Assembly (NCBI RefSeq): GCF_001447785.1
Contig: NW_015164211.1
Span: forward strand, 62,001 to 126,000
Source: Gekko japonicus
Lineage: Eukaryota
Direction of reading: 5' to 3'
Length of the DNA stretch: 64,000 nucleotides
Every line of letters starts with the position of its first letter. Within the stretch, counting starts at the first letter, position 1. The notes under the pieces were generated by a model, which saw nothing but the letters and a program-made list of their open reading frames with translations, ran no database searches and was not told where the DNA came from. Positions 1 to 64,000 of this stretch are shown here, in pieces. Position numbers and translations under genes: made by a program.

Positions 1-438
1 CTTTTATGTTCCTTTTGTTATAATTTAACATTAATTATAATTCCCATTAAGATACTGGAAAATGCTGCCATTTGAACCGTATGTGTTTTGTAAAAGAGAA
101 AATGGATTTTGATGGCCTCACCTGCTTTGATTCCGCTTTGCTTTATTAGCAACCTGTGCCATAACTCTCTCCCTTCATGGGTTAATTATTGGTGCTCTGA
201 GATCACAAATACAACCTTCTTGCTCACAACAACAATTTACAGTTTGGGGGGGGGGGGTTGGTCATGTTTTGCCTTGTTGTTCATCTCTTTCCTAGCTTTG
301 TTGTTGCCATCATAACTTGAGTATAAATTTGTTTGCTGACCTGGAACACAAATTTGTCAGACATTTCTCTGTGCAATGTTTTAAAAAGCTCCTTCCCCAA
401 ATTTTCTCCATTTAACCTCTGATGTCTTTTACTTTTCC

Positions 439-1102
439 TGTCAGCATTTAGCCTTTAAGGAAGGATGGTCCATTAGGACATGAGTAGAGGCACGTATGGC
501 CCTACACTGCCATTCCTGACTTAAAGTGGCCATCTTCAAACAGACGCACATCAGCAATGGAAGGAGCTGCTTCCCCACCCACAACCTTGAGCCTGCCCTG
601 CTCCCATGTGCGGCCCCAGTTGAGGCACCAACGGCCATGGCGCCACCCGCACCACCGAGGCCAGAAGAACCACTGCCACCACTGCAGCAAAGTGTCCCAG
701 CTGACCGCCTGGAGCCGGTCACAATATTTTCCTGGAGCGCCGGTGTTCCCTGCGAGAGCGCCAGCCGCCAGCCTACCTACAGGACTATGTGACATAGGTT
801 GGCTTGGAACTATGGGGGGAGGGGTGTTGTGTCCGCGGACTGCCACCAGGGGTCTGCGGCCTCAGTCCCTAGCTTGGTTCCAAACACAATAGGGACCAAG
901 GATCCTAGACCACCCTGAGTCCTCCAATAGGACCTTTGGTGGGAAATTCAGACCCCCCAATGGAACTGTGGGTGTGCCCAGGTGGAGAGTATATAGTTGG
1001 CCCTTGCCGGGCCTTGTGTGTTCTCTTGTTGTGAAGTACAATAAACACGTCTAGTTAGCATGTCGTAGTCCGAGTCTCCATGTGCGAACCCAGTACTTTA
1101 CA
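439..1102 (+). mobile_element. Probable solo LTR
   Basis: TG...CA ends, AATAAA near 1040; 3' end GAACCCAGTACTTTACA resembles the end of the LTR at 48732-49019; TSD not clean, 5' boundary uncertain. Confidence 0.55.
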
Positions 1103-4100
1103 GTCCCACGAATGGCTGGATCCAACTGGTGGCCAGCCCATTGACACCACTACGGGGCAGCCTAATAATATGTTGCCAGCATCCTCAGCACAGAACCCGG
1201 GGTGGTCTTTCCCGAGAGAGAGACACCCCAAAATGACCTGTGAACTTCCGCAAGCAGTGCCCTATGAAGCCAGGCTTGGCTTAAACAGTGGCTTTTGCTG
1301 GGAGGCTAGAAGAACCACATCTTAGCTGAGAAAACTCAGGCCAAAGAGAATTCTCCAGGCTGGCTGCACTACCACGCACCCTCCATTCAAGCAACCCCCC
1401 CCCCTTGTCTATCCTGTCAGCTCAGTCCAAAAAGGACTAGAACGGGCAGGTCTCTGCCCTTGCCTCAGGCATATTCTACTGACAAAATGGCTATTTTGTT
1501 TGTCAAATGTACAGGCAGGCAGGCAGGCAGGCAGGCACAAAAAGCCTCTGGTCTGTGCTATTGTCATGAATGAAGTGTGTTGCCTGTTTCCATCCTCCTC
1601 TCCTGTTTCGCCTATATGTCAAAGAATATCTTTGGAATAATCCTCTCATTCCTGTCTCCATATATTTGTCTAAGATATTTGCATTCTTACACCTATGCCA
1701 GACTATCAAGGTAAACATTAACTTTCCATGTCTAGTGAATGGTCACCCATTCAGGTTCACCCTGCCACACATTAAGAAACATCACTTCTTTTGTCTGGCA
1801 CCAGGGAAACTCCAGACCACTCTCTTTTTCCACAATGGACATCCCCAGTACAGTCATCCAACATCTGGCTTTTATTGTTAAAGCCAGACTCTGCCCGACA
1901 GCTCATTGATCACATCTAGGCTTTGCCCATCCTGATGTCACGCACCCCTGGGACTCATCATTGGCCCAGGTAATCTATTGTTCTCACCTGAGACCAGCCC
2001 CCAAGACCTTCCATTGGTCTGCATTGTTTTCCAGTGCCTATATTCGTCAGCACATAGCCTCAGACTGTGTGCCTCTGCCTTGATGCCAACTGGCAGACCA
2101 CCCCTAAACCTCTGGGCCATAAACTCATCTCCATGGACCTCTGCACATCTGGACAGGTAGTATCACCCATAACTGCCCCCCTCTATCAGCTATCAATCAC
2201 CTCTGCTTTCTTAGTTCTGTATTGTGTGTGTGAATGTTTGAATATTGTTTGTATGCTTGAGAATATTTAGTAAAGAAATAATTATTTTAGCTACCCAGTC
2301 TCTGTGTCTGTTCTTGGGTTCTTGGGAATTCTAACTCCAGTATACACAGGTCTGATCCTATAGTTATGCCAGCTGCTCATCAATATCATAATTCTCCAAT
2401 CTATTATTAAGAAATAGAGCAATTTGTCTAACAAATATCATCTAGAGGCGAGATGATTCCTTCCCAGTTGGATGTATAGTAATCTAACCATGGCTAATTT
2501 ACTGCTATTGTTGTTGGCTGATGCTATTCCAGATGTTACTCTTAAGGTGGCTTTTATTTTTCTGTCATCAAATATAAGGAAGAAATTAATTTCAGCTGCT
2601 CCTACAAGAATTTTAGCCAAACTATAACTATTTCATAGAGGGTATTTTAGCGGTCTTATCTTCTGCCCTCGCCTACCACAGCATTCCTGAGGGGAGGGAG
2701 AGTGTATCTGTAGGAGTAGACCGCTTGCTGCTGTAACTCTTCTAGGGAGCCCCAACGAGACATCGTTTCACACGGGAAGATGTCCTTGGAGAAAGTTCTT
2801 TGATTAGTTAGAGGAGGACCCTAATTTCTATGGTCCGGGTAGATTGCTAACGTGTATGAATGGAATGTGTGATTGTAACTATATGCACCTTTCCCATCTT
2901 CCCACCTCAGTTCTGACAAAAGAAGTCATTCCCTAAACATCTCATATCTTCTAATAAAACTTTCAATGAAGAAAGTGTGTGTGGAGAGTGATTTGACTGG
3001 GACTCTGACACACACAAAACACACACAAAAATTTTTAAAGGGGAACTTTCTCAGAATTGGATCAGATCCTTGTTCACTGAGCCATTGCTTGAAACCCACG
3101 GACCAGCCCTTTGCCTTGTTCTCTCTCTTCCCTACATGATCAGTCACTGCCCTACACAAACCTTCTCTTCCTACCAACAAACTTTGTGCAAAAATAACAT
3201 ATCAGCTTCTGTATGATGCTCACACCCAGTACCCAGTACCCAGTACCATGCTCAATTCGTATCTTGCTTCCTTGCTTCAACTGTAATTCTCGTTGCTCCT
3301 ACACTCTACCGCACTCTTGTCTTCCGTTCATATCATGTTACCCAATCTTTTTAAACAGAGATAACAGGGATTGAATCTGTGACTTTTGATCACGAGTCGG
3401 CAAGAGGAAGGAGGAGGGCGGGCAAAGGTGGCCCCCACCCATGGGGGACATTCGACCCACGGGTAGAAGAGTCGTGTTCTGCATGCAAAGCAGATTCTCT
3501 TCCATGGAGCCATGGCCCCATGCCAAACCTTGCTTTATCTGTTTGTATTGCTTTCCTGGAACTTGGCTTAGTGCCTGTCCCTGTCCTGTCCCATCTCTCT
3601 TAGTGGGGAGATCCACCCAGGCGATGTCTGCCCTGTTTCCTGATATCCCCCCCCTGCTTCCCCAAAGGCCTGACCCTGTTACAAGAGTAGCCATGCTCCT
3701 CCATGGCAGAATCAGGAGGGGAAAACCCTTGATATCTAATACAGCATTTCTGGAGTAATGCAATCACTGACTGTAAGCATAATCCTATAAAATATACAAA
3801 ACTAACAAAAATTATTACATTTATTTTAATTCTTATTTATTTTAATATAGTAATTGCCAAAAGTAGAAACAAAAGACTGTAGTCCTTCAGAAAGCTCTTG
3901 AAAATTCATTTTGATGTGCTAAAAACATTTCAGATTAATGCATCCATCTTGAGTACTAACGGCACTCAAGTACTAATAGGTTTGTCCTATTCTGTCCAGA
4001 AGCCTAATGCTACTCAGTGTGAAAATCCCATGCCATTGTCCGCTTCACTTCCCTGATTGCAAAAGTTAAACCCCCCCAAGTTGGTTTACACAGCTTTATA

Positions 4101-4605
4101 TTATACAGCTGATGTATCTGACCAAATAATAGATGAGACCTTCCCACATCATCAGGATTTGAACATTATACCCGTGTTTATTTTTGATAAACCCTTGTTC
4201 TGTGATAACCTTGATATTTTATAAAAGCAAGGAAAGAGTTCTCAAATGGTCTAGGATTGTCAGGTTTCAGCTCAGAGGTCCTGCCTGTCCCATTAAAAGA
4301 TCTAGGCAGGATGGCAGGAAGCAAGCACTATACTCCCCGCCCCGCCCTTCTACAGGTTCTTTCTCCCACTTTCTCCATTGCAGTAACAACAAGAAATCTG
4401 GTTTGTCCCACAGCAGGTGTAAGTGCAGAATGGGTGAAAGAAGTCTGTGGAAGAACAGCAAAGGAAGCACCTCAGCTGCATCCTCTCTTTCCACTTCTTA
4501 CTGAGCCAGGCAAAAACTCCAGGTTGACACCTGGCTGTCCTACCACCCTGCCACCTTCTTTTGCTCCTTAGAGACATCATGATGGAGATGTCTGGAAGGA
4601 ACAGA

Positions 4606-5837
4606 TGTGACAGACTGCACTTTAAAAGAGGTATGTAAACATGTGAAGGGTTAATGCCTCACAGAGACGGAGAAACTTTGAGTTACAAGCTGCTCAAAGG
4701 GATTTTATTGGAAGGGAAGGTCTCATCTGATAGTGGCCCATTCTGCATCTAGCACTCACTCACCTGTTTTACCAAAAATCCACATTGGAACAGAAATTCC
4801 CCTCTACACTGCATGCCACTTTCACTTTGAATGATTGTCGGATTTTATGGCAGCGTCCAGACTGCATGCTGCTTTCACTTTGTTTGACCTCTTGGTTTTA
4901 TGGCGGCCCGTCTGCATAGATTTATGGCTTTTTTATGGCCATTCAGGGATGATTCTACAGTCAGTATGGCATTTGCCCCGGGGTATTTGAATGTGGTTTT
5001 GAGCTGCATCTTTTTCTGTTCCAGTGTGGGTTTGGTAAAACAATAGAGCGAATGCTAGATGCAGAATGGGCCAATATAAAGCTGTGTAAACCGACATGGG
5101 GGTATTTAACTTTTGCATTCAGTTGAGAAGAAAGAGTTGGAAACTGACTGCAGTTTAGCACTGACTAATGACAGGGAAGGTTGGCAAGGAGGAGTGGGAG
5201 GATCAGTGAGGCCATTTGGGCCAGGATAGATCTTCTAGTTAGAGAAGAAATTCCCTGCCCAGTTGAAAGGGAGATAGCGCTAAAGAGTGGAATGATACCA
5301 AGCGTGCACAGAGAAAGAATTTGGGTGCTTGGTAGTGTATCCCTGCCTTCTGAAACAAGAATCATCAGTTAAACTCAATAAAGTATACTGGAGTATTTAG
5401 GAAACATTGAAACAAAGGCCTCTCATCTTGAAAATTCTGTGTGAAAACTTTAAAACTCTCAATTGCTGGAAACATATGAACTGTAGTTTGTGAAAACATT
5501 GTTACCTCAGAGTTCTTATTGATTTACCTCAGACATTATATCCCCAATTTCACCTGACCTTTCCCCCTCTACATTGAATAAAATATTTTGTTTATTTTTG
5601 AATGTTATAAAGCCTCTCTTGTGCCATTTCATAAGTTTAAGTTACAAGGGTGATCTTGTCTCTTCTCTGAAGTTCCTGGGCTAAGCCAGCATAAAAATAC
5701 AATAACATGACAGGCTGGGAGAGCCACAGATCTTCAGGAAAGAAGAAAATAGATAAAGGGACTGCTCAGTCAGAAAAGAAGAAGAAAACAGAGGGAAAAT
5801 ACTGCATCTCAGGGAGGGAAGAGGGCAGGCTGTCATA
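4606..5837 (+). mobile_element. Solo LTR-like element with a nested MITE
   Basis: Starts TGTGACAG, ends CTGTCATA; flanks ACAGA/ACAGG; collinear similarity with 27564-28440. Confidence 0.65.
4735..5072. mobile_element. Harbinger-like MITE
   Basis: Perfect 20-bp TIR GGCCCATTCTGCATCTAGCA extending imperfectly to about 65 bp; internal ~50-bp direct repeats. Confidence 0.75.
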
Positions 5838-5957
5838 ACAGGCTCTTCACTGCTCTACTGAGTATCTTGAGAAGGTCCAGCTTAAGAAAAATGCATCCTA
5901 GAAATCTGACACTAAAGAGTACTGCCATCTCTGAAAACTGCCACAAAAATGTGTTTG

Positions 5958-5967
5958 TTTATTTATT
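5958..5967 (-). terminator. Overlapping AATAAA poly(A) signals of SULT6B1
   Basis: AATAAATAAA on the minus strand about 47-56 nt after the stop codon. Confidence 0.6.
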
Positions 5968-5991
5968 GAGTGTATGAAAGGAAATGTTAAT

Positions 5992-6004
5992 GAAAGCGAA
6001 ACTG
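5992..6004 (+). promoter_or_regulatory. ISRE/IRF-E consensus GAAAGCGAAACTG
   Basis: Matches GAAANNGAAACT; a second GAAAGGAAA lies at 5976-5984. Motif match only. Confidence 0.35.
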
Positions 6005-6013
6005 TTCACACTT

Positions 6014-6144
6014 TCAGGCTTTGCAGTACACATCATACTTCAGTTTTGCTTCCAGCTTTGTTCCTGCTAAACACTCCTTGAATTTTGCATCCATTTTCTG
6101 GTTTTGTGTTTCATTGAAAAGGGTCTTCCAATCACCTACTACAC
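6014..6144 (-). CDS. SULT6B1: SULT6B1 coding exon 7 (last, TGA stop)
   Basis: (G)VVGDWKTLFNETQNQKMDAKFKECLAGTKLEAKLKYDVYCKA*; completes RKGxxGDWK; the 7 exons total 909 nt = 302 aa plus stop. Confidence 0.95.
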
Positions 6145-6378
6145 CTAGAACGAAAACAAAATGCAGAGGGGGGCAAGGGAAGGGGAACATTTGACTATAA
6201 AGGTAGATTGATAATCGAGCAATGCAATAGCTTCGTCACTTTAAGATAACTGGGCACAAAAAAGGTACAGCTTGCTTGAACTGGGAGGTAAGGAAGAATC
6301 TGAACATAGCAAGAAACTCACAAGGTCTCTTCACTACCAGATCCTAGATCTTGCTTGCAATATTTCTTGAGTTGTAAT

Positions 6379-6721
6379 TAGGGTTGCCAAGTATTATTTT
6401 CGCCGCAGTGGGGGACTCCCGGCTGGTGGCTGGAGAGAGCACATGCCCGCAAAGCACGCACACGCCACATCCACGTCACTCGGAATGACGCGGGCACGCC
6501 GGGCACGCTGGGGGCGGGGCCACGACCATCCGAGGGAAAACCATAGAGTTTTCCCTCGGATGACCGTGGCCCCGCCTCCAGCATGCCCGACGTGCCCGCG
6601 TCACTTCCGGGTGACATGCACATCGGGGTGGAGTTCCCCCCGGGGTCCGATCCGCCAGCGGCGGGGAACGGGCCTCTGGGGCGGAGGTTTCCCCGCCCCC
6701 CGGGGGGACTTGGCAAGCCTT
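6379..6721. mobile_element. hAT-type MITE in SULT6B1 intron 6
   Basis: TAGGGTTGCCAAG TIR, perfect 8-bp TSD GTTGTAAT, central palindrome at 6530-6559. Confidence 0.88.
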
Positions 6722-7261
6722 GTTGTAATACCACCAAAGTGCAACTGATAGAGAAAACCTGGCTTTGTAAGCATGTGTACATGCACATATGCATGGAAGT
6801 AAGTAGGCAGAGATAGAGAAAATTTCAAGGCCTAATGGCTTTGTTCAGAGGTATCACTTCCTCTAGACATATGAAGCTGTCTTATACTGAATCAGAGCAC
6901 TGGCCCATCAAGGTCAGTCCTCAGACTGGCAGTGGGTCTCCGGGGTTTCAGGTGGAGGTCTTTCATGTCACCTGTTACCTAGATGCAAAGGACTGAACCT
7001 GGGAACTTCTACATGCAAAGCAGATTCTCTACCACTGAGCCATGGCCCCTACCCAAAGTACAGTTTGGTGCCTTATAGATGAGCCTTGAAGGAGATTCAT
7101 GCTCACTCTCACAACCTCCTGCCCCCTTCATATGCTACAAGAAAATCAGTATTTCATTGATTTCAACAAATCTCAGGTGGTCATTACAGCGATCCTTTGT
7201 CCCATAAGCCAGGATTGTTGATTTCCATTTTGCAATTTTGATGTGCCGGGCAATTACAAAC

Positions 7262-7602
7262 CAGAAGTCATTTCGGGGGGGAACGCGGGGGAACGCAGTT
7301 CCTCCGGGTGAGGTACCGGGGGGGCGGGGCACATGACAAAGCTCCGCCCCCTGCTTCCGGCCGCCCCGCTTCCGGCCCTCATTCAGCCAGGAGGAGGCAG
7401 GAGAAGAGGGAGGGTAAGTTGCTTCCTCCCTGCCTCTCCCCACCCCTGCCTGCCTGGGGCCAGGGAGGGCCTTCGCGGTGCTTCCTTGCACTCCTGCCGG
7501 CCTTGCAGGTCCACCGCCGGGCCCCTGATGTCAAGGGGTGTGGCATATGCTAATGAGTTATGCTAATGAGTTCCCCTAGCTCTTTTTCTACGAAATGACC
7601 CG
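7262..7602. mobile_element. hAT-type MITE
   Basis: GTCATTTCG TIR core, 8-bp TSD TTACAAAC; a related end starts at 8108. Confidence 0.8.
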
Positions 7603-8546
7603 TTACAAACCATCATTTACCAGTTCAGATTTAACAGCAAACGACAGTTCACCAAAATACTAGGAAGTACAATTTGTTGTTGCTGCTGTTTCACTAGGAA
7701 GTAACTAATCAGTTTGTGGTGGAGGAAGGGAAGAGTGAGGGTAGAAATGATCATATCTATGAGTCTGTGGCTCCTTCCAAAGTTGTCGACACAGCACCAA
7801 ACCAATGACTGACATTACATATGTACCAGGCTGTAGCATTCCATTCCATTGGATAACTTGGTAATTGAGGGCCAGTTTACAATTTGCTTACCCATAAGAG
7901 CTGCTGTAGAAATTCTGAGGAGGGATATCCTCCATATTGTCTCATCTTTTCTTTTAAAAGCATTAAATTAATTACAACTGATGAAAACACAGAACAGGTA
8001 ATGTGTTGGCTGTAAAATATATCTTGAGAGATAAATGACAGGAATACCCTTTTTGCAGATGGACAAAAACTGACAAAAAGCATTTTTAATCAAGATAGGA
8101 TATATACAGGGGTCATTTCCTGCAGGAGCGCACAGGAGTGGAGCTCCGGCAGTAAAGAGCCCAGGGGGCAGGCACATGCAACAAGCCCCGCCCTCTGCTC
8201 CCAGCAGCTCTGGGCCACGAGGAGCAAGAAACAGCCAGGTAAGTTGCAGAGCCTACCCCCCCCCGCCGCCCGTGCTGAGGCGCAGAGCCCGGGGAAGGCC
8301 TCTGGAGCCCCACTGCCCGCCTTTCCCGGCACCTGCGGGATGGTGGCGGCAGCGAGGGCTTGATTGAGGGGTGAGCCATGGGGGATCTTCAAGAGCAGAT
8401 CTGCGCGTGTCCCCCCCCCCCCAAAGCAAGCATCCCAAAAAGGTCCGGACAATCATAAGAAAATGGAAGACTCCTCATCATTTGATGCTACAAATCATAC
8501 AGGGACAACAGTATTACTAACTGCCTTCTTTTTAAAAAAAGTGTAC

Positions 8547-8703
8547 CTTTCCGGAAGAGAAGTGGACCAGCTGCACCATGTGTCTCCTTTGATCTCTCCC
8601 TCACCACTTGGAAGGAAGCCCTATCTGCAATAGACTGACTTTGCTCCATGGTAGAAGCAAAACCAAAAAACTCAGCAATCTGCTTCACTCCATTAAGCAA
8701 GTC
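8547..8703 (-). CDS. SULT6B1: SULT6B1 coding exon 6
   Basis: DLLNGVKQIAEFFGF...ETHGAAGPLLFRK(G); TTTCAG acceptor; 157 nt. Confidence 0.95.
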
Positions 8704-10025
8704 CTGAAAGCAATATAGTGGCACACTTATTTATTTTACTTAGAACATTTTTATGCTGCCTTTCCATCCTATCAGGGTCCACAAGGCAGCAAACATAAAA
8801 AACATTAAAACATTTGAACAATGCAGATACAATTAAAATATAAAATTCAATTAAAAACACATGTCAAGGTAGCAAGCGTAGTTCATTTCCCATTGTAAGC
8901 TAGGCTAGTAGACCGTGTCCCAGTACTGGATTCAGGGCACAAAGTTGTGCTCAGTGCAGATCTGCCCTACTTTGGCCTAATCTTGTTAGAGTCACTAAGG
9001 ACATCTCTTTATACATAATGTCTAACGACATGATTTTGGGGTGCAGGTCCACTAAGGACTGTTAATCACGGGTGCCCATACAAAGTCCCCACTGGGAATT
9101 CAATTACCTAGTGTGCAGGCTCCATTTGGGTTGAGGATGCAGTACATTGAGAGAAGGGGCTTATGCCTTCCATCTGTATAATTTTCAAGACAGAAAGTAA
9201 ACCCTAGGGGGAGTGCTATTTACCCGGTTGAGGAAACTTTCATGTGCCCCATCAGGATACATGGAGCCCTCAACTGGGCAAATAGTAGTCCCCACTTGAC
9301 CATTTCAGGTTGGGGAAATGGCACAGGGGGACACTGAAGCCTGTTCTCCCTAAGCACTGGGATCCCTAATCTGGCATACCTGGGAACTGAGTTCCCAGCA
9401 GAGGGCTCACAGGTACAAGTAGGCCCAGAAATACATACTGATTATATGGTATATAATACATACAACTGTACTGCAGCTATATGAAGACTGAAAAACCCGG
9501 ACTGAAAAAGAGATGCATGAGGACTGTAGGAATCAGAGGGGCATGGGATGTACCACTGTTCCCCCTTGACCCAAACACTAAGGGCAGACCAACGTATTCG
9601 GTCTGCAAACTTATTTGATTCTTGCCGTTAATATGAATTTTGCGGGGAGTCCTTGCAATAAAATGGCAGTCACAGTTGCGGCACAACAAAAAGAAGGTTG
9701 TCAGACCTCTATAACTCTCTATAACTGGGCTTGCACTTCTTGCTTTTTAAAAAAAATTCTAGTTTGTCATACTAATCACAGATTTATTTTTTTGCTGTCA
9801 CAACACTGCCAAAAAACATTTTCTATTATGGTATCCCACTTATGGAACACACACACACACCATTTTTCCTGGAAGCTATTCTGCCAAGTTTTAGGAGCTA
9901 AATTAAATTATTTTACTTACCCCAGATTTTAGTGAACAATTCTTTTTGTGGTTTTCATTGTAGATATTACTATTTTGCAGGCGTGTTTTTACTGGCTATA
10001 GCATATTTTGATATTTTATTGCCAT

Positions 10026-10700
10026 ATCTATATATCTAATTCCCAAGGGGCCCCCTGCGTGCGGATATCTAAATCCGCACATCGGGGGCACCTGGGGGGC
10101 AGGGAGATTTTCCTGCGCGCGTGGGGCAATGCCCAGGTGTGCAGAAAAATCTGAAAACTGTAAAAAAATATAGGGGGGATAATTAAATCCCAAAAAAATA
10201 AAAGAGCATCCCCTGCGCATGCGCAGGGGATGTTCTTAGCACGGCTTCACCGCCGCCGCCACCAGAGAGGGGGAGGGGTGGGAGAGAAGCCTTGGCCGGC
10301 TGGCGGCTGTAAGCCGCTCAGCCCTCGCCCTCGCCACCTGGGGGGAGGGAGAAAGTTTGGCGGGCCGGGGAGGGGAGAAAGTTCAGTGGGCCAATGAGGC
10401 CTCACCGCTGCCACCGCTGAGGGGGAGGGAGAAAGTTTGGCAGGCCAGCAAGGCCTCGCCACCACTGGGGGGGGGAGGGAGAAAGTTCGGTGGGCCAGCA
10501 AGGCCTCGCTGCCGCTGCCGCCGCTAGGGGAGGGGGGAAGCTTGGAGGGGCGCGGTCCTTGCCGTGGGTGTCAGGGATGGGGGGGTCAGGGGAGAAGGCT
10601 CACCTGTGGCTACTTCCTTCTCCCGTGGAGCTTCTCCTCCCCCCAGCGAGTATCACGGGTCCCCCTTCTTGTGATCTTCTATTGTTTCATTAGAAGCCCC
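10026..10700. mobile_element. GC-rich unclassified element with internal GGGGAGGGAGAAAGTT repeats
   Basis: Abrupt GC/CpG-rich block in SULT6B1 intron 5; TCTATATATCT start resembles Helitron 5' ends; 3' end not identified. Confidence 0.4.
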
Positions 10701-10895
10701 CTTTAAAATTATTTTAACTGAAAAGATGAGAAAAGTGTGTATATTCGATCAATCAAATTAGGTGAGCCCTGACTCAAGTTAAGCTCTGAATTCTGACCTA
10801 CCTACTTCCTTTTACAAAATCCCTGTGAGTGCAGGTCAGGCCCTTTACCATTAGAAAGTAAGATAACCCTTGCTAGTAACTATGAATAAGCCCAC

Positions 10896-10990
10896 CTCTT
10901 TTAAGTCTTCATATGTCAGCAGCAGAACATTGTCGTCATCTATGTGTTTGTTCCAGGAGACTGCATGGTCAAAATAAGATCCCCAGGCAA
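10896..10990 (-). CDS. SULT6B1: SULT6B1 coding exon 5
   Basis: (V)AWGSYFDHAVSWNKHIDDDNVLLLTYEDLKE; TGCAG acceptor, GTGGGC donor; 95 nt. Confidence 0.95.
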
Positions 10991-11796
10991 CTGCAGATCA
11001 AAGACAGTGTATCAAAATTACCTTATGACTACTGGAAGGTGCCACAACCTTAACAGGAGGCTATTCCTAAAAATGTTTTGTTGTGTGGGCACTCTGTTCT
11101 TTCATAGCCCACAGGAGTCACAGACACTCAGAAGGAAAGTAAGCAGGTGATTATTCTCAAGGAGAATCACTAAATGCAATCCTAGGCAGGGTTACTCCAG
11201 TCTAAACCCATCATTTCAAAGGACTCAGACTGGAGTAACTCTGTCCAAGATTGCACTGTAGGAGTCTCGCTAGTTTTCTTCCGCTTGTGATGTGAGGTCA
11301 GCTTTTGAAGAAAACATTCTGGACATTCGCAGTTCAACTTGGTTGGAGATAGATAATAGATTTTTCAGAGTACTGAAGGTGGTACAATAAAGTCATCATT
11401 GCTCATGGTGTGTACTCTCATCCCACCGTTTCTCTGGTAAACAGGTTTTGCAGGGCTTTATATTGGTTCAAAAATCCAAATCTAACAATGTAACAAAAGG
11501 AATATCAGACACAGCAATACCTCTAATATAGCATTTTCAACTGTCTTCAAACCTATAACCTTTCCCAGCTAGATTTACCAATCAAGGCACCATGGCTGAA
11601 GGGATACGGATGCCTCCCCTTCAGAATGCACCCCCCACGGCAAGGAAAATCATAGCTACTACATAATCCAACTCTTCCCCTGCTAGCGGGAGCAAATCTC
11701 AGATCAGATTGGCAATGTTATAATTCAGTTATCCTACTAAATATTTTCCCTGAGGTGTTTCAATGCCCAAATCCATACAAGAGTAGCAAATAATAC

Positions 11797-11923
11797 CTGA
11801 TCCATTCATAAATTCTGAAAAGAACTCCTCCCAAGAGTTATAACTTGGAACACTTGGAGCATTGTTATGAAAGTGGAAAAACGATGCAGCTGTATCTTTA
11901 GGATTTCGAAACACCACCAGTAT
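11797..11923 (-). CDS. SULT6B1: SULT6B1 coding exon 4
   Basis: ILVVFRNPKDTAASFFHFHNNAPSVPSYNSWEEFFSEFMNGS, 3'-PB motif RNPKD..S; 127 nt. Confidence 0.95.
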
Positions 11924-12379
11924 CTGGAATGAGATAAACAGGAAAACAATTTTTAACTCGTCTGATCATGACCACCATCTCACAGTCCACTACAGGTGTC
12001 TTATAGTATGTCAGCTACAACTAGAAACAATTGATTCTTGTGTCAAAGAAGAAGCAGGTTGAAATGGTAGCCATGGTTAAGTCCATGGAACTCCTCAAAA
12101 GCAAAAACTTGGACACCATCACCTTTTTGGTTTTGCCTCCCTGGAAAACAGGGAGCAGATGAGCAGACATTAGTAGATATTTCACATACAGAATTTGTTG
12201 TTATCTTGTAGCCACCAAGGCTCTGTTAGTCTCACAGGATGCCCTGGCTACATTCTTTGGACAGCAATTAGAGATATTTTGTACACACACAGGAAAATGC
12301 TGATCACCACTTTGGGGTTAGGAAGCAATTTTTCTCCAGGCCAGTTTGGCTGGAAATCCTGGAAGTTTTTCTCATAGTC

Positions 12380-12501
12380 TGGGCATGGAGCAGGGCTCAC
12401 TTGGGGTGTGGGGAGGGAGGTATTTGTGAATTTCAAGCATTGTGCAGGGGGGCTGGACTAGATGACCCTGGAGGTCCCTTCCAACTCTATGATTCTGTGA
12501 T
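12380..12501 (+). mobile_element. CR1 LINE 3' end
   Basis: GGACTAGATGACC...GGTCCCTTCCAACTCTATGATTCT terminus. Confidence 0.75.
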
Positions 12502-13369
12502 GGCCAGCATAGTGTAGCTGTCAGAGAGCTGAGATTACAACACAAGAGACAGACATAATCTCTCAGCCTAACCTACTTCACAAAGTTGTTGTGGGGATAA
12601 ACTGGAGAATAAAAGAGTATGTTTCCTTGAACTCCTTGGAAGGATTATGGGATTTAAAAAGAGATAGAATGCTACATATTGTGCCATGGCATGGTAGTTA
12701 GATGCCAGACTAGAAGCCAGGAGACCCAGGTTCAGATCCCCACTCTTGCCACAAAAGCTTTGGGCCAATTATACCCTCTTAACCTAACCTACCTCATAGG
12801 GTTGTTGTGAGGATAAAATGAAGAAAAAGTCAATATTGTAAGCCACTTTGGGTCCCCATTGGGGAGAAAAATGGAGTCTAAATAAAATAAATAAGCATGC
12901 ATCTGTATCCTATGTGCCAAAAAAAGAAATCATTTTGCATTATAATACCTCTCAGAAGATGCCACAGGGAGTTCCTGCTGGACATGTGCACTTTGCAGCA
13001 CTTACTCCTATGAAGAAATGCATGCGTTTCCCCTCTGAATGTGACTGATTCAATTCACATCTTAAAGTTCCCCTGCCATTTAACCATTTGTATTTCCACT
13101 AACAGCCACTGCCAGAAACATGACAAGATACTCCCACGGCTCCCATGCACTATGTGTGCGGCTCCCAAATGGGTGAAAGTAACTTGAATTTCTTGCAGTA
13201 CTTTCTGTCTCAGAGGGTTCAAGGAAGAAAGTGGGAAGTATCAATTCAGCCATTTTCATACTGTTACTCCATACCACACCAATTCCATTCACCACTGTCC
13301 CCAAGGTATGAATCGATGCTGTAAATATCTCCTGATAAATTCTGTAAATGAGCGTTGTCAGTCACTTAC

Positions 13370-13459
13370 CTTGGCTTTATTTTTGAAGATAGACTTAGGA
13401 AGATGGTTGTAATTGAGGTGTGTGGCCACAATCCTTGGAGATGGGAACTGTTTCATCCT
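13370..13459 (-). CDS. SULT6B1: SULT6B1 coding exon 3
   Basis: RMKQFPSPRIVATHLNYNHLPKSIFKNKAK, catalytic His in ATHL; 90 nt; GTAAGT donor. Confidence 0.95.
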
Positions 13460-13835
13460 CTTTTTAAAAACAGAAATGTAATATAGTTGTACATACATAA
13501 CAGTAATTTGCTTTGTGTTCACATATCATATTCATATACTAATCCAAAGGCATTTGGAATAAGTAAGATTCTCTTGAAAAAACTTGGTGACCCACCAAGC
13601 TGAATGTGAGTATCCCAGCTTGCAGGTGCTTAATAGCCACCCTGTATCTATAATCCAAGACAGACCACCAAGCCAGGGTAGTTTGTGAGGCCTTAGTGGG
13701 CTGCAATAAAGGAATGGTCAAATACTTTGACTTGGTAGGTCACAAGTCAGGTGGACCTGCTCCAGAAATACTGGCTGCCAGTGCTGCTGTCTTTCATCTG
13801 ACCTGGAGGGGTCGAGGATTCTGCAACATACTGAC

Positions 13836-13948
13836 CTGAAACTTTTCAGGATCTCCACATTCAATGAAAGGCAGTTCTGCATTCTCATGTTTAGTTTGCA
13901 AAGTTGTGACAATCAGATCATTCACAATTTGAATCAGCCAATTAATAC
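13836..13948 (-). CDS. SULT6B1: SULT6B1 coding exon 2
   Basis: (G)INWLIQIVNDLIVTTLQTKHENAELPFIECGDPEKFQ; CTAG acceptor, GTCAGT donor; 113 nt, phase consistent. Confidence 0.93.
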
Positions 13949-15436
13949 CTAGAACAAAAAAGAATTTAAAATAACAGTAGGATTTAAAAATCACATGCTT
14001 CTTGGGCAAAGTAAATTGTACCTGGATATGTTGGAACACAAATGCTGCCAAGCTACACCAGAGCCTTTCAGTTCAATAGGTTTACCATAGGCTGTGCTGA
14101 GAACTTGAGTATTAACTAGAACGCGGACAGGGCTGGTTAATGTAGATAGGAGTTTAAGCACACAGATTCTTTCAGTTGTTGGAAGCTGAATTAGATGGTT
14201 CAGAAAGGACTGCTCCACAAATGTAATGGGGATGTCTGCACTGGGCAGTTTCAAATTTACAGCAATGGGGAAACCTTGGTTGCCACAGAAACTCTATGTA
14301 CATTTCACAACACTTAAGGAAGTGACAGACCAGATTATTTATCTTATAATTCAAAGCAACTTATTTTAAAACATTACAAAAAATAGCTTAAATGACAAAT
14401 AAACATTGCCACTTTCTCAGTGGTGGAAGTGAGCAAAGAGGAGCTGGTGTGGAGTACAAGCACAAACTGTGGAAAGAAAGAAATATGGTCACACACCCCA
14501 GTGATTTTGTCCTGGAATGGTAGGCCAGGTTGTTGGGCCAAGAGATGTTAAGGCCTTTATGGAAATTCAGGAAGCCAGCTCCTTAACTGTAAATTATTAG
14601 AAGGCACATTATGCATGCTCAGACTTTTTTTTTTTAATTACACTGTACCTTTTCCTATCTTTTTTTTTTTCTTTAAAGAAGGGTCACAGGAGTGTGATAT
14701 TGAAGGGATGGGGCTATAGCACCAAAACCAAGGATACCTGCAGAAGAATTTTTCTCCTTATTCTGCTGCACTTAATAATGTTTATGCTTGCCCATATTTC
14801 AGAAATAAATCATGTTAGTTCTGAACCATTCATAACAATTGATTGAAATTTCAATTTAAATATCTGGCATCTCTAAAGGATTTTTTAACTTATGAATTTT
14901 ACATTGGCAGGATCTCTTACCCTAGTATATATTAAATTTTTAAGTTGGTCTTTTATGATCAGGTAGTTACTTGTAATACTGAACACTCTACTGTCACTTC
15001 AAGATAGGCAATGTTTAAATTATTATTAATAGTATTATTTGTATAGGCAGATTCCAGTCATGAAGAGGCTGAAGAAATCATTTGAAGACAAAGATATCAG
15101 TACAACATGCAATCATATTGTTTCTGTACATGAGTCCAAACTGAATTTGAAAGTGTGTTAAAACTATGTAATGCATTTTTATTTGTGCCAACTTTTTTTT
15201 CCTGCCAGCTTCACTGCACAAACTTCCTTAACACACTTTTATTTAAACTGTTACATGGGACATTATTACCAAGACAGTTTTCTATTGCCATGGGACACTT
15301 CACAGCCTAATGAGGATACACATTGATAGCACTTTTAAATGATCATATAACATTTCATACCCTATTAAAACGATTTACCACAGATCACTGCTTGATCTTT
15401 TCAATACTTTTTCCACTGCTGGGTTAAATTAATGTT

Positions 15437-15947
15437 AAGAAGAAGAGATTGGATTTATACCCCCCCCTTCACTACCCAAAGGAGTCTCAGGCCCCGGTCA
15501 CACGGGAGGCTTTGATCCATGAGAGGGACAGGTCGGGGGGAGCAAGTGGACGCGATCACACCACAACATCTGGGAAGCGACGCGCACCCGTCCCTGATCC
15601 ACGGCATCTGATCGTGCCGGGGAGCAACTGTGCAGCGGCTCAGGGGATCTGTCTGATCCCGCCGCCGCGCGTCTCTTTTGATGTGGCTCAAAAAAGCTGC
15701 ACTTCAGCCCCACCTTTCCCCCTCAGAGCGGCCTACAAACTCCTTTCCCTTCCCCTCCCCCCAACAGACTCCCTGTGAGGTAGGTGGGGCTGAGAGAGCT
15801 CTAAAAGAAACTGCTCTTTTTCAAGGACAGCTCTTATCAGAACTATGGCTTGCCCAAGGTCATCCAGCCAGGTGCAAGTGGAGGAGTGGGGAATCAAACC
15901 CGGTTCTCCCAGATTAGAGTCCGTGCACTTAACCACTACACCAAACT
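15437..15947 (-). mobile_element. Squam3-like tRNA SINE with a nested truncated Harbinger-like MITE (about 15490-15720)
   Basis: (CTT)n tail and tRNA-like A/B boxes on the minus strand; insert begins GGCCCCGGTCACACGG, the TIR of 23071-23436. Confidence 0.75.
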
Positions 15948-16193
15948 AGTAACCATGGCTGTAGAGGTGGTCTAGAACAGAGGGTTTGGGTTTCAACTGA
16001 ATCAGAAAGGCGTTATACCTTTGTAAGCCATTTAAACTGCTATAATTGACAGTTTAAATGTCATACAATTTCAGCAGTCCTATTTAACATCTTCACTTAT
16101 TTAACATTAAACGTGACACTTTGCTCCTCCCCCCCCCCTCCCAATCACATCATTGCTGTATGATTCCAGGAAATAACTTAAGGTCGTATTCAC

Positions 16194-16389
16194 CACATTT
16201 GGGATAAGACACCAGCACCAAATCATCATTTCTGGCTTCAAAATTCTCCAGGGCTTGGAATGTTTCTGCGCTGCATACAGTAACGGGATAGAGAGTCCCC
16301 TGGTAGCAAAACAGAAGCTCCTTGAGGTTAAGGCCTTTGGATTTTTCCAAGGCTTTTTCTATTTCTTCTGTAAACGTTTTCTCAGTCAT
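16194..16389 (-). CDS. SULT6B1: Sulfotransferase 6B1, coding exon 1
   Basis: MTEKTFTEEIEKALEKSK...FEARNDDLVLVSYPKC(G); ATG at 16389, donor GTGAAT; 196 nt; matches the SULT6B1 N-terminus and 5'-PSB motif. Confidence 0.95.
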
Positions 16390-17399
16390 GCTTGCTTCTT
16401 CTGTTGTGAGATACTGCAGTTCTGTTAGGATAACAAATGCCTTTAAAAGGGTATTTTGATGGGCGGAGTAATCAATCTTAGTACCAGGCTTTTGTATTTA
16501 ATTCCTTTTACAATCAAGCCAGACAGATCAACTTCCTTATCTCCTCCCTTTCTATTCTCCTATAGAGAAAACTGAGCCACTTCTCTGACTCTAAGAACTG
16601 AAAAGAGGGTTTATGCTTTGCAAGCAATCCACATTAAAGTCAGGTAACGTTGCCATGATGATTTGAAAAGTCAAACAGATACAAAAAAGAAATTGCTTGG
16701 TTGACATAGCAAACAATATATTATATTCAGAGTTACATAATTTTAAAAGGAGGAAGTTTCTCATGGAGTAATCAGTGGCTTCATAATAACAGGCTTTGGT
16801 TTAATACTGCATGTTTAATGCTCCTTTCCATCTCAAGATTACCTTGTATTCCTGCAAAGGAAAACACTACCTGTGTTTCAGCAGGAAAAACAAAAGAGTA
16901 AATTTGAAAAAGGTGCAGTAGTAAAAGCCATATCGGATTCTTCCTGCCAGTAACTTTGTGGGAGGCTGTTCTTATAGTCATCCCAGCAGCCACTGATGTA
17001 GCTAAAACCACCCACTCTAGATTGTCCACCTAAGGCTCCATCATTCTGGATTTGCACACAAGAAATCGCTTTGCTGGATTACAGCAAGCACCTTTTTGTC
17101 AAATGCCGTTTCCAGTGGTCATTTATGTGCTACGAGAAGATCACACGCCTGTCCCTTTGTGTCTCTAGCATCAAGCAGTGAAGTGGTACACACTGCTTCT
17201 AATCGCGGAGTCTTTTATATACGCTTTTCTCTTGAGGTTTGTGGTTTGCAGAGAGGACGCTAACCCTGAAATGATCACTAACACTGGTATTACTTTCTAT
17301 CAGACTTTAAGCAAAAGGCGGTGATGATGTTGCATCATGGTGAAAAGGTGTGAGCCCTTTAGGGTACATCGGTCCCAGAGTATAACCGACACAGACATT

Positions 17400-17810
17400 T
17401 AGCTGACATGCCTACTGCACGTCAGAGGAAGAGATGAGGCGAGCAACTGCACTCCGGCGCCCCTAAAGGGTGCTGCGCTTGCTCAGACACTTTGCCATGC
17501 TTGGCGCAGGCGCCGCTCTCGCTCAACCTCTGAAAAGGAGGCGGAGAGAACAATACTGCGCCAAGGGCTTTGAGATTGGTGGTGCGCACGTGATCCCAGC
17601 TGTAAAGGCCGCGTGGGCATTTGGAACATGGGAGAGTGGTTAAGGTACGTCGTGGTCTCAGCAGTTGCTGCGTGCTAAAGGACTCAGCGTTGCCTCACGG
17701 CCGGGTGAAACAATAGGCATGAGGCGCGGCTTCCATGACGTTTCGCTTCCGGGTCGTCTCCGATAAAGCCGAGCCCAGGGGATGAGGCTGACTGAGAGAG
17801 AGTAAGCAAC
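17400..17810 (+). promoter_or_regulatory. CpG-island promoter and probable non-coding exon 1 of CEBPZOS
   Basis: CpG-dense with no terminal repeats seen; ETS motif CTTCCGG near 17746, TGACG half-CRE, candidate donor GTAAGC at 17802; lies upstream of the CEBPZOS coding exons. Confidence 0.65.
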
Positions 17811-18149
17811 TAGCATTTTAAGGAAGGATGGACTGTTAAGCCGTGTATCTTTAGCTGGACAGAGACTCCCTTGTTTGCTACGGAAAATGGGGTAGAGCTC
17901 CGCTTTGGAGATCAAGCCGCTCTTAAACCGAAGTTATTTCCGTACAGGAAATTGCAGGGAATCTCAGGCTCTCGTGTGATTTCAATGCATACTTGTCTCG
18001 TCCATGGATATGTACAGCAAAATAGACCCGGGTTCATTCCATGCAGTTTTCGTCACAGAAATGACTTCATTTCCTATCAGTTATACCACCACTTTATTCT
18101 GGAGTCAATAATAATATACATGCGTGAATTAATCTTATATAACCAGCAC

Positions 18150-18358
18150 CGCCCTGACCTGTCTGTCTCGGGCTAGTTTGATCTAGTCACATCTCTGAAG
18201 CTAAGCAGGGTGGGCCCTGGTTGGTATTTGGATGGACCACCATAGAAGTCCAGGCTTACTATGCAGCGGCAGGCAATGGCAAACCATCTTTGAACTTCTC
18301 TTGCTTTGAAAATCCCTGAGGGGTCGCCATAAGTTGGATGTGACTTGGCAAATTTACA
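18150..18358 (+). mobile_element. 5S rRNA-derived SINE with RTE/BovB-type tail
   Basis: TCTCTGAAGCTAAGCAGGGTGGGCCCTGGTTGGTATTTGGATGG matches the 5S internal control region; followed by GGCAATGGCAAACC...GGGGTCGCCATAAG; second copy at 30957-31170. Confidence 0.7.
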
Positions 18359-18585
18359 CTCCGTCACAACTAGTGTAACATCTAACATACCGCATAATGG
18401 CCCCTAAGCAGACTCAAGCTTTGCCATGTCCCTTGGGGGGTAAATTTAGGTGAGCAATATGTATTTGTATTACACCTTAGAGGATTCATGTTATTTAGCA
18501 AGATACCAGTAGTTTTTATAACAACTCTGTAAGATAGTTCATTATCATCCTGAAATTCCAGGGGTGAAGTGGAAATCTGTGTGTG

Positions 18586-18678
18586 AAGATCAAATTTTGA
18601 GTCCAGTGGCACCTTTAAGACCAACAAAAGTTTATTCAAGGTATGAGCTTCCGTGTGCACGCACACTTCCTCAGATAA
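18586..18678 (-). mobile_element. Penelope-derived short element with hammerhead-like motif
   Basis: Minus strand TATCTGAGGAAGTGTGCGTGCACACGGAAGCTCATAC, followed by the AATAAA-containing tail shared with 49570-49678 and 61955-62036. Confidence 0.65.
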
Positions 18679-20148
18679 AAGATGTGTGTAGTAGAGATGA
18701 ATGAAATCTTTAGCTGACACAAGAATTGAACAGAGGATTTCCAGTTCAATCTCTGCATTGTTCCCCCAGCAGCATGTTGTGAAACAATGTGTATTGTGCT
18801 GGTGTTGCATAAAGGGCCATAGGCATTCAATATTGTAAGGAAAGAATTGGCGCTTCTAAGTGGGTTAAGAGGTAGGGACACTTAGAGCCAAATAACTTTG
18901 CTAAGTCAATTGTACGGGAAGGAAGCTTCACTGCCTTCTCGACTCTCCCCCGTCCCAATATTATCAGTACAACTTTAACATATGCTGCACCATCCACACA
19001 GTCAAAAGACAATACATAGACAGCATTTATGTCCAAGTATGAGTTCTCTTGACAGAACAAAATGAAAGCAAAATGTATCTTGTGGCACTGTGAAACCTCA
19101 ACCAGTAAGTTTGGGCAGTTGATCTACAAGCACTGGTTTCAGCAGGTTCTTCCCCATGTGTGCCTTTCCTCTGCATTTTCACAGCTGTAGAGTCCACACA
19201 TGCCTTCACTAATGAGGGTTTTCAAGGTAGGGTGGTGGTGTCATTGGTATCAGCACACAGACTTTTCTAAAAACAGCACTAAAATGTTTAAACGTTGCTA
19301 GAGTTGGAACAGTAGGCTTAAGCAGGTTCTCTGAATCTACAGCTTTCATTGAAAAAAGTCTCTATGCTGGAGATATCAGGAAAAGGACATATCTCCATGA
19401 GGGTGGGGGATAGAGACTTTTTTTCTTTAAATGAAAGCCAGAAATTCAGAGAACCTGCTAAACCTATTTTTCCATTCAGTAAGACTTGATTTAGATCATG
19501 GTCTTCTACATAAAGGCTCATTCTTTCTGGTCTTAATATTTACAACTCAGATAAAGGTTTCATTTTAGTATCATAACTTTTCAGGTTAGTTTTAGTTATA
19601 TCAGAAAATTAATGATTGGTTATTTACCACTTGAAATAGATAATTATGATAATTATGAAACTATTGCAAGGAGAAAAATAATCATTAACAATAACCATTT
19701 AATTATTTTTTTAACTAAAACGTTATATAGCATATGTATTCTCGTATTTGCTTAAACTTCCATGAGGATACACTCACAAAGATCTCCGCATTCAATACTG
19801 TAAGGAAAGAATTGGGTTAAGAGGTATGGACACTATGTTGTTGTTGTTCCGCCGTCCTCTGAAGATCTCAAGATTTCTAGAGTATTGTGCTCAAGAGTTT
19901 CACTTTCATTTTTACTGCTAGCCTCCCCCTCCTCTGCTTAGCTCTTAACATCTCCTCCTTGTCCAGACCTATTCCACCCCGAAACAATCTTACATTCATT
20001 GAACTTCTCGAAACTTAGTACTTAAGAGAAAAGGGGGTGATTCTTTATGTATAGATTTGCAGAGGACTGATAGGACTGAGGTCTGTTAACTCCATATGTT
20101 TATTTTATAACATTTTTGCTGTGAAGGAGAGGCATGTGATCTCTGCAG

Positions 20149-20521
20149 TAGGGTTGCCATTCCCCAGACAGGGGCAGGGGTTTACCCGCTTTTGGGGGCC
20201 CCGATCTGCAGCCCCCAAGCCAGCCAATGGGGGAACCCCACCCCCAAAGAGCCCCGTCTGCACCAACGTGCCCGGCATAATGACATCACCTAGAGGTGAC
20301 GTCATCACACAGGATACGTTGCAGGGGGACACTGTCAATTGAGGAAAAACTCTATGGTTATTATAGAGTTTTCCCTCAAACAATAGAGCTTCCCCCTGCA
20401 TGATGACATCACTTCTGGGTGATGTCATCGTGGTGTGCACACTTTGCGCGTATGCCAAAAACTCCAGGGGACTAAGAGGGAGCCCCCCCACTCGACAGCC
20501 AGGTAAGACTTGGCAACCCTA
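20149..20521. mobile_element. hAT-type MITE (same family as 6379-6721)
   Basis: TAGGGTTGCCA...TGGCAACCCTA with perfect 8-bp TSD CTCTGCAG. Confidence 0.9.
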
Positions 20522-21125
20522 CTCTGCAGACACAAATTCATAGTTTTGAGAACTGTATAAACAAGCTTCTGCAATATCTTCTAGACAGAAAAATTGCCCA
20601 ATAATCTTACAAAAACCTCTGGAAGCGCATGACATTGTGAATGGATTAATGGAATTCATTTGCCAAACCCCATTTCCCCCTTAAAAGATGGTCAGGTGTA
20701 TGAAGTCTTGCTTTGCAGGTATATTAAAAAATGGTAAACAATGGGTTAAAAGACCATGAAATGTAATAGGTATTGTTTGTGACATTTCTGTGCAGAATTC
20801 AAAATGATGGTTCATAGCTGTAACTGGTAATAAATAATGCTTCTGCTATCTATTTACTTGGCTTAAACAATTCAATGTTTATAATGTTTAAGGTGTCCAT
20901 TTTCTGATGAATGCATTAAATCTGTTGGTAACTTAACACAGGGATCTCCATTAGGTATATAGATAGCAGAAGGGCATTCTTACTAAACAATGGTATATAT
21001 TGCATTAGAGGGAAGAGAAGGAGAATTAACACAGTGAAAAAACAGACATGGCTGTTCTGTGATAATGCCTGAATACTTTTTTTGGTAGTGAATGAGTTGC
21101 CCATCTACTGGAAGCTTGCTGCACA

Positions 21126-21231
21126 ATGAATCCTCTTCTGGCAAAAAAGATCCTCAAAGGAGTTTTAATCTTGGAAGTTTTTGGATTTGGTGGAGCCTAT
21201 ATGCTATATTACAAAATGGACACAAGTCAAG
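21126..21231 (+). CDS. CEBPZOS: CEBPZOS microprotein, first coding exon
   Basis: MNPLLAKKILKGVLILEVFGFGGAYMLYYKMDTSQ(D), homologous to the recalled human [32 protein letters not shown]; donor GTAAAG. Not present in the ORF track. Confidence 0.92.
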
Positions 21232-23070
21232 GTAAAGGGATGATCATGAAGAATAGGTTTCTGTCAGTGTAAGGGGTGATTGGAAAATTTGGAATCAGAA
21301 GAACTTTTGATAGTTTCCAATTTGTTTCTTAGTCAGAAGATAATCGAATGTAGTTCCGTTGCCAGGACTTTACAAACAAATCTAGGAACTTCAGTATATA
21401 CTTTTTACCCAAATCTTGTGATGGTAAATGTTTACTTGGTTATTTTGGTCTTTTATTTTTCACATGACAGTGTGTTCCTCCAGCACAAGATCCTTCCTCC
21501 TAGGCTTTTTCTGCTGGTGAAAGAAATTCTTGTGGCAGACAGTCTCCTTGCGCTAGAGGAATGTGTATCTATTGAGCAGAGTGACAGGATACCCACTGTA
21601 ACTTCCAACATTATACAGACTAAGGCTGCGGTCACATGGAGCATTAGGCACGCTAGAGGGACGGAAGATAGGCGGATTTTCCGGGCGCTGATTCTTCAAA
21701 AGTTACTTTGCGGTGTCACTCTGATGCGCCTGTCACAGTAATCAAGAAATGCTTTTGGACCCCTTCTAAACATAGTCAAAAGAGCTATTCTGATTTTGAA
21801 AATGAAGTTTGATTTTGAAACGAAGCGGTCAGCTTCTGATTCTAGATCAAGGATTAGATTAGGATCTAGAGCCAGAAGTAGATTGAAGTAGACTAGAATT
21901 CAGCACTTTAGAATTTTGGGGATGGGTAATGGGCACCACTATAAATTGGGTTCCACATACAGCAGACACAGAATGGGTTCTTTGGTGTGCTGAGGCAATC
22001 TCAAATTGTTGGGAAGTTCCAGGTCAAGCATTCCCCTACGATGGTGAATGGGTGCTTCTGCAGACAAAAAGGTGGCACCTGAGTTCTTCTGAAGCACCTC
22101 CTGCTCCAGTGAAGTACCTTTCTTCTTCTGAAGCACCTCCTGCTCCAGCGAGATGGAGGAAAGCCAGGAATAGCTTCTGCTTTGGGGAAGAGATGGTGTG
22201 TTGAAGCAGCAAATGAGCACCAGGAAACTCTAGTGGGTGCAGTGATACCCATGGGCACCACATTGGGAAACACTGTCCTCTAAAATAGGGGAGTTGTAAT
22301 GTAACACTATATTATTGATAGTGCCAGTCATTCATTTTACATAGCACTTGGTTCCATTCTCACTTTTAGTCACTGATTCTACCAAAAGAATGTCAGGGGG
22401 TGTTATAGGAAACTTATACACTAGCTGATTTTTTTTTTGGATTTGCAGCTATCACATTCGAGGCTTCTTTCATGCATCAGCTGGCCAAGATAAAGCTTTT
22501 TCACGGTACCAACCAACCTTGTAAATCACGTTCGCTATTCTTTTCCAACATATTTGGATAGGAAGTTCTCAGAATACACTCTGAGGAACTAATATAGTAG
22601 TGCCACAGGGCATTAGTGGGACATTTGGCACAGCAAGCAATAAGAGTGAGTAATTGCATCATGCCTTAAGCCAAATTTCAAAAACTGAGCCAGGTTATGA
22701 CAAGTACTAATATGCCACCTGGCCAGCAAGTCACCGTATGTCCACCAACTATACCCCGCCCCTGATTATGTAATGGTTTCACTTGATAGTCTCGTGAGTT
22801 CATCCTTTCATGCACCCAAGAGCTTGGTTACCTTCTGGGAACACATGGTTAGCCAGTCACAGCTTTCTAAATGAAAAGTTCCTAAAGTAACAGGCCTTGC
22901 TATGGAGATATGAATTTGGGCACTTTCTCCGAGCTGAATACACCCCTAAGAGATCGGTCCCTTTAAACACCTTCTCCAAGTGGTGTGCGAACTGCCTCCT
23001 GGAGAAAATGTCCAAGGAGCTAAAAAATGCAGCAATCCTGATTACTTCCTGAATCCCAATACCATACTGG

Positions 23071-23436
23071 GGATCTGGTCACACGGGCTGGATATCGCGG
23101 GAGGGAGGCGTGGCTAATTGCCCCGGCGCAGTTTGATCCACGATTACGCGATCAGACCCGCCGGCGGCACACCATGGGTCCTTCCCTCGGCGCCAGCAGG
23201 TAAACGAGGGATCGGAGGGGAATGCCACGCGCCGGCGCAATCACACCACGGGAATCTGGAGGCAGCCCGTGGCAGACGTTTACTAGTACTTTGGAGGTAC
23301 TACTTTTTTAACGCGCATTTTCGGCTGTAAGCCACGAGTGCGCTCCACTTCCCAGATGTTGGGGTGTGATCGCGCCTGGATAATCCGCCCACTATCCGTG
23401 CCTCTCCCGCGGCAACTTTGCCGTGTGACCGGGGCC
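23071..23436. mobile_element. Harbinger-like MITE nested in another DNA-element remnant
   Basis: TIR core GGTCACACGG at both ends; 3-bp flanks TGG/TGA. Confidence 0.7.
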
Positions 23437-24616
23437 TGATATTGGTATTCAGGAATATCAGGAAATACCGATATTTTTCAGGTTCAATATACCCAAACCT
23501 GAAAAATACTGTTATTGTTGTTTGGTGCACATCCCTAATATGAATAGCCACCAGGGGCGATGCTGCTCTCTTCAAATACAAAAAATTCTACCCCACCCAC
23601 CCAGACTAGTGATACTATGAGGCTCTATAGTTCCAACCTTGGAGACTGCTCCCAAGCAATAATCTTGCTTAATTTATTTCACAGTTCTGACCAGTGGGAC
23701 AGACTTAAGAAGCCTGCTTTGTCTAGACTGAATATTTCTATTGTATTGACAAAGCTTGGTACAATACTTATGCTATCTATGACTTCCTCATCTCATACCA
23801 CTGAATATATCAGCTCAGCTCAAATGTACAGGCAGCCCATGCTATGTGAACATATAGGGGGAATACTCAGAGCAATGTACCTTGCTTTAATTAGTTATTT
23901 CTGTTGTCAGTGGAAACTGTAACTTACTGTTACCACACGTACATAACTTACTATTACCACACTTACCATCAACCTATGGTACGTACTTTCACCGTAAACC
24001 AACCAGGATTCTAAACTGGGAACAGGAAACCATGGTTTTGAATACTTGTTTGCAGAAAAAGCCTAAAGCACCGTTTGGCAGTTCAGACACAGCAGCAAAC
24101 TATAGGGTGCTGTGAAAGTTCAAGTAGTCAGCTGGCCTCATGTGAGCACAGGAGATATGCAAGTTCAAGGATCAGCCTTGGAGTGACAAACCACATTTGC
24201 AATTACATCTGAACTAAGTCATTTGGAAACAGTTTAATACAGTGGGTGAGAGCCAGGTTAGTCAGAATGTTGGACACCAGGGAGACCCTAGTTGAAATCC
24301 CTGCATGCCATTAGTCACAGAATGATCATAGAGCAAACAGACTCTCTGAGCCTAGACTACCTCACAGGGTTGTTATGAAGTTAAACAGGAAAAAGAGAGA
24401 ACCCTGTGTGCTGCCTCAGGCTCCTCAGAGGAAGGGCAAGATAAAAATGCACTAAATAAATACATAAAATAAGTAGATATTTCAGAGGCAGTGTAGGTAT
24501 TTATGAGTAATAACAAAACTAGGAACACATGAAGTGGTAAGTGGGTAATTGCTGTAACTAAAATCTGCTGCCATTCACCGTTAGACACAGTCTTCAGAAA
24601 GTTTTCATTTTCTCAG

Positions 24617-24661
24617 ATTTCAGGCAAAAAATGAAAAGGAGATACCCATCTATCCTGAAAG
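24617..24661 (+). CDS. CEBPZOS: CEBPZOS second coding exon
   Basis: (D)FRQKMKRRYPSILK(V); TTTCTCAG acceptor, GTATGT donor; 45 nt. Confidence 0.93.
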
Positions 24662-24758
24662 GTATGTTTGACCTGCTTATAATATAGTGTGTTCCCATTT
24701 CCCCCTCCATTTTACTGCAAATTAAAATATAGCAGAACGTTTCTCCCCTCAGAATTAG

Positions 24759-24920
<162 letters not shown>

Positions 24921-25001
24921 CCGTAAGTNNNNNNNNNNNNNNNNNNNNNNNNNNNNNNNNNNNNNNNNNNNNNNNNNNNNNNNNNNNNNNNNNNNNNNNN
25001 N

Positions 25002-25110
25002 TTTTTCAGTGGTTTGTGCTGGAACTTCTTTTTCTGCCTGATGATACTTTTCACATCTTTATTGTGAATCCATCTGTCACGCTCTGCCTCCCACTTGAGC
25101 TGTTTGAAAT
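25002..25110 (-). CDS. CEBPZ: CEBPZ exon 16 (last; stop lies in N gap 24929-25001)
   Basis: (N)FKQLKWEAERDRWIHNKDVKSIIRQKKKFQHKPLK; CTAG acceptor. Confidence 0.93.
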
Positions 25111-25407
25111 CTAGTGAAGAAAGATACAGAGCAAATCAGAGAAGCTGGAAAATAGTCATATCCTTTGAAAAACCTGATACTAAGATCTTGAACAGATTCA
25201 GAAACTACTGCCTAAGCCAAGAATTTCAAAAGGCATCAATAAAGCATAAATGACTAGTTTCTTGGTATCTTCCTTCTTCACTAAACAAAACCACATAATA
25301 TTTTATGTTATAAATTCTACAAAAGTTGGTTTTATGCATAATTGAATAATTTGAAATGTTTTCATAACAGACATTATCAAACTTTATCAAGACAAGTAAT
25401 TAGATCT

Positions 25408-26000
25408 TATTTATTTGTTTATATTTATTTATTTATTTTTACACTTATATCCCGCCCTCCCCAGTGGGCTCAGGGCGGCTAACAGAGGCCAGATCATTAG
25501 TCTAGCCATAAATAAAAACATATAAAAACAATAAAAACATCAAAACTAAGACCAAAGTGCTCTATCCAGTTACTAGTGTCCTAGATCCAAGATGGTATCC
25601 CCACGACTCGAGCTAGTATTCTCAGCGTACACATCCAGTGGCGACGGCCTATCCGATCTTCTGTAATTCTAAGTTCTTCCTAGGGCTTCGTCGATGCATC
25701 CATTCAGATGTCTTAACAGTGGTGGTATAGTAGGGCGGCGGCTCCTACTCAAAAGCCTGGTGGAAGAGCTCTGTCTTACAGGCCCTGCGGAACTGCTCAA
25801 GGTCCTGCAGGGCCCGGATATCCTCCGGAAGCTCATTCCACCAAGTAGGAGCCGCCACCGAAAAAGCCCTAGCCCAGGTCACAGCCAGTTTGACATCCTT
25901 GGGGCCCGGTATAACCAATAGATTTTGGGCTCCTGACCGAAGTGCTCTTGGGGGAACGTGAGGTAAGGTGGTCCCTCAGGTAGGCTGGACCCTGACCATA
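25408..26000 (-). mobile_element. L2-type LINE 3' fragment
   Basis: (AAAT)n tail and GGGCGGGATATAA terminus on the minus strand; homologous to 44225-44646 and 58457-58837. Confidence 0.7.
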
Positions 26001-26424
26001 CAATATATGCAACTAACCACTGAGCTTCTAAGGCCAGAATTTATGAAATCCGTTCCATTTTTTTGCACACATATTTCGTCTATTACTGTTTTAGACTTGT
26101 GTGTTTGACCACTGCTACCATTCTAAAACAATTAACCTACTACATGTTGGTAATAACCCCCCTTAGGAATGAGTCCCATTATATCAAGTGGAAAATTCAA
26201 TCCTATCATCATATATACTCTAGTATACACTACCTACTTTCCCAAAGTTTCCATGAACAAACTTAAGAAGAGTTCCAAACACATGATTTTATCAACACTG
26301 TATTAATAGAACCCCCAAACTCAGAATTCCTGTGACTTCAGTTTCCATTTTATTGGTCTTTTGTATCTAATAAGGTTTCTTGCAGTGTACAGTGAGATGT
26401 GATCACTCCAGCTTTGGAGAGCAG

Positions 26425-26572
26425 ATTAAGAGAAGCCAGTGTTGGATCAAGCCAATGGCCCATCCAGTCCAACACTGTCACACAGCAGCCAAAAATACCA
26501 CGTGCCATCAGGAGGTCCATCAATGGGGCCCCCCCCCCGGCAGCACCAAGAATATTTGCCCCCGAGGGCATG
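26425..26572 (-). mobile_element. CR1 3' UTR fragment
   Basis: Reverse-complement homology to 32340-32455. Confidence 0.7.
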
Positions 26573-27271
26573 GAGGATAAGTCTATATATTTTTAAGCAA
26601 ACTGAAATGACCAAATGCCTCAGTTGGAAATATTGTCAGCCAAGATATGTAGACAGACGTTTGTGCTATTCCACAAATACTGATGAAAACTATTTCTTGC
26701 ATAATTTGGCTCGATTTGCAGTATACCTCCTCCTCTGCCCAGTACTGGGGGAAGGCCTTTTCTTTGTTCAAAAATACAGGTAAGCTTAAACAAAATTTAT
26801 TTATGTGGTAATTTATCCACTTTTTGTTTTGTATACTGATAGTGAATACCTAAGACAACTTAATTATCTAGTATTTTTTGAGTCTGAATGCCAGTTTCCA
26901 AACAGTATACAGTGTTTTACAATGAAATGTGTTGTTTATGTAATTTTTGGATATGTGAACAGGCTACAAGAAGAATCTGGGAACTTTCCTCTGGGAACGC
27001 ATACTTGGATGGCTGGTTTTGACACACATTTCTCCACAGGAATGCTCCAGAAGCACTTCAAAACGGTCAACAAGATGCTATGTCTGGGGCCTTAATCTCT
27101 GTGTTCTGTTAGACAAAACACCTCACTTTGTTTACAAAAAAAGGGAGAAAAGAGCAGTAAGTGAACTGACTGAAAACCTGGTCTTCAAACGTCATGGATA
27201 TTTACGATTATTTCCCATTGTTCCCATTAAGATGTCATAACCACAAAATTCCACCATGAAGAGTCACTTAC

Positions 27272-27353
27272 TTGCATTATCTTTGTTGGCCATAGCATGC
27301 ATCCCAATACTGTCAAACTTGGACCCAATGTTTTCATCCAGCAAGTAGCCAAA
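27272..27353 (-). CDS. CEBPZ: CEBPZ exon 15
   Basis: FGYLLDENIGSKFDSIGMHAMANKDNA; 82 nt; GTAAGT donor. Confidence 0.95.
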
Positions 27354-27439
27354 CTTCAAAGAAGCAGAAGTCAATTAGTTTTTGAAATACTACCACACAA
27401 AATGCATTTTATTAGGTAACAGAATTTAGTGAAACATAC

Positions 27440-27501
27440 TTCTTCCGCTGCAGCAAGCATCCCAGTATCTTTGAGTTTTCTTTTTCTGCTTTCCTTTGGT
27501 C
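27440..27501 (-). CDS. CEBPZ: CEBPZ exon 14
   Basis: (G)PKESRKRKLKDTGMLAAAEE; 62 nt; GTATGT donor. Confidence 0.9.
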
Positions 27502-27563
27502 CTTTAAATAAAAATACAATTTAACAGCACTGACAATTGTACATAAAAAAACAAATATGAAGG

Positions 27564-28440
27564 TGTTACAGACTGTCAAGGGTTAATGCCTAACACAGTC
27601 TGAGAATCTTTGAGTGACAGGCTGTTCAAACAGAATTCTGTTAAGAGAAACAGTTAAGAAATGACAACTGAAGAAGTGACGAAGAAATGAAGTTTTTCTG
27701 AGTGAATGCTATGGTATATTTAAGACTACCCAGGGAATGCTCACCAATTACAGTTACTCCTATTCAGTTTTTGTTAATGCAAGAAAAGCTTTACTTCCGG
27801 TGCAGGGAGAGGCAGACAAGCACTGACTGTGAACCAGGAAGGAGGCAAAAGGAGAGGATCAGAGAGAATCCCCATTCAAGCCGAAAAGGGAAATTGCTTC
27901 TCGTTAAGAGAAGTAATCCGTGAAAAGGGAGATAGCTCTGGGGTGATCCCTGGTCTGTATATATAGAAAGATTTTGGGATCTTGGTTCTATATTCCTGCC
28001 TTCTAGACTTCAGGTAGGAGTCGGTGAAAGAAACCTATTGCTTGATTGTTTAAGCAAAAACTGAAAAGAAAGCCTCTCTCAAAGTTTTAAAAGACCTTTT
28101 TGAATAGAAGGAACACTTGTTGGCAACACATTACCTGAAGTCAGTGTGATTACAAAGTTACCTCCGTTTTATTATTGGTTCGCCTCATGCAGCCTACCCT
28201 TGATTCCACCTGATCTTTTCTCCTCTAAGTTAAATATTTTATTTTGAACTTCCAAAAGCCTTTCATGTGCCAAATCAGAAGCTGAATATAAGAAGGTGAT
28301 TTTGTCTCTTCCCTCAGTTCCCTGGGGTGGGACAGCCATAGACAAATAAGAAGAAAATAGATAAAGGAGCTGCTCAGCAAGAAAGAAGAAAAAGGAAAAT
28401 CCTGCATGTGGGGGGGGGGCGGCAGAGGGCGAAATCACAC
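27564..28440 (+). mobile_element. Solo LTR-like element in CEBPZ intron 13
   Basis: TGTTACAGACTG start, collinear with 4606-5837; an inverted fragment of its 3' end occurs near 60785-60885. Confidence 0.65.
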
Positions 28441-29039
28441 CATGCAAATGTTATGTTCGCCATAGTTAGCACTAAGAGTGGAAGGGGTACTTGTGTGCAA
28501 ATCTATGGGGTACTTCCAGTCCCTTAACTGTGATTATGTCTCCACCAAACCACTAGATTGTGATATTGCAGCCTCAGGGCTTTCACATTTCTTCTTCTGT
28601 GCAGAAGTCACCACAGCTATTCTCCTTGGCAACTACACTGCTATGGGATCCTTAATACAGTTGCAGTTATTCCTGACTGCCTCTCCCTGCACCGGAAGTA
28701 AAGATTTTCTTGGATTAGCAAAAACTGAATAGAAGGAGTAACTGTAATTGGTGAGCATTCCCTGGGTAGTCTTAAATATACCATAGCATTCACTCAGAAA
28801 AACTAAACCGCAAAGTCAATTCTGTCTCAGGTCACTTTTTCTTAAGGATGCCATTAAAATAATGTAGTCCTCATCTCTAGCCATCCTGGTTGCTCATATC
28901 TTTGTTCTCTCTGAAGTTATGTTTTGTAATTTTGAAGGGGAAGAGGACAATGGTAGTGATTTGCAACTCTTTCTTAGCATTATGGTTCATGTACTTCCCA
29001 GGCTCAATATATAGCAGGTTTTTAAAATCTAAATGTTAC

Positions 29040-29123
29040 CTTTCAATGATCCAGCAAAATCCATTTTTTTTGTCCTTTTGCCTTTGTTACTACTGACAGG
29101 TTTGACTTGGTCTTCAGTTTCAT
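29040..29123 (-). CDS. CEBPZ: CEBPZ exon 13
   Basis: (D)ETEDQVKPVSSNKGKRTKKMDFAGSLK; 84 nt, phase consistent. Confidence 0.88.
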
Positions 29124-30192
29124 CTGTCAGCACAAATAAAAATGATTCAACTTTTATTCAGCATATATGTAAAACCGAACACTGATAATGAAAGTTTTTG
29201 AATATTCCATTTGGAGTATTTAACTGAACACTGAAATCTTCTCATTTATTTTTATTCATTTTACCCTACCTTCCTCCCCAAAGAGGCTTAGGTCACTCTC
29301 CTCCTCCTCCATTTTATCCTCACTTGTAAGGAAGGTTAGTTTCCATCACAGAGTAAGGATTCAAACCTGGGTCTCCCAGAACCTACTCTGATAGTCCAAC
29401 CACTACACCACATTGGGTCTCAGTTCCTACTTACAGAGTACATGAGCCATCCATTCCCTATCTCAGATGTTTCTGTGTGATTCCTTGGATAATGGAACGA
29501 CAGTGCTTACTAAATTGTGTCTGCTGAACATAAGAATTTTATAGCCGCCTCTGACTGTTGTCAATAACAGCAGATTTTTTTCAGTTAGAAGAAGCAAACC
29601 TATTTTTCCTATGTTTATTTTTGGAAAGTGTCCTATTTCTAATTCATCTGCATGTAATGAGAACAACAGCATCACTGACCCTGCGCAGAAGAAATTATTA
29701 TGCAATGTTTGGCTACTACAATTATCCAGTCAAAATCAAGGGCCAATGCATTTGATCATGTTTTCTCCATCGGCAAAACCTGATGATGGCTTGGAAGCTG
29801 TTTGCAAGTCACAGGACCTCTGCTTTAAGACTATGACCTAGTTAAGAGGAAGGAATTGAGTATTTTATTATGAGAAGGCCAGTAATTTTCTCCTTCATGG
29901 ATGCGCAAACCCCTGCAATCACATATCCTTGGGAGTGGAGTTCACTCCCAAGTGTCATCCTTGCCAATTTGGCAACAGCCTTGGCACAGGCAGAACTGTC
30001 TAGCACAGCAACTGCTCTCATTTGGAGAGTACTAACTAGTCAAAGAGGATCATACAATAATAATTATCAGATGGAGCCCTAGGGAACACCTTCGGAGTGT
30101 ATGACTGCAAATATAAATAAAATAACTAGTTCCCTATGGAATTTAAAATTAGAATTTCAGTAAGATGATCTAACAATTTAAAGGATCTTTAC

Positions 30193-30368
30193 CTAGATTG
30201 TCATCATCAGACACATCCATGAAGGTCCCCCCTTCTTCATCAAGGTCTTCTCCAACGTCTTCATCCATGCTAAGAGACACTTCCTCATCATCAAAATCAT
30301 CCTCATCAGAATCTTCCCAGTCTGCCTCATCACTTTGGCTTTTCTTATCACTACTGCTTTTGACATTG
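30193..30368 (-). CDS. CEBPZ: CEBPZ exon 12 (acidic tract)
   Basis: NVKSSSDKKSQSDEADWEDSDEDDFDDEEVSL...EEGGTFMDVSDDDNL; 176 nt. Confidence 0.93.
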
Positions 30369-30956
30369 CTAAAAAAAATATTAAAATAACAAGCTTTTAA
30401 ATGAAAGGCCACACATCTACCTCTCTCAAAGTGCTTGTATAAGAAATGCAAGATTAACAAATAATTTTAAATTTCTTGTAAGAAAGAATTTAATCTATAA
30501 AGCCATTAAAACAGACTGAACTAATGCTAATACCACAACAAAGAGAGTCTTTGGTTAAGGCTATTTCACTCTATAAGAAGGTTTCAATAAGGTCTATAAG
30601 CAATGTCTACGGACAGGGTTATGATCTTCTCCTTATGAGAAGGGATCCCCATATGTAAGTCTATAAGGAGTTACAGCACTATGTGAGATTTGAACTGACA
30701 CAGACTGCTATGCCACTACAGAAATATGCAATTTCTCAAATAATGAAACTACAGAATTGGGGGGGGGGGGGGGCTCTCAAAGAAAACACACTAACAGTGC
30801 AATCCTAAGCAGATCTGTTCAGAATCCAAGTGACATCTACTCGAGGGGGCTTATTCCAAGGAAATTGTTCTTGGGCTGGTACTGTAAATAACCTAATGAC
30901 TAAAAAGTTCACACAGACAAGTTGCAGTAGCTGTGTAAATATTTAGGAGTGGCTCC

Positions 30957-31170
30957 TTGCCCTGATGTCGATGGCCCAGGCTAGTGCGATTTCATCAGAT
31001 GTCAGAAAGTAAAAGAAAAGTCAATGTTGGTTAATACTTGCATGGGAGACCACCAAGGAAGTGCAGGGTTGCTACAGAAAGATAGACAATGCAAACCACG
31101 AACATCTCTTGCCTTGAAAACCCTACAGGGTCGCCACAGGTTGGCTGCAACTTGACAGCACTTTCCACCA
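30957..31170 (+). mobile_element. Second 5S-derived SINE copy
   Basis: GGTTAATACTTGCATGGGAGACCACC (5S box C region) plus the same tail as 18150-18358. Confidence 0.65.
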
Positions 31171-31777
31171 CTAAGTACTCCATGCTCACCATTAGCCTCC
31201 CCATCTCACTGCTGTCCCCACCCATTCCGCCTCTTAATGTTAAAGAATTGCTGGCTCTTTGCATGAGGAGCAAGCACATCACACTACAGGGGCCACAGGT
31301 GAACAACAGATTGCAAGACTGGTTTATAAAGGCTTCCCTGGATAAATTAATGGGCACCCTAGGTTTCCAGGCATCCCATAATAGGCACTTCTTCCCGTAA
31401 TACAGATACGCTATAGAAACTAGATCACATAAAGTAAATAGTGTGTATTTTGATGGATAACTTTCAATTAAATTAAATCTTCTAAAACTATATTATATAA
31501 AAACTCTCATATGGGTCAGAATTTCGTTCAGTCTCCCTCTTTAGTGTAACACAGTTCAGAGTGCATGAAATTTGAAGCAGTGGGAACAAGAACATACAGT
31601 GAGCCTATTAAATCACTGCATACACTCATCTTTGCTTTATGGGCCAGGAAGGTGGAAGTGCTATGCTGACAGGCGGCTTAGCGGACAAAGAGTTGGAATG
31701 GGGGGGGGACCAAAAGCCATCAACTGAGATCACTCCTGAAAAAAACAGTGATTGCTAAACCCATTGTTTCTCAGGAC

Positions 31778-32566
31778 GAAACTAGATGTGCAGGTTTTTA
31801 AACAGTTGGGACTGGGTTTCCCAATTCAGTTCACCTGCAGCCACACAGCGGCTATGGGAAATGGCTGTGTAAAAAACAAAAAGAGAACAGCCTGTTTGGG
31901 CTCAGAATGCCACTGTGGGGGAAGGAAGGGCTCCTGTGCCTCTCCACTCCCAGTCATTTTCCTGCACTGAAAGAGTGCTGGGGGGTTATTTCCTCACTTT
32001 TGCTGTTCCACATGGGGTATTCTGTGTGCACTGGAACAAAAAAATGGGGAGACAACGCCTCCCAGCACTGTTTAAATGCAGAAAAACGGCCTCAGAGGGA
32101 GCCCTTCTTTCCCCCATGGTGGCATTCTGAACCCAAACAGACTCTTAAAAAAAAACACTTGGAATTCACTGCCACAGGAAGTGGTGGCGGCTACAAGCAT
32201 GGACGGCTTCAAAAGGGAATTAGATGAGCATATGGAGCAGAGGTCCATCAGTGGCTATTAGCCACAAGGTATAGATAGGGACTCTGGGGCAAGTGATACT
32301 CTGTCTTCTTGGTGCTTGGGTCAACAGTGGGAGGGCTTCTAATGTCCTGGCCCCACTGATGGACCTCCTGATGGCACCTGGTATTTCTGTCCACTGTGTG
32401 ACACAGAGTGTTGGACTGGATGGGCCTTTGGCCTGATCCAACATTGGCATCTCTTATGTTCTTATGTTCTTAACCATTCCCTACAGAGGCTGTGTGGCTG
32501 TGGGGAACCCAAACTGCATCTGAGAAACCTGGCCCCAACTCCTCAAAAACCTGTACCTCTAGTTTA
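31778..32566. mobile_element. Fold-back MITE interrupted by a CR1 insertion
   Basis: ~85-bp imperfect inverted ends (31778-31868 and 32472-32566) and an inner inverted pair near 31889 and 32142. Confidence 0.6.
32155..32472 (+). mobile_element. CR1 LINE 3' end
   Basis: WNSLPQEVVAATSMDGFKRELDEHM (CR1 ORF2 C-terminus) and (CTTATGTT)n tail. Confidence 0.85.
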
Positions 32567-33114
32567 GCCTTAAGCCTTCCCTCGATGAACACACTGAGCT
32601 TCCGTCAAGATTAAAAATGTCAAGCTTCCATCCACAGGTATAAAGAAGCAATTTGTCTACAGTCTACCTGACACCCTTTGAATGTAATGCCATTTAATTA
32701 CCACCAATGTAACAACAAGGTGGATATTTTCATCCTTTTAAAGCACACTGAAACAAAGTGGGAATTCTAATTCATGCTAGGGATTGTGGGGAATGACACA
32801 TGGAAAGGGGTGAGGGGGTTCATTCAGTTCAATTCACACAGAGTACAACATCTTAGATATATAAATGCAAGACATACTGTTGGCCACATCAAGGGACAAG
32901 CACATCATAGGAATGAGCACAGCACAGCATACTTTACATAAAAGCATACATATAATGCTGCTTTCAGCATAATTTTAAGGTGTGGAAGCAGGTATTTACA
33001 ATCCAAAGGCTCTCTTCCCATACTACCCACTACCAAACAAATCAATAAAATAATGGGAAGAAGAATCCACTGTATTATTCTGACTAGGCAAGGAGTAGAA
33101 ACCCTTCCAATCAA

Positions 33115-33247
33115 GAGGAAGAAGAGAAGAGATTGGATTTATACGGCTTGCCCAAGGCCATCCAGCCAGGTGCAAGTGGAGGAGTGGGGAATCAAACCCG
33201 GTTCTCCCAGATTAGAGTCCGCGCACTTAACCACTACACCAAACTGG
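33115..33247 (-). mobile_element. Internally deleted Squam3-like SINE
   Basis: Near-identical to both ends of 15437-15947. Confidence 0.75.
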
Positions 33248-33253
33248 AAAGAA

Positions 33254-33361
33254 AGGGAGAAATCAAGCAAGAGTTTGCTGCAACCAGGTCAGGTATGAGG
33301 GATGTACAGGGAGAAATCAAGCAAGAGTTTGCTGCAACCAGGTCAGGTATGAGGGATGTAC
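33254..33361. repeat. Perfect 54-bp tandem duplication
   Basis: AGGGAGAAATC...GGGATGTAC present twice. Confidence 0.95.
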
Positions 33362-33735
33362 CTCTTAAAGAAGCGCAGTCCATTCTGAAAACCTTTCAGT
33401 CCTCAAAATGGACAGTGGATAGAAAAATAGAATCATAGAGTTGGAAGGGGCCATACAGACCATCTAGTCCAACCCCCTGCCCAATGCAGGACCACAAGGA
33501 TGCAGAGTTTTACAAAAGTAATCAGATTACATGGAAGTTAGTTTAATTTGGTAAACCCACCACCATAATGGCCCAATTTCAGAAAGGAAGGGACATAAAA
33601 CATGTTTCACTGAAACTGTGTTTTCTTAGAGTTTTACAACAACATTGGGACATAATATATCACATGCAATAAACGGCATATGACAGTACTTTATTCTGTA
33701 CTATACAGGGTTTTAAAAAAATGAAAACACCTTAC

Positions 33736-33796
33736 CCAGCAAAATTAAGGTCTTCTTTTCCAATTGTATCAAAATAACTGTCTTGTTCAAATGAAT
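33736..33796 (-). CDS. CEBPZ: CEBPZ exon 11
   Basis: (D)SFEQDSYFDTIGKEDLNFA(G); 61 nt. Confidence 0.9.
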
Positions 33797-34296
33797 CTGA
33801 AAGAGACAAGATGTAGGGAGAGGTTTGATTTCACAATATCAAAGCAAATTAAACATTTTGATTTGGTTAAAAAAACATCTGCTCAATGAACAATGTTAAT
33901 GGGAGGATTCTGTGGAAATCTGGCAGGTATACTGGCTCATGTTTCTGTTCTTTCCTTTTAAAATTGTTTTTAATGAATATTTATATTTTAGTGTACTTAA
34001 CTTGAGCATTAGAAAGGGCAGGAAAGAAAGATTTTAAACAAAATCATGCCATGTCACAGGCAGGTTTAAAGATTTCATGACATTTTGCAAATGTGTGTTA
34101 AGCATTCAGTGAACTCCATTTGGATTTCCTCACATACACCTCTGACTCGGGACCCTTTTATAGAAAGTCATCTTGCCTTTCATCAACTGGCTCAACCTTA
34201 GAAGATCTGTCAAAGAACTGTAACCCATCTTCCAGGGGAGTCAAAGTATGCTACCCACCCTTGACAGGGTTAAGGAACTGGCTGCAATAGCCTTAC

Positions 34297-34397
34297 CTAA
34301 TGCTCTTTCAAACTCATCATCATCCACATCTTCAACACTTTCATCATCTCTCACAGGAGTCTTTTTTTCCTTCTCCATGTCCAGCCTTTTATAAAAT
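34297..34397 (-). CDS. CEBPZ: CEBPZ exon 10
   Basis: (R)FYKRLDMEKEKKTPVRDDESVEDVDDDEFERAL; 101 nt. Confidence 0.93.
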
Positions 34398-35473
34398 CTG
34401 AGGATTAAAAATAAAATGCTGTGAACATTCAAATAAATCAGAATTAACAAAATATGCCAATTGGTCAAAGTCATAGTAGGGTTAGTTTCTCTGGGTTAAT
34501 TCTGTGAGACTTCTAAAATTCACTAAGGCCAGCATATTCCCTTTCTTATGACATCACAGTGCCCACCCCAACCTAAGTCAGGCCTGTAGCTACTGCGTGG
34601 ATCCTTGGGGCCACGCCCACTCCCTAATCTGCCCTGCCCCCAAATCTTCTCTGACCTTTTTGTAGTTCCTTGTAGGCTCACACACTCCTGCCTCCTGCCC
34701 GCAGAAGTGGAAGGCCCAGCTCTCCGCCAGCAAAGCTCTAATCCAGCGAGAGGGTGGCCAAGCTACGGGTGGTTCCTCCCAGACAGGTCACGAGTGCACG
34801 GCCCTGCAGGTGGGATGCGCCGCTGGATGCTAGGAAGCTGCTGGACACTGTGGGATGCTGCGGGAATGGTGCTGCTGCTGCAGCACAGCTGCAAGGATGA
34901 GTGGGGGTGGCAGAGCAGCCAGCCTTCCATGACACTCACAGGCTCCACCTGGTGTGTAGCCTACCACTCTAGGAAGAGGCTCACCCCGCCCCATACTTCT
35001 TAGTGAGGAGTAGGGGGCCCAGATAAAGGGCTGGGAGGATCTTCTGTATGCTTTCTGAGCACATGGTGTGGCCCTCATGGAGATGGTGGGCTTGGCGCCC
35101 AGTGAGGCACCATACAACCCGAGTGTGCTTCTCCCTGCAGCAGCTCAAGGTTTCTGTGGGTGGGAGCCTTGAAGGGGTGCTTTTGGGCAGGGGGGAGAGA
35201 AGGGGGCAGCAAGCGGAAAGGCCCCCCCCATGTACCTACATTTCCGGAAGTGATGTTGGAAGTGATGTAAGCACATGGGGGCAAAGAAAGCTCCCCCCCA
35301 TGTACCTACGTCAGTTCCAGAAGTGACGTTGGAAGTGATGTAAGCACATGGGGGCAATGGGCCCCCCACCAAAAATTGTCTAACTATGGACCTAAGTGTT
35401 TATTGGCTGATAATGGGGGGGGGTTGCCTCCAGCCAAATGTAAGCATCCGCATGGTATTTAAAAGCAGTACAC

Positions 35474-35934
35474 CAGGGGTCCTCAAAACTTTTTGAACCT
35501 GCAGATGCCTTTGGCATTCTGACACAGGGTGGTGGGCGCAACCAGAAAATAGCTGCCTCAAGAGGCAGAACCAACCACAGAATGTCGGGGAGTGAGGTTA
35601 TGCATAACTCTAATTGTAGCTCTTCAATATTTCAGGCAGAAGCTCAGGATGAGTTTTAAAAGGAACATACTGCTTTAAAATATTTTCTTGCATATACAAA
35701 CAACTTACTGGTGGCTACTCAGTCAAGATCCTTGTACTGTGGTGGCAGCCGCTCCCAAAGTAACATTTTTTAAAAAACTACTCAGCCAATCTGATCTCCA
35801 ATGGCCTGTCAGAACCCCACCTGGGCAGAAGTGCCATCCAGCCTCATCCCCTTTCTAAATATACTTGGTGGGTGCCAAAAAAAGGTGTTGGTGGGCACCA
35901 TGGTACCCATGGGAACTATCTTGGGGGGGCCCTG
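35474..35934. mobile_element. hAT/Charlie-type MITE
   Basis: CAGGGGTCC...GGCCCTG ends; flanks CAGTACAC/CAGTATAT. Confidence 0.7.
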
Positions 35935-36899
35935 CAGTATATCCATAGATATAAATATTCTCCAAACCGCTAAAACACTACTGTAAAAATATAAAATTGC
36001 TAAAGCTATTTCATAAATGAAACCACACATTTACTGTGACAGTTGCGGTCACCTTCCCACATTCATTATTTTATTTATTTAAAATTTATTTAAAGCATTT
36101 CTGTCCCGCCTTATCCCCTCAGACTCAAGACAGCAAGTTTTGCCAAATACTTTCTTCTATGTTGACTACAATGCCTAAACAAGAGCCTACTTCTTCTCAT
36201 TACTCAAAATGGTAACTAGTAAAAACAGTTCCCAGGAGAAGGCTATACAGATGGGTCTACCTAAGATACAGTATGAGATTAGAATGTCCCACGGTTTAAC
36301 GACATCTCACATATTTAAGACACAATATCCTGCTTTCCCATGTCATCTCTCCAGGGTAGCTATGATTCCACAATTCTTACCAGTACAATATTTGCCCAGA
36401 AAACTGTACTGTCTTAGAAAGCTTCACCAAAGATAAGAAATCCTAATCAGCACCTAAACAAACTGATGCTGATGCATCTCACCACAGCTATAGCTGCTGA
36501 TGCAGTATGAGCCAGAGTACTGAAAGGCAGCAGACAGCAAGGAATAATAGAAGCAGATACAAAGAAAAAAGAACAAGAAACTGGGGGGAAAGGTATGATT
36601 GTTATGGGAAAGTTCTCTCTGACAGTAACTATGGGGCCCTTCTAAGGATTGTTGATATGGGTAAATTGCATCATAGATCCTAAAGACCCCATATGGTTAC
36701 TAAAATCTCTCAGTAGCATCTAGCAATCTGTAATATTATTGCTGGCTGTAATCCTCTCAACACAGTCCCTCCTTTAAGTCATATAAGCCAATGTCAGGAA
36801 CACTTCCATGAATGCAAATCATAAACACCAACCAGAAAGAAACCTCCGCATAAGGAACACAATTGGTACACAGAAATATAATTCAGAGTTTTCCATTAC

Positions 36900-36966
36900 C
36901 TGTGAAAAAAGACTTCATCTACTGGGATTTGGCTTTCATCTTGTGCAAGAAACTCCTTACTGTTTA
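36900..36966 (-). CDS. CEBPZ: CEBPZ exon 9
   Basis: (V)NSKEFLAQDESQIPVDEVFFH(R); 67 nt. Confidence 0.95.
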
Positions 36967-38975
36967 CTAGAAATAAAAGAGATCAGGGGTGTTTTACCAA
37001 ATGAGCTTGCAATAAAAGTCATTAAAATGTTCTGCACTCTATTTTCTTATTTTATTTTGAGCATATCCATATCTCTTAGGTATTTTCATTTTGTAAACTG
37101 CCTTGCGCACTGTTTGGGGGGAGTTTGGGATTTTTAAAAATCAGTGTGTTTCTATGGCCCTGCCAGCTTCAACCAGTTAATCAGAGTTTTCAACTAAACC
37201 ACTGAATCCAGATTGAAGTTTGTCCCCCCCACACACACACACCTGATGTGGCCAGAGAACAAGCAATGATTCTGGGACATGAAAACAATGAAAGGATCTG
37301 CTGCCAAGCATTCCACATAGGTGTACTTGGGCTTCCTCCTCCTTCCTAATCTAGATTTGATGAAGAAACTTAAAGATGGCTGTTCCTTTGAGAGCATATC
37401 TAAAACTCATATATAATTTTCATTTTGAATTAAATTCCTAAGATTTAATACGTTTTTAAAATATCTAGAAGTCCCTCAATACTGAGAGAGCTTGAGTTAT
37501 CAGGTGCTGGAATATAACACACTCACAAACTCATTTTGTGACCAAATTATATTATTTCCCAGGTAATCCAGGAACTGTGCATCATGCCAAAACAAACATT
37601 AAGGGTACACTGATTTAGCCACTTTTCGGTCTAAACTGTGCAAAGCAGCACAAGAAAAATTCTAGTAGGGACAGAAGAGGTTAACAGCACTGCTCAAGTC
37701 ATGGACTGTGTTTCATTTTTATTTTTTGGATACACATATTCAAACACCATCACAGCAAACACTATCACAGCAATGGTGAACCCTTCTCATGAGAGAAGAC
37801 TGAAAGCACTGCATGAACGTAATACAAAACATTTCAAAAGGACCCCAAATGTGGATCCCAAAGTGGCTTATCACAACATTCTCCTCTTTTCCCCTTTACC
37901 CTCAAAACAACAACCCTATCGGGTAGGTTAGGCCGAGAGATATGGCGCCCCAAGGTCACTAGTGAGCCTCCGTGGCAGAATAGGGATTCAAACCCAGTTA
38001 TCCCAGGTCCTAGTCCACCACCACTACACCATACTGCCTCTTATTCTTAGAGTGTAAAGTCAAACCAGTGATTGTAAGAAGAAGCTCCTTTGTATCGAAA
38101 TGGCAAAGTTTTGCCTGGGTAACTTTAAAAAACAAACAATCCGTTATATAATCTAGTCCGGTGAGAAATTTTCTGGTTTAAATCATTTAGGCAGAAGAAA
38201 TGTAGTCACCGGATATCTTGGGAACATGGATTAGAAATAGAAAGTTGAGAAGTTCCAACCCCATTAGGATGTTGCTGCTGTTAATCTAGCGTCATGAGTA
38301 AGGATATTCCTTTTTAAAAAGGTTAAGCCTTCCCAGTTCACCAGATTGCCATCTCTTGCAAGTTTAACAATGATGAAAGGGACCTCCTTTGGAAAAGCTT
38401 ATTTTAATGGTGTTTTATAGTCAAATATTAAATAATAGTAATGTTCTGAATGTGAGAACTTGAAAAATTCTGAACTACCTGCTAATGAAGGCATGAGAAT
38501 CATTTTATAACAGATGTAGCATAAATAAGGGGCTTGGGACCCCCTAGTTGTCTGCTCAGATGACAAACAGGCCAGCACATCTTGAGAAGAGAGATACAGG
38601 GCGAAGGCCTTCAGGATTCCGTATCCTTTCTATCCCCAGAATGTAATGCATTGTGCTTGCACAAGCCCTGAAGGATCTTTTCCCCCCCTGTTTATTATGA
38701 CTGAACTGTTACAATAAAAATAATGTTTTGGCACAGATCTAAATATATACAATAAGAAGGGTCAGTGACTCAACAGGTATCTGTGGCTGCAATCCTAAGA
38801 ACACTTTTGTGAGCTAAGCCCCACTGTGGCTTACTTCCAAGGAAACCTATTTAGGATTGCTCCCTGTATGGCAGTCCTTACATTCCCTACATCATAAAAA
38901 TTTATCCTGATGGGGATTAGGATAAGACAGTGTACTTATGATCTGAGTACAAATGAATAAAATATCTGCACTTAC

Positions 38976-39044
38976 CAACAAGGTTTCGTATGTTACTCAT
39001 GGACTGTTTCTTCTTTGGTTGCATCACCACACTGCTGGTGTTCT
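38976..39044 (-). CDS. CEBPZ: CEBPZ exon 8
   Basis: (E)NTSSVVMQPKKKQSMSNIRNLV; 69 nt. Confidence 0.92.
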
Positions 39045-39292
39045 CTGCAGCAGAAAGTCAAGAGTTGATGCAAAATTATCAGCATACTAACTTTCTACTC
39101 CTGCACATCACAGACATCTGCTAACTATGATAGTGACAGGGCACATGCAGAAGGTCCCAGTCCAATTCCCAGCACCTCCAGTTAGAAGATCTCAAGTAGC
39201 AGCTCTTGGGAAACACATAGTTAGATGGACCAATGGTCTGACCTGGCATAAGGTAGTTTCATATTACCAACAAAAATATACAGGCTTCCTAC

Positions 39293-39395
39293 CTTTGCCT
39301 TTATGGCCTTTGGGATTCCTGTACACAAAACGATCTAAGAATCTCATTAGTGTGAAATCCTGTAGAGGATCACCTGAGTATTCAATGTATCTCCC
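39293..39395 (-). CDS. CEBPZ: CEBPZ exon 7
   Basis: [37 protein letters not shown]/Mak21 domain signature; 103 nt. Confidence 0.97.
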
Positions 39396-39952
39396 CTGAA
39401 ATAAAGTCAAAATTCATGGTGTAAAATAAACATGGACCAAAAAGGTGTAAAAGCCACTTATGTTTATAGTCAGTTCACGATACTGAGGGATGATATCTTG
39501 AAGAACTGGTGCAGAAGAGTTAGAAGAAAAGGCGCCAGTTGAAAGGTAGCAATTGTCAACACAGCCCCCTTTAATCTCTTGCCCATTGCCTCCACAGTCC
39601 AGTCATTCGTCCCTCCCCCCATTTATCATGTGCCACTCCACTGTGCCACTCAAATGGTGAGGAACAGAACAGACAAAAGAACACAGAGAGAACAATCAGA
39701 AAGAGCCACGGCTATGCTCTTTAAAGACAGAGCAACATCTGGGTTGCAAAATAATGATGCCACGTCAGACTGCTTTTCAGAAAGAGAGGGGTGGAATGAC
39801 TGATTGGAGAACAATGCCACCTTTCACTTCCCCCACCCTTTTCCCTGTGTCTGGAAAAAGGAAGGCGTAGTATCTCCATGGTATCTCCAGTGCACATGCC
39901 AAGCGTCATGCTACAACACAAAGTGCTGAAAAAAAGAAGAAATTCAACTCAC

Positions 39953-40006
39953 CTCTAGGATAGTTTTTGCAAAAAGGACCACAGATGGATGAAAGTGTTC
40001 TGAAAG
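39953..40006 (-). CDS. CEBPZ: CEBPZ exon 6
   Basis: LSEHFHPSVVLFAKTILE; 54 nt; GTGAGT donor. Confidence 0.96.
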
Positions 40007-40456
40007 CTGGAAAAATAAGACCCACCCTGTAAGAGCAACTCAGATTTCACTGTAAATATTAACTTTAAAAATAAATATACAATGTGCTATTTCCATAAAT
40101 ATAAAATAAACATGATGACTTTTGAAAACAAGTTCGGCATGTAACAAAAGGCTGCAACAAATACTGTCAAAACATATAAAAGCTACCACACAGATGCTGT
40201 TTTCAGGAACCTCCATGTGGAAGGCTACTAGCATACAGGTCTGTCCTTAGCCCACCTTTATGTATCAGGTTGGGGTATTTTCCACTGAACAAGACCATGA
40301 CTTTCAACAAAATCCCAGAGTAAATGTATACAATAAAATAAGATCATTTGAAAAAGAGTTGCTAAAAACCAGTGGCTATGCAAAGGCTTAGATTCCATCT
40401 CATTAAAGACAAATCTTTAATTCCTGGTGAACTTTTTCTCCATGAAAATGTTGTAC

Positions 40457-40545
40457 CTTCTTTAGTTCCCAAAGGCTTGTCCTATCTGCTCCACAGTATG
40501 AAGGATTTCGATGTAATGGGTCATAGCTATTCAAGTTCTTGCTAC
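40457..40545 (-). CDS. CEBPZ: CEBPZ exon 5
   Basis: (G)SKNLNSYDPLHRNPSYCGADRTSLWELKK; 89 nt. Confidence 0.95.
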
Positions 40546-40644
40546 CTGGGGAAAAATGAATTTTTGTATGTCTTGAAACAAAAATAGATAAGCATATTTA
40601 GACTGGAGTGCCAGCTGCTAACAGAATAGCGGAGGAAAAAACCA

Positions 40645-41900
40645 ACGGACCAAAACACCTATTTGTATTATTCCTCTTGTCATCTTTCACATCTTAAAAA
40701 CAACCTTCTCTTTTCTCAACTGCTTAGAATCAAACAAAATTTGACCTCCCAGCGGGACTATGGAATTCACAGTAGAGAACTGTGTGTATATTTTAGAGAT
40801 CGTGGTTACTTGTGCATTTCAGTATTCTCCGAGATCTATGTCAATCAAGAGAATCATCAATAGACATTTAGTGCAGGATATTCTGGGATGTGAACAGCCT
40901 TTGAGGTTGGGTTTTAGGTGCACTAAAAATGTGACTGATTGGTTGGTCCATTCAGATTTTGCAAAACTCTCTGTGCAGTCAGATGGACCTTCTGGACATC
41001 ATAAATGTGGGGTGTGTTTGACTTGTGATTTAGTTTTGGGGATAAAGAAATTTACTCATCCGAATACTGGTTACAGCGTCACTTTAAACCATTTTAGTTG
41101 TTGCAGCACAAAACATTGTGGTTATCTGGTGATCTGTCCTTGTCAAAAATTATACACGGGTACTACAATAAGACCTGTAAAAAAAAAAAGCATTTTGGAG
41201 CACTAGTCCCAAATACACAATAAAATTTTGGGGGTTCCTCTTGTTGATCATTTTGGTCAGTGCAACCATTCTGCTGACTGTTTGAGCGTTTTTGTTATTT
41301 ACAGATTTGTGAGTAAAATTTATAATTATAGAATCACAGAGTTGGAAGGGGCCATACAGGCCATCTAGTCCAACCCCCTGCTCAATGCAGGATCAGCCTA
41401 TAGTATCCCTGGCAAGTGTTTGTCCAGACTAATACATGAATATTAGTAAGATTTTGTTACAACAAGAAGCATTATGGATCTTCCATCGACCCTTCCCTAA
41501 GGGTCTGGATTTAGATAATGATTTTTCTTGCTTCATCTGAATCTTTACATGTTGGTTTCCTGCCTTAATTTTGTACATGAATGTTGCTTTAAGGACCTTG
41601 TATACTCTCAAATGACAAACACCTGCTTTGCTACCAGTTAAGTAACTTAGTTTCCATTGATAGGACACATTCAAAATGTGTCTTTATGACTTTGGTTTGA
41701 ACTGACAGCAACCTTGCATAAGGAAAGAACGTCTTGGTGAATTTTTTCCCTTTGGAGCAGGTATTTTTAAATTTTGCTGAATCCTGCCTTGCAGGTGTTT
41801 TCATCTTTGAGTTTTGGTAAAATTTCTTTGTATTTATTATTCAGAGAAGACTTGGGGTTCCATCTTTGTGAAGAAGCCTTGGGCAAAATGCAGCTTGTTA
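40645..41900 (+). mobile_element. Decayed Penelope-like (Neptune-type) retroelement, with CR1 insertion at about 41328-41428
   Basis: YYSSCHLSHLKNNLLFSQLLRI (RT end), KCGVCLTC...GYLVICPCQKLYTGTT (Cys-rich GIY-YIG), LLQQEALWIF...PKGL; frameshifts and stops present. Confidence 0.8.
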
Positions 41901-43042
41901 TAAGCTGGCTCACACATAAAGAAGAATATTGGAGGAACCTACATGAGTTCATCCAACAGACTCCAGTGAATTCTGAAACCCTTTGTGGGACGGTTTAAAC
42001 TTTGAAGACTGTGTTCTATGTTATTGGAGTTCTAGTGTATGAGCTGATAAGAGATTGGGTGTGTAGTGGCCCCTGATTTTTTAAAATATTAGTGTCTTTT
42101 GGATGTACAACATGGCTTTCTAGATCTAATTTCATCATAGTATTTGAACGGTATTGGACTGTGTCCTCTATATTATATTATATTTAAAATTTGGGTGGGT
42201 TTTTTTTTGTTTTTGCTTTGTTGAGCACAGTTTATTGAGCACAGTTTATTGCTTTGTTTTTGCTTTGTTGAGCACAGTCTTTGGCATACATCCTCTGTAC
42301 TGCTCTTTGGCTTTGATCTCATCAAAGACATGGCAAGGGCCTTTCCAGCCAGGAAGGGATCAGAACACAGACTCCTACTTGGGCACCCACATTCTAACCT
42401 CTCCTGATTCTGACCCCCTAAGTGGGCTGCAGGACACACCACTTAGCTCCAGTTAGGCTCTACTGTGGCCCGTGTAATAGTATGAGTTTTGCACCCCTGT
42501 CACACAACCTCTAATTCCTGTGGTTTAAACAGCAGGTATGCAGCTGATGCTCCACAGAATTATCAGATGCCTAAAGTGAAGCAGGGCACAGGAACCTGCA
42601 CTGAAGTGCAGAGAGTTCAGAACTGGGACCTGAAGAGCTAGACTCAATTTTCTTCACATCCAACATCTCTCAACTTCAGTTCTCATTCTGAGAGTAAAAG
42701 CAGCCTAACTTGATAAAATGGACACAAATGATAAAGAATGACAGGCAATGAGGGAAATACTGGGAAGTGCATCTTTCTAGGTAGACATTAGTACAGAAGC
42801 AGTCAAAATGGCTTGCAGCCTTGCCAGTGTCTTATCTACTAAAAGCACGTCCAAATATTTTGGCACTCAGCTCCCACTTGGCTCAATTCAACCTCATTCA
42901 AAAATGAGCATTGGATTACTGAAGCCACTGTTGAGTGATAGCCCTCAAATGAAAAGTTTGCCAGCATTAAGATATTCCTTTAGGAATCCCCATCATTACA
43001 GTGATTCCAAGACCAAACTTGGAAGTTTACAATTATTTTTAC

Positions 43043-43208
43043 CTGCCAGGTTCTGGTGATGGACCCATGATGCTCTTGAACTTGAGTCACGAAGTTTCAC
43101 AGACTCCTCTGCTCTTTTCTTTTCTTTCTCTTTATCCACATTTACAAGTTTTGCCTCCTCCTCTTCAGTTTCTTCAAGGTCACGAAAATGTTCCTCATCG
43201 TCTGATTC
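43043..43208 (-). CDS. CEBPZ: CEBPZ exon 4
   Basis: ESDDEEHFRDLEE...SSSRASWVHHQNLA(G); 166 nt. Confidence 0.93.
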
Positions 43209-43529
43209 CTAGGAAACAAATTAGTTAAGCCCCTTATAGCAACTTTACATTTTCTTACTAGAAAAATCAGAGCACACAAACAGACAATGGTGCCACTCAG
43301 TGCAGAGCAAGTTGCCCATTTCTGCCAGAGGGTCTCTGTAATTCACCCCACATCAAAATGACTTTTTTGATGCAATTACTTTAAGAGAATATTTTTTTTA
43401 ATTGTTGGATAGCTTTTACACAGATGTAAACCATTCATCCCAAGAAAATTACCATTTGTAAGGCAAAGCAGAATTAGAAGCAGTTTTTAAACAAGATCAA
43501 CAACCATAGAAAGCAAAGGGATACCATAC

Positions 43530-43761
43530 CACATTATCCTGAAGCTGCACCCATAACCCTGGCCTTAGTTTCAAAAGTTCAGATACAAGGTACAAGGTGC
43601 CACAGGTGAAAGGTGGCATTTGGGAACAGGTGACTTGAAGCAGTCGCTTGACAAAAGCTTTCACCCGCCGCAATACGGTATCAGCCTTCAAAGATTTGTA
43701 GACAAGGTTGAGGAACATTGACTGTTTGGCACACAGTGCTAATCCTGGGTCCAACAACTTC
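43530..43761 (-). CDS. CEBPZ: CEBPZ exon 3
   Basis: KLLDPGL...MFLNLVYKSLKADTVLRRVKAFVKRLLQV...QLQDNV; 232 nt. Confidence 0.97.
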
Positions 43762-44224
43762 CTGCCAAAAATTATAACATTACCAGTATTAACTTAATAA
43801 TAATTCACTCAAACAAGTTCATTGGATTTAAAGCAGAAGCCAAAATACTTAAAACGTTTAGATCACAGATTAGATACAATCAACATATCTGCCTTGTTTT
43901 CAAGAAATTGATTAGCACTGTTGCTGCACAATATTTCATCACGGCTATCCTCATTTAAAGTGGACATCTACTTTACACAAATAAGAACCTCGATTTTAAA
44001 TACAGTACACAAAAAGGCTTCTATAAGTAATGAACAATCCTGCACACACATCAACTGATATCATATTTAAATATTAAATGTGTGAATCGTTGGCTGGAAT
44101 GCATTGAGAGACATGAAGAAAACTGCTAGTTCAGCATTAGGGTCTTGGCTCAACCCTCCTTCCTGTCAGGATAACCAGTAGCAGGGATCTGGAAAAGGAT
44201 ATAGGCATCACCTTAAAAATTAAC

Positions 44225-44646
44225 AGGGCCATTGAGCTCCCGGCAGAGATCCGGACCCTGCGGGACCTTGTACAGTTCCGCAGGGCCTGCAAGACGGAGC
44301 TCTTCCGCCAGGCTTTTGAGTAGGAGCCGCCGCCGCTGCCACTATACCACCACCGTGGCTTATCTACCATCTACCTGGCCTTGGGCGGGGGTCGTCGTCG
44401 CCCAGAAGAGGAAAATTACTCTGGCGCTCCTGCTTTCCTTTACCATCAGCCGCCAGTGAGGGACATCGACCATCTTGAACTTCTAAATTGAACTGTAGAG
44501 CACCATTTTAGTTTGTATTCAGTTTGTATTTATTGAGGTTTTAAATGTGATCTATGTTTTATTTCCAGTGTTGCCGCTTGTTTGCCGCCCTGGGCAGTAT
44601 GGGTGGGGCGGGATATAAATCCCAAAATAATTAAATAAATAAATAA
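44225..44646 (+). mobile_element. L2-type LINE 3' fragment
   Basis: ELPAEIRTLRDLVQFRRACKTELFRQAF* ORF2-like end, GGGCGGGATATAA and (AAAT)n tail. Confidence 0.75.
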
Positions 44647-44825
44647 TCAACAGCCTACCAGCATCAGAGCCTTAAAGGAAACAAAGCAATTACTCTTGCT
44701 ATGCAGAGTGGCCCAAGTGCAGTTTCCATTCTACCAAACTTAAATACACATACACCATTTAAAAACCTATCAGTTAACAGCCATTATTCCACAAAATTGT
44801 ATTTGATGGATACATCGATGCTTAC

Positions 44826-46327
44826 TTATACAGGGCTGTGTAATATCGGTCGGATATTGTCTGGTTAGAATCCATCACTTGGAACAGCAGCATCAAGGCC
44901 TGGACACTGGTGTTGAAGTTCACAACGTGCAAAACTTTAAACAAGGTATTCATCTGTTCTTTTACCTTTTCATCACTTGTCTGAGCATAAGGATAAGCTC
45001 TGTTCACTCCTGTTAAGAGAGCACTAAGCATCTTGGACTCAACATCTTTTTTTTTTATGCAAGAGCCAAAAAAGGAGAAATAGAGGGCTATGAGTTTATT
45101 AGCCAGCTCGCTCTCTTCATGGCTAAGGACCATTTGGTTCAAAAAGCAAATTGCATAGTATTGTGCTTTCAGACTAATGTTTGATCTGTAGAGAAGCCTT
45201 TCCACTTCATTGCACACTACTCCTTTCATGTTGGGGTGCTTATGAAGCAGAGTCTCTAAGAGATAAGATGCTTTGGTGGCAACTTTGTTTTGAGGATCTC
45301 CCAGCTTATTTACCAACTGTACAAGAAAAGCTTTCTCTTCCTCTACCTTGTTACAGAGAAGTTCATGAGCAACAGCAAGTGCACGCGCTTTCGTTGCCAC
45401 CAAGGGATCGTGAGTCAGAGCTTCAAGCACATGCACAAATTCAGCCACCCAGTGCTTCAGATGATGCTCAAAGTACCACAGTATCAGGCGCCTGTCCCTC
45501 GAATCCTTGTTGCCACTGGAAAGTTTTTCTAGAATGCCAAAAGGATGTTGAGAGAAAGTATGCAGCTTACGATTGTCTGGTAAAAGGTGTGTCATGAGAA
45601 GCTCCTTGAATGTGTCCAATGCCATCAAACTCTGTCTTCTGCTGCCTTTCTTTTTGATCAGATTCACCAAAGTCTCTATAAAATGAAGGGAGTGGACAGC
45701 AGCATCTTGAATAAGAAGAGTCATAGCAGCCATTCTGTCAGCAAGAGTACCTGATGACACTACAGTTTTCATCCAAGCAGATGATGATCGCTTCTGCAGA
45801 TCCTTCTTGCTCTTGTAGAGGTCAGTCTCTTGCTGGTACAGCTTTTCTGCCAAGGCCATATACTTGGAAACAAGAGACTGATCTTGGGTTTCAGCAGTAA
45901 ATTCATTTGTATATTCTAGATCATACCATTTGCCCCCTGGTTTTATCAGCAGCATCTGCCGCTCATGGAACTGAAAAATTTCTTCTTTCTTTTCTTTCTC
46001 ATCTCTACATAGAGCTGGATGTTTCTTACTGTTTTTGGCATTAACTAACTGTATCTTCCCTTTGCTTTCTTTTACTTGATTTTCTTTTTTTCCTATTGCA
46101 GTTACATTTACTTCCTTTTGTTTCACTTTCTTTTGTGGCTTCCCTTCTGTTTCCACTGTGGTTCCCTCTTCTTCCACTACTAGCAGTTTCTCAGAATATC
46201 TGCTCACACCCAAGGATTTTATAAATGCTTCCAGTTCTCCTTGCTTTAAATCATCAATTGATCCTTTTTTGCCACCATCCACAAGTTCTTCAGTCTCATC
46301 CAAAGCAGCAAGCATGAGATAATCTTG
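44826..46327 (-). CDS. CEBPZ: CEBPZ exon 2 (large exon)
   Basis: QDYLMLAALDE...SSGTLADRMAAMTLL...KLGDPQNKVATKASY...ISDRYYTALY; 1502 nt; CEBPZ/Noc1/Mak21 ribosome biogenesis factor. Confidence 0.98.
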
Positions 46328-47047
46328 CTGCATAAAACAAAAGAAAGACATCTCATTAATATGCCTACAGACTACATTACCAGACATCACATACTTGATA
46401 AAAATGCCAAACCACACACAAACACACACTTATGACACAGGGGTTAGACCACCTCAGCAAAGGAGCCTAGTAACTTTTTAAAAGTCAAAAGATAAAGAAC
46501 AGTAAACTTTTCTGTTTAATATATACCAGTAAAAAATTTGTAAGGTAGTGAATCATCGTCACATCATTTTGGGATTTCAATAAGCAAAGCAGGCACAAGA
46601 GCAGTAGGACAATCAAATCACATGCTTGCATTAAAGAAACAAAAGGTACTCAGTGGGCCATCTACTCTTCTGCAGCTCTAGCTGCTTTCCAGACATTTAT
46701 GAAAGGAAATGCATACAACTCAAATGTCCTTCAAAGCAAGGGATATCCTGCATTTGTCAAAAATTACTCTCAGAGTGCTGTACTTTGACAAGACTGCCTG
46801 AGAAATCAGAACAGATAGCCTATGTGCAACAAAAACAACAAATGCTCTTGGGGCAATTTAAGACTAACCGTTTTATTGCAACATAAGCTTCTTCGGACTG
46901 AAACTTACATGGGCTCTAAGAAATAAAAATATCAAGAAGTTGCTGCCACAATGTAAGCATTTGTCTTTAAGATGCTACAAAACTCTCTGTTCAAAGCCAA
47001 TAAGAGAGAGATGCTTAGAAATAAGAACTAGTGGCTTTACACTAAAT

Positions 47048-47275
47048 AAAGATAAAGGTTTCCCTTGCTCGAAAGCCAGTTGAATCTGACTCTAGGGGGC
47101 AGTGCTCATCTCCATTTCCAAGTCGAAGAGCCAGCACTGTCCTTAGACTTTTCCATGGTCATATGGCCGGCATATGTACCTAAGCGGTACTTATTTATCT
47201 ACTTGTAATTTCTTGCTTTCAAACTGTTAGGTTGGCAGAAGCTGGGGCCAGAGACGGGAGCTCACTCAGTCACAC
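47048..47275 (-). mobile_element. Sauria SINE
   Basis: AAAGGTTTCCC...GTGCTCATCTCCATTTC...GGTTGGCAGAAGCTGGGGC...GGGAGCTCAC matches the recalled reverse Sauria SINE consensus. Confidence 0.85.
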
Positions 47276-47829
47276 AGCAAAATTACACAAGCAAATGGAT
47301 CCATGAAACTGCCTTAGAAAGCACCGGCCCATTGGAACATCTAGTCCAATATGATCTAGTGTACTCTACAGGGTCTCAGGTGTGAAGGGTCGTTCCCAAC
47401 ACCCCCCTCCTTAAGACCCTGCTAGCAGATATACCAGAAACTGGATGTAGGACCTTCAGCACGCAGAACACATGCTCTGTCACTTAACTACATCCCCTTC
47501 AAAAAACGGAAGGAAAAGGGACGCACAGAACCCACATCTCACGCACTACAGAGAACTTACGGCTAGAAACAGCCTACTTACTGTCACTTGGGTTTTCGGC
47601 TCTCTATAAACTGGTTCGTTGTCGTTTTAACAGCAATATAACAGGCGGAAATTCAACAAGGACTTCTCCCGGTATACTTGGGGAAATGCTTGGGGGAATC
47701 AACCTGTTAAGCGTCTGCTTGCCAAGAGCCATGCCAAGGCAGAGCTCTCACACGTGTTCTCACACACTTCGGCATCCACACATGCACTCTCCTCACTCTC
47801 GCCAGGGTCCCTACGGATCCCTCTCTCAC

Positions 47830-47946
47830 CTGGGTACCGCCGAGGCGGAGCACCTCCTGCAATGTAAAACCACTTCCATCATCAGGTACTTCATCGTCGT
47901 CAAACCCATCACACTCCCCGGGATTCGGTATTTCCAACGCCGCCAT
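47830..47946 (-). CDS. CEBPZ: CEBPZ exon 1 coding part
   Basis: MAALEIPNPG...FTLQEVLRLGGTQ; strong Kozak AAGATGG; GTGAGA donor; 117 nt. Confidence 0.93.
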
Positions 47947-48241
47947 CTTAGTCCGCCACTCCACGCATGCGCCAGTCCAACTTCCGCGTGACAGTGATGG
48001 TCGCGGTGACGACCGCACGATGAAGGAAAGGTCCTGCAAGATGCAAAAACGACGGAATGAGCCGCTGGTTTAGGGAACAAATGGGGGGAGCGCTCGTGCC
48101 CGTCTATCTAGAGACGTCACTAGTTCAGTACTAGCGGAGAGAACATAGAATCACGTGGTGTTATTGACAGGCTGTCTGATCGATTCAGCTGCCAGGAACT
48201 ACCGCTTTCTGAAGAAAGGTTGACGTGAACTACAAGTAGGA
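47947..48241. promoter_or_regulatory. Bidirectional CpG-island promoter shared by CEBPZ and NDUFAF7
   Basis: Divergent ATGs separated by 295 bp; YY1-type CGCCATCTT over the CEBPZ ATG, NRF1-like CGCATGCGC near 47964, CRE-like GACGTCA near 48113, E-box CACGTG near 48152. Confidence 0.85.
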
Positions 48242-48314
48242 ATGCAGCCCGCGCTCTTAGGGCGATCTTTTCTGCGACTTGGCTCGCGAAACAGCCGCTT
48301 GCTCCGTCACCATG
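48242..48314 (+). CDS. NDUFAF7: NDUFAF7 exon 1 (mitochondrial presequence)
   Basis: MQPALLGRSFLRLGSRNSRLLRHH, R/L/S-rich with no acidic residues; donor GTAACA, phase 1 fits exon 2. Confidence 0.78.
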
Positions 48315-48731
48315 GTAACAGCGAGGTTGGAAGGGCTCGCCCCTGCTGTGTTTGCCTGCCTTCTGTGGTTTCAAAGGGGCGGGGAGAAATTGGGTCCAGG
48401 GTCCTGTTAGAGTGCCATGTAAATAAGGGGGGGGAGTGCCTTTCTGAACATGTGCAGACTGCCGCATACAACTATCGCCCTTTGGGATGGGGGTCACGAT
48501 TTCCAGGTAGCTCTCAATAGATTGATATGTAGATACGTAGACAGTCTCAGAGATTCTTGGGGATTCGCGGCAGTTTGCTCAACACCCCCCCCCCCCAATG
48601 TTCTAAACTCCGTTTCAAAATTGCTCTTTTGAAAAGTGGCCAGGGCGCCTGTGGAGAGGTACACATAATCTGATCCTGTGGTTGGCTTACTCGGAATCAA
48701 ACCTGATGTGCTGCACATTTGCATAGGACTG

Positions 48732-49019
48732 TGTTATGTAAGGGACTAGAACATTCCAGGACTGTTTCTACCAGAGACTGGCTGAGCTTGGAGCTCTAGA
48801 ACAAAAGCCCACCAGGACTCTGGAGGTGGCCAGTGGGGAAGTAACGGTTCTGATAATGGCCTATCCTTGGTAGTTGTTTGGGAAGTGCATGCTGTTTAAC
48901 AGGGCTGTCGCCCTGGCAGTTTGTCTTCTGTCTTCTGTTTGTTCCTGCCGACTCACTAATAAAGCAGAGCTGAACACTATGCTTGGGGTCAGACCATCCA
49001 TGGAACCCAGTATTTAACA
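48732..49019 (+). mobile_element. Solo LTR (288 bp) in NDUFAF7 intron 1
   Basis: TGTTA...TAACA ends, perfect 5-bp TSD GACTG, AATAAA at 48958. Confidence 0.88.
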
Positions 49020-49569
49020 GACTGTGTATTCCAAGACTTTCTATGCAGCTTCGAGTTTAGTTTTGCTATCGCTACTTGCTGCTGCACAGGGCTGCAGCCT
49101 ATTTGTGTAACATATGAGTAACAGAGTAACATATTTGGAATAGAGACTGTAATGTAATGAATAGTAGAATGTAATGTAATTCGGAATGCTAGATTGGAAT
49201 GTATTTCTCTGGTCTGGGATAGAGGAGATATACACTGCACAGCCAATCACCCCACCTGAAAGAAAAGGATGTGTGTGAAGTTACCTCTATGCTTGAGAGG
49301 AGACAGATGAAGCATAACAACAGGTTCTCAGTTAATTACTCTCAGCATTCCACAATTAAGAAAGGTAGAACTGCCCATCCGATTTTGATATATTTATTGC
49401 CTTCACTATGTTATCCCCTTGAATTAAACCCAAACAAATGGTGACCATGTAAAGTAAGCTTGTTATTCCAGTTTGGTCTTTGAATCTGTAAAACACCGTT
49501 TATTATGTTTATGCTAATTTGCTGCTCACCCTCTACCTACATGTATGGACCAGTAACTTCCATTTCAAC

Positions 49570-49607
49570 GTATCTGAAGAAGTGTGTGTGCACATGAAAG
49601 CTTATAC
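49570..49607 (+). ncRNA. Minimal type I hammerhead ribozyme-like motif (Penelope-derived)
   Basis: GUAU-CUGAAGA-A-GUGUG(ugug)CACAU-GAAA-GC-UU-AUAC: conserved core boxes, stem I, stem II and an AGCU palindrome in place of stem III. Confidence 0.6.
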
Positions 49608-49723
49608 CATGAATAAAACTATGGACTCAAACTTTGTTCTGCTGCTTCAGGCCAACACAGCTACCCACCAGAATCTATAGAGTAAGATGTTTTATAGCAA
49701 TTACTGTTTCTTTGTGACAAAAT

Positions 49724-49825
49724 GTTTGTTGTTCAGTCGCACAGTCAAATCCGACTCTTTGTGACCCCATGAACCACATCATGCCAGGCCCTCCTGTCTT
49801 CTGCCATCCTCCGGAGTTTGCTTAA
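49724..49825 (-). mobile_element. BovB/RTE 3' stub
   Basis: Reverse complement of the 55395-55495 BovB end; 12-bp TSD TTGTGACAAAAT. Confidence 0.9.
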
Positions 49826-50333
49826 TTGTGACAAAATACCAACCCTCTAAGATTACCCACCTATCAGATATGGCCAGGAATATGGGGGAACAATTGTTGG
49901 ACTTGACTAAAAATATCCTGGAGGATGTTTCTGCTCACCAGAGACAGGGCTGGCATAGATTCTCAGCTAAACATGCAAAAAAAGGAGTTTGGAGACCCAG
50001 AACACAATAGTCTTGGAGAGGAGCAAGAGACAAAATGATAACACAACTATATGGCCTTGTGTAGATTAGAAGCCATTCTAACCTATGTTGATAGATAGGC
50101 CCAGGTGCAGAAAAGTTTGAGAATGGCAAGAATGTCCAGCCTCACAGAAATGAGGATATAGTTCAAAGATGGGTTGTATTGGTTGTTGGTCTGAAGTAGA
50201 ACAGCTAGATTCGAGTCCAATAACACCTTAGAGAACAAGGTTTTGGTGCTTCCATGCTGTCTACTGTGATATATATCTTTACTCAGATGACTCACCAGCT
50301 TAGAAGTATCATGGATATTATGTTCTTACACAG

Positions 50334-50497
50334 GTGGTTCAGCTACATGGAGATGCCGATGCTTTAGCTCAGAAAATAAAGTAGAGGAAAACAGCCCAGT
50401 GACACCAATGCTGAAACACCTTATGATGAAAATAAAGTCAACTGGCCCCATTACAGTTGCTGAATACATGCGGGAAGTCCTAACCAATCCTGTGAAG
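50334..50497 (+). CDS. NDUFAF7: NDUFAF7 exon 2
   Basis: ...TPMLKHLMMKIKSTGPITVAEYMREVLTNPVK; 164 nt. Confidence 0.95.
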
Positions 50498-51489
50498 GTA
50501 GAAATGGTGATACCATTATACTTGTATTACACATACTGGCTTGCAGACTTGCACCAGAGGAAAGTAACTTCTCTGCCCCCCACACTTCAGTCCCCTCCCC
50601 TGACACCATGGTTCTTTGAGGCACTGGCCCTGAAGAGGGGGAATATGCAGCAGGAGGTGGGAAATCAACAAAAATCACCCTCCCTTCCTTTGCAAACAGA
50701 AAAGCTGTTCTGGAAGGAATTGCTGCTGCTGCACCAACACAAAATAGCACCATAGGATTGTTGTTTGGAATTAGAGGCTCCGGCTTGTCTTATACCTCAG
50801 TTACAAATATTTTTAATTGTAACAAGCATATTGAACTTGTTCACATCCTAAATTGTAACCTGCTTTTCTGTCAGCATTTTTAATTATTCCTGCATGTTCT
50901 TCTCTTTGGAGCAAACTGCACATTACACAGCAAATGTGTAATAGTATCCTGATGGGGTTTTTTCAACTAAAAGTAACTATAGGAGACTGCCTGTTTGAGT
51001 GGAAAGGGAACAGTCATTCACACATGCACTGCCATTGTGCTCAAACTGATACCCTCACATGGTTCTTCTTCTTTTAAAAAAGAAATCTGGAGTCTGTTGC
51101 ATATATCTAACATTTAATGCTAAAATTGACCTTTTAGTTCTATTGGTCTTCATTTGAAGGACCATTTTTTTCTTCCTCCAATTGTAGTCACATGCCACAT
51201 TTCTGATACAAAAACCATATGGAACATGAGGCAGGCTGAAGTCTTCTGCCTTAGCTGGCAGATTTTGGATTTGATGGATGATTCTTACAAATTTGGTTAC
51301 AAAATTATAAAGAAATTAATTTATCAAGTAGAGAATATAAACTGGATTATACGAGGTTAATTTAAACTACTGTTCAATTACTGTTCACTTACTGTAGAAG
51401 TAAAGATGTGCAGCCATTGTCTTAACTCTTGGGCACACAGCTCCTCTGTCCCCTGTTGTTGTTGTTGTTGTTGTTGTTTCTTCTTCTTC

Positions 51490-52045
51490 TTTGAAAAAAA
51501 TTATTAGTTTATATACAGAAAGTGGGGAAGGGGAAGGGGAGGAAGAAAGAAAAAGACAGTAATATTAAAATTTCCAGTTTAACATTCTGCATGTATATCT
51601 TCTCATTACAATTTCACAACTACTTCATCTGTCATTCTTATTATTCTTCACTTAATCTTATTTTCTCAATACTTAAGTTTTAACAAGTCATAAAACACCC
51701 TCCAGGGTCGCATAAATTCTTCTTCCATTTTTCCTTTTAATATATTTGTCAACTTGTCCATTTCAACACATTCCATAATCTTTAATATCAACTCATGTAG
51801 CACTGGAATCTTCAGTGTCCTCCATGCCATTGCAAATAAAATTCTGGCAGCTGTTATAACATGTAACATAAAGTAACTATGATTCTTATCTAACTCATCT
51901 GGTAAACAGTTTAAGAAATATATCTCTGTCTTAAAAGGTATTGTGATATTCAAGATTGACTGTGAGAAAGTGTGCACTTCAATCCAGAATGTATGAACCT
52001 TTTTACATGTCCACCACATATGGTAATATAACCCAATATGCTTTA
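51490..52045 (-). mobile_element. L1-type LINE 3' fragment
   Basis: YYHMWWTCKKVHTFW...TAARILFAMAWR...PWRVF resembles the L1 ORF2 C-terminus; AATAA plus A-rich tail next to (GTT)n/(TTC)n repeats at 51454-51491. Confidence 0.75.
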
Positions 52046-52494
52046 ATGTTTCTTGTTTGACCACTCTCTTCTGCCAATACAAAACCAGTCTTCCCGATCT
52101 TTGGGCCCTGTGCAATTTTTTCCCCAGCATCATTTTTCTAGCTCTTGGCCCATAAGCTGCTTCCACCAAACTTTCTGTCAAGGTCACTACATGCCCCTGA
52201 TCTGGAACCATTGCCCCTCTTGGGTCCTCTTATCACACAGCTTCCTACCTATGATTCTTACCTCATTTTCAACTCATTGACAAAATCTGCTTTTGCAGAT
52301 TCAAAATAGTATTTGAGAGGAGACATGTTGTTAATATTTGCTTTACATTGGAAATAAACCTTTAAAGCTACCTTTGGCCTACCAGTGGCCTAGCAGGTGA
52401 ATTGATTGTTAAGGGTTAGTAAATTCAGTGGAATAAAAAGAGTTACATATCACGCACTGGACATATGCTGATAAATTCTCTCTTTTTTCCATAG

Positions 52495-52575
52495 GGATAT
52501 TATATGCACCATGATATGCTTGGAGAAAAAGGAGATTTTGTTACCTCACCTGAAATAAGTCAGATGTTTGGGGAG
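52495..52575 (+). CDS. NDUFAF7: NDUFAF7 exon 3
   Basis: GYYMHHDMLGEKGDFVTSPEISQMFGE, MidA/NDUFAF7 signature; 81 nt. Confidence 0.97.
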
Positions 52576-52876
52576 GTAATTTAACTACAGTTATTTCTTA
52601 AAGTACATGATTATAATCTGCTATGAATATTAGGTCATGTACACCCTGATAAGATCTGGTAGTATTTTATAGCATTACTATTTAAGCCTTGATGTTATGA
52701 CATCACTGTTTAAGCCTTAATGCAAAGTTTATGCACCACTCATTATAAGTATACAGCAAATTCATAGTTATGTTTTTGAAGGACTAGAAAAAGACTTTCA
52801 CATCTTGTTTACAATAAACAATATAATTTATACTTCTATTCCTAACTAATATCATATTACACCACTAGTGAAGGGC

Positions 52877-53430
52877 TGTCACGCTCGGGATTACGGGAGG
52901 GGTTGAGTCGGTCGTGAGTCAAAGCCAGGGTGTTTGGCTGAACACCATTGGCTCAGGTATGCCTCAGAATTGTTGTTGGTCAAGTTATTCTCACTTGCCA
53001 CAACAGGGAAAGTTTGTTTAGATGAGTTCGAGTGGATTACGTCTCCCTCCTCTCAGTCTCTCCATGAGCGAACCCCTTCTCCTCCCTGGCTTCACCTGTC
53101 CGGTTTCTTTATTTGTTCAGCCTCCACACCTGCTTCACCCACCACCCACTTCTTAAAGTAACCGAGCCACCAGCCGGGGCTCCAAGGGATTTTGGTCTTG
53201 TCGTTCCACCCACCAACCCTGTTTCCAGCGGTTGGGTCCCTGATGTCCTGCCCAAGTGGTTCCGCGCCCTCGGCCCCCTCCCTTCTTAGGACTATCGCCT
53301 CTCTGTGGACATTGAGACAGGATCCCTGGACCTCCTGGGAAGGGTCTAGGACCGTGTTTCTTCACTTGGCAAGTGCTACTGGGGTAACTTCCTGCGTAGT
53401 CGGGAGAGGGTTGGCATCGCCCTCCTGACA
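52877..53430. mobile_element. Solo LTR (554 bp) in NDUFAF7 intron 3
   Basis: TGTCA...TGACA ends with perfect 5-bp TSD AGGGC. Confidence 0.88.
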
Positions 53431-53745
53431 AGGGCAAGCAGGCCAAAGCATTCTCCAACAAATCTGATATAATTTGTTATGAACATCTGAAATGTATGAT
53501 ACAGAGCACAATTTGAGGAAAGCAAGTCTCTGTAGGTAATTTTTGATAGGAAGTTAATGAATTAAAGTGAAGACAAAAAAAGTTCTGGTTACCCACACAG
53601 AATTGGGTATTTCTTCCATGCAGCTCTTGATATAAGAGGAGTGGTTCTGCTTGACACCAAAACACAGAACTGTAGCCACTCTACTGTACTTGGATTGTGT
53701 GTTTAAAATTTTCCATTTAATGTATATGTTTCTTTTCTTTTGTAG

Positions 53746-53913
<168 letters not shown>

Positions 53914-54162
53914 TAGGACATCAAGTACTGTGATTTGTATTGTGTTTTTAAAAACCTGAAGCTGACTTTCCCAGGATTCTCTATATGCCACCAGCATAAA
54001 GTAGTGTGACGCAGCACAACTGTACTCTTGTGGACTTTTAGCTGTAGGTAGTCTTTCTAAAAATCTCAGATTTTCAGTGCTTCTTAGGTTCCCAAGCATC
54101 TTCCGTTTTATGCTTATTTGCTGGCAAGATATTTGCTTATTTGCAGATGTGTACTCCCACTG

Positions 54163-55495
54163 TGAAGTTAAATGGGCCTTAGAAAGCATTACTAACAACA
54201 AAGCTAGTGGAGGTGATGGTATCCCAGCTGAGCTATTCAAAGTCTTAAAAGATGATGCTGTTAAAGTGCTGCACTCAATTTGCCAGCAAATTTGGAAAAC
54301 GCAACAGTGGCCACAGGATTGGAAAAGGTCAGTATACATTCCAATCCCAAAGAAGGGCAATGCCAAAGAATGTTCAAACTATCACACAATTGCACTCATA
54401 TCACACGCTAGCAAGGTCATGCTCAAGATCCTACAAGCTAGGCTTCAACAGTACGTGGATAGAGAACTACCAGAAGTACAAGCTGGGTTCCGAAGAGGTA
54501 GAGGAACTAGAGATCAAATTGCCAACATTCACTGGATTATGGAGAAAGCAAGAGAGTACCAGAAAAACATCTACTTCTGCTTCATTGACTATGCTAAAGC
54601 TTTTGACTGTGTGGATCACAACAAACTATGGCAGGTCCTTAAAGAGATGGGAGTACCAGACCACCTCACATGTCTCTTGAGAAACCTGTATAAGGGCCAA
54701 GAAGCGACAGTTAGAACCGGATATGGAACAACTGATTGGTTCAGCATAGGAAAAGGAGTACGACAAGGATGTATATTGTCACCTTGCTTATTTAATATAT
54801 ATGCAGAGTACATCATGCAAAATCATCCTGGATGAATCACAAGCGGGAATCAAGATTGCTGGGGAAAAGATCAACAACCTCAGATATGCAGACGATACCA
54901 CTCTAATGGCAGAAAGTGAAGAAGACCTAAAGATGACTGCAGCCATGAAATTAAAAGACGCCTGCTCCTTGGGAGGAAAGCGATGGCGAACCTAAACAGC
55001 ATGATAAAAAGTAGAGACATCACCCTGCCAACAAAAGTCCGCATGGTCAAAGCAATGGTATTCCCAGTAGTCATGTATGGCTGTGAGAGTTGGACTATAA
55101 GGAAGGCCGAGCGCCGAAGAATAGATTCTTTTGAACTATGGTGCTGGAGGAGACTCTTGAGAGTCCCTTGGACTGCAAGAAGAACAAATCAGTCAATCCT
55201 CAAAGAAATCAACCCTGACTGTTCCCTGGAAGGCCAGATAATGAAACTGAAGCTCAAATACTTTGGCCACCAAATGAGAAGGGAGCACTCACTGGAGAAG
55301 ACCCTGATGCTGGGAAAGATTGAAGGTCAAAGAAGATGGGGACGGCAAAGGATGAGATGGTTAGACAGTGTCATAGATGCAACGAACATGAAATTGAGCA
55401 AGCGTCAGAGGACAGCAGAAGACAGAAGGGCCTGGCGTGATCTGGTCCATGGGGTCACGAAGAGTCAGACTCGACTGTGCGACTGAACAACAACA
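54163..55495 (+). mobile_element. 5'-truncated BovB (RTE) LINE
   Basis: RT motifs QAGFR, FIDYAKAFD, GVRQGCILSP, LRYADD; (CAA)n tail; 10-bp TSD ACTCCCACTG; frameshift near 54820 and internal deletion near 54930. Confidence 0.97.
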
Positions 55496-55730
55496 ACTCC
55501 CACTGCTCTGGTGAAATGTCATGTTTTTGGTTATGTCACCAAAGCTGCTGATATGTCAAGTGTCATAAATATTTGGAATGGGCCACTGGTCACCTTTGAA
55601 AAATAAGAAGAGAATCCACACAGTTAAGAAGTTATTGTTAGAATCTTATTTATAAGCACAACATAAAAATATTCTATAAAATCACAGTACGTATTTTGCC
55701 TCTAAAAGAATTGTTCTTCGGTACTTACAG

Positions 55731-55938
55731 GTCTTTAATCAACTGGACTCTTTCCTTAGTAAATGTGACATTTCTATTCACCTGGTGGAAGTCAGTCCCA
55801 AGTTAAGTGAGATTCAAGCACTGACACTGGCAGAAGAAAAGGTAGAATTAATGGATAGTTCCCCTGCTTACATGCAAGGTGTTGCTAAGACTGGACTTCC
55901 AATTTTCTGGTACCAGGACTTAAGTGACGTACCCATAG
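55731..55938 (+). CDS. NDUFAF7: NDUFAF7 exon 5
   Basis: VFNQLDSFLSKCDISIHLVEVSPKLSEIQ...TGLPIFWYQDLSDVPI; 208 nt. Confidence 0.96.
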
Positions 55939-57093
55939 GTAAGGTTTTACTGATTTGGTGGTTATTTAATTAAATATTCAGTCATCATTAGCTCCTTAAG
56001 TTGCTTAGATCCTTTTAGGATTAGGAACAATTTCAACAGTGGTATATAAGTAGGATTTGTTTCTGCTTTAGGCTGTTTGAATGAGTTTGTAGAGTATGAA
56101 ACTTTCATTTCTGTGCTAAATGCAATCTTTGAATTGTTTCTCATTTTCTGTTTTAAAATTGTAGTGGCAAAATCCCATATGTGCAGCATTTCCAACATTA
56201 TGCATTTATATAGACTCAGACTTCAGTTATCTGTACAGCAGGAGCTTTCTACACACAAATAAGCCATGTTAGTGCTGTAGAAAAATGGGAGGGTACACAA
56301 TTAGGGGACTGCAATAAGCAGGGGCATCAGCAAAGGAAGGCTATTCTGCTTCTTGTACACAGCAAACAACTCATTTTGGACAATTTGCATTTGAACCAGA
56401 GCAGGAGAAAACAACTTTGCTTATTTCCCCTTCATCACTGTAGTGCCCAGTGCTAGATGGCACATTTTCTATAAGAGTCCCCTGACCCTCAGCAAAGGGT
56501 TTTTAGGGTGGGATGAAGATCCTGTTGCATGAATACATGGTGTGATTAAGAACCCTAGACTCCAACACAGTGACATAATTATTGTCTAAAGCAGGTGATG
56601 GGGGGGGGGGATGAGAAGGGAACATCTTCCACTACATCTTCTTGAAGAAGCATCTCTATTTGCTAGGGCAAGATGCTGACATAAGGTACATGTGTCACAA
56701 CTGAATCATCTGATTCCTAGATGAATTTAAAACAGGAATAGGAAGGAATTATCTCTTTGCACAATTGATTTCATGTGTAACATTGTTATCACATCATGCA
56801 AAGTGTCTTGGGTAACAAAAGAGCCAATTGACCTTTGTGATTACTTGTGGCTGCAAGCATTTTTGAACATTCTGTCCTGTAGTCTGTTGTGCAAGATTTC
56901 AAAACAATACTTAAATTTCAGCAGTTGTCTGTTTTAAAAACTTGCTTGTTAATTATCTTAATTTTTTTCTCATTAGTAGAGGTACCATATGTAGATGTCT
57001 TAGTAATTAGCACTTTCAGATTCTCACACTGAAGAGGTGATTCAAGTGGAAAACATTTATGTTGAAATCTGACTGAAACTGTTTTTCCCCTAG

Positions 57094-57152
57094 GGAACAA
57101 TTTTTATTTAGCACATGAATTTCTTGATGCTCTGCCTATACACAAGTTTCAG
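57094..57152 (+). CDS. NDUFAF7: NDUFAF7 exon 6
   Basis: (G)NNFYLAHEFLDALPIHKFQ; 59 nt. Confidence 0.96.
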
Positions 57153-57476
57153 GTATGATCAGAAGCCAGCTTGTAACTTTGTTTAAGGAGCATCCATTAG
57201 AAGAAAACTAAATACAAATAAATGAAGGACATTATATAGTATCGGCTCATATTTTATACTGATACATTTCTGCAAGTTATTTAACCCAAGGAAACTTCCA
57301 GTTGATAAGATACATAGATGCAATATTGGTAGCAGATTTTTTTTAAAGATACCATTTTGATACAATACATAGTACCCTAATTTTAGAAGCTCTCAGATCT
57401 ACCAGTCTTTATGGATGGTATTAAGTAATAGATAGTAATGTAGCTAGTAATGACACACTCAGACTATCACCTAGAA

Positions 57477-57724
57477 CAGGTATGTCCAACAGGTAGATAG
57501 CGATCTACCAGTAGATCGCGGAGGGGTCAGAGGTAGATCACCAGCCCCTTACCAGTAAATGAGAGAAGGTGCATTATAAATGGGGGGGAGGCGGTGGAAA
57601 CCAACTTTAGTGGGCTAAAATCTAATTTGAAACTAATTTGAAACTTTATTTTCATGGTGGTAGATCACCGGCACTTTTGGCCGGAAAAAATAGATCACTA
57701 CCTGTTCAAAGTTGGACATGCCTG
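57477..57724. mobile_element. hAT/Charlie-type MITE
   Basis: 14-bp TIR CAGG(T/C)ATGTCCAAC with perfect TSD ACCTAGAA. Confidence 0.92.
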
Positions 57725-58307
57725 ACCTAGAAGGATAGAGTTTGCTTCTCTGAACTGACAGTAAAGGTTACATTTTATATTTCCCGATTTTGTTTGTACA
57801 GCTTCATTTCTGGTAACTTGAATAATTTTGGGGAAACTTGCTTAAAGAAGATGAGGCTCTTAGCTATACCTGTTAGCTTTAAATGTGGGCCAAATTTTTC
57901 AATGCGGAATGTGATTATTTTTTTTGTTCTAGTTAAGAATGTAGGTAAATTCTCATTAATCCTGAAAGCTTTATTGCTAGTCAAGACACTGAAAGGCTAC
58001 GCACCAATACCATCATATGCAAAACAAAAACTGTGTTCACAAACTTGCTGTTGAAAAGATTCACTGAATAATACATGGTGTGTTTAAGAATACATGATTA
58101 GGATATTTATCATGGTCCAGTGTACAGTTTTGTCCCCAAAAGAGCAGCATTTCAGGGAATACTGTGGGCTGCAGTTGGGGGGTGTCACACTGTATGGGTG
58201 GGAAATCCTTCCATTCATAGAAATGTTCCACCTGACCCAAGCCCAGACTTATAGATTTATTTTAATGCATTCATCTACATTAGATTAATTTTATTTTAAA
58301 TTAATAG

Positions 58308-58421
58308 AAAACAGAAAAAGGGTGGCGTGAGTTGCTGGTTGATATTGATCCAGAAGCTCCTGACAAGCTGCGTTTCGTCCTTGCACCATCTGCTACTGCT
58401 GCTTCGGAAGCCTTCATACAT
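58308..58421 (+). CDS. NDUFAF7: NDUFAF7 exon 7
   Basis: KTEKGWRELLVDIDPEAPDKLRFVLAPSATAASEAFIH; 114 nt. Confidence 0.95.
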
Positions 58422-58456
58422 GTAAGTTTATGATTATCAACTTATAAACTTTTTGG

Positions 58457-58837
58457 CCCTTGCCCCGAGCTGGTAGAATGAGCTCCCGTATGAGATTAGG
58501 GCCCTGCAGTATTTATTGCAGTTCCGCTGGGCCTGCAAGATGGAGCTCTTCCACCGAGCTTTTGGTTGACGTGACGAACTCCCCTCCTCCCCTGGCCAAT
58601 CTCCCATCAGTGGCCTGTATCCAAATAGACATCAGGGTACCCACTGTTATATCTTAATTAATCTGATTGATATCGAAATTGACATCTGATCTAATCTGTT
58701 TTACACAGTATTTATTTTATTCTGTTTTAAATTGTTATTTTAAAGTTGTTTTTAATGGTATTGTACTGAGATTGATGAAACCCACCCTGAGCCTGCTTGC
58801 GAGGAGGGCAGGATATAAATTTAATTAATAAATAAAT
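58457..58837 (+). mobile_element. L2-type LINE 3' fragment
   Basis: Homologous to 44225-44646. Confidence 0.7.
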
Positions 58838-59125
58838 ATTCAGCCCAGCCCAGTCCCATTAAATGATGCCGATGTTGCCGTTAGATGTTCACAGTTTCTC
58901 AAAACGTACTTATAACTTGTTGCTGCCATTTCAAACATAGTTTGCAGTCCAGCGGCAAAATGTTACACTATGTAGTCTTTGGAAAAATGTTTCTAGAGCC
59001 TTGTTTATCAGTTTTATGCTCTTATAATCAAAAATGTATTAAGACCGATCAGAGTATTGGATTTACCGTGAAGGCTCCTTTTACTTGAAGTAGGCAACAG
59101 CACTCAGAGACATTTGGGCACTCTC

Positions 59126-59832
59126 ATAAGAACATAAGAGACGGTAATGTTGGATCAGACCAAAGGCCCATCCAGTCCAAGACTCTGTCACACAGTGGCC
59201 AAAAATACCAGGTGCCATCAGGAGGTCCAGCAGTGCGGCCAGGACATTAGAAGCCCTCCCCCTGTTGACCCCCCCCCCAAGCACCAAGACAGNNNNNNNN
59301 NNNNNNNNNNNNNNNNNNNNNNNNNNNNNNNNNNNNNNNNNNNNNNNNNNNNNNNNNNNNNNNNNNNNNNNNNNNNNNNNNNNNNNNNNNNNNNNNNNNN
59401 NNNNNNNNNNNNNNNNNNNNNNNNNNNNNNNNNNNNNNNNNNNNNNNNNNNNNNNNNNNNNNNNNNNNNNNNNNNNNNNNNNNNNNNNNNNNNNNNNNNN
59501 NNNNNNNNNNNNNNNNNNNNNNNNNNNNNNNNNNNNNNNNNNNNNNNNNNNNNNNNNNNNNNNNNNNNNNNNNNNNNNNNNNNNNNNNNNNNNNNNNNNN
59601 NNNNNNNNNNNNNNNNNNNNNNNNNNNNNNNNNNNNNNNNNNNNNNNNNNNNNNNNNNNNNNNNNNNNNNNNNNNNNNNNNNNNNNNNNNNNNNNNNNNN
59701 NNNNNNNNNATTTATACTCACTCTCTGTTTTCTATTAATTAGCCAGTTTTTGATCCACAAAAGGACTTGTCCTTTTATCCCATGATTTTTGAGCTTACTT
59801 AGGAGCCTTTGATGAGGAACTTTATCAAAAGC
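59126..59832 (-). mobile_element. CR1 LINE fragment spanning N gap 59293-59709
   Basis: AFDKVPHQRLLSKL...WIKNWLINRKQRVSIN (CR1 RT) on one side of the gap and the CR1 3' UTR on the other. Confidence 0.85.
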
Positions 59833-60920
59833 TCTCCTTGCCATGATTCCTGGAGGCAGGAAGTAGGTTGCTATTTACCATCTCCAGTATTGAGGGAATG
59901 CCTGCCACTTTCAGTTTGGACACTTTTTCAATTCTCAGAGACTAGAATCCCTAATCTAACTCAGGAAAAAACATTATTCATTTGACAAAAATGGTTCCCA
60001 CTGAAGCTGGACTATACACTAAGAGCAACAGAAGGTAAAACAGTAAACTGTTTGGGAAGGAACACTGAAAATGAACAAAAAAGGTCAGCATGAGGGTTGG
60101 TCTGGCAGCTGTCTCCCACTCTACCAATGAAGAAATTCATAAACATTTTATACAAAGCAGCATGAGTCAAAAGTGCCCTCTTCTACTTCAAGTAAAAGGA
60201 ACTTTCATGGTAAATCTGATGTTCTGTTTTCACTTGAAGAGACATTTGAAATCTTACCAAGCAGTGCATCCAGCTTGGAGGGAGAAGCACTAATCATCCA
60301 CAACCTGCCTCAGGACCTGCTGCCCAAAAGCTGTATCAGCTGAGGCAGCAGGGTCCATTTTGTAATGCCTAAAGAATGTGGACATGGACACCCAAGTGGC
60401 CACTTTGTATAAATGCATTTTTGTTGAAAGCTGTCAAAGTATCTTTATTCCTGACTGAATGTGCAGCAATGCCCGCTGGTACTTGCAACCACTGAGAGGA
60501 GTACACTAGTACCATGCATTCCCTTAGCCACATGCTGTGGGTAGATTCAGATACATTTTTGCCATTGATCATAGGATGAAAGACTACAGACACTGTCTGA
60601 CTTACTGAAAGGTCTAGTGCACTTAATGTAAATCTGTAAAGATGCAAGGAGTGCCAGTTCTTCTACTTTAAGTGAAATGCTTGGGACAGAAAGAAGGTAA
60701 AGAATTTTAAGCCAACTAGAGGGAACAGTGAGTTCACCTTTGGCATGAATGTGGAGTTGGTATGGAATACCACTATGGCGATCTTTCCTCTCTCACACAC
60801 AGAATTTTCCCTTCTGTCTTCTTTCTTGCTGAGCAGCCCCTTTATTTTTTTTCTTATTGGTTTGTCTATGGGTGTCCCACCCAGTCACTTTATTATTATA
60901 TATATTATATCTTAAACACA

Positions 60921-61140
60921 CTCATGTGTTTAAGACCAAAAGCATTTTATTCCAGGTATGTGTGTGAGAGAGAGAGTCTCCTGTGTTTAAGACCAAAAAC
61001 ATTATATTCCAGGTATGTTTGTGTGTGAGAGAGCGAGAGCGAGAGAGACTCCTATGTTTAAGGCCAAAAACATTTTATTCCAGGTCTGTGTGTGAGAGAG
61101 AGAATCCTGTCTTTAAGACCAAAAACATTTATTCTAGGTA
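60921..61140. repeat. Four-copy tandem array derived from the Penelope-type tail
   Basis: Unit CTCCTGTGTTTAAGACCAAAAACATTTTATTCCAGGTA separated by (GT)n(GA)n tracts. Confidence 0.85.
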
Positions 61141-61772
61141 TAAGCTTTTGTGGGCAAGCACACTTCTTCTTCGGAGAGGGAGGGAGGGAAACAGCCAGAA
61201 GGGGGAAGTCCCATGGTACTTGGAGAGATCCCTCTTTCCATTTCTAACAGATGGGGGAAGAACCTAACAGCACAGCTTGCATTCCTTATTAGTGAAAGGG
61301 AGCAANNNNNNNNNNNNNNNNNNNNNNNNNNNNNNNNNNNNNNNNNNNNNNNNNNNNNNNNNNNNNNNNNNNNNNNNNNNNNNNNNNNNNNNNNNNNNNN
61401 NNNNNNNNNNNNNNNNNNNNNNNNNNNNNNNNNNNNNNNNNNNNNNNNNNNNNNNNNNNNNNNNNNNNNNNNNNNNNNNNNNNNNNNNNNNNNNNNNNNN
61501 NNNNNNNNNNNNNNNNNNNNNNNNNNNNNNNNNNNNNNNNNNNNNNNNNNNNNNNNNNNNNNNNNNNNNNNNNNNNNNNNNNNNNNNNNNNNNNNNNNNN
61601 NNNNNNNNNNNNNNNNNNNNNNNNNNNNNNNNNNNNNNNNNNNNNNNNNNNNNNNNNNNNNNNNNNNNNNNNNNNNNNNNNNNNNNNNNNNNNNNNNNNN
61701 NNNNNNNNNNNNNNNNNNNNNNNNNNNNNNNNNNNNNNNNNNNNNNNNNNNNNNNNNNNNNNNNNNNNNNNN

Positions 61773-62220
61773 AGGAGTTTGCATTGTCTTGAGCTTCATT
61801 ATCCGTTGCAATTCAGTAGTCCCCCTTTCTAATCTCCCTTTGAAATTCCTTTGTAAGAGAACTGCTACTCTTAGGTCAGCAACTGAATGCCCTGGAAGGT
61901 TAAAATGTTCCCCCACTGGTTTTTGAATGTTGTGGTTTCTAATAGTAGTAGTAGTAGTCCAGTAGCACCTTTAAAGACTAACAACATTGCGGTAGGGTAT
62001 GCGCTTTTGTGAGTCACTGCTCACTTCTTCAGACTTATTTATTCTTTGCATCCTCCTGGACTGAATTCTCCTGTATCAAATTGAGACCTAGGATTTCCTG
62101 TCTCATTACCAATGCTGATATCTCCACGCCTCTGTATATCACACCAATGCTGATATCTTCACCCCTCTGCATATCACACCTAATCCAATCAAGCCTGCTA
62201 TTGCCATTCGGCATCTGAAA
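61773..62220 (-). mobile_element. Penelope-like (Poseidon-type) remnant: GIY-YIG C-terminus plus terminal repeat
   Basis: VGEHFNLPGHSVADLRVAVLLQRNFKGRLER..ELQRIMKL; adjacent decayed hammerhead-like motif at 61997-62036. Confidence 0.8.
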
Positions 62221-63566
62221 TCATCTTTATAAAGTTTATATCTCTGGTCCCTTGTTTTACATTTTATGGCACACATGGCCCAGCCCAACAAAGTGACATT
62301 TATGTCAGGATCCGGCTCTCGTAACAAATGAGGTTGACACCTCTGGGTTAGATGGTCTGTATCTGGACTAGGAGGACTTCTTGTCATTACAAAGTCTGGG
62401 TAACAGCCAGTGTGAACAAAAGGGCTGGGAGCCATATTACCTGGCACTGACAGCAGCTTGTGCCATTATAGAGGTATCTGCTGTTGACCAGGTTCCATTG
62501 CCTGGAACCTCAGGCAGGAGAGACTTGTCTTAATGGTCTCTTTTTTCTTTTTAAGACCAGCAAGGGGGCTTTTATGCAAGGCTTACCAGCAAAAGGGCTT
62601 TTATGCAAGGCTTTTTCATCTTCCATACCAATAAGGCAAGAGTCTCCAAAGAAAGTGGAGCTAGACTCAAGCATCCTGCTGGAGCAGCAGGGCTATGAAA
62701 ACTGGAGGGTCAGCCTCGCTCTGAGCCAATACAGTCTACACAAATTTGCATAACCCTGCCTGGAGCAAGAGAAGGCATGACCTAACCAGTTTGGATGACT
62801 TCCCCAACTGAAGGAGAAGAATCCTGATCCCCTTTGACCCTTTTCTCCCTAACCATCCTTGCTGCCATGGAGACTTGTGTAATGCCCTAGAATTCTTTGC
62901 TTTTCAGAATCCAATTGTGCTGTGTTAGGATACCAGTAAATAACAAAGCTAGTCAGTTTTGTTATTGCTGTGCATTTCACTTGCCACTGAACTATATGCC
63001 TTGGTTTTATACCCTTTTCGTGAATTTCTTCAATAAGGCATTATTTTGCTTTATGGTGTATGTTACCCAGGGAATTACTGAGACCAAACCCAGGTAAAGC
63101 TTGGTTATGTTACTGCACCAAGGCAGGGTCAGCCTTGACAAATGGGGAGAGGGATTTTTTTAAAATATCTTAGAGGCAGAAGACAGGAGAGACACACACA
63201 AAGAAAAAGCAACCTCAGAGTCCAAAGATAAAGAAAGTTGCAGAGCTGTCTAGAAGTCCTGCACTTGCAAGAAGTCAGGGGGAAAACCTGAAGATGGCAA
63301 TTCCCCAATCAACCAACTATAATTGTTATTTGATTTACCATGCAATCCTGTGCTGAGTTATTTCAGTCCAAGCTTATTTAGTTCAGTTTGGCTTAAACTG
63401 GTACAACTCTGAATAGGGTTCTCAACACCCTCAAACGTACAATTCTCAGCATTTCTTGAGGGTAGCGTAGACACATTAAAATTGTTCCTGGATCACTCTG
63501 AGTGCATTTGCTATCCCATGTAGTTTGAAGCATCTGTGTTAACTAATAATCTCTGTTCTTAATTAG

Positions 63567-63710
63567 GAGGAGGAATCCAGGGACCACGTGGAAGTGTGTC
63601 CTGATGCTGGCATCGTTATCCAGAAGCTGGCCCAAAATATAGAAAAGAATGGGGGAGCTGCACTGATTGTAGACTATGGTCATAATGGAACAAAAACCGA
63701 TACTTTCAGG
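63567..63710 (+). CDS. NDUFAF7: NDUFAF7 exon 8 (gene continues beyond the window)
   Basis: EEESRDHVEVCPDAGIVIQKLAQNIEKNGGAALIVDYGHNGTKTDTFR; 144 nt. Confidence 0.96.
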
Positions 63711-63845
63711 GTAGGTTAATTTATTCAACCTGTTCTGCAGGATACACGTGTGTCTTTAAAACAGCAAAAGGTAACAGCTGATTATTTCTTCACTCCATGG
63801 AATAGCTACTGAAGAAAGCAGCCAGCCCTTAAGTGAAAAATGAAA

Positions 63846-64000
63846 TGTTGTTGTTGTTCAGTCGCACAGTCAAGTCCAACTCTTCACGACCCCATGGACC
63901 ACATCACACCAGGCCCTTCTGTCTTCCGTCATGCTCCAGAGTTTGCTTAATTTCATGTTCATTGCATCGATAATGCTGTCTAACCATCTCATCCTTTGCT
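63846..64000 (-). mobile_element. BovB/RTE 3' end (runs off the window)
   Basis: (TTG)n followed by the reverse complement of the BovB 3' end at about 55350-55495. Confidence 0.88.

Follow-up and report, generated by a model that had tools for sequence, protein, structure and literature searches.

Minimal type I hammerhead ribozymes have been described in Neptune and other Penelope-like elements (PLEs), including those of turtle and snakes, where they occur in thousands per genome, mostly in single truncated copies; in the assays reported, cleavage was absent from the monomer and low in dimers (Cervera and De la Pena 2014, PMC4209133). The vertebrate PLE clades are given as Neptune and Poseidon in a preprint on Xenopus (10.64898/2026.07.22.740005), and a CX2-5CxxC linker between the reverse transcriptase (RT) and the endonuclease (EN) is described as a mark of Neptune and Nematis (PMC8557442). 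In the Anolis Poseidon element PAc, the ribozyme cleaves only with the protein of the element, is dispensable for insertion and is not marked by RNA-seq ends at its site (Frangieh et al. 2024, PMC11167929). Type I hammerheads related to PLE pseudo-LTRs are also carried by the non-LTR retrozymes, which are defined by tandem ribozyme-bearing units; 42-44% of the frog copies of these lie in introns, which suggests that intronic placement is common (10.64898/2026.07.22.740005). The intronic RECK, CTCL and DTNB hammerheads of amniotes are canonical and deeply conserved (PMC6155905).

The motif considered here lies at 49570..49607 on the + strand of the window, the whole stretch of 64,000 nucleotides of Gekko japonicus DNA that was analysed, and sequence reading and folding point to a minimal type I hammerhead without a real helix III. 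Stem I is read from 49570-49573 (5' strand) and 49604-49607 (3' strand), both on the + strand, as is everything between them: the intact core box C3-U4-G5-A6-N7-G8-A9 (49574-49580, with C3 = 49574 and A9 = 49580), an unpaired A (49581) that separates A9 from 10.1, as is usual in the minimal hammerheads of PLEs (PMC4209133), a stem-loop II of 5 bp and a 4-nt loop (strands 49582-86 and 49591-95, whole 49582..49595; G10.1 = 49582, U11.1 = 49595), G12-A13-A14-A15.1 (49596-49599, with G12 = 49596 and A15.1 = 49599), the palindromic AGCU (49599-49602, U16.1 = 49602), whose pairing is possible only between two molecules, and a U at N17 (49603), with the predicted cut at 49603/49604. The conserved boxes CUGANGA, GAAA and UH are all present. 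Each part, the cleavage position included, is found where the earlier note had read it, and the G-U that it saw instead of G-C at the core-proximal pair of stem II is the wobble G10.1-U11.1.

The anatomy is that of the minimal hammerheads of metazoan PLEs in PMC4209133, namely type I, with a helix I of 4 bp, an unpaired base between 9 and 10.1, a palindrome at 15.2-16.2, no helix III, location in a pseudo-LTR and occurrence as a single truncated copy; the window copy differs in having G10.1-U11.1 where they have a conserved G-C, and in its helix II of 5 bp with a 4-nt loop. The gecko family itself was not found in the parts of PMC4209133 considered here. The helix I of about 6 bp and the closable helix III of canonical hammerheads are absent, and the monomer cannot close helix III over a loop of two bases. 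The motif shares with the RECK, CTCL and DTNB hammerheads of PMC6155905 the type I fold and the intronic position, and differs in being minimal and in lying inside a recognisable, decaying, multi-copy repeat. With the non-LTR retrozymes of the Xenopus preprint it shares the type I fold and the relation to PLE pseudo-LTRs; a retrozyme has by definition two or more units in tandem, each bearing a ribozyme, whereas the window holds a single, truncated PLE end on the + strand.

The fold predicted for the 38-mer on its own has both stem I and stem II, at -5.6 kcal/mol, and shuffles fold equally well (z -0.21); the core pattern has one match in the window against 0.05 expected, a number reached by 5 of 100 shuffles. 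Rfam gave nothing at the gathering score over the window and, at E<=10 over 48500-50700, no hammerhead and one weak unrelated match (E 2.7). The genome-wide count is much more telling. Across the genome, three exact 35-base patterns that are identical except at positions 11.1/12 gave 418 matches with CG (G-C), 509 with TG (G-U) and 746 with CA (G12A), 1673 in total, against 0 for the reversed patterns used as controls, which is the decisive argument for homology and against chance. The hammerhead motif in the window is confirmed as real. Three quarters (75%) of the 1673 exact matches are decayed at the 11.1/12 CpG.

The motif lies near the 3' end of an insertion of about 555 bp (49124..49678, + strand) which, from its homology to other copies, is a 5'-truncated Penelope-like element, likely of Neptune type, reduced to the pseudo-LTR and devoid of coding sequence; its ends are approximate, with the 5' edge at 49124-49135, and no convincing target-site duplication was found at its edges. 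A search with the 161 bases around the motif returned 2699 candidates in the genome, the 40 scored being 76-94% identical, and the upstream part alone returned 3454, with 82-87% identity among the best 40 scored; the 5' ends vary among the sibling copies, and the window copy has a deletion of 18-21 bases near 49620 relative to them. Downstream of the cut site, the tail of the element continues for about 75 bases past the cut (49608..49678, + strand, by homology to siblings), so that the RNA template of the insertion was presumably uncut at the ribozyme. In a profile search the copy is single on the + strand, not tandem, and no second + strand copy appeared in 48.2-64 kb or in the next 10 kb; one other + strand fragment in the window, near 12.2 kb and outside the gene, is not above noise (E 0.28). 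Remnants of the same or of related PLE ends, all on the - strand, occur at 18568-18677, 50184-50244, about 60929-61169 and 61950-62033; those at 18.6 kb and 61-62 kb have broken cores, the 50.2-kb piece is tail only, and the three within NDUFAF7 (50184-50244, about 60.9-61.2 kb and 61950-62033) are antisense.

Longer sibling copies continue upstream directly into decayed linker/endonuclease coding sequence, which gives the repeat the location of a pseudo-LTR. A CX4CxxC linker, of the CX2-5CxxC form, is present in 5/5 aligned sibling copies; RVT_1 was matched at E 5.9e-12 in one sibling locus (L237), upstream of the linker frame, and GIY-YIG in 3/5 sibling proteins at E 0.001-0.018, below the cut-off. 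The order of an RT followed by a C-terminal GIY-YIG is therefore seen in sibling copies, with GIY-YIG below the cut-off, and not in the window copy. Pfam gave nothing for four short decayed PLE fragments and the exon 2 piece, and matched the longer fragments. No intact element was seen among the 150 coding candidates scored out of 7462, whose open frames reach 332 aa at most. The homology span, together with the RT, GIY-YIG and linker of the siblings, identifies the window copy as the pseudo-LTR end of a 5'-truncated PLE, and the assignment of the motif to the minimal type I hammerheads of PLEs in the earlier note is borne out by the repeat and by the RT/GIY-YIG-like coding sequence of its siblings. 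The parent element was likely of the Neptune clade, judging from a linker mark that is common to Nematis. The gecko family resembles PAc of Anolis (PMC11167929) in being a lizard PLE hammerhead with genomic copies that run past the cut site, an uncut RNA as template and no RNA-seq ends at the cut site, and differs from it in clade, PAc being of Penelope/Poseidon and the gecko family having the linker of Neptune/Nematis (PMC8557442). Two sibling loci on the same strand, 2.5 kb apart (L068/L069), were considered as a full element with two pseudo-LTRs and rejected as a local duplication with no ORF between them. At another locus (L091, G000:C10578:338500-345500), a 2.5-kb local duplication has inverted PLE ends with an N run between, and may be an assembly duplicate.

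The insertion is hosted by intron 1 of NDUFAF7 (48315..50333, + strand, GT..AG, 2019 bases), between coding exon 1 (48242..48314, +, predicted from the ATG to the GT donor) and exon 2 (50334..50497, +), both of which are predicted and thinly covered by RNA reads. The family of the gene comes from downstream exons, two of which match PF02636 (NDUFAF7 methyltransferase family), and short motifs that we take to be those of NDUFAF7 occur out to 63.7 kb. No read across the junction of exons 1 and 2 was found among the matches listed (15 of 30 joints), and the assignment of intron 1 therefore comes from sequence and coverage; read in this way, it supports the position given to the motif by the earlier note, in sense orientation within intron 1 of NDUFAF7. 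The - strand neighbour, presumably CEBPZ (47991, -; its CBF match is below the cut-off), is head-to-head with NDUFAF7 (48242, +), with starts about 250 bases apart, likely at a bidirectional promoter. Within another part of NDUFAF7, an intron holds decayed LINE reverse-transcriptase frames (54005-55486, +), which we assume to be RTE/BovB-like.

The decay of the family was followed in a sample chosen independently of the core, with 139 loci found via the endonuclease region and 29 via the upstream DNA, and with the ribozyme placed via the downstream tail; of 162 matches, 116 had a full-length ribozyme stretch, and 46 were left out because of gaps or fewer than 24/38 matches. The core is kept in 37/116 siblings; column shuffles give 35.4, and 713 of 2000 reach the observed number, so intact cores are not in excess. 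In 15/116 the motif matches the window copy in intactness, 8 of these 15 with G-C, and G12 is changed in 57/116. The majority of the family has C at 11.1 (80/116), so that G10.1-C11.1 is the pair of the family and the window copy is decayed at it. A tree of 36 pseudo-LTRs has the CG, TG and CA states dispersed over its branches, with 17 changes as compared with 16.8 after shuffling; this, with the 509 G-U copies, suggests that the wobble is ordinary CpG decay after insertion. On the same tree the end branch of the window copy is 0.07 (median 0.077), and the copy is 90.4% identical to the column majority (median 89.4%); it has diverged as much as its siblings. The notion of a special copy is not supported, given at least 1673 close copies, the frequency of G-U among them and the siblings that are equally intact. 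Across copies, non-CpG core sites are changed in 41/928 (4.4%) against 218/2538 (8.6%) of the non-core sites, and at A/T sites only in 4.2% against 7.1% (p=0.005), a difference that speaks against wholly neutral decay and probably reflects selection in the source elements.

For a double hammerhead to be active, three 4-bp helices must be intermolecular, namely the two of stem I and that of AGCU. Nearest-neighbour energies, which ignore the tertiary contacts of the core, Mg2+ and proteins, give this active dimer -6.5 kcal/mol for the window copy; two monomers come to -11.2 and a duplex through stem II, which is non-catalytic, to -19.9, so that the active dimer is 4.7 and 13.4 kcal/mol worse, respectively. 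Three natural G-C copies come out at about -11 for the active dimer, about -14 for monomers and -27 to -31 for the duplex, a gain of about 4.5 kcal/mol in the active dimer which still leaves it disfavoured. By prediction, two monomers are thus more stable than the active dimer in trans. The pair probability of stems I and II is 0.02-0.05 with flanks of 30 or 100 bases, and of about 0.45 with flanks of 300 bases. The weakening of activity that the earlier note expected from the G-U pair would follow from the conservation of the pair in PMC4209133; no measured rate for G10.1-U11.1 was found in the literature.

Three RNA runs of the species, of which 3-12% was read, gave 655, 69 and 310 aligned reads, with no pile-up of read ends at any place; this is a weak test, because only that fraction was read, because 59-93% of the reads run into other loci and because ordinary RNA-seq misses ribozyme ends. 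The unique sequence of the intron is barely covered in these runs. Transcripts of the family are present from both strands, so that partners in trans exist in principle.

The reading favoured here, with a probability of about 0.85, is that of a minimal hammerhead in the pseudo-LTR of a 5'-truncated PLE, in sense orientation in NDUFAF7 intron 1, which decays neutrally as an inert passenger. In the source elements, the ribozyme would have worked on tandem transcripts, two copies forming helix III via AGCU, probably with help from the protein of the element; after insertion, the methylated CpG at 11.1/12 would have deaminated to TG, and the copy would now be transcribed along with the rest of the NDUFAF7 intron. 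With no partner in cis, no usable helix III and probably no helper protein, the intron would be spliced out uncut, and the window copy most likely does not cleave the NDUFAF7 pre-mRNA. Against an inert passenger counts the fact that all core nucleotides are intact in the window copy, as they are in a minority of its siblings (37/116), as do the lower rate of change at non-CpG core sites, the return of stems I and II to a probability of about 0.45 when the flanks are 300 bases long, and the sibling transcripts from both strands.

An unlikely alternative is a weak, unselected cleavage of a few nascent NDUFAF7 transcripts, through pairing in trans with sibling transcripts or with the aid of a Neptune protein or a host chaperone. 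The intact core, hundreds of compatible partner copies and the family transcripts on both strands would allow it, and in the published systems dimers cleave weakly in vitro (PMC4209133) and a protein activates a lizard ribozyme (PMC11167929); however, the active dimer is disfavoured by the predicted 4.7 and 13.4 kcal/mol, the copy has the G-U wobble at 10.1-11.1, its triplet is CUU and the most efficient triplets are reported to be AUC and GUC (PMC4832220), the intron of 2 kb suggests a short lifetime, and neither a full-length ORF among the 150 scored of 7462 candidates nor a pile-up of ends was seen. The cleavage in trans with another copy put forward in the earlier note is accordingly weakened by the predicted energies and by the lack of a same-strand partner in the gene.

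A bolder extension, which we regard as improbable, is that the window copy and hundreds of equally intact intronic siblings are latent ribozymes, activated in trans by sibling transcripts or a Neptune protein and cutting host pre-mRNAs at fixed sites, with the excess of G12A as the trace of purging; if so, host pre-mRNAs such as that of NDUFAF7 would be cut whenever the element family is expressed. G12A is a substitution used to inactivate hammerheads (PMC13481778), and it does exceed C11.1U in the family (746 against 509, p 2e-11). At a control CpG in the tail the bias is the opposite, with 367 TG and 180 CA, and six other CpGs of the pseudo-LTR lean to one side or the other (20:6, 7:26, 24:4, 14:10, 4:16 and 11:10), so selection against active ribozymes is unsupported as the cause. 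Editing of deaminase type was rejected as well, since other GA sites have no surplus of G-to-A changes (5/116 and 4/79 against 8-12/116 at GT/GC).

Co-option of the motif as a regulator of NDUFAF7, or of the promoter region head-to-head with CEBPZ, in the manner of the RECK or DTNB intronic hammerheads, is very improbable: the sense orientation, the first intron and the intact core fit it, as does the existence of conserved intronic hammerheads in amniotes (PMC6155905), but the RECK-type motifs described there are canonical, with tertiary contacts, and conserved across amniotes, while the window copy is minimal, hit by CpG decay at the conserved 10.1-11.1 pair, diverged like its siblings and matched in intactness by 15/116 of them, and a literature search for NDUFAF7 with ribozyme gave nothing related. 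Hardly any weight is left for a chance match, which an isolated fold no better than shuffles and the absence of an Rfam match might suggest and which the family matches against empty controls refute, or for a unit of a tandem non-LTR retrozyme, whose monomers are dispersed in frogs (10.64898/2026.07.22.740005) but which is at odds with longer copies that run into endonuclease coding sequence, a single, non-tandem copy and 5' ends that vary among copies instead of being fixed.

Under the inert-passenger reading, the NDUFAF7 copy is one more case of a described motif, and its intronic placement is expected for so abundant a repeat; locus-specific cleavage, if true, would mean that a family of retroelements can affect host pre-mRNAs in a manner not seen before. 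Of greater use than the single locus is the family, which offers C3-G8 and U3-A8 subfamilies and a natural series of G-C, G-U and G12A variants in hundreds, a ready panel for the question whether PLE hammerheads cleave in vivo, which PMC4209133 and PMC11167929, in the parts considered, leave open. The U3-A8 copies form a sister subfamily with a compensatory core change and C17 (26/116 copies, all 26 with C17) and 406 exact 35-base matches genome-wide (for example L102, L116, L185 and L186); the change was probably one event, and the subfamily probably reflects selection in source elements. U3-A8 covariation is reported in Schistosoma (PMC4209133), and no report beyond Schistosoma was found in the literature search. 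Five copies (L219, L154, L177, L111 and L188), all G12A, form a supported clade (99/95), a hint that a source element may have gone on spreading although its ribozyme was dead. In the version most frequent in the family, stem-loop II (window 49582-49595) is a perfect 14-base palindrome, so that two such copies are predicted to pair via stem II, at about -31 kcal/mol, and not as an active dimer.
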